Positions 1 through 35,926 of a stretch of DNA of 35,926 nt are shown one piece after another. The notes below the pieces were generated by a model, which worked only from the letters and a program-made list of their open reading frames with translations, searched no databases and was not told the DNA's origin. The stretch spans positions 496,001 through 531,926 of the forward strand of contig JASTWF010000334.1 of NCBI GenBank assembly GCA_030390025.1. Direction: 5' to 3'. Each line of letters starts with the position of its first letter. Within the stretch, counting starts at the first letter, position 1. The DNA comes from Squalus acanthias (lineage: Eukaryota). The translations under genes were made by a program, and so were the position numbers.

Positions 1-2441
1 GGAACCCAAACTGAACATCGGTGAGCAGGTTATTGGTGAGTAAGTGGCACTTGATAGCACTGTCGACGACACCTTCCATCACTTTGCCGTTGATTAGAAA
101 CATAGAAAAATAGAAGCAGGAGTAGGCCATTCGGCCCTTCGAGCCTGCTCCGCCATTCAATATGATCATGGCTGATCCTCTATCTCAATACCATATTCCC
201 GCTCTCTCCCCATACCCCTTGTTGCCTTTTGTGTCTAGAAATCTATCTATCTCCTTCTTAAATATATTCAGTGACTTGGCCTCCACAGCCTTCTGTGGTA
301 GAGAATTCCACAGGTTCACCACCCTCTGAGTGAAGAAATTTCTCCTCATCTCAGTCCTAAATGTGCTACCCCATATGCTGAGACTGTGACCCCTCGTTCT
401 AGACCCCCCAGCCAGGGGAAACATCCTCCCTGCATCCAGTCTGTCCAGCCCTGTCAGAATTTTATATGTTTCAATGAGATCCCCTCTCATTCTTCTGAAC
501 TCTACGGAATACAGGCCTAGTTGACCCAATCTCTCCTCATAAGACAGTCCTGCCATCCCAGGAATCAATCTGGTGAACCTTCGCTGCACTCCCTCTATCG
601 CAAGTATATCCTTTCTTAGGTAAGGAGACCAAACTGCACACAGTACTCCAGGTGTGGTCTCACCAAGGCCCTGTACAACTGTAGTAAGACATCCTTGCTC
701 CTGTACTCAAATCCTCTTGCAATGATGGCCAACATACCATTTGCCTTCCTAACTGCTTGCTGCACCTGCATGTTTGCTTTCAGTGACTGGTGTACAAGGA
801 CACCCAGGTCCCTTTGTACATCAACATATCCCAATCTATCACCATTTAAATAATACTCTACCTTTCTGTTTTTCCTACCAAAGTGGATAACTTCACATCT
901 ATCCACATTATAATGCATCTGCCATGTATTTGCCCACTCACTCAACTTGTCTAAATCGCCTTGAAGCCTCTTTGCATCCTCCTCACAACTCACAATCCCA
1001 CCTAGTTTCGTGTCATCAACAAACTTGGAAATATTACATTTGGTTCCCTCATCCAAATCATTGATATATATTGTGAATAGCTGGGGCCCAAGCACTGATC
1101 CCTGTGGTACCCCACTAGTCACCGCCTGCCACCCTGAAAAAGACCCATTTATTCCTACTCTCTGTTTCCTGTCTGTTAACCAATTTTCAAGCCATGCCAG
1201 TCTATTACCCTAATCGCATGTGCTTTAATTTTGCACACTAACCTCTTATGTGGGATTTTATCAAAGGCCTTCTGAAAATCCAAATACACCACATCCACTG
1301 GTTCTCCCTTATCTATTCTACCAGTTACATCCTCAAAAAACTCCAGTAGGTTTGTCAAACGCGATTTCCCTTTCATAAATCCATGTTGACTTTGTCTAAT
1401 CCCGTTGATATTTTCTAAGTGTCTTGTTATCACATCCTTTTTAATAGACTCCAGCATTTTCCCTACTACTGATGTTAGGCTAACCGGTCTGTAGTTCCCT
1501 GTTTTCTCTCTCCCTCCTTTTTTAAATAGTGGGGTTACATTTGCCACCCTCCAATCTGCAAGAACTGTTCCATAACCTATAGAATTTTGGAAGGTGACAA
1601 CCAATGCATCCACTATTGAGAGTGGACTGATGGGGCGGTAATTGGCCGGATTGGATTTGTCCTGCTTTTTGTGGACAGGACATACCTGGGCAGTTGCCAG
1701 ATTGTCGGGCGGATGCCAGTGTTGTAGCTGTACTGGAACAGCTTGATTAGAGGCACAGCTAGTTCTGGAGCACAAGTCTTCAGCACAACAGCTGGGATGT
1801 TTTCGGGGCGCATATCTTTTTCTGTATCCAGTGCAATCAGCCTTTTCTTGATATCACGTGGAGTGAATCAAATTGGCTGAAGACTGGCTTCTGTGATGGT
1901 GGGGACCTCAGGAGGAGGCTAAGATGGATCATCCACTCGGCACTTCTTTGCTGAAGATGTTTGCAAATGCGTCATCTTGTCTTTTACACTTATGTGCTGG
2001 GCTCCACCATGATTGAGAATAGGGATTTTCATGGAGCCTCCGCCTCCCATTAGTTTAATCATCCACCACCAGCCATGACTGGATGTGGCAGGACTGCAGA
2101 GGTTTGATCTGATCCATTGATAGTGCGATCACTTGGCTCTGTCTATAGCATGCTGCTGCCACTGTTTAGCATGTATGCTGTCCTGTGCTCTAGCTTCATC
2201 AGATTGGCACCTCATTTTCAGGAATGTCAGATGCTGCTCCTGGCATGCTCTTCTACACTTCTCATTGAACCAGGGTTGGTCCCTTGGCTTGGTGGTAATG
2301 GTAGAGTGAGGGATATTGCAGGCCATCAGGTTACAGATTGTGGTGGAATACAATTCTCCTGCTGCTGATGGTGCACAGCGCCTCATGGATGCCCAGTTTT
2401 GAGCTGCTTGATGTGTTCTGAATCTATCCCATTTAGCACGA
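1..2441 (-). mobile_element. Degenerate non-LTR retrotransposon (LINE family B, CR1/L2-like ORF2), segments 1-96 and 1615-2441
   Basis: Minus-strand fragments such as PENIPAVVLKTCAPELAVPL..LFQYSYNTG and VCPVHKKQDKSNPANYRPIS are pre-RT LINE ORF2 motifs, and they differ from the dominant CR1 family. The sequence is continuous across the 97-1614 insert (..ttgatt / attgagagtgg..). Confidence 0.75.
97..1614 (-). mobile_element. 5'-truncated CR1 LINE (RT domain, 3' UTR and TATGTTTC-type tail)
   Basis: Minus-strand ORFs 1176-1614, 616-1122 and 185-589 carry YLDFQKAFD, GVPQGSVLGP, KFVDDTK and RRNFFTQRVVNLWNSLP, interrupted by frameshifts. The microsatellite tail is at ~97-110. Confidence 0.93.
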
Positions 2442-3246
2442 TCGAATATAAGAACATAAGAACATAAGAAGTAGGAGCAGGTGGAGGCCATATGGGCTTT
2501 GAGCCTGCTCCACCATTCAATAAGATCATGAGAGATCTTTCTCACCCAATCTCCATATCCCTTGATTCCAAAAATGTATCTATCTCAACCTTGAATATAC
2601 TCAACGACTCAGCCCTTTGGGGTAGAGAAGTCCAAAAATTCACAACCCTCTGAGTGAAGAAATTCCTCCTCACCTTAGTCTCAAATGGCGACCCCTTATC
2701 CTGAGACTATACCCCCTAGTTCTAGACTCTCCAGCCAGGGGAAACAACCTCGCAGCATCTATCCTGTCAATCCCCCTCAGAATCGTATTTGCTTCAATGA
2801 GATCACCTCAGTGGCAGCAGCAGAGTGAGTATTTAAACTCACTTTCGCGGGCTTTTTTTCAGAGGCCAGTGTCGGGAATGGAGAGAGCAGCAGCACAGTG
2901 AGTAGTTAAACTCACTTTCGCGGGCTTTTTTTCAGAGGCTTACCAATCTCACAGACCGGTCGGCGTTCCAGAGCCACGTCACAATTCAAAAAAGTGACGC
3001 GGACAAGGGGAAGCAGCTGATTGGGTGAGTACGGCCAGGTGAGTATTTATACTACTCTGTAGTTTGACAGTTAAGGTTAATAGTTTATAAAGTTTAGTAG
3101 GTCCTAATTTTTGTGGTTATAGTTTCTAAGGTCTCTGTTGTGTAGCAGGGAGTGCTAGTATACAAGGGCCCTTGAGTATATCATTTAATTGTAGTGTAAT
3201 TTGTGGTATTGATTTGAGTTAATTTAAATTAATTAAAGGATAAGTC

Positions 3247-4197
3247 ATGGCAGCACAGCTCAGCCCCGTGGCATGCTCCTCCTGCACTATGTGGGAAATC
3301 AGGGACACTTCCTGTGTCCCTGACAACCATGTGTGCGGGAAGTGTATCCAGCTGCAGCTACTGGCAGACCGCATTGCAGTGCTGGAGCTGCGAATGGATG
3401 CATACTGGAGCATTCGCAATGCTGAGGACATCGTGGATAGCACGTTTAGGGAGTTGGTCACACCGCAGGTAAAGGCTGCACAGGCAGGAAGGGAATGGGG
3501 GACCACCAGGCAGAGTAGTAGGCGCAGGCAGGTAGTGCAGGGGTCCCCTGTGGACATCCCCCTCTCAAACAGATATACCACTTTAGATATTGTTGAGGGA
3601 GATGGCTTATCGGGGGAAGGCAGCAGCAACCAACTTCCTGGCACCATGGGTGGTTCTGCTGCACAGGACAGGAGGAAAAAGAGCGGGAGAGCTATAGTGA
3701 TAGGGGATTCTATTGTAAGGGTAATAGATAGGCGTTTCTGCTGCCGCAAATGAGACTCCAGGATGGCATGTTGCCTCCCTGGTGCAAGGGTCAAGGATGT
3801 CTCGGAGCGGCTGCAGGGCATTCTGGAGGGGGAGGGTGAACAGCCAGTTGTCGTGGTGCATATAGGTACCAACGATATAGGTAAAAAATGGGATGAGGTC
3901 CTAAAACCTGAATATAGGGAGTTAGGAGGTAAATTAAAAAATAGGACTTCAAAGGTAGTAATCTCAGGATTGCTACCGGTGCCACGTGCTAGTCAGAGTA
4001 GAAATAGAAGGATATTTCAGATGAATACGTGGCCAGAGGAATGGTGCAAGGGGGAGGGATTCAAATTCCTGGGACATTGGAACCAGTTCTGGGGGAGGTG
4101 GGACTAGTACAAACAGGACGGTTTGCATCTGGGCAGGACCGGGACCGATGTCCTAGGGGGAGTATTTGCTAGTGCTGTTGGGGAGGGTTTAAACTAA
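3247..4197 (+). pseudogene. CR1 ORF1 (CxxC-CxxC zinc finger, leucine zipper, SGNH esterase) with two premature stops
   Basis: CSSC..CGKC, heptad leucines, IVIGDSIVR, LPGAR, VHIGTND and DGLHL. In-frame stops at 3751 and 4105; natural end GGT TTA AAC TAA at 4186-4197. Confidence 0.9.
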
Positions 4198-7100
4198 AAT
4201 GGCAGGGGGTTGGGAACCTGTGCAGGGAAACAGAGGAAAGGGAAGCAAGGATAGAAGCAAAAGACAGGAAGAAGAAAAGCAAAAGTGGAAGGCAGAGAAA
4301 TCAAGGGTGTAAATCAAACAGGGCTACAGTAAATAATAATTCTAAAAGGACTAAGAGTGTTAAAAAAACAAGCCTGGAGGCTTTTGTGTCTTAATGCGAG
4401 GAGCATTCGTAATAAGGTGGATGAATTAGCTGCGCAAATAGATGTAAACGGATATGATATAATTGGGATTACGGAGACATGGCTCCAGGGTGACCAAGGT
4501 TGGGAATTCAACATCCAGGGGTATTCAATATTCAGAAGGACAGACAAAAAGTAAAAGGAGGTGGGGTAGCATTGCTGGTTAAAGAGGAGATTAACACAAT
4601 AGTAAGGAAGGATATTAGCTCTGATGATGTGGAATCTGTATGGGGAGAGCTGAGAAATACCAAGGGGCAGAAAACGTTAGTGGGAGTTGTATACAGACCC
4701 CCAAACAGTAATGCTGAGGTTGGGGTTGGCATTAAACGGGAAATTAGAGATGCGTGCAATAAGGGCACAGCAGTTATCATGGGTGACTTTAATCTACATA
4801 TAGATTGGGCTAACCAAATTAGTAACAATACTGTGGAGGAGGAATTCCTAGACTGTATACGGGATGGTTTCCTGGACCAATATGTCGAGCAACCTACTAG
4901 AGATCAGGCCATCTTAGACTGGGTATTATGTAATGAGAAAGGATTAATTAGCAATCTTGTTGTGCGAGGCCCCTTGGGGAGGAGCGATCATAATATGATA
5001 GAATTCTTCATTAAGATGGAGAGTGAAGTAGTTGACTCAGAGACTAGGGTCCTGAATTTAAATAAAGGAAACTACGATGGTATGAGGCGCGAGTTGGCTA
5101 GGATGGATTGGGGAGCGTTACTTAAAGGGTTGACGGTGGATAGGCAATGGCAAACATTTATAGATAGCATGGATGAACTACAGAATTTGTTCATCCCTGT
5201 TTGGCATAAAAATAAAACAAAAAAGGTGACTCAACCGTGGCTAACAAGGGAAATTAGGGATAGCATAAGATCCAAGGAGAGGACATATAAATTGGCCAGA
5301 AAAAGCAGCAAACCTGAGGATTGGAAACAGTTTAGGATTCAGCAAAGGAAGACAAAGGGATTAATTAAGAAGGGGAAAATAGAATATGAGAGTAAGCTTT
5401 CAGGGAACATAAAAACTGACTGTAAAAGCTTCTATAGATATGTGAAGAGAAAAAGATTGGTGAAGTCAAGCGTAGGTCCCTTGCAGTCAGAATCAGGGGA
5501 ATTTATAATGGAGAACAAAGAAATGGCTGACGAATTAAATACATACTTTGGTTCTGTCTTCACAAAGGAGGACACAAATAAACTCCCAGAGATGTCGGGG
5601 AACATCGGGTCTAATGAGAGGGAGGAATTGAATGAAATCACTATTTGCAGGGAAATGGTGTTTGGGAAATTGACGGGATTGAAGGCCGATAAATCCCCAG
5701 GGCCTGATAATCAACATCCTAGGGTACTTAAGGAAGTGGCCCTAGAAATAGTAGATGCATTGCTGGTCACCTTTCAAAATTCTATAGACTCTGGAATAGT
5801 TCTTATGGATTGGAGGGTAGCTAATGTAACCCCACTATTTAAAAAAGGTGGTAGAGAAAAAACGGGGAATTATAAGCTTGACATTGGTAGTGGGCAAAAT
5901 GCTAGAGTCCATCATAAAAGATGTAATAGCTGAGCACTTGGAAAACAGTGACAGGATCGGACAAAGTCAACATGGATTTACAAAAGGTAAATCATGCCTG
6001 ACTAATCTACTGGAATTTTTTGAGGATGTAACTGGTAGAATAATTAAGGGAGAAACAGTGGATGTGGTGTATTTGGACTTTCAGAAGGCTTTCGATAAGG
6101 TCCCGCATAAGAGATTAGCGTGCAAAGTTAAAGCACATGGGATTGGGGGTGAGGTACTGATTTGGATAGAGAACTGGTTGGCAGACAGGAAACAAAGAGT
6201 TGGAATAAATGGGTCTTTTTCCGAGTGGCAGGCAGTGACTAGTGGGGTACCACAGGGATCGGTGCTAGGACCCCAGCTATTCACAATATATATTAATGAT
6301 CTAGACGAGGGAACTAGATATAATATCTCTAAGTTTGCAGACAACACAAAGCTGGGTGGGCGTGTGTGCTGTGAGGAGGATGCAGAGAAACTCCAGTATG
6401 ATTTAGACAGGTTGGGTGATTGGGCAGATGCATGGCAGATGCAGTATCATGTGGATAATTGCGAGGTTATCCACTTTGGTGTCAAAAACAGGAAGACAGA
6501 TTATTATCTGAATGGCAATTGAAGGATCCAGATTGTTCCCAAAGAACTCTGGGATACTTGACTACTACTGAAGGATCCTGCTTGTTCCCAAAGAATGCTG
6601 AGATACTTGACTACATTACCCTCTACTTATTTCGGATAGTAGGTTTAGCTGATTAAGGCATATTTGTAGACTGGAAGGTGCCTCTCTCCCCTTATCAAAC
6701 CTTGGAATATATGTATTCACAACCTCAGTAGAGCCATTGTCAAAGCACAGCCTGGCCTCCCAAGAGATAAGGGAGCAATTAACAACCAACACAGTTCCAG
6801 GCACGGGGGTACATCTACTATTCGAACCTGGTCACCCAAGAGATAAGGGAGCAATTAATGACCAACACGGTTCCAGTCACTGAGCATCCAAGCCATTACG
6901 GCCTTGAGCCACCCCGCTCTGTCCGACAGCCAGGGATAAAATATGTTTTCTCAAACTATAAACTATGCCCGCAAAGGAAGAGATAACAGCAAGAATTTGG
7001 GGAGTAGGATGAGGCAACCAACATCTGTGACTGGCATGGTCAGGGTTCAAGGGGAGGGCCCGACAGTTGAGTGACTAACCATATAACCAATAGAGAGTAA

Positions 7101-7988
7101 CTGTAGTGACACTGTTTGTACGTGTACGCCCCATTCTGTAGTAAGTGGGCGGTGCTTATAGAAATGTATAACTTGAATGAACCATTACTTGTTCCTCAGA
7201 GAGTGCGCCCCTAGCTTGAGGAAGCTGAGTGGCTCTCCCTTGTGCACAAGTCTTTTGTTTATTTTAATAAATTCTGAACTTGTCCTCAATTCCGTCTCCG
7301 TCTAGAGTTTCTCCAAATTCGAATCTAACACAATAGATTGGGAAAAGGTGAAGTGCAACGAGACCTGGGAGTCCTTGTGCACCTGTCGCTGAAGGTAAGC
7401 ATGCAGGTGCAGCAGGCGGTTAAGAAGGCAAATGGTATGTTGGCCTTCATAGCGAGAGGATTCGAATACAGAAGCAAGGATGTCTTGCTGCAGTTAAACA
7501 AAGCCTTGGTGAGACCACACCTTCTGTATTGTGTGCAGTTTTGGTCGCCTTATCTGAGGAAGGATGATCTTGCCATGGAGGGAGTGCAGCGAAGATTCAC
7601 CAGACTGATACCTGGGATGGCAGGAATGACGTATGAAGAGAGATTGGGTCGATTAGGCTTATATTCGCTAGAGTCTAGAAGAATGAGAGGGGATCTCATT
7701 GAAACTTATAAAATTCTAACAGGACTAGACAGACTAGATGCAGGAAGGATGTTCCCGATGGCGGGGGAGTCCAGAACCAGAGGTCACAGTCTAAGTATAA
7801 GGGGTAAGCCATTTAGGACTGAGATGAGGAGGAATTTCTTCACCCAGAGAGTGGTGAACCTGTGGAATTCTCTACCACAGAAGGCAGTTGAGGCCAATTC
7901 ATTAAATATATTCAAGAAGGAGATAGATATATTTCTTAAGGCTAAAGGGATCAAGAGATATGGGGAGAAAGCAGGGACAGGGTACTGA
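4188..7988 (+). pseudogene. CR1 ORF2 (APE endonuclease and reverse transcriptase), disrupted
   Basis: LNARSIRNK, ITETW, GVVYRPP, MGDFN, SDH, YLDFQKAFD, QGSVLGP and FADN (degenerate FADD). Frameshifts near 4383, 4535 and 5875; LTR insertion at 6520. Confidence 0.9.
6520..7330 (+). mobile_element. Solo LTR (811 bp) of an endogenous retrovirus or LTR element
   Basis: TG...CA termini and a perfect 4-bp TSD CAAT (6516-6519, 7331-7334). Two pairs of internal ~45 bp direct repeats, CCAAT at ~7087, a TATA-like element at ~7157-7170 and AATAAA at 7266-7271. It splits the CR1 codons YYLNGN|RLG, which are intact in the sister copy at 14894-15712. Confidence 0.9.
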
Positions 7989-8380
7989 ATTTGCATGATC
8001 AGCCATGATCTCATTAAATGGCGGAGCAGGCTCAAGGGGCCGAATGGCCTACTCCTGCTCCTATCTTCTATGCTTCTATGCTTCTATTCTTCTAAACTCG
8101 AAGAGTATAGGCCCAATCTACTCAATCTCTTCTCACAGGACAACCCTCTCATCCTAGCAATCAATCCAGTGGACCATTGTTGCAGTGCCTCAGATAAGGA
8201 GACTAAAACTGTGCACATTTCTCCAGGTGTGGTCTCACCAAAGCCCTGCACAACTGTAGCAAGACTTCCTTACTCTTGTACTCCAACCCCCTTGCAATAA
8301 AGGATAACATGGCATTTGCCTTCCGATTGCTTGCTGTACCTGCATGCTAACTCTTTATGTTTCCTGTCCGAGGACACCAA

Positions 8381-10792
8381 GGTGGAAAAATTCAGTCGCG
8401 CCCCCTTTGGGGTGCTAACCCGAAAAAGTTAGCGCCCCCGCGCCGTAAATTCAGTGGTAGCGCCCCAAGCTGGGAAGCTTTTGGAGGTGGGACTGCTTCT
8501 TGCCAGCTTTCAATCCCGCCTCCATCAGCTTCTGGCCATCCAACGGGATTTTCCCGTGATTGACCTTGTTAAGCCCGCCCAGTGGGCTGAGCAGGCCAAT
8601 TAGGGGGAAGTCAGTGACAGAGCACGTCAACGTATGACATGCCACCTGTCAAGATTTTTTGAAAGAAGAAGCTCTCTGGCTTCAGATGTGGTGCCGGAGG
8701 ACTGGAGGACTGCTAATGTGGTACCCTTGTTTAAAAATGGAGAAAAGGATAGACCGAGTAATTACAGGCTGGTCAGCCTAACCTCACTGGTGGGAAAATT
8801 ATTGGAAAGAATTTTGAAGGACAGGATAAATCTTCATTTAGAAAGACACGGATTAATCAAGGATAGTCAGCACGGATTTGTTAAGGGAAGGTCGTGTCTG
8901 ACAAACTTGATTGAATTTTTCGAGGAGGTAACAAAGAGGGTAGATGAGGGTAGTGCATTTGATGTAGTGTATATGGACTTTAGCAAGGCTTTTGATAAGG
9001 TTCCACATGGCAGACTGGTCACAAAGTTAAAAGCCCATGGGATCCAAGGCAAAGTGTCAAGTTGGATTCAAAACTGGCTTGGAGACAGGAAGCAGAGGGT
9101 AATGTTTGATGGGTGTTTTTGTGACTGGAAGGCTGTTTCCAGTGGGGTTCCACAGGGCTCAGTACTAGGTCCCTTGCTTTTTGTGGTATATATCAACGAT
9201 CTTGACTTGAATATAGTGGGTATGATTAAGAAGTTTGCAGATGATACTAAAATCGGCTGTGTGGTTGATACTGAAGAAGAAAGCTGTAGACTGCAGGAAG
9301 ATATCAATAAATTGGTCAGGTAGGCAGAACAGTGGCAAATGGAATTCAATCCGGAGAAGTGTGAAGTAATGCATTTGGTGAGGGCTAACAAGGAAAGGGA
9401 ATACACATTAAATTGTAGGACACTGAATAGTGTAGAGGAACAAAGGGACCTTGGAGTACATGTCCACAGATCCCTGAAGGTAGCAGGCCAAGTAGATAAG
9501 GTGGTTAAGAAGGCATACGGAATGCTTGCCTTTATTAGCCATGGCATAGAATACAAGAGCAGGGGGGTTATGCTTCAACTGTATAAAACACTAGTTAAGC
9601 CTCAGTTAGAGTACTGCGTGCAGTTCTGGTCACCACATTACAGGAAAGATGTGATTGCACTAGAGAGGGTACAGAGGAGATTTACAAGGATGTTGCCAGG
9701 AGTAGAGAATCTTAGCTATGAGGAAAGACTGGATAGGCTGGGTCTGTTTTCCTTGGAACAGAGGAGGCTGAGGGGAGACCTTATTGAGGTGTATAAAATT
9801 ATGAGGGGCGTAGATAAAGTGGATAGAAAGGACCTATTTCCCTTAGCAGAGGGGTCAAAAACTAGGGGGCACAGATTTAAAGTAATTGGGGGAAGGTTTA
9901 GAGGGGATTTGAGGGGAAATTTCTTCACCCAGAGGGTTGTGGGGGTCTGGAACTCATTGCCTGAAAGGGTGGTAGAGGCAGGAATCCTAACCACATTTAA
10001 AAAGTACTTGGATGTGCACTTGGGATGCTGTAACCTGCAGGGCTACGGACCAAGAGCTAGGAAGTGGGGTTAGGCTGGATAGCTCTTTGCTGGCCGGCGC
10101 AGACACGATGGGCCGAAATGGCTTCCTTCCGTGCTGTAACTTTCTATGATTCTATGATTCTATAATGTCATCGTTTGACAGCTCTGTGAAGCTGTCAAAC
10201 ACTGACATTCTCTGTTGTTTGATGAGACCTTGTGTTCAGGACTCATCAAACCTTTCAACTTGGCAGAAATCACCTGGCTGTTGGTTCGGAGGATCCAACA
10301 GCCAGTCTGTGAAATCTTCAATGGAGATGTCGGGGACTCCGGCTCCACAGCGGCTGAAGGCTGTAGGCAGAAACAAAGGTAAGTGAACATTTTCTAACAC
10401 TTTACACTCACCTTACATACTTACCACTCCACACTTGCACCCATCACTCACCTCTACATTGCACTTTCAGACCCCTCCGGCCCCCTCCGACCTTCTACTG
10501 ATCTCCTACACCCTGGCGGGGTTCCCCGAGGTCGGGAAGCCTGCACTTCGGAAGGAAAAATGGGGATAATCCTATTTTCTGCTGGTTAACTACCTGTTAA
10601 CAGGCAGTTAATAGGCTTTAATTCCTTTCCCGCCTTGAGGAGACGGGACCCAGGGCAGGACAGCTTCCCGCCTCCTGGCAAGAGGGCACGGAGGCGGGAT
10701 GGGGGTGGGTTTGCCACCCGCCCCAAATTCTGCAACTTTACCGGCAGTCCCGCCTCCATACCCACCTCCTCGGTGCTGACAAAATCCAGCCC
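8381..10792. mobile_element. Non-autonomous Harbinger-type element, split by a CR1 insertion
   Basis: 8480-8670 plus 10165-10792 align in reverse to the element at 25808-26651. The right end is AAAATCCAGCCC. The left ~100 bp does not match that family. Confidence 0.75.
8671..10162 (+). mobile_element. 5'-truncated CR1 LINE (second subfamily)
   Basis: RT ORFs 8634-9323 and 9339-10073 (YMDFSKAFD, KFADDTK) are separated by one in-frame stop. (tctatgat)n tail at 10143-10162. Confidence 0.92.
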
Positions 10793-11322
10793 TTTGGCCG
10801 CGATTTTCACAGCCCCGAGGAGGGGGGTTTGGAGGCGGGACTGTTGGGAAAATCGCAAAAAGTGAGCCCGGGTTCGGAACCCGCCTCCAACCCGCCTCTG
10901 CGCAATTATGCCGGAAGCGGGTTTGACGGGTGCAATTCGGTCCCGCCTCCATCAGTCGGGAGAGGTAGTTAAGACCCTTAAATAGTCGTTAAGGACCTCT
11001 ATAATCCTATTTTGACAGGCCTTTGTTATTTTGCCACATTTTGCACGTGTTGTACGACCCTCCTAAACCACACCAGTTGATCCTGACGGGTTGACAAGTG
11101 GGTGGCCTCCTCACAGCTGCAGCTCCACCATTAAAACGGAGCTTTCATCAGGGAGCAGTTGCAGGTGGCAGAACTTTTGTTCCACAGGTCTTTCAGCACT
11201 TTTAGCAGGCCTACCGAAGTCGGAGATGCTGCAGCTTCTATCTCTCAACTGTAGGACCTCCTTGGAAGACCCTCTCCCCGCTTGGACTGAGCGCTTCCCC
11301 AACGAAGGTATCTGCCAGCAGC

Positions 11323-12348
11323 ATGGGAACCATTTATTTCCTTTCATCATGGACCTCAGATTCGGATGAGGAGCAGCCACGGCAGCAGCAGAACCAGGCA
11401 GCTCAGCAGCAACAGCAGCAGGAGCGCCAACCTCCTGCTCACCCACCTGATGCTGCACAGGGCAGAAGGTGCCAGCACATGACAGCACATCGCCGCAGGA
11501 GATACCCCCTCTCAGGGTTTACAGACAGAGGATGAGCTACCTCAACATGAGTGAGCAGCAGTACCAAAGGAGGCTGAGGGTTTCACGAGAGGTTGTCGGA
11601 GACACCTGCGCACTGCTGCAACCAAACCAGGAGCCCAGAGGAGCGGCTGGACACCCCTTACCAGTGGTTGTCAAAGTCACCACCGCACTCAACCTTTTTG
11701 CCTCAGGTTCCTTCCAGGGATCATCAGCAGACATCAGTGGCATCTCCCAGTCAGCCGCCCACAGTTGCATCACGCAGGTTACCAATGCCCTTTTCGCAAA
11801 GGCATCCATTTGCATGCACTTCTTAAGGGATCAAGCAAGTAGAACCGCGTGTTCAGTTGGCTTTGCAAATATGGCAGGCTTGCCAATGGTTTAGGGCGTC
11901 ATAGACTGCACACATGTGGCCCTTAGGGCACCCCATCACAACCCAGCTATCTTTCTCAACTGCAAGGGCTTCCACTCCCTCAAAGTACAGCTGGTGTGTA
12001 ACCACAAGAAGGAGATTTTGCATTTTTGCGCCAAGTTCTGTGGTAGTTGCCATGACTCGTTCATCCTGCGGAGCTCCAGTGTTCCTATGCTCTTCAATCC
12101 GCCAAACCAACTTAATGGATGGCTTCTTGGTGACAAGGGCTGCACCCTGAAGAAGTGGCTAATGACAGCATCATGGCTTGCAGCTTCCTGATGAGCAAGT
12201 GGTTCAGTTCATAGCCTCCTCAGATGAGGATGAGGAGGATGAGGAGGAGGATGAGGAGGACCGAGTGGCGGCGTATCTACCAGGAGCAGTGGCAGCGCGC
12301 GAGCACATGGCTGCCCGTGATGCAAGGGAAGCACTCATCCTGGCCTGA
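11323..12348 (+). pseudogene. Harbinger (HARBI1-like) DDE transposase, disrupted
   Basis: RRLRVSRE, KVTTALNLFASGSFQ, GISQSAAH, (Q)[31 protein letters not shown] and WLLGDKG. Frameshift near 11505, stop at 11892, and the region carrying the third catalytic residue is missing before the acidic tail. Confidence 0.88.
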
Positions 12349-12614
12349 TTTGCATAGGTTGCCCATTGTGGCACATGTGACTGGCTCCTTCTTAACACAT
12401 GATAGACAATGGACATGACTTTCTGGCCTCCTTTCACTCTGACCACTAACCTGACCATGCAAGTGTCGCGGAGCCCGCAATGTGGAGCTGCCTAAGCCGA
12501 AATAACAGATGCCATCACGCCATCAGTTTGCCATCACCTCATTTAAATACATTTACACAGGGATGGCATTTCATCAATAAACAGAAAAAATCACCAAAGA
12601 GCCTACCCCTGTGA

Positions 12615-13088
12615 CTAATGGTGCTTTATTTTTCTCTTACGCGTGCTCCTACATAGTGCTCCCCCTGTGGCTTCAGCAGATGTGGAGGCACCTTGCTCGC
12701 TTTCATGCTGCTCCTGCTTCGACACCTTTGGCGGGCGTCCTCTAGGTTTCTGAGCCTGTGAGGGCTCACCAAATGTCTGCTCATCCTGCGGCAGTGCAGG
12801 GGCTGAGATGCCCATCTCAGTTGGATGCAGACTCTGGTGGGGCTTTGACCGAGGGCTACGCAGTGGCATGGAAGTGTGAGTGCTTGGAGAGGAGCCCCCA
12901 CCTCCTTGTGCTTTGCCAAGGGTTATATCTCTTGCCAGCTGGACCCACACAGCCTTGGTTTCTTTGGGAGGCCTCTTCCTCCCATATGAGGGGAAGAGCA
13001 CTTCCCTGCTAGCTCTCACCCCCTTAACCAGGATACCCAGCGCCTCATCCGAGAACCTCGGGGAGGCCCTTGCCTTGGAGCTGGCCAT
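12615..13088 (-). pseudogene. Harbinger Myb/SANT-like DNA-binding protein, internally deleted
   Basis: PRFSDEALGILVKGV...REVLFP...W..LA is a Myb/SANT start, and the C-terminus RSTRKRKIK is basic. It lies convergent to the transposase inside the TIRs. Confidence 0.78.
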
Positions 13089-13176
13089 TCTTCAATGAGA
13101 TAAAAGTTAGGAGGTGGTGCAGCATCGACCAAAAACCAATGGAATGAGCCAAGGCAACAAACAGCACTTAAATGAA

Positions 13177-13391
13177 TAGCAAAATACTGTGGATGCTGGA
13201 AATCCAAAATAACAACAGAAAACGCTGGAAAAACTCAGCAGGCCAGGCAGCATCCGTGGAGAGAGAAACAGAGTTAACGTTTCAGGTCGAAGACGTTCTG
13301 ATGAAAGGTTTTCGACCTGAAACGTTAACTCTGTTTCTCTCTCCACAGATGCTGCCTGGCCTGCTGAGTTTTTCTAGCGTTTTCTGTTGTT
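13177..13391. repeat. Penelope-type palindromic terminal-repeat insert
   Basis: ~82 bp inverted arms (13210-13291 and 13311-13392, 2 mismatches), flanked by a 14-bp near-duplication AGCACTTAAATGAA / AGCCCTTAAATGAA. It contains a hammerhead-like core. Confidence 0.75.
13295..13330 (+). ncRNA. Minimal type I hammerhead ribozyme-like motif (possibly degenerate)
   Basis: GTT-CTGATGA-A-AGGT(TTTCG)ACCT-GAAAC-GTT-AAC: core boxes, a 4-bp stem II, a loopless palindromic stem III and only 3 bp of stem I. Confidence 0.55.
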
Positions 13392-14046
13392 AGCCCTTAA
13401 ATGAAGCTGGATAAGTGACATCAGCAGAGGCGAGTTTCAGTCCCAAAGACTAATTGGCCCAGGGGAACCCACACCTCTGAAATCAACTGGCCAATTAGGG
13501 GAAAATCGCAAATTTTCCCCACCTGACAGTGGAGGCGGATTTGGAACCCGACCAAACCGAAACCCGCTTCCAACGGGAAAATCGCCCCCTTTGTGTTCTC
13601 CCCACAGCTTACTGTCCCACCTAGCCTTGTATCATCAGCAAACTTGGATACATTGCACTCGATCCCTTCATCTAAGTCATTGATATAGATTGTGAATAGC
13701 TGAGGCCCAAGTATTGATCCTTGCAGCACCCCACTAGTAACAGCCTGCCAACCTGAAAATGACCCGTTTATTCCTACTCTCTGTTTTCTATCCGTTAACC
13801 AATCCTCTATCCATGCTAATATATTACCCACAACCCCATGAGCCCTTATCTTGTGTAACAACGTTTTATGCGGCACCTTATTGCATGCCTTTTGGAAATC
13901 CAAATATACTGCATCCACTGGTTCCCCTTTATCTACCCTGCTAGTAACATCCTCAAAAATCTCTAAAAAATTTGCTAAACGCAATTTCCCTTTCATAAAA
14001 CCATGTTGACGCTAATCATATTATGGTTTTCCAAATGCTCTGTTAC

Positions 14047-14189
14047 CAATGTTCCCTGTAAGCTGCACAGATCCTGCACAGCGGCTTGCCGGCTTTTCAA
14101 TGCAGAAACCCACATGCACAATATTTTGAATGGCCTGCACAGGCCCATAAAGGGGCCGCGGAGCGTTAAAAAAATTAAAGGGAACATTG
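14047..14189. mobile_element. hAT-type MITE
   Basis: TIR CAATGTTCCCT / AGGGAACATTG; 8-bp TSD tctgttac / cctgttat. Confidence 0.82.
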
Positions 14190-14319
14190 CCTGTTATGAC
14201 TTCCTTAATAGGGAATTTTGGAATATCACAACCAATGAATCCAAGATCACTGCAGCTACCTCTTTTAGAAACCTAGGATGTAGGCCATCAGGTCCAGGGG
14301 ATTTGTTGGCTTTTAGTCA

Positions 14320-15702
14320 GAGAAACATAGAAACATAGAAGATAGGAGCAGGAGTAGGCCATTCGGCCCCTCGAGCCTGTTCCGCCATTTAATGAGATCA
14401 TGGCTGATCATCCAAATTCAGTACCCTGTCCCTGCCTTCTCCCCATATCCCTTGATCCCTTTAGCCTTAAGAAATATATCTAACTCCTTCTTGAATATAT
14501 TTAATGAATTGGCCTCAACTGCCTTCCATGGTAAAGAATTCCACAGGTTCACCACTCTCTGGGTGAAGAAATTCCTCCTCATCTCAGTCCTAAATGGCTT
14601 ACCCCTTATCCTTAGACTGTGACCCCTGGTTCTGGACTCCCCCGCCATCGGGAACATCCTTCCTGCATCTAGTCTGTCTAGTACTGTTAGAATTTTATAA
14701 GTTTCAATGAGATCCCCTCTCATTCTTCTAAACTCTAGCGAATATAAGCCTAATCGACCCAATCTCTCTTCATACGTTATTCCTGCCATCCCAGGTATCA
14801 GTCTGGTGAATCTTCGCTGTACTCCCTCCATGGCAAGAACATCCTTCCTCAGATAAGGCGACCAAAACTGCACACAATACTCAAGGAGTGGTCTCACCAA
14901 GGCCCTGACAACTGCAGCAAGACATCCTTGCTTCTGTATTCGAATCCTCTCGCTATGAAGGCCAACATACCATTTGCCTTCTTAACCGCCTGCTGCACCT
15001 GCATGCTTACCTTCAGCGATTGGTGCACAAGGACACTCAGGTCTCGTTGCACTTCCCCTTTTCCCAATCTATTGCCGTTCAGATAATAATCAGCCTTCCT
15101 GTTTTTGCCACCAATGTGGATAACCTCGCATTTATCCACATGATACTGCATCTGCCATGCATCTGCCCAATCACCCAACCTGTCCAAATCATACTGGAGT
15201 TTCTCTGCATCCTCCTCACAGCACACACGCCCACCCAGCTTTGTGTCGTCTGCAAACTTGGAGATATTACATCTAGTTCCCTCGTCTAGGTCATTAATAT
15301 ATATTGTGAATAACTGGGGTCCTAGCACCGATCCCTGCGGTACCCCACTAGTCACTGCCTGCCACTCAGAAAAAGACCCGTTTATTCCAACTCTTTGCTT
15401 CCTGTCTGCCAACCAGTTCTCTATCCAAATCAGTACCTTGCCCCCAATCCCATGTGCTTTAACTTTGCAAGCTAATCTCTTATGAGGGACCTTACCGAAA
15501 GCCTTCTGAAAGTCCAAATACACCACATCCACTGGTTCTCCCTTATCTATTCTACCAGTTACATCCTCAAAAAATTCCAGTAGATTAGTCAAGCATGATT
15601 TACCTTTTGTAAATCCATGTTGACTTTGTCCGATCCTGTCACTGTTTTCCAAGTGCTCAGCTATTACATCTTTTATGATTGACTGCAGCAGTTTTCCCAC
15701 TT
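14320..15702 (-). mobile_element. 5'-truncated CR1 LINE, same subfamily as 2810-8085
   Basis: ORFs 14894-15712 and 14418-14900 are nearly identical to 5848-6522 and 7338-7988. Tail (agaaacat)n at ~14321-14340. Confidence 0.93.
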
Positions 15703-16808
15703 GTTTCCCCACTAAGTCCCATTAGTTTCTCAAGCACTTTTTCTCTGCTGATCTTAATTGCTTTAAGTTGCTCAGTCTCATTAGCCCCTTGGTTCCCCAT
15801 TACTTTGGTATGTTTTTTGTGTCTTCTACTGTGAAAGCAGATAGAAAATATTTGTTTAAAGTCTCTGCCATTTCCTTATTCCCCATTATAATTTCTCCTG
15901 TCTCAGCATCTAAGGGACCAACGCTTACCTTTGCTATTTACTTCATTTTTGCATACTTGTAGAAGCTCTTACAATCTGTTTTAATATTTCTTGCTAGTTT
16001 ACTCTCATATTCTTTTTTCTCTCTTTTCATCAATGTTTTGGTCATCCTTTGCTGGTTTCTAAAACTCTCCCAATCCTTAGGCTTGCTATTATTCTTCACA
16101 ACATTATAATCAGCTTCTTTTAATCTAATACTATCCTTAACTTCTTTATTTAGCCACAGATGGCTAATTTTTCCTGTGGAATTTTTATTTCTCTATGGAA
16201 TGTATATTCATTGAAAATTTTGGAATATTTCTTTAAATGTTTGCTTATCTACTGTCATACCTTTTAATCTAATTTCCTAATCTACCTTAGCCAATTAATT
16301 CCTCATACCTATGTAAATGGCTTTATTTAAGTTTAAGAATCTAGTTTTAGACTGAGGTATTTCACTCTCAAACCCAATGTGAAATTCTATCATATTATGA
16401 TTGCTCTTCCCCAGAGTTTCCTTTACTATGAGATTACTAATTAACCCAGTCTCATTACACAATACAAGATCTAAAATAGTTTCTTCCCTGGTTGGTTCCA
16501 TGAAGTATTGTTCTGGGAAACTGTCTCGAATGCATTCCATGAACTCGTCCTCCAAATTGATTTGCCCAGTCAATATGAAGATTAAAGTCTCCCACAATGA
16601 TTGCATGAGCTTTGTTACAAGCTCCTATTATTTGCTGATTAATAGTGTGTCCAACGGTATAGCTACTCTTAGGGGGCCTATAATCTACTCCCACCAATGT
16701 TTCCTGTCCCTTGTTGTTTCTTATCTTCACCCATACTGATTCTACTTCCTGATCTTCTGAGCCAAGGTCCCTTTTCACTACTGTCCTTATGAGATCCTTT
16801 CTCACTAC

Positions 16809-17712
16809 TGTAGTGCCACTCAACATGATGGAGGGTGTCCTCAGTGTAAAGACAGATCTTTTGGCTCCACAAGGACTGTGCGGTGGTCACTCCTACCAAT
16901 ACTGTCATGTACAGATCCATCTGCGAGAGGTAAATTGGTCAAGTACGTTTTTCACTTGTGTTGGTTCTCTCACCACCTGCTTCAGGCTCAGTATGGCAGC
17001 TATGTCCTTCAGGACTTAGCCAGCTCCGTCAGTAGTGGTGCTACCAAGCCACTCTTGGTGATGGACATTGAAGTCACCCACCCAAAGTATGTTCTGTGCC
17101 AATGATACCCTCAGTGCTTCTTCCATGTGGTGTTCAACATGGAGGAGTACAGATTCTTTAGCTGAGGGAGGGCGGTGGGTAGTAATTAGCAGAAGGTTTC
17201 CTTGCCTACGTTTAACCTGAAGCCATGAGACTTCATGGGGTCCAGAACCATTGTTGAAGACTCCCAGGCAATGTTCCCTCTAATTATTTTGGGGGTTCAC
17301 GGCCCCTTTAAGGGGCTGCGTGATCCATTCAAACTTCCGCACATGCGCGGTTTCTCCATTGAGAAACTGGCAAGCGGTCTGCTCGTGAGCTTTAGACAGC
17401 TGTGCAACTGCGCGGCCGCGAAACGGGAGCATTGCTCCCAGGCCACTCCCTCTCAACTGCATACCACAGTGCTGCCACCTCTGGTGGGTCTGCCCTGCCG
17501 CTGGGACAGGCCATGCCCAGGGATGCTGATGGAGGCGTCTGGGACATTGGCTGAAAGGTATGATCCTGTGAGTATGACTATGTCAGGCTGATGCTTAACT
17601 AGTCTGTGGGACAGCTCTCCTTTTTTTGGCACAAATCCCCAGATGTTAGTGAGGAGGATTTTGCAGGGGCGACTGGGCTGGGTGTGTCTTTGTCATGTCC
17701 GGTGCCTAGGTC
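16809..17712 (-). mobile_element. Continuation of LINE family B (endonuclease region)
   Basis: ORF 16678-16920 ends ..LYTEDTLHHVEWHY, which joins DRAKWDRFRT at ~2440. The minus strand also reads LGG*LQCPS, matching a G-D-F-N-V-H-type motif in another frame. Confidence 0.65.
17269..17434. mobile_element. hAT-type MITE
   Basis: TIR CAATGTTCCC / GGGAGCATTG; perfect 8-bp TSD CTCCCAGG (17261-17268, 17435-17442). Confidence 0.85.
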
Positions 17713-17749
17713 AATATTGCTCCATGTTTAATGTTGAAACATTCCCTGT

Positions 17750-18985
17750 TATAGAATCATACAGCACAGAAGGAGGCCATTTGGCCCCTCGTGCCTGTGT
17801 TGACTCTTTGAAAGAGCTATCCAAATAGTCCCAATCCCCTGCCTTTTCACCATTGCCCTGAAAATGTTCCTATTCAAGTATTTATTCAATTATCTTGTAA
17901 AGTTACCATTGAATCTGCTTCAACCACCCTTTCAAGACATCCATTCCAGATCATAACAACATGCTGTGTAAAAACATTTCTCCTCATCTCCCTTCTGGTT
18001 CTTTTGCCAATGAATTATTAAATCAGTTTCCTTCTGTTTCTGACCCTTTTACCACTGGAAACAGTTTATCGCTATATCAATACCACTCAAGATTTTGAAC
18101 ACCTCTATTAAATCTCCCCTGAACATTCTCTGCTCTAAGGAGAGGAAGCCCAGTTGCTATAGTCTCTCCACATTACTGAGGTCCCTCATCCCTGGTATGA
18201 TTCAGGTAAATCTTTTCTGCACCCTCTTCAAGGCCTTGATATCCTTCCTAAAGTGTGGTGCTCAGAATTGGACACAATACTTCAGCTGAGGCCGAACCAG
18301 TGATTTATAAAGGTTTCGCATAACTTCCTTGTATTTCTACTCTATACCTCTATTTTTAAAGCCTTTTAACAGTCATATCAACTTGTCCTGCCACCTTCAA
18401 AAATTTATGTATGTGAAGAATGTGTGTATCTGTTCCTGCACCCCTTTTAAAATTGTACCATTTAGTTTATAATTCCTCTCATTCTTCCTTTTAAAATGCA
18501 TGACTTCACACTTCTCCGCATTAAATGTCATCTGTAATGTGCCTGCCCATTTCACAAGTCTGTCAATGTCATCTTCAAGTTTGCTGCTATCCTCGCTGTT
18601 TACTACATTTCTGAGTTTTGTGTTATCTGCAGACTTTGAAATTATACCCTGTAAACCCAAGTCCAGGTCATTAATAGATATCAAAAAGAGCAGTGGTCCC
18701 AACACCGGATCCTGGGGACACCACTGTATATTTCCCTCCTGACTGAAAAACAACCATTCACCACTACCCTCTGCTTTCTGTCCCTTAGTTAATTTCGTAT
18801 CCACGCTGCCACTGCCCATGGGTTTCAATTTTTCGAACTAATCTGTTACGTGGTAGTTTCTCAAATGCATTTTGGACGTCCATGTACACAACATCAGCTG
18901 CACTACTCTCATTATCCCTGTCCGATACTTCATCAAAGAAGTCAATCAAGTTTTTCAGACATGATTTGCCTTTAACAAATCCATT
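17750..18985 (-). mobile_element. Degenerate 5'-truncated CR1 LINE
   Basis: GFVKGKSCL, VYMDVQNAFEK, VLGPLLFLISINDL and KSADNTK. The 3' end is near 17750. Confidence 0.85.
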
Positions 18986-19564
18986 ACTGCCCCATTCAAT
19001 GAATGTGACCTGTGGCAACCATTCAATGTAAATTTCCAGTCAACAAGACTAACCAAACCTTAGATGCATCTTGAAGGCTTTTGAAAATGTCTGAACACTC
19101 AGCTGAATGGTTACAGTGTTGGGTTTTTAACACTATTTGCCCTTTCAATGGGCTGACAGCAGATCCTTTAAATGGACCTTGTCATCTTTGATCTGAACAG
19201 CAGGTGCTGTCCCCACTGAAACTCCACACAATGCATTTTGCAGAAAATTTCACTGGATGGTGATCAGGACCAGGGAGTCGCACTGATTTTTCTCTTTTCT
19301 AATCCAGAGACAGTCAGACCAGCTGTAACTCCCTCATCACTCTCCATGAATGAACCTGGGAACGCCCTTGTCTGTAGGGTTCAGTGCCCTCAGTGTTTAA
19401 TGTAGAATATAACGTAGATCAAGTTACCCACTGATGGAAATCACTGAGTCAATCAGAACTGTCCAGATATAAACAAGAAGATTTTTTCATTCTCTGCGTC
19501 CAGTCATATTTAGAAACAATGAGGAACAAAGCCAATAACTTAAATTGGAGACTTCTGGGCTTAC

Positions 19565-19749
19565 CTCAGCTTCTATCCAAGACTTTCCGAAAGTGAAGAA
19601 CTTGTAACAGAAGGACAAGTAATGAAAATGAAACCAGCCGTAGGCACAAGGTCCATTCCTACTGTCGCCACGTTTTTCAAGGTGCTGATCCTGATCAGTC
19701 TCTGTCTCCAGTTGCCTGTTCTCCAATGTTCTATTCAGGGCAACATGAG
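19565..19749 (-). CDS. C-type lectin gene (left copy), coding exon 2: pro-region and N-terminal part of the CTLD
   Basis: Acceptor ccctttaactgcag and donor GAG|gtaagc bound 185 nt, phase 1 to phase 0. Translation (A)HVALNRTLENRQLETETDQDQHLEKRGDSRNGPCAYGWFHFHYLSFCYKFFTFGKSWIEAE matches the long-form CTLD start C-x2-GW...CY-x-F...K-x-W-x-EAE. The intron after EAE is typical of CTLD genes. Confidence 0.88.
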
Positions 19750-21495
19750 CTGCAGTTAAAGGGAATTAGATTAAAACAAGCTGCAATCATCACAACAGCA
19801 ACGAAGGCATATAATGTTGCCAAGATTGGTGGGAGACCAGAGGATTGGGAAATTTTTAAAAACCAGCAAAGGATGACTAAAAAAATAATAAAGAGAGAGA
19901 AGATGAATTATGAGACTAAACTGTCAAGAAATATTAAAACAGATAGTAAGAGCTTCTACAGGTATATAAAAAGGAAGAGGGTAGCTAAAGTAAACATTGG
20001 TCCCTTAGAGGATGAGACTGGGGAATTAATAATGGGGAACGGGGAAATGGCAGAGACTCTGAACAAATATTCTGCATCTGTCTTCACGGTAGAAGACACT
20101 AACAACATCCCAATAATGGATAATCAAGGGGCCACAGGGAGTGGGGAACTAAAGACAATCACTAACACTAAGGAAATAGTACTCGGTAAAATAATGGGAC
20201 TAAAAGACGACAAGTCCCCTGGACCAGATGGCCTGCATCCCAGGGTCTTAAAAGAAGTGGCTGCAGAGATAGTGGATGCATTGGTTGCAATATACCAAAA
20301 TTCCCAGGACTCTGGAGAGGTCTCAGCAGATTGGAACACCGTTAATGTAACACCACTATTTAGGAAAGGAGGGAGACAGAAAGCAGGAAACTATAGACCA
20401 CTTAGCCTAATATCTGTCATTGGGAAAATGCTGGAGTCCTTCATTAAGGAAGCAGTAGCAGGGCATTTAGAAAAACATACTGCAATCAAACAGAGTCAAC
20501 CTGGTTTTAGGAAAGGGAAATCATGTTTAACAAATTTGCTGGAGTTCTTTGAGGATGTAACAAGCAGGGTGGACAAGGGTGAGCCAGTGGATGTGATGTA
20601 TTTGGATTTCCAGAAGGCATTCGATAAGGTGCCACATAAAAGGTTACTGCATAAGATAAGAGCTCACGGAGTTGGGGGTAATATATTAGCATGGATAGAG
20701 AATTGGCTAACTAACAGAAAGCAGAGAGTCAGGATAAATGGGTCATTTTCTGGTTGGCAAATGGTAACTAGTGGGGTGCTACAAGGATCGGTGCTGGGGC
20801 CCCAAATTTTACAATCTACATTAATGACTTGGAGTGCAGATTGGAACAGAGTGTTAAGCTGCGAGTTTGGTGAGTGAGGGAGTAAATCTTAAAGGTTAAT
20901 CACTTATTTTTATAAATTCTAGTCTTGTGTGCTTGCAATTAGCATTTAAATTTACTGTTTTAAGTTTTAAGTTTCTTCCAGGCTTGGGCAGGGCTGAGCA
21001 AGCTCTGTGCTGGAGAGCAGGTGAGAGTAATTAATTAATTAACTGGTCTAATCTGGTTCTGTAACTGCCAGAGCGCTCACTTATTTAAATCTCAGCAGTA
21101 TAAATAAGGGAGACTAGAGTGCAGTTTGTCACGGAGTGCAGATTGGAACAGAGTATTAAGCTACGAGTTTGGTGAGTGAGGTGTTCCTTCCTTTTTCGAT
21201 CTTTGTCAGCTTCCTGGTGCGGCGGCAGACCTGCGTGAGGCGAGGCGGCAGCAGAGGTTTTAAAAGGCTCCAGAGACCAGGTAAGACGGGACCAGTCTCC
21301 GAACTCGGAGGGAGGGAGAGAGGTCAAAAATAATCGAGGTGTGACGTCACCAGAAAGCAGGTAAGTAACTGGTTGGTGAGTATTTCTCTCTTTTTAAACT
21401 TAAACTCTGTGGTTTATAGTTTCTAAGGTGTGATATTCATCAGGCGGGGCAGAGGGTATTTAAAAATTATTAATAAATTTAATTAATTACATAGA

Positions 21496-22452
21496 ATGGG
21501 AGAGCAGGTGATGTGTTACTGCTGCAATATGTGGGAGCTGGTGGACACCATTGATGCTCAGGGTGATCACATTTGCAGTAAGTGTTGGCTGCTCGAGGAA
21601 CTCCGGCTCCGTGTTGATGAGCTGGAGTCCGAGCTTCAAACACTACGACACATCAGGGAGGGGGAGAGTTACCTGGACTCTGTGTTCCAGGAAATAGTCA
21701 CACCAATTAGATTAACTAATTCAGATGTAGTCCGTGGTCAGGGACAGGAGGGTGTGACTATGAGTGAGGCAGGTACGGGGATCCAGGAGGTAGTGTTGGA
21801 GGAGCCGCAGCCCTTGCTCTTGTCCAACAGGTTTGAGGCTCTTACTCCCTGTGAGGACGGGAGCAGGGACTGCAGGGAGGATGAGCAACCTGGCCGCAGC
21901 ACCGTGGAACAGGGGGCCATTCAAGTGGAGGGAGTAAAAAGAAATGTTGTAGTGGTAGGGGATAGTATCATAAGGGGGATAGATAGGGTTCTTTGCAGCC
22001 GAGAGCGAGAGTCCCAAAGGTTGTGTTGACTGCCCGGTGCCAGGGTTAAGGACATCTCCTCTGGGCTGGAGAGAAACTTGGAGTGGGAGGGGGAGGATCC
22101 AGTGGTCGTGGTCCATGTTGGTACCAACGACATAGATAGGACAAGGAAAGAGGTTCTGCTGAGGGAGTATGAGCAGCTAGGGGCCAAATTAAAAAGCAGA
22201 ACCACAAGGGTAATAATCTCTGGATTACTACCTGAGCCACGAGCAAATTTGGCTAGGGTAAATAAAATCAGAGAGTTAAATGCGTGGCTCAAAGACTGGT
22301 GTGGGAGAAAAGGGTTTTGCTTCTTGGGACACTGGCACCAGTACTGGGATGGGAGAGAGCTGTTCCGTTGGGACGGACTTCACTTGGCCAGTGCTGGGAC
22401 TAGAATCCTGGCGAATCGAATAACTAGGGCTGTAGAGAGGGCTTTAAACTAA
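21496..22452 (+). pseudogene. CR1 ORF1 (zinc finger, leucine zipper, SGNH esterase) with one premature stop
   Basis: CYCC..CSKC, LEELRLRVDELESELQTL, VVVGDSIIR, VHVGTND and DGLHL. A single TGA at 22027 lies in the C(C)LPGA motif; the ORF ends RALN*. Confidence 0.92.
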
Positions 22453-25434
22453 TTAGTGGGGGGGAGGTTTCAAGAGAGCGAAGAATAAAAATGTCAGCGG
22501 AGAAGGCAATAGAGCAAATTAGCAGTGGGGAAATTAAAAACCAGAGCATGTCAGGAAAGGACAGAATATATAAAGATAAAGGTAAAGTAGTAAAGGGGGT
22601 AAAAGCAGGAATGAATTGTCACAAAACATGTTTAAAAGTTCTTTATCTGAATGCACGCAGCATTCGTAACAAAATAGACGAGTTGACGGTACAAATAACT
22701 ACACATGGGGATGATCTGGTGGCCATTACAGAAACATGGCTGCGAGGTGACCATGACTGGGAACTAAACATCCAGGGGTATTTGACTATTAGGAAGGACA
22801 GACAGGAAGGAAAGGGAGGTGGGGTGGCTATGTTAATAAAGGATGGAATCACTGCAATAGTGAGAAATGATATTGGGTCAAAGGATCAGGATAGTGAAAC
22901 AGTTTGGGTGGAGATAAGGAATAATAAGGGGAAAAAGTCACTAGTGGGTGTAGTCTATAGGCCTCCTAACAGTTGTAACTCTATTGGTCGGAGTATAAAT
23001 CAGGAAATAGTTGGGGCTTGTAAGAAGGGAACAGCTATAATCATGGGAGATTTTAACTTTCATATTGACTGGACAAATCAAATTGGGCAGGGCAGCCTTG
23101 AGGAAGAGTTCACAGAGTGCATTAGGGACGGGTTCCTTGAGCAGTACGTTACTGAACCAACCAGGGGGCAGGCAATCTTAGATCTGGTCCTGTGTAATGA
23201 GACAGGATTAATAAAAAATGTCCTAGTAAAGGATCCCCTTGGAATGAGTGACCATAACATGGTTGAATTCCAAATTCAGTTGGAGGGTGAGAGAGTTGGA
23301 TCTCAAACCAGCGTACTAAGCTTAAATAAAGGAGACTATGAAGGTATGAGAGCAGAGTTGACTAAAGTGGACTGGGAAAATAGATTAAGGTGTAAGACGG
23401 TACAGGAGCAGTGGTGTACATTCAAGGAGGTATTTCACAACTTTCAAGAAAAATATATTCCACTGAGGAAAAAGGGGCGTAAAAGAAAAGACAGCCATCC
23501 GTGGCTAAGTAAAGTAATAAAGGAAAGTATCCGACTGAAAACAAGGGCATATAAAGTAGCCAAATCTAGTGGGAGGATAGAAGATTGGGAAGCATTTAAA
23601 AGCCAGCAAAGAATAACTAAAAGATTAATTAAGAAGGGGAAGATAGATTATGAAAGTAAACTAGCAAAAAATATAAAAACAGATAGCAAGAGTTTCTACA
23701 GTTATATAAAAAGAAAAAGGGTGGCTAAAGTGAATGTTGGTCCCTTAGAGGACGAGACCGGGAAATTAGTAGTGGGGAACACGGAGATGGCAAATACGCT
23801 GAACAAATATTTTGTATCAGTCTTTACAGTAGAGGATACTAAAAATATCCCAACACTGGACAAACGGGGGGCTATAGGGGGGCAGGAGCTAAACACGATT
23901 AAAATCACTAAGGAGATGGTACTCGGTAAGATAATGGGACTTAAGGCAGATAAATCCCCTGGACCTGATGGCTTACATCCTAGGGTCTTGAGAGAAGCAG
24001 CGCTAGGGATTGCGGATGCATTGGTGGTAATTTTCCAATACTCCCTGGATTTGGGAAAGGTCCCAGCAGATTGGAAAACTGCTAATGTAACGTCCTTATT
24101 TAAAAAGGGAGGTAGACAAAAGGCTGGAAACTATAGACCAGTTAGCCTAACATCTGTGGTTGGTAAAATGTTGGAGTCCATTATTAAGGAAGCAGTAACA
24201 GGACATTTGGATAAGCATAATTTAATCGGACAGATTCAGCATGGTTTTATGAAGGGGAAATCATGCTTGACAAATTTGCTCGAATTCTTTGAGGACGTAA
24301 CAAACAGGGTGGATAAAGGGGAACCAGTGGATGTCGTGTATTTGGACTTCCAAAAGGCATTTGATAAGGTGCCACACAAAAGATTACTGCACAAGATAAA
24401 AAATCACGGGATTGGGGGTAATATACTGGCATGGGTGGAAGATTGGCTATCTAACAGAAAACAGAGAGTTGGGATAAATGGTTCATTCTCGGGTTGGCAA
24501 TCAGTAACTAGTGGTGTTCTGCAAGGGTCAGTGCTGGGACCCCAACTCTTTACAATCTATTTTAACGATTTGGAGGAGGGGACTAAGTGCAACGTATCCA
24601 AGTTTGCTGACGATACAAAGATGGGAGGAAAAGCAGTGAGTGAGGAGGACATAAAAAGCCTGCAAAAGGACATAGACAGGCTAAGTGAGTGGGCGGAAAT
24701 TTGGCAGATGGAATATAATGTTGGAAAGTGTGAGGTTATGCACTTTGGCAGAAAAAATCAAAGAGCAAGTTATTATCTAAATGGAAAGAAACTGCAAAGT
24801 GCTACAGTACAAAGGGGTCCTGGTGCATGAAACACAGAAGGTTAGTATGCAGATACAGCAGATGATCAGGAAGGCCGATGGAATCTTGGCTTTTATTGCA
24901 AGGGAGATGGAGTATAAAAGCAGGGAAGTCTTGCTTCAGTTATACAAGGTACTGGTGAGGCCACACCTGGAATACTGCGTAAAGTTTTGGTTTCCATATT
25001 TAAGAAAAGATATACTTGCTCTCGAGGCAGTTCAGAGAAGGTTCACTCGGTTGATTCCGGAGATGAGGGGGTTGACTTTTGAGGAAAGGTTGAGTAGGTT
25101 GGGCCTCTACTAATTGGAATTCAGAAGAATGAGAGGCGATCTTATTGAAACATATAAGATTGTGAGGGGGCTTGATCGGGTGGAGGCGGGGAGGATGATT
25201 CCACTGATGGGTGAGACTAGAACTAAGGGGCATAATCTTAGAATAAGGGGCTGCCGTTTCAAAACTGAGATGAGGAGAAACTTCTTCATTCAGAGGGTAG
25301 TAAATCTATGGAATTTGCTACCTCAGAGAGCTGTGGAAGCTGCGACATTAAATAAATTTAAAATGGAGATAGACAGTTTCCCAGCTGATAAGGGAATTAA
25401 GGGTTATGGGGAGCGGGCAGGGAAGTGGACGTGA
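22443..25434 (+). pseudogene. CR1 ORF2 (APE endonuclease and RT)
   Basis: A 779-aa open stretch (22491-24830) has the endonuclease and RT motifs including KFADD. A small deletion or frameshift occurs near 24815 and a stop at 25111. Confidence 0.93.
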
Positions 25435-25807
25435 GTCTAGGTTCGGATCAGCAATGATCCTATTGAATGGCGGAGCAGGCCCGAGGGGCCATATGGCCTA
25501 CTCCTGCTCCTACTTCTTATGTTCTTATGTTCTTATGAAGGGATCGAGTGTAATGCAGCCAAGTTTGCGGATGATACAAAAATTGGAGGGAAAGCAAGTT
25601 GTGCAGAGGACTCAAAGAATCTGCAAAGGGATATAGACAGGCTAGGTGAGTGGGCAAACATTTGGCAGATGGAGTATAATGTGGGAAAGTGTGAGGTTAT
25701 CCACTTTGGCAGGAAAAGTAAAAAAGCAAACTATTATTTAAATGGAGAGAGATTACAAAATGCTACAGTTCAGAGGAACCTAGGGGTCCTTGTGCATGAA
25801 ACACAAA

Positions 25808-26651
25808 GGGCAGAATTTTCATTGACCCGTGGAGGCGGGTTTGGAGGCGTGTGGGGGGTTAAAATAGCAGATTCGGGGGTCCCGAACACATCCCATCCCC
25901 AACCCGCCTCCATGCCACTTTCACAGGAGGCGGGTACCCGACCTGTGCTGGGACCCGCCTCCCCGAGGTGGGAAGGGGATTAGTGCCAATAAACTGCCTG
26001 TTAACAGGTAGTTAACAGGCAGTTTTTTGCCTAATCCCTATTTTTAGCCCTGAAGTGTGGGCTTCCCGACAGGTCCGAACCACGCCGATTTAGCGAGGTG
26101 GACCGTCGGTCTGGAGGGCTTGGAGGGGTCGAGATGTCCGGTGTGCAGGTGAGTGATGGGTGCATGAGTGCAGAAGTAAGTGTGTTTGCTGTGTGTAAAG
26201 TGTTTTAAGAACTTGTACTTACCTTAACTTTGTCCTGCAGGCTTCCTTCCTTCAGTTCTCGGGAGTCCCTCAGCTCACCGGCACAGAAAGCAGAATGGCC
26301 GCGGAGCTGTCAAAAGCTGCAGTCTCTGCTTTCTGTGCTGGATTGATTTCTAACTGAGTCTAAGTACAGGGACTCACATTAGAAATCATATTGTCAGTGT
26401 TTGACAGCTTCACAGAGCTGTCAAACGCTGAAATTTCATCTGTCAAAAGCTCTTGACAGATGAAATTTCAATGGCTGACGTCACCTGTATCCAAGGGACC
26501 CTTGATTGGCCTGCTAAGCCAGCTGGGCGGGCTTAACAAGGTCAATCAAGGGAAAATACAGTGGGCTGGCCACAAGTCGATGGAGGCGGGACTACAACCC
26601 AAAAAGTGGGAGTCCCGCCTCCATCATGTCCCCATTGACAAAATCCAGCCC
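25808..26651. mobile_element. Non-autonomous Harbinger-type element (844 bp)
   Basis: TIRs GGGCAGAATTTT and GGGCTGGATTTT. A 3-bp TSD AAA is inferred from restoring the CR1 reading frame. Confidence 0.85.
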
Positions 26652-27867
26652 AAAAAGTTAGCATGCAGGTACAGCAATTAATCAAAAAGGCAAATGGAAT
26701 GTTGGCCTTTATTTCAAGGGGGATGAAGTATAAAAGCAGGGAAGTCCTGCTACAACTGTACAGGGTATTGGTGAGACCACACCTTGAGTACTGCGTACAA
26801 TTTTGGTCTCCTTATTTAAGGAAGGATATACTTGCATTGGAGGCAGTTCAAAGACGATTCACTAGGTTAATTCCAGAGATGAGGGGTTTGACTTATGTGG
26901 CAAGGTTGAGCAGGCTGGGCCTATACTCATTGGAATTTAGAAGAATGAGAGGTGATCTTATTGAAACATATAAGTTACAGAGGGGGCTCGACAGGGTAGA
27001 TGCAGAGAGGATGTTTCCCCTCATGGGGAAATCTAGAACTCGGGGGCACAGTCTCAGAATAAAGGGTCGCCCTTTTAGAACTGAGATGAGGAGGAATTTC
27101 TTCTCTCAGAGGGTCGTAAATTTGTGGAATTCTCTGCCCCAGAGAGCTGTGGAGGCTGGGTCATTAAATACATTTAAAGTGGAGATAGACAAATTTTTGC
27201 ACGATAAGGGAGTGAAGGGTTATGGGGAGCGGGCTGGGAAGTGGCTTTGAGCCCAAGATCAGCCATGATCTTATTGAATGGCGGAGCGGCCAAGTGGCCT
27301 ATTCCTGCTCCTATTTCTTATGTTCTTATGAAGATGCTGAATCCCCTCTCCCCAGTTATCTCCTTCTCTGCACTGCTCCCCGTTTACGAGCAAAAAAAGG
27401 GGACTGATAAAATGATAACAATTATAATTGTTGAAAAATCTGTTCTTACTTGTTAAGGCCTCATTAATGATCTTTCAGAGAGAGTAATGTCAGTTTTCCA
27501 CTGGGGGAAATGAAAACAATCTGCTGGGAATTAATCCACCCGTTGAGATGAGATCCGTCACCAATGGAGCAGCTCAACTCATTGGCTGAGATTCTGTTCC
27601 ACATGAAATCAGTGGTGATTGTTATATTAACTGGGTCAGTGTTACTGGTGGTGGGAGAGGGAGGCCCAGGAGCTCAGGATCACAGAGACTAGGCCCACAT
27701 CAACTACCATCGACTTTAAACACTGCTCCCCACGAAAAATTACCATTGGCCCTTTAAATTCTGCTCCCCCCTTTCAACTAACATCTGCCCTTTAAACTCT
27801 ACACCTTCCCCTGAATTATAAAATACTACTAAACCACAACACACGCCCTGGCACACCCACACACCCC

Positions 27868-28122
27868 CAACCCCCCGGGGTTTTTAGTCACTATACGTTC
27901 CCACTCTGTGGTTATTAGAGAATAATCCCCCCCCTCCGGGACTTTTATACACTATGACCAACCCCCGTCTCGGGGATACTAGAAACTATTCCCCTCACCC
28001 CCAGGATATTAGACTATCCTGCATCCACTGCCCCGGGGTTACTAGACACTATTCCTCCCCCATCCCCCAGGGTTATTAGACACTATCCCCCACCTCTGTG
28101 TTATTAGACACTATCTCCCCTG
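27868..28122. repeat. Degenerate minisatellite (cccc-ggggttattagacactat-like units)
   Basis: About eight imperfect 30-35 bp units. The reverse complement of one unit appears at the window end (~35890-35915). Confidence 0.65.
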
Positions 28123-29036
28123 CAACACCTACAACAGTTTAATCAATGATCAGTGAATGAAATCCTGTCGAGTGAACTCACTCAATGCCAATTGAGGAAT
28201 TCACTGGATCAGTTTCTATTGGTTGGTGTGAGGGTAACGAGAGGCACAAATTAAAAATAAACTATGTCCCCAAATTGGCGCAGCCTCCCGACACATTCCA
28301 GCTGTAACTCAACAGGATCTGGACACAGGATCCGGGCCCACCAGGGGCGGGGATTCCAGGCCAGAGAAGAAGCCTGGACCCTGAAGATCAAGTAGTGGGG
28401 GCTGAACAGGACACAATAATGTTTATGGAGGGGAAGGAATTGGAAGCACCCCTGGTTGGCAGCAGGTGCCCATGTTTCGGGCAGTGTAGGGTCTGAGATG
28501 CCCCCATAGAGGCACCAGTGGCCGTTGACCCCATGCTAATGAGAGGACTCCCACTTACCCCCATACTCCGGGGCAGGGTCAGTGCTGAGGGCAGTGTTGG
28601 GTAAAACCCCAGTGTCGTTGTCCAGTCTGTGGGCCGTCGAATTTCAGAGCCTATTTCTCCACAGTGGATGGTGAGAATGTGGAATTCTCTGCCAAAAATT
28701 GGTGATGAAGCCGAGCCCATCAATTCTTTCAAATGAGAAATAGATATCTGTTAACAATCAACTATTGGAGGGTATGGTAGTGAGCAGGAGAGTGGGATTA
28801 GACTGGATGGGTTATTAAAGGGAATGTGGTGTGAGCATGAGAGTGGGATATTAAAGGGTACGGGGTGTGAGCGGAGCATGGGAATGGACAGGGTAGAATA
28901 TTGGTGGTTTGCAAAGTTAGATAGTTGCCCATTTTAGGAAATTCCTTCAGGTGCCGCCCCTTTCTGTTCCCTCTAATTTACACAGCAGGTAATCCACTAA
29001 CTTTCCACCCACAGCACTAACCTGTCCTCACACACC

Positions 29037-29742
29037 GGGCTCAATTTTGCCAGGCCCGCGGAGGCAGGAATGGAGGCGTGTGGGGTGTTAAAATTGCAAA
29101 AAATGGCGGGCGGGCCTGACCCCGCCTCCATCCCACCTCCGAGCAATTTTCCCAATTGCGTGGTTTCTGATCCCGTCTCCGTCCCGCCTCCAAGAGGCGG
29201 GATAGGCCCTTAAGGCCCTTAACAGCCACTTAATTGCCTCTTCAATCCCATTTTGAGAGGCCTTTCTGATTTTAACACTTTTCCGACGTGATGCACGCCT
29301 CCTCTGAAACATGACAGTGAAACCTGGCGGTAGCACACTTGGATTGCTGACTATCAGCTGCAGGTCCACCATTAAGAAGGAGATTTGATCAATCATCATT
29401 CTGGGGGAACTTTTAGCAGTCATAACAGTGGTGGTGGTACAAAAAAAATCTGGGAGCAGATTTAGGTCTCCTGCTCCTCATTTTGCCTCCAGGTCCCTCT
29501 CACAGCAAAGGCCAAAAGCTTCCCAGTCTTTGCAGACCTTAAATGCAGCAGCAATGATGACATCATCACAGGCGACTTTCAGACTGAAAAAACTAATTGC
29601 GTCATGGGTTCCCACATGCTGGAACTCAATTGCCCAATTAGGGGAAAATCAAATAATTCTCCCACATCCAATTGGAGTCGGGTGGCTAACATGAAAAGCG
29701 GATGACATGACCCCAGCCCACCCCAATGACAAAATCGAGCCC
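29037..29742. mobile_element. Non-autonomous Harbinger-type element (706 bp) in lectin intron 2
   Basis: TIRs GGGCTCAATTTTG and GGGCTCGATTTTG; TSD acc/act. The empty site is visible in the paralog at ~34575-34590. Confidence 0.9.
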
Positions 29743-29763
29743 ACTGTGTCTGTTTGGCCCTAC

Positions 29764-29818
29764 CTGCCACATCACTGACGAGCAATGCACTCAGCACCAA
29801 AACTGTCACCAGCATCAT
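29764..29818 (-). CDS. C-type lectin gene (left copy), signal-peptide coding exon
   Basis: MMLVTVLVLSALLVSDVA plus G|gtaggg (phase 1), which fits the phase-1 exon at 19749. The exon spans 29764-29846 and follows the acceptor cttttccttgtgtttcag. Confidence 0.85.
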
Positions 29819-29924
29819 GTCTGCAGTGAAGTTCCTTTCCTCTAACCTGAAACACAAGGAAAAGATTCAACATTAGTGTCAAGGTTTCAAATTAAAGATT
29901 GAGATTTCCCGCTCCCATTCCTAC

Positions 29925-30200
29925 CTCTCTCCCCCAGTTGTCTGATGTGATGAGGTTTCGAGTGTCACTGCATATATATAAATCACAGATTGTGGAGACC
30001 TTTGGAACCATTGAAATCAGATCCAATTGGCTGGACCATCAACGATCTCAAAATTTCTGCTGGCCAATCAGTGACTGGCAGCTCAGAACAGGAGGGACTG
30101 GAAACCACTGGAATGTTTTGTGTGCGACACATGAGATTGTACAACGTGGCACTGTAACTGCTCACTGAGAAATGGAAACTGCAGTCACGCTTCCTGACCC
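29925..30200 (-). promoter_or_regulatory. Lectin (left copy) proximal promoter and non-coding exon 1
   Basis: TATATATA at 29973-29980 with CCAAT/ATTGG boxes upstream. The short exon ends GAG|gtagga at 29925, followed by a 78-nt intron (29847-29924) with a ctaat branch point. Confidence 0.72.
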
Positions 30201-30210
30201 CATTTTAGTA

Positions 30211-30580
30211 TCATAGAATAGTACAGCACAGAAGGAGGCCATTCGGCCTATCGAGTCTGCGCCGGCTCCTTCAAACAGCAGTCCATTTAGTACCACACGC
30301 CCGCTCTTTCCCATATCCCCGCAATTCTTTTCCTACAAGTATTTATCCAATTCCCTACTATTGAATCTATATCTACCACCCTATCAGGCAGTGCATTCCA
30401 AATTCTAACCAGTTTTTCCTTGTGTCTCCTCTGATTCTTTTGACAATCACCTTAAATCTGTGCCCTCTGGTTAGCGACCCTTCAGCCATAGGAAACAGTT
30501 TCTCTTTATCGACTCCATCTAAACAGTTCATGACTTCAAACACCTCTATCAAATTTCCCCTTAGCCTTCTCTGCTCTAAC
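30211..30580 (-). mobile_element. Short CR1 3' fragment
   Basis: YSLEQRRLRGNLIEVF...LFPMAEGSLTRGHRFK, then 3' UTR and tail. Absent from the right arm. Confidence 0.82.
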
Positions 30581-31344
30581 GAGTACATTCTTGCAACACT
30601 GCTCTTAATACGGTTTTGATAATCATCTAAATTAAGCAATGAACCACCTTTCCATCACATCAGCTCTCCATTTCATCGGGAACCTGAAATAAAAAGCCTG
30701 TAAGTGAATGCATTTATGATATTAGGATTTAATGAATATTATCAATGAGAACAATATTGAGGTAACGACCCCAAAAATAAAGGGATAATACTCACAAAAA
30801 CATGAGAATTTATCTAATTCCTTTTGTAATAGATCTGAAACCCATCTATTCCCCCATTTCTCACCATGGCGGAAGTTGTCCTTCATGCACTGGCTGCAGT
30901 GAGATTGTAACCCGTTTGTAAAGAACAGGGTCAATTGGGAATCATTGGCATCTTTCAAAAGGAGCTGGATTGATGTCTGTTCTGAAGGGGGATTGAGGGA
31001 TATGGAGATAACGGAACAGCTTGATGTTTTTTCCAGGAACAGAATGGAGCATTCCCTAAACCTACTGGTGGTGTGGGAGGCAATCCATGATGGAATAATG
31101 AGACCTGGACTTTGAATGGAGTGGGATTGATGGGCCGAATGGCCTTTTCTTCCTCCACACTCGCTCCTGTTCTAATGAATGGGTTTACATATTCACTGCA
31201 CCCAGTACACAGATCAGATCCTCCCACATAGGGTTCAAGGAGCCAGTGGGGTCGTGGAATCGGGCACACAAGCCCACCTCTCTTCTGTGCTTTGTGACTC
31301 CTTTCAGCATGAAGACGGTTCCTGACTTTTTGACGACTACATTG

Positions 31345-31463
31345 CCGTGTTCTCTGTAATTTTGTTTGGCACCGCGCAGCCCCCATGGGCCATTTATAAT
31401 ACTGGGCATGTCTGGTTTTTACATTGAAAAGCCAGCAAGCCGAGCAGCTTACAGGGAACATTT
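31345..31463. mobile_element. hAT-type MITE (degenerate)
   Basis: Ends ccgtgttctct / agggaacattt; TSD ctacattg / ctacactg; internal similarity to 14047-14189. Confidence 0.72.
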
Positions 31464-31517
31464 CTACACTGGTGCTCAGTACTTTGGCTCACAGCCAAAG
31501 TGTGTCTCCCAGGAACT

Positions 31518-33270
31518 GAAATGAAGGACAGTAGTGGGAACTTGTGCATGGAGTCAGAAGAGATAGGAGAGGTGATGAATGAATACTTTTTGTCAGTGTT
31601 CACCGAGGAGAGGGGCCATGTTCTTGAGGATGAGAGTGTGATAAAGGTGGATAGGCTGGAGGTGGTAGATGTTCTGAGGGAAGATGTTTTAGCAATTTTG
31701 AAGAACCTGAGGGTCGATAAGTCCCCTGGGCCAGATGGGATATATCCTAGGATTCTTTGGGAGGCAAGGGAGGAGATTGCAGAGCCTCTGGCTTTGATCT
31801 TTGGGTCCTCACTGTCCACGGGGATGGTGCCAGAGGACTGGAGAGTGGCGAATGTTGTTCCTCTCTTCAAGAAAGGAAATAGGAATGACCCTGGTAATTA
31901 TAGGCCGGTTAGTCTTACTTCGGTGGTTGGTAAGATAATGGAAAAGGTCCTGAGGGATAGGATTTATGACCATTTGGAAAGGGGCAACTTAATCAGGGAT
32001 AGTCAACACGGATTCGTGAAGGGTAAGTCTTGCCTAACAAATTTGATTGAATTCTTTGAGGAGGTAACTAAATGTGTAGATGAAGGTAGAGCAGTTGATG
32101 TCGTATACATGGATTTTAGTAAGGCGTTTGATAAGGTTCCCCATGGTCGGCTCATGAAGAAAGTAAGGAGTTGTGGGATAGAGGGAAATTTGGCCGATTG
32201 GATAAGTAACTGGCTATCTCATAGAAGGCAGAGGGTGGTGGTGGATGGAACATTTTCAGACTGGAGACCAGTTACCAGCGGTGTGCCACAGGATCGGTGC
32301 TGGGTACTCTGCTGTTTGTGATTTTTATCAATGACTTGGAGGAGGGGACTGAAGGGTGGATCAGTAAATTTGCTGATGACACCAAGATTGGTGGAGTAGT
32401 GGATGAGGTGGAGGGCAGTTGTAGGCTGCAAAGAGACATTGATAGGATGCAGAGCTGGGCCGAAAAATGGCAGATGGAATTTAACCCTGATAAGTGCGAG
32501 GTGATTCATTTTGGTAGGGCAAATGTGAATAAGGATTACAGGGTCAACGGCAGGGTTCTGAGGAACGTGGAGGAGCAGAGGGATCTGGGGGTTCATATCC
32601 ACAGATCTCTGAAGGTTGCCACTCAAGTGGATAGAGCAGTAAAGAAGGCCTATGGTGTGTTGGCGTTTATTAACAGAGGGTTTGAGTTTAAGAACCGTGA
32701 GGTTATGCTGCAACTGTACAGGACCTTGGTGAGACCACATTTGGAATATTGTGTGCAGTTCTGGTCACCTCACTATAGGAAGGACGTGGAAGCATTGGAA
32801 AGAGTGCAAAGGAGATTTACCAGGATGCTGCCTGGTTTGGGGGGGAGGTCTTATGAGGAAAGATTGAGGGAGTTGGGGCTTTTCTCTTTAGAGCGGAGGA
32901 GGATGAGAGGCGACTTAATAGAGGTTTATAAGATGATGAGGGGGATAGATAGAGTGGATGTTCAGAGACTATTTCCTCGGGTAGAGGCAGCTGTTACAAG
33001 GGGGCATAACTATAAGGTGCATGGGGGGAGATATAGAAGGGATGTCCGAGGTAGATTCTTTACTCAGAGAGTGGTTGGGGTGTGGAATGGACTGCCTGCT
33101 GTGATAGTGGAGTCGGACACTTTAGGAACTTTCAAGCGGTTATTGGATAAGCACATGGAGCACACCAGAGTGATAGGGAGTGTGATAGCTTGATCTTGGT
33201 CTCGGACAATGCTCGGCACAACATCGAGGGCCGAAGGGCCTGTACTGTGCTGTACTGTTCTATGTTCTAT
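31518..33270 (+). mobile_element. 5'-truncated CR1 LINE in the spacer of the inverted duplication
   Basis: RT ORFs 31500-32321 and 32297-33193 are separated by one frameshift. Tail tgttctatgttctat. Confidence 0.93.
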
Positions 33271-33329
33271 AAATAGTCACATAAAAACCAAGGGCTGTCG
33301 AAACCTTCACAGACACTAACCGCGCATAG

Positions 33330-33675
33330 GAACGTAGGTCATTAGGAATTGGAGTAGGCCATTCAGTCCCTCAAGCCTGCTCCGCCATTCAATTAGATCA
33401 CAACTGATCTGCACGTCAACTCCATTTACCCGTCAAATCATTTAAACATTTTAAAAACCTCAATCAGTTCACCCCTCAGTCTTCTATACTCTGGGGAATA
33501 GAAGCCAAGTTTATGCAGCTTGTCCTCATAATTTACTCCTCTGAGCCTCGGTATCATTCTGGTGATTCTCCACTGCACCCACTCCAAGAGCAATATATCC
33601 CTCCTGAGATGTGGTGCCCAAAAGTGAACTGAACACTCCAAATGGGGTCTGACCAAGGCACTGTATAACTGAAGC
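33330..33675 (-). mobile_element. Degenerate CR1 3' fragment
   Basis: LVRPHLECSVHFWAPHLRRDI...RRLRGELIEVFKM plus CR1 3' UTR. Confidence 0.8.
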
Positions 33676-34124
33676 AGGACAGGACTTTTGGGTCTAGAGG
33701 GTTACACCACCTGTTGGTTTAGGGAATGCTCTGTTCTGTCCCTGGAAAAACACCAAGAGGTTCTGTTATCTCCTCATCCCTCAATCCCCCTTCTGAACAG
33801 ACATCGATCCAGCTCCTTTTTCAAAGGTGCCAATGATTCTGAATTAACCCTGTTCTTTACAAACAGATTACAATCTCACTGCAGCCAGTGCATGAAGGAG
33901 ACCTTCCACCATGGTGAGAAATGGGGGAATAGATGGGGTTCAGATCTACAGTATTACAAAAGGGATTGGATTGTTCTATATAAAAATTCTCAAGTTTTTG
34001 TGAGTATTATCACTTTATTTTGGGGTTTTCACCTCAATATAATGGCCACCAAATCCAATGTTCTCATTGATAATATTCATCAAATCCTAATATCATAAAT
34101 GCATTTCCTAACAAGCTGATCACT

Positions 34125-34400
34125 GGGTCAGGAAGCGTGACTGCAGTTTCCATTTCTCAGTGAGCAGTTACAGTGCCACGTTGTACAATCTCATGTTTCG
34201 CTCACAAAACATTCCAGTGGTTTCCAGTCCCTCCTGTTCTGAGCTGCCAGTCACTGATTGGCCAGCAGAAATTTTGAGATCATTGATGGTCCAGCCAATT
34301 GGATCTGATTTCAATGGTTCCAAAGGTCTCCACAATCTGTGATTTATATATATGCAGTGACACTCGAAACCTCATCACATCAGACAACTGGGGGAGAGAG
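34125..34400 (+). promoter_or_regulatory. Lectin (right copy) proximal promoter and non-coding exon 1
   Basis: ATTGG at ~34257, CCAAT at ~34295 and TATATATA at 34345-34352. Donor GAG|gtagga at 34400/34401; intron 34401-34478. Confidence 0.72.
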
Positions 34401-34506
34401 GTAGGAATGGGAGCGGGAAATCTCAATCTTTAATTTGAAACCTTGACACTAATGTTGAATCTTTTCCTTGTGTTTCAGGTGAGAGGAAAGGAACTTCACT
34501 GCAGAC

Positions 34507-34561
34507 ATGATGCTGGTGATGGTTTTGGTGCTGAGTGCATTGCTCGTCAGTGATGTGGCAG
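34507..34561 (+). CDS. C-type lectin paralog (right copy), signal-peptide coding exon
   Basis: MMLVMVLVLSALLVSDVA plus G|gtaggg; the exon spans 34479-34561. Lectin identity is inferred from paralogy, because downstream exons lie outside the window. Confidence 0.8.
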
Positions 34562-35023
34562 GTAGGGTCAACCAGACACGGTGTGTGAGGACAGGTTAAT
34601 GCTGTGAGGTGGAAAGTTTGTGGATTACCTGCTGTCTAAATTAGAGGGAATAGAAAGGAGCAGCTCCTGAAGGAATATCCTAAAATGGGCAACTATCTAA
34701 CTTCGCAAAACCTTGATATTCTGCCCAGTCTAATCCCACTCTCCTGCTCAGTCCCTATACCCTTTACTATCCCAGTCAGTCTAATCCCTCTCTCCTGCTC
34801 ACTCATCATTCCCTCCGTTTCAATAATCTACTTTTAAGAGCTATCTATTTCCCTTTTTGAAGAATTGATGGGCTCGGCTTCATCACCAGTTTGTGGCAGA
34901 GAATTCCACATTCTCACCATTCGCTGTGGAGAAATAGGCTCTGAAATTCCACGGCCCACGGTCTAAACAGTGACGCTGCGATTGTGCCCACCTGTGCCCT
35001 CCAGCAGTGACGTTGCCCCGGAG

Positions 35024-35451
35024 TTTTTTTAATTTATTCATTCACAGGATGTGGGCATCACTGGCATGTATTGCCCATTGCCCTTGGTGGTGGTGAGCCA
35101 GCTTCTTGAACCGCAGCAGTCCGTGATACTTCTTTGTAGCGGTTTGGTACAACTAAGTAGCCATTTCAGAGGGCAGTTAAGAGTCAACCAGATTGCTGTG
35201 GGTCTGGAGTCACATGTAGTCTAGACCAGGTAAGGATGGCAGATTTCCTTCCCTAAAGGACATTAGAAAACCAGGTGGGTTTTTACGAAAATCCGGTAGT
35301 TTTATGGTCACCATTACTGACACTAGCTTTTTAAAAAATTCTTGATTTATTTAATTAACTGAACTTAAATTCCCCAGCTTCCCTGATGAGATTTGAACTC
35401 ACGTCTCCGGATCATTAGTCCAGTAACATTACCACTATGCCACCGTAGCCC
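35024..35451 (-). mobile_element. tRNA-derived SINE
   Basis: Minus-strand head GGGCTACGGTGGCATAGTGG (A box) ... GAGTTCAAATC (B box) and an A-rich tail at 35024-35040. Absent at the homologous site in the left arm (~28565). Confidence 0.85.
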
Positions 35452-35926
35452 GTATGGAGGTAAGTGTGAGGCCCCTCATCAGCATGGGGTCAGCGGACAC
35501 TGGTGACACGATGAGGGCATGTCAGGACCCACACGGCCTGAAGCACGGATACATATTGCCATCCAGGGCTGTGCCCACTTCCTTCTTCATCCACAAACAT
35601 TCTTGTGCCCCTTCAGCCCGCACAACTTTATCTTCGGGGGTCCAGCCTGCTCCTCTGGCCTGGAATCCCCACCCCTGGTGGACCCGGATCCTGTGTCCAG
35701 ATCCTGTTCAGTTAAAGCTGGAATGTGTCGGGAGGCTGCGCCAATTTGGGGACATAGTTTATTATTAATTTCTGCCTCTCGTTAACATCACACCGGCCAA
35801 CAGAAAATGATCCAGTGAATTCCTCACTTGGCGGTGAGCTCACTCCAGAGGATTTCATTCACGGCTCAGCTGATTAAACCGTTGGGGAGGGAGGATAGTG
35901 TCTAATAACCCCGGGGGGGGGGGGGG

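Follow-up and report, generated by a model that had tools for sequence, protein, structure and literature searches.

CR1 copies in the window

The window, a 35,926-nt stretch of Squalus acanthias DNA, includes two CR1 copies, and all of the features described below lie on the + strand. Copy 1 is a dead, shark-type LINE. Its ORF1 (3247..4197) has a Cys-rich N-terminus and an SGNH/GDSL esterase domain (Pfam Lipase_GDSL_2, E 2.4e-10), as in CR1, is interrupted by premature stops at 3751-3753 and 4105-4107, and ends G-L-N-stop; homologues of ORF1 were found in sharks, rays, coelacanth, fish, frogs, turtles and squamates. ORF2 (4387..7988), for an APE endonuclease and reverse transcriptase, is fragmented by frame breaks near 4540 and 5880 and by a solo-LTR-like insert (6520..7330) with TG...CA ends and CAAT on each flank; its pieces match Exo_endo_phos and RVT_1 (E 2.8e-25), the APE and RT of CR1. 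CR1 LINEs carry a 3' octamer repeat in place of poly(A), and copy 1 ends in TTCTATGC-like octamer repeats (8066..8094) without poly(A). An octamer is mentioned in the available text of PMC2612034, and an esterase ORF1 followed by an APE and RT ORF2, as in copy 1, is described for vertebrate CR1 LINEs in PMC13343379 and PMC3905857, in whose available text the word 'frameshift' is absent.

Copy 2 belongs to another subfamily, and its ORF1 is 42.6% identical to that of copy 1. Its heptamer and stop are at 22443..22452, its G-tract at 22458..22464 (+9 to +15), and its first in-frame ATG (22491) lies downstream of the G-tract; the -1 frame reaches the endonuclease motif at 22644 with no indel needed.

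The ORF1-ORF2 junction

A first-pass annotation had placed the slippery heptamer T_TTA_AAC directly 5' of the ORF1 stop of copy 1, and re-reading of 4186-4197 (GGT TTA AAC TAA) confirms this: the heptamer (4188..4194) is in X_XXY_YYZ phase and adjoins the stop (4195..4197), an arrangement shared by 13 of the 15 junctions that carry a heptamer. The window has 11 occurrences of TTTAAAC, both strands counted, and its presence in phase ahead of the stop at both ORF1 ends is beyond chance.

Sixteen junctions were seen as DNA, comprising the two window copies and 14 metagenome loci; these were retrieved with a pattern (CCLPGARVxD-like) lying far upstream of the heptamer, and 26 of the 40 loci obtained stop or decay before the ORF1 end, giving no junction. 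A canonical -1 heptamer, [TG]TTAAAC, is in the 0-frame phase in 15/16, with TTTAAAC in 14, GTTAAAC in one (L003) and none in a single decayed, L2-like locus; counts across junctions overstate independence, because the bird-type loci are related. U_UUA_AAC is the viral -1 shift site of IBV coronavirus, and equine arteritis virus uses a G_UU(A)-type site of the same form as the G_UUA_AAC of L003 (PMC5009743, in excerpt). The heptamer types are shared with these viruses, the host here being a nuclear retroelement in which shifting is predicted.

The annotation had proposed comparing heptamer phase and synonymous constraint across CR1 junctions. Phase is fixed and the codons are invariant (TTA 15/15, AAC 15/15, GCT 11/11), whereas each of the other 20 conserved ORF1 columns uses 2-4 synonymous codons; in background usage TTA accounts for 7/97 Leu and AAC for 13/34 Asn codons. 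The reads likewise point to synonymous-site constraint on the heptamer, there being no variant at 4186-4197 among the best-supported 40 of 93, unlike six ORF1 third positions near the heptamer, which are variable.

Upstream of the heptamer the -1 frame is closed within 1-5 codons in 11/15 junctions and has no ATG in any of the 15. In copy 1 a -1-frame stop (4170..4172) lies five codons ahead of the heptamer with no ATG between them, and therefore no upstream AUG start is possible for ORF2. The downstream ORF is open in -1 from the shift site, with a short overlap and no upstream start, the exceptions being L031 and copy 1, both decayed copies. Across 548 linker codons of 11 junctions there are no stops in the -1 frame against 43 and 53 in the other frames, a count that leaves out L031 (endonuclease in the +1 frame), takes copy 1 only up to its extra T, and ends short of a -1 stop just ahead of the endonuclease motif in L006. 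Read-through of the stop was rejected, the 43 stops being those of the 0 frame. Linker length varies from 37 to about 93 codons, phase is kept throughout, and the 250 -1-frame codons that precede a first ATG include no stop.

The copy 1 linker (4198..4381) is Lys/Arg-rich and open in the -1 frame, which runs for 65 codons without ATG to a stop at 4392-4394; CLNARS, the endonuclease motif at 4387, is offset by one base and reads in the ORF1 frame. The break is at a run of four T (4382..4385), one base more than in related copies. Over 4060-4480 the reads list a single indel, a 1-nt deletion at 4382, which shows up in all four runs, at 12%, 3%, 2/2 reads and 59% by depth (X21 has 6 reads only, and X17 is an RNA run by guess). 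In run X1, 100 clipped contigs end at 4383 with C as the preceding base, consistent with three T. The annotation's proposal of an extra T near 4383 is thereby supported, its frequency not being cleanly quantified.

Taken with the apparent heptamer swaps described below, the invariant codons, fixed phase, open linker and lack of an upstream AUG argue that CR1 ORF2 is likely made by ribosome frame slippage rather than restart, and, with high probability, that programmed -1 frameshifting yields an ORF1-ORF2 fusion, as the annotation had suggested. Its frameshift core stands on this comparative evidence; its argument that ORF2 has no AUG fails for the family, and its hairpin is not a conserved one.

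Start codons and candidate stimulators

The main alternative, which we regard as improbable, is that ORF2 is a separate product of termination-reinitiation or of a second ribosome starting at a linker AUG or near-cognate codon, with the heptamer a by-product or a termination context. In-frame ATGs are present in 9/11 linkers (L021 has none). In copy 1 codon 4320-4322 is AGG, and by depth 4321 G>T (75% in X1, 53% in X9, 73% in X17) makes codon 45 of the -1 frame an ATG, so that the family majority has an ATG at 4320 in good context (A at -3, G at +4). Lack of an AUG therefore describes this decayed copy only and cannot be used as evidence. Close to the stop, ATG is at codon 4-5 in 5/15 junctions and GTG in two more, and L027 has a UAAUG stop-start overlap; initiation immediately after the stop would likewise maintain an open -1 linker. 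Precedent exists in SART1 and mammalian L1, where, in the available text of PMC2881922, PMC3708506 and PMC3894237, ORF2 of a bicistronic mRNA depends on ORF1 translation, as in CR1, and initiation is translation-coupled (PMC2881922, PMC3708506); the UAAUG of L027 resembles that of SART1 (PMC2881922, in excerpt). These elements give a separate ORF2p, whereas no conserved start codon was found at or near the ORF1 stop across 15 CR1 junctions, six of which have none of ATG, GTG, TTG, CTG or ACG in codons 3-8. First linker ATGs are scattered from codon 4 to codon 90, and because they sit at unrelated positions there is no conserved in-frame AUG of the kind that the annotation had named as a counter-argument.

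TURBS-type reinitiation uses a UGGGA motif at a set distance 5' of the stop. Within 120 nt upstream this motif is absent in 7/15 junctions and scattered at 30-115 nt in the rest. Reinitiation also leaves unexplained the invariant TTA, AAC and GCT codons, the 250 stop-free codons before a first ATG, and the ORF1 tails that switch between heptamer classes. The ATG at 4199-4201, in the +1 frame, was rejected as an ORF2 start, since that frame closes after 37 codons; the A at 4199 is altered in 12% of X1 depth and 42% of X9 depth.

Eukaryotic -1 sites usually require a stimulator. The hairpin proposed in the annotation (4202..4223) is indeed predicted by folding in copy 1 (-10.0 kcal/mol, z -2.87 against 100 shuffles), but it is not conserved across junctions and falls to -6.5 kcal/mol once 4221 and 4229 carry the letters of the majority; 4221 T>A, which weakens it, reaches 54%, 62% and 35% by depth in X1, X9 and X17. 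RNAalifold returned no pairs over 13 junctions, and only one of these had z < -2 in its first 45 nt. No conserved stem-loop or pseudoknot was found 5-9 nt downstream in the 13 junctions, pseudoknots not being explicitly modelled, and in this CR1 differs from coronavirus-type sites.

The candidate stimulator is instead a G-tract (4205..4214), with GGGGG at +11 to +15 and a second G run at +18. GGGGG over +11 to +15 is present in 12/13 junctions (background 0.2% per position), with the run starting at +11 in 10/13, and thus occupies the interval, 11-15 nt downstream, of the linear motifs in PRRSV/cardiovirus-type frameshifting. The PRRSV nsp2 frameshift is trans-activated via CCCANCUCC, which lies 11 nt beyond the shift site on the 3' side (PMC5009743, in excerpt). 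Both signals are short, linear and at 11 nt, although CCCANCUCC is C-rich and trans-activating, whereas the CR1 tract is G-rich, a candidate signal likened to it by analogy only. G-quadruplex patterns were found in 0/13 (three-tier) and 8/13 (two-tier) junctions; as of 2016, natural use of G-quadruplexes in frameshifting was not known, according to the available text of PMC5009743. Predicted long-range duplex partners of the G-tract are scattered, the five best in 10 junctions falling in unrelated places; six junctions share a loose cluster 565-670 nt upstream, in or near a Pro/C-rich part of ORF1. An unstructured G-tract stimulator, if true, would be unusual.

It is very unlikely that the TTTAAAC-stop-G-tract block is some other DNA or RNA signal (protein-binding, packaging or internal promoter), or that L-N is simply a protein end, with no shift site. 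In favour of such a signal, conservation of the block extends as far as about 4218, beyond which the other subfamilies differ (81, 38 and 7 loose-ended contigs); no partner is known for the G-tract; and each copy has a further TTTAAAC in its 5' region (2832, 21393). However, constraint on a protein end cannot fix synonymous positions, and one would not expect a binding site to preserve codon phase or the -1 placement of ORF2, nor to switch to G-N, G-F, F-F, N-F and K-N ends. Least credible is a fusion that arises in the RNA, whether through splicing or through a polymerase slip that adds one base, for although public gene models (P0042, P0122 and P0127) join ORF1 to the F-K-L frame at the protein level, no GT..AG joint was seen, none exceeds a depth of about 112 against 1e5-1e6 in DNA runs (contigs only), and homopolymers within the heptamer do not exceed 3.

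Frameshift model and distant relatives

Under the frameshift reading, in CR1 elements that are active a fraction of ribosomes would slip back one base at U_UUA_AAC, just before the ORF1 stop, with the Leu and Asn tRNAs presumably slipping in tandem to give a transframe junction ...G-L-N/K-L-K-W-Q. The predicted product is an ORF1-linker-endonuclease-RT fusion, Gag-Pol-like, that could enter ORF1p multimers by its N-terminal part; most ribosomes would stop at the ORF1 end, giving a high ORF1p:fusion ratio. Slippage may be stimulated by the G-tract at +11, acting either as a linear signal bound by a protein or as a two-tier G-quadruplex, or by slow termination at the adjoining stop. In some families, linker AUGs may serve as an additional, minor route.

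Reviews call it unclear how ORF2 is translated from the bicistronic mRNA of LINEs (PMC3894237 and PMC3708506, in excerpt), and in most vertebrates the dominant retrotransposon is the CR1 group (PMC13343379, in excerpt); with a 25-nt signal kept from sharks to birds, the question can be tested. If the model is true, CR1 ORF2p is misannotated and its true N-terminus is that of ORF1p, the esterase is physically joined to the reverse transcriptase, the ORF1p:ORF2p stoichiometry is set in retrovirus style, and host frameshift-acting factors could restrict LINEs. A -1 frameshift is stated, in the available text of PMC5911963, as required for ORF2 in the Dictyostelium APE-type LINEs TRE5-A and TRE3-A, which share that claim with CR1 but are of another lineage with another ORF1. 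No report of frameshifting for CR1 was found in literature judged by titles and term counts, although early papers, Repbase notes and supplements may mention it.

Further junction DNA was sought, with no loci in viral contigs, no match in plasmids or phages, and in GTDB one decayed locus lacking the ORF1 end and then none. Among ORF1 proteins, 88/121 end in L-N, and in only two of these 88 is the preceding residue one without a T-ending codon (background 16.6%). Other tail types among distant ORF1s are G-N, G-F, F-F, N-F and K-N. Tails of distant ORF1s fit a strict slippery heptamer in 43/69 cases against a background of 10%, where fit means amino-acid compatibility at the protein level rather than DNA; the 43 span six heptamer classes, and 15 are of types absent from the query ends. 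In an ORF1 esterase tree built without the last three residues, the G-N and E-N ends form one clade. Heptamers have apparently been swapped in distant relatives.

We offer more tentatively, as a possibility that we think somewhat doubtful, that -1 frameshifting is ancestral and general in esterase-ORF1 CR1 LINEs across animals. Such elements would make an uncleaved Gag-Pol-like fusion, with at least six heptamers swapped; in vertebrates RNA structure would have been replaced by a G-tract at 11 nt, recognized by a protein of the host or of the element, or folding as a G-quadruplex, and ORF2 output would be regulable.

CR1 elements of the window and reads over the copy 1 junction

The region 3247–8094 is a full-length, dead CR1-type LINE (copy 1), with an SGNH esterase in ORF1, an endonuclease and a reverse transcriptase in ORF2, and an octamer-repeat tail; the nearest named matches of its ORF1 are from sawshark, at 74% and 71% identity, which points to a shark host. 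There are two stops within ORF1 and frame breaks within ORF2, and the reverse transcriptase region is interrupted by an 811-nt solo-LTR-like insert (6520–7330) with TG...CA ends and CAAT on either flank, which itself contains a 54-nt internal repeat (6751–6804, 6827–6880). Copy 1 is informative on its active ancestor, not on activity today. At its 5' end lies a 53-nt direct repeat, 96% identical (2814–2866 and 2887–2939), which may be a promoter monomer; an inverted repeat there flanks a core that includes TTTAAAC. A 5'-truncated copy on the minus strand (14321–15701) matches the 3' portion of copy 1 at 95% identity, lacks the LTR-like insert, and directly adjoins an older CR1 fragment (15717–16748). 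Copy 2, the second CR1, has the same ORF1 ending at 22443–22452 and an ORF1 42.6% identical to that of copy 1; its −1 frame reaches the endonuclease without an indel and contains three ATGs.

The first-pass annotation had proposed a −1 frameshift for copy 1 from the slippery heptamer T_TTA_AAC (4188–4194) directly before the ORF1 stop (4195–4197), an ORF2 without AUG, and a hairpin at 4202–4223, and every feature it described is present in copy 1. Four public runs were compared over 4060–4480. The sole indel listed is the absence of one base at 4382, seen in all four (12% and 3% of depth in two large contig sets, 2/2 reads and 59% in the others), with which contigs clipped at 4383 and a contig of 143 letters instead of 144 agree. 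An ATG at 4320 is the family majority (75%, 53% and 73% of depth), and the 3' arm of the hairpin is variable (4221 T>A at 54%, 62% and 35%); the missing AUG and the hairpin are therefore properties of copy 1 and do not extend to the family, most of which has the ATG.

Conservation of the ORF1/ORF2 junction

Metagenomes scanned with an alignment of ORF1, the search pattern lying far upstream of the junction, yielded 39 loci, and GTDB one more; 14 of these 40 reach beyond the end of ORF1. Twelve have TTTAAAC, one has GTTAAAC (L003, 33–35% identical to the window copies across the ORF1 end), and one has neither (L033, a decayed element, L2-like by eye). Together with both window copies, the heptamer is present at 15 junctions, and at 13 of them the stop follows it immediately. 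The terminal codons are TTA and AAC in 15/15 and the preceding alanine is GCT in 11/11, while each of the remaining 20 conserved ORF1 columns uses two to four codons. The two shark copies in the window have the same codon at only 21 of 48 shared residues, so there has been enough time for synonymous change. The signal is real and strongly conserved. Two records labelled bacterial (P0008, L001) contain a vertebrate-type CR1 ORF1, probably through contamination by host DNA.

The −1 frame is free of stops over 548 codons in the 11 junctions that extend as far as the endonuclease, against 43 and 53 stops in the two alternative frames; L008, L012 and L020 were excluded for their short length and L031 as decayed, with its endonuclease in +1, and the endonuclease motifs of L006, L021 and L027 were placed by eye. 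L006 has a single −1 stop just ahead of the motif, beyond the counted stretch. Of the open codons, 250 precede the first in-frame ATG, for which a hand calculation assuming a stop in 3/64 of codons under neutrality gives a chance of ~6e-6, the loci being partly non-independent. Upstream of the heptamer the −1 frame closes within 1–5 codons in 11/15 junctions and contains an ATG in none of the 15. In three public gene models (ray, stork) ORF1 continues, at the protein level, into F-K-L and then the endonuclease.

No consensus pairs were obtained in a common RNA fold of the junctions, and z-scores over 45 nt range from −1.28 to +0.84 in 12 of 13. The candidate stimulator is a G-tract (4205–4214 in copy 1): GGGGG spans +11 to +15 from the heptamer in 12/13 junctions, starting exactly at +11 in 10, and in L003 it is displaced by one codon towards the heptamer; another run of G begins at +16 to +19 in 10 of the 13. 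The glycine codon at the tract is GGG in 12/12 vertebrate-type junctions versus 32/122 in ORF2, and the constraint therefore acts on nucleotides. A two-tier G-quadruplex pattern matches 8/13, and no conserved pairing partner of the tract was found among the junctions. The distance from the shift site equals that of the protein-bound motif of PRRSV (PMC5009743).

Probable −1 frameshifting, with reinitiation as a rival

Judged from sequence, programmed −1 frameshifting is the simplest account of the CR1 junction, and probably the right one, given the invariant heptamer, an overlap of few codons, apparent swaps among slippery classes, and a −1 phase that stays fixed over linkers (heptamer to endonuclease) of 37 to about 93 codons. 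Reinitiation is improbable by comparison, yet remains a serious rival because ATGs lie within 9/11 linkers and immediately behind the stop in 5/15 junctions, one of them as UAAUG; it leaves both the codon constraint and the junctions lacking a nearby start unexplained. Frameshifting by −1 is the most likely function of the conserved signal, its candidate stimulator being of an atypical kind, and the two mechanisms could operate side by side in some families. In L027 (3492–3504) the slippery heptamer occurs together with UAAUG, a stop-start in the −1 frame that resembles the one of SART1.

No report linking CR1 to frameshifting was found in the available parts of PMC13343379, PMC3894237, PMC5009743, PMC5911963, PMC5006619, PMC3905857, PMC7175516, PMC2734521, PMC2881922 and PMC3708506, nor in searches of a collection that has few subscription articles and none of the papers first describing CR1; the accessible text of the 2016 recoding review (PMC5009743) does not mention CR1. 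For Dictyostelium TRE5-A and TRE3-A a −1 frameshift is stated to be needed for ORF2 (PMC5911963), so among LINEs in general the idea already has a precedent.

ORF1 protein ends

L-N ends 88 of 121 ORF1 proteins (the query and the best 120 of 133 matches), and 86 of the 96 among these in which the end of the esterase is complete; hosts include sharks, rays, coelacanth, a teleost, frogs, turtles and squamates. The L-N-stop end is missing from two L2-type proteins, which sit on a long branch, and in P0244, one representative from the profile search described below, ORF1 continues via T-K-K-Q into the endonuclease through a linker without Met. The 18 matches of a distant clade end in G-N (11), G-N-x (2), Q-E-N (3) or otherwise (2), which would fit G_GGA_AAC and G_GAA_AAC.

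Of the proteins listed by a profile search, 150 representatives in all, 136 were new; 122 carry a tail as well as the motif that marks the end of the esterase, leaving 69 after removal of near-duplicates. A tripeptide encodable by a strict X_XXY_YYZ heptamer falls within the last three positions in 43/69 (background 10%) and at the extreme end in 29/69 (background 3.5%); the fit is absent in 26/69. Compatible classes are GGGAAA (14), TTTAAA (13), GGGTTT (7), TTTTTT (4), AAATTT (4) and AAAAAA (1); the profile query included L-N, G-N and F-F ends, and 15 matches belong to further types. As no DNA loci of the distant clades were found in GTDB, viral contigs, plasmids or phages, their heptamer fit is one of protein-level compatibility. 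In one distant ORF1 group (P0187, P0201, P0193, P0207, P0216), K-N occupies the position where ORF1 usually ends and ~2–12 further residues come after it, so that an A_AAA_AAC site with a stop further downstream is possible.

Follow-up and report, generated by a model that had tools for sequence, protein, structure and literature searches.

Comparative evidence for a probable programmed -1 frameshift signal at the ORF1-ORF2 junction of CR1 retrotransposons

CR1 elements are the dominant retrotransposon group in most vertebrates (PMC13343379). In the canonical layout given by Stuart et al. 2026 (PMC13343379) and, as type IVB, by Metcalfe and Casane 2014 (PMC4120745), ORF1 combines a zinc finger/leucine zipper with an esterase, and ORF2 encodes an APE endonuclease and a reverse transcriptase (RT); chondrichthyan L2 elements are described as having no ORF1 (PMC13343379). 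Both CR1 papers treat ORF2 as a separate ORF, and the word frameshift is absent from their main texts and from the searchable part of the 2026 supplement, yet the consensuses of PMC13343379 themselves carry the heptamer motif discussed below. Here and throughout, statements about published work refer to the accessible parts of each source.

For some other retroelements, passage from ORF1 to ORF2 is stated to require a frameshift, namely Dictyostelium TRE5-A and TRE3-A (PMC5911963) and Penelope-like elements (PMC8557442); Paramecium elements are a further precedent outside CR1. The Dictyostelium and Penelope-like elements differ from CR1 in clade and host, a pseudoknot is mentioned in the Penelope legend, and a heptamer at the end of an esterase is not described in the accessible text of either paper. 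For CR1, we found no report of frameshifting in the literature searched, including the accessible parts of PMC3905857, PMC5408684, PMC5405496, PMC4255032, PMC11835228 and PMC6609765; the founding papers (Haas 1997, Kapitonov and Jurka 2003), which may raise it, lie outside this scope. CR1 is also unmentioned in the first 300,000 characters of Atkins et al. (PMC5009743). How CR1 ORF2 is translated is not addressed in the literature covered by this search.

A decayed CR1 element and its junction

The window analysed here is a stretch of 35,926 nt from Squalus acanthias (contig JASTWF010000334.1), and all positions refer to it. It is rich in CR1-type LINE fragments and contains a near full-length CR1 LINE (copy 2; ORF1 from 21496, 3' tail up to 25537), which holds the junction at 22443-22452 (Table 1). 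Two ORF remnants on opposite strands (11451-11894 and 12615-13091) resemble a Harbinger/PIF-type transposase and its Myb/SANT partner.

Table 1. Features of copy 2 and of the copy 1 junction in the window
Feature	Position	Strand	Remarks
CR1 ORF1	21496..22452	+	Cys-rich N-terminus, likely coiled coil, SGNH esterase; C-terminus ...ERALN-stop; one in-frame TGA
Premature TGA in ORF1	22027..22029	+	marks copy 2 as decayed
Slippery heptamer U UUA AAC, ORF1 frame	22443..22449	+	
ORF1 stop TAA, directly 3' of heptamer	22450..22452	+	
G7 run	22458..22464	+	candidate stimulator, or Gly-Gly coding in -1 frame
Purine-rich linker	22453..22646	+	in-frame ATGs at 22491, 22548, 22611
ORF2, first endonuclease motif (LNARS) through RT	22647..24830	+	register break near 24814-24830
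ORF2 3' part, other frame	24781..25434	+	stop at 25111-25113
3' microsatellite tail (TTCTTATG)3, end of copy 2	25514..25537	+	
Copy 1 junction	4188..4209	+	same heptamer, TAA, G5 run 4205-4209; no ATG in -1 linker; one-base register break before endonuclease

Copy 2 has the esterase-type ORF1 with Cys-rich N-terminus by which CR1 is recognised. The esterase matches the Lipase_GDSL_2 domain (E 1e-11), and an ORF1 profile matches the ZfL2-1 esterase 4C1B (E 1e-43). The best relatives of this ORF1 come from rays, sharks and a chimaera, with 78% identity to a stingray protein, and ORF2 contains both the APE endonuclease and the RT domain. CR1 LINEs carry a 3' microsatellite tail in place of poly-A, as is seen at the end of copy 2. 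In its 5' region (20834-21200), a block is repeated at about 20843-20880 and 21135-21185, resembling the 5' subunit repeats of the CR1 group. The 5' UTRs of copy 2 and of another CR1 copy in the window (copy 1) also have two words in common, one of 16 nt ending in TTTCTAAGGT (21414-21429 and 3117-3132) and one of 11 nt, GGTGAGTATTT (21281, 21361 and 21376 in copy 2; 3025 and 3039 in copy 1). These look like a splice acceptor and a splice donor, possibly reflecting a conserved intron in the CR1 5' UTR.

Because of the premature TGA in ORF1, ribosomes could not get to the heptamer of copy 2. With this stop and the late break in ORF2 the copy is dead, so any claim about frameshifting concerns the CR1 family. 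Copy 2 is a broken fossil that still displays the design of a probable frameshift signal.

A preliminary description of this locus had proposed an in-phase slippery site at the end of ORF1. The heptamer TTTAAAC is present as described, with the ORF1 frame reading gcT TTA AAC TAA. The -1 frame is free of stops over 22428-24830 (FKLISGGEV...) and gives the 779 aa counted from the ATG at 22491; this is less than the whole of ORF2, which is interrupted by the register break. A G-rich tract starts 7 nt past the heptamer, as had been noted, while the pure G7 run begins only at the ninth nucleotide. The 194-nt linker has no stop in the -1 frame as against 7 in each of the other two, and only 1% of shuffled linkers are open. 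Copy 1 keeps the heptamer, the adjacent stop and the G-run, also as reported, and its one-base register break lies just before the endonuclease motif. The linkers of the two copies had been called unrelated; this holds for the DNA, where shuffles do as well in 151 of 300 cases, but at the protein level there is still a slight resemblance, reached by 7 of 500 shuffles.

Counted as a word alone, TTTAAAC shows hardly any enrichment: it occurs 11 times in the window where 5.5 would be expected, a number also reached in 5 of 100 shuffled sequences. What is beyond chance, judging from the sequence comparisons below, is its place, its phase and its recurrence in relatives.

Junctions and ORF1 tails in relatives

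We collected nine junctions in which ORF1 ends in Leu-Asn, namely those of both window copies and of 7 of the 47 metagenome loci. Six of these seven form one related group from two metagenomes, so that about four independent lineages are represented among the nine. All nine x-Leu-Asn-stop junctions read T-TTA-AAC, where codon use in the ORF2s of the window predicts a chance of about 0.02-0.03 each. The stop codon adjoins the heptamer in eight, and in all nine, 5-7 consecutive G follow, beginning 9-11 nt past the heptamer. The endonuclease motif follows directly in the -1 frame in five junctions and behind a one-base break in the linker in the other four; a random ORF2 frame across subfamilies, which the preliminary description had named as an outcome that would refute frameshifting, was thus not seen. 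No AUG is shared: copy 2 alone has an AUG in frame upstream of LNARS, the first endonuclease motif. Among the other metagenome loci, two have decayed heptamer junctions (L006, L036), five have an in-frame TGA, and the rest lack ORF2 or run off the contig.

One protein of 1054 aa (P0057) joins esterase, endonuclease and RT in a single frame. It reads YLK-LVGQGG (...YLKLVGQGG...) where its relatives end in YLN, which fits one extra A in the heptamer, and may be a mutant or an assembly error. It displays an open -1 linker free of Met.

In sequencing run X1, the depth over contigs of the copy 2 family peaks at 22420-22453 and at the endonuclease start and drops in the linker. The ATG at 22548 reads GTG in about 54% and that at 22611 reads ATA in about 98% of this depth. 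No variant falls in 22443-22452 among the variant rows listed (40 of 87), which is not proof that the heptamer is invariant. The raw-read runs gave 8 and 0 reads.

The motif could also be found in published consensuses. In the Stuart et al. 2026 supplement, TTTAAACTA has 23 matches within the first 400 letters of each consensus, a search that has no denominator and uses consensuses too rough for frame counts. By eye, 17 of the matches lie at the end of ORF1, two in 5' UTRs and four in L2 or Rex1 entries. The 17 come from sharks, rays, a chimaera, bowfin, a teleost, coelacanth, bullfrog, alligator and crocodile, and the shark CR1 consensuses resemble the copy 2 junction by eye. Matches in the PMC4316615 supplement were set aside as irrelevant, being located in the 3' end of ORF2.

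At the protein level, the terminal Leu-Asn is invariant in all 27 aligned ORF1s, which were selected as full-length and have 25-78% identity, even where the tail is six residues longer. As tail length goes from 25 to 39 residues, Leu-Asn tracks the stop and not the fold. Carriers of x-Leu-Asn-stop include stingray, catshark, sawfish, sawshark and an elephantfish, and further a snake, two turtles, two lizards, a swallow and contigs labelled as sturgeon.

A larger set of 242 proteins was reduced to 174 in which 22-42 residues follow the last esterase block, and to 101 after dereplication. These tails comprise 40 ending in Leu-Asn (which the search profile favoured, as it contained Leu-Asn itself), 11 in Gly-Asn, one in Lys-Asn and 49 others. 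An X XXY YYZ heptamer can be encoded at the very end in 53 of the 101, compared with 16, 7, 5, 3, 7, 9, 4 and 2 at offsets 1-8, so that offset 1 forms a second peak. The 48 tails unable to encode an end heptamer are decayed or mis-called copies and other lineages.

The heptamer requires the preceding codon to end in U, which excludes Lys, Glu, Gln, Met and Trp before Leu-Asn. None of the 40 tails has one of them there, whereas at positions -4 to -8 they make up 42 of 200 residues (Fisher p 3.7e-4, an optimistic value because the background varies from 3 to 15 of 40 by position and the rows are related). The one exception, an ELN tail (P0017), had been merged with a near twin by dereplication.

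In the Gly-Asn tails, Gln precedes in 9 of 11, fitting CAG GGA AAC. The Gly-Asn and Lys-Asn tails, classes known here as proteins that may derive from LINEs, are compatible with coding by G GGA AAC and A AAA AAC, respectively, and our scans of bacterial genomes, viral contigs and plasmids found none of their DNA. UUUAAAC, GGGAAAC and AAAAAAC are among the four most shifty heptamers according to Atkins et al. (PMC5009743). In a quick tree built from the esterase, tail excluded, the Gly-Asn and Lys-Asn tails fall into a single clade that also includes one Leu-Asn tail, and a Lys-Asn and a Gly-Asn sequence are sisters at 97%.

Several other arrangements came to light in the same searches. In five esterase ORFs the stop is a TGA with C as the next base, and the reading frame stays open past it (L008:1273, L023:2996, L025:1326, L037:2053, L039:2106). 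This frame runs into the endonuclease in L008, L037 and L039, and an ATG lies three codons past the TGA in L023, L037 and L039. From their sequence, these TGA-C junctions appear readthrough-like and belong to other esterase-LINE lineages. One esterase ORF1 clade (P0153, P0155, P0193, P0194, P0201, P0232, P0234, P0236, P0237) carries the dipeptide Gly-Phe or Phe-Phe close to the stop, at a distance of one or a few codons; a slip site of the form G GGU UUU or U UUU UUN could lie there. CR1 ORF1 sequence also lies inside annotated shark and ray host gene models (P0015, P0041, P0043, P0052, P0053, P0058), probably through mis-annotation or exonisation.

No relatives were found in the viral contigs or plasmids searched, and the Atlas search named only esterase clusters. 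The bacterial-genome scan returned 16 loci, mostly bacterial SGNH proteins, together with one retroelement without the heptamer. The latter (L050:2460-2630) has an esterase ORF1 and an endonuclease/RT frame in a bacterial genome bin, where it is probably host DNA. Its two ORFs overlap for about 55 codons, ORF2 being in the -1 frame; an in-frame ATG is present and a canonical heptamer absent.

Proposed frameshifting and alternative routes to ORF2

This comparative evidence supports the frameshift reading of the preliminary description. The junction has an X XXY YYZ heptamer in the zero frame, a -1 frame open into the downstream domain, and conservation beyond the need of the protein. We consider it likely that active CR1 members make ORF2 by programmed -1 frameshifting, as an ORF1-ORF2 fusion. 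Ribosomes would translate ORF1 up to its last two codons, and most would halt at the adjacent UAA or UAG and release the esterase ORF1p. A minority would slip back by one base on U UUA AAC and continue through the variable, charged linker into the endonuclease and RT. The product would be a Gag-Pol-like ORF1p-ORF2p fusion, with the predicted junction ...ERALN/LISGG... in the copy 2 subfamily. Slippage itself, its rate and its stimulator are what we infer from this arrangement.

ORF2 could be obtained without slippage if the ribosome stopped at the ORF1 end and restarted at an overlapping UAAUG or a nearby AUG, releasing a free ORF2p. SART1 provides a precedent for such a UAAUG stop-start (PMC10275272). 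UAAUG with the AUG in the ORF2 frame is found by eye in 3 of the 17 published junctions, all from sharks (two Squalus and one Scyliorhinus consensus). The in-frame ATGs for which the preliminary description left reinitiation open are indeed there in copy 2, three in number, and the first (22491) is reasonable, with A at -3. However, copy 2 reads UAAUU, and none of the nine junctions has UAAUG. In run X1, the only T>G place at a frequency of at least 5% among the variant rows listed (40 of 87) is 22519, so UAAUG is uncommon in this family there. The lack of an AUG before the first endonuclease motif in eight of the nine DNA junctions, and in P0057, further weakens the case for reinitiation, as do the frequencies of GTG at 22548 and ATA at 22611 in run X1. 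Restarting at an AUG also leaves unexplained both the fixed heptamer and the frame that is open back to it. We therefore regard this route as unlikely, although it may serve as a second one in some shark subfamilies.

Quite unlikely, in our view, is a restart at a non-AUG codon of the linker, as proposed for mammalian L1, with some other role for the heptamer. In PMC5009743, initiation of L1 ORF2 is discussed as independent of the AUG, and such a restart would fit both the missing AUG and the missing stimulatory structure. It needs neither a fixed -1 phase nor an X XXY YYZ heptamer, however, and predicts neither the U required before Leu-Asn nor the exchange of Leu-Asn, Gly-Asn and Lys-Asn.

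Very unlikely is that Leu-Asn is kept for the protein, as the end of the last esterase helix, with the heptamer as a by-product of codon choice. Leu-Asn does end a helix, a preference for helix capping could explain the small residues at -3, and TTA and AAC are ordinary codons in the CR1 elements of the window. Against this stand the T-TTA-AAC found at every junction despite its low expectation and the way Leu-Asn follows the stop. Moreover, the solved zebrafish L2 esterase chain (4C1B) ends without an aligned Leu-Asn, and the fold thus seems not to need it.

A splice acceptor at TTTAAACTAG was dropped, since TAA is present and a pyrimidine tract absent in the two copies of the window, and so was polymerase slippage, as no run longer than 3 precedes the stop.

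Candidate stimulators and comparison with known systems

The preliminary description implied a structured G-rich 3' element, which did not emerge from fold tests of copy 2, of the nine junctions or of their consensus. The RNA downstream of the copy 2 heptamer folds worse than shuffled sequences (z +1.3 and +0.9), z falls below -2 in only one of the nine junctions, and the consensus fold reaches -2 kcal/mol. No conserved hairpin or pseudoknot was found 5-9 nt downstream; the tools model no pseudoknots, but the purine-rich linkers contain no partner C-run. A downstream hairpin as general stimulator was rejected because only copy 1 has one. G4Hunter-type maxima of 0.8-1.4 over the nine junctions do not show a conserved quadruplex.

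As no folded RNA is conserved, the likeliest stimulators would be the stop codon itself, where termination may be slow, and the G-run, which would lie at the mRNA entry channel. We regard the abutting stop together with the G-run, perhaps bound by a protein, as candidates by analogy. Frameshifts stimulated by a stop codon or by a protein offer such analogies. Alternatively, coding for Gly-Gly in the -1 frame may account for the G-run.

If CR1 does frameshift in this way, its RT would be produced as a fusion with the esterase and endonuclease, in a fixed proportion to ORF1p; in this it would resemble retroviruses and differ from L1. The esterase and coiled coil could tether the RT to the particle. 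ORF2 annotations that start at the first Met would be wrong, often cutting the endonuclease. It would also be a very widespread frameshift signal of cellular genomes, seemingly working without a pseudoknot.

A broader reading is possible, though in our judgment somewhat short of probable. All esterase-type CR1, from sharks to birds and including invertebrate-type relatives, would make their RT as a Gag-Pol-like esterase fusion at a stop-abutting heptamer, with the stop and the G-run as a structure-free stimulator to which a protein, for example ORF1p, possibly binds. Sister lineages would have swapped the heptamer (GGGAAAC, AAAAAAC, perhaps GGGUUUU/UUUUUUN) or would use UGA-C readthrough, repeating the retroviral split between frameshifting and readthrough.

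Among LINEs, the UAAUG coupling of SART1 and the AUG-independent reinitiation of L1 likewise concern a bicistronic RNA in which ORF2 depends on the translation of ORF1. They yield a free ORF2p and need no slippery site, whereas most CR1 junctions have no AUG. The closest match is retroviral and coronaviral -1 frameshifting (PMC5009743), where the upstream ORF likewise has this heptamer (U_UUA_AAC, as in IBV) at its end, read in the same phase. As in those viruses, the polymerase frame of CR1 is the -1 frame without a shared start, and exchange appears to occur among the most shifty heptamers. Unlike them, the host is a non-LTR retrotransposon, the stop abuts the heptamer, and only a G-run takes the place of a conserved pseudoknot or hairpin. 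By its sequence conservation, the CR1 junction appears to be a real and widely conserved recoding signal, which would represent a known mechanism in a new class of host with an unusual cassette.
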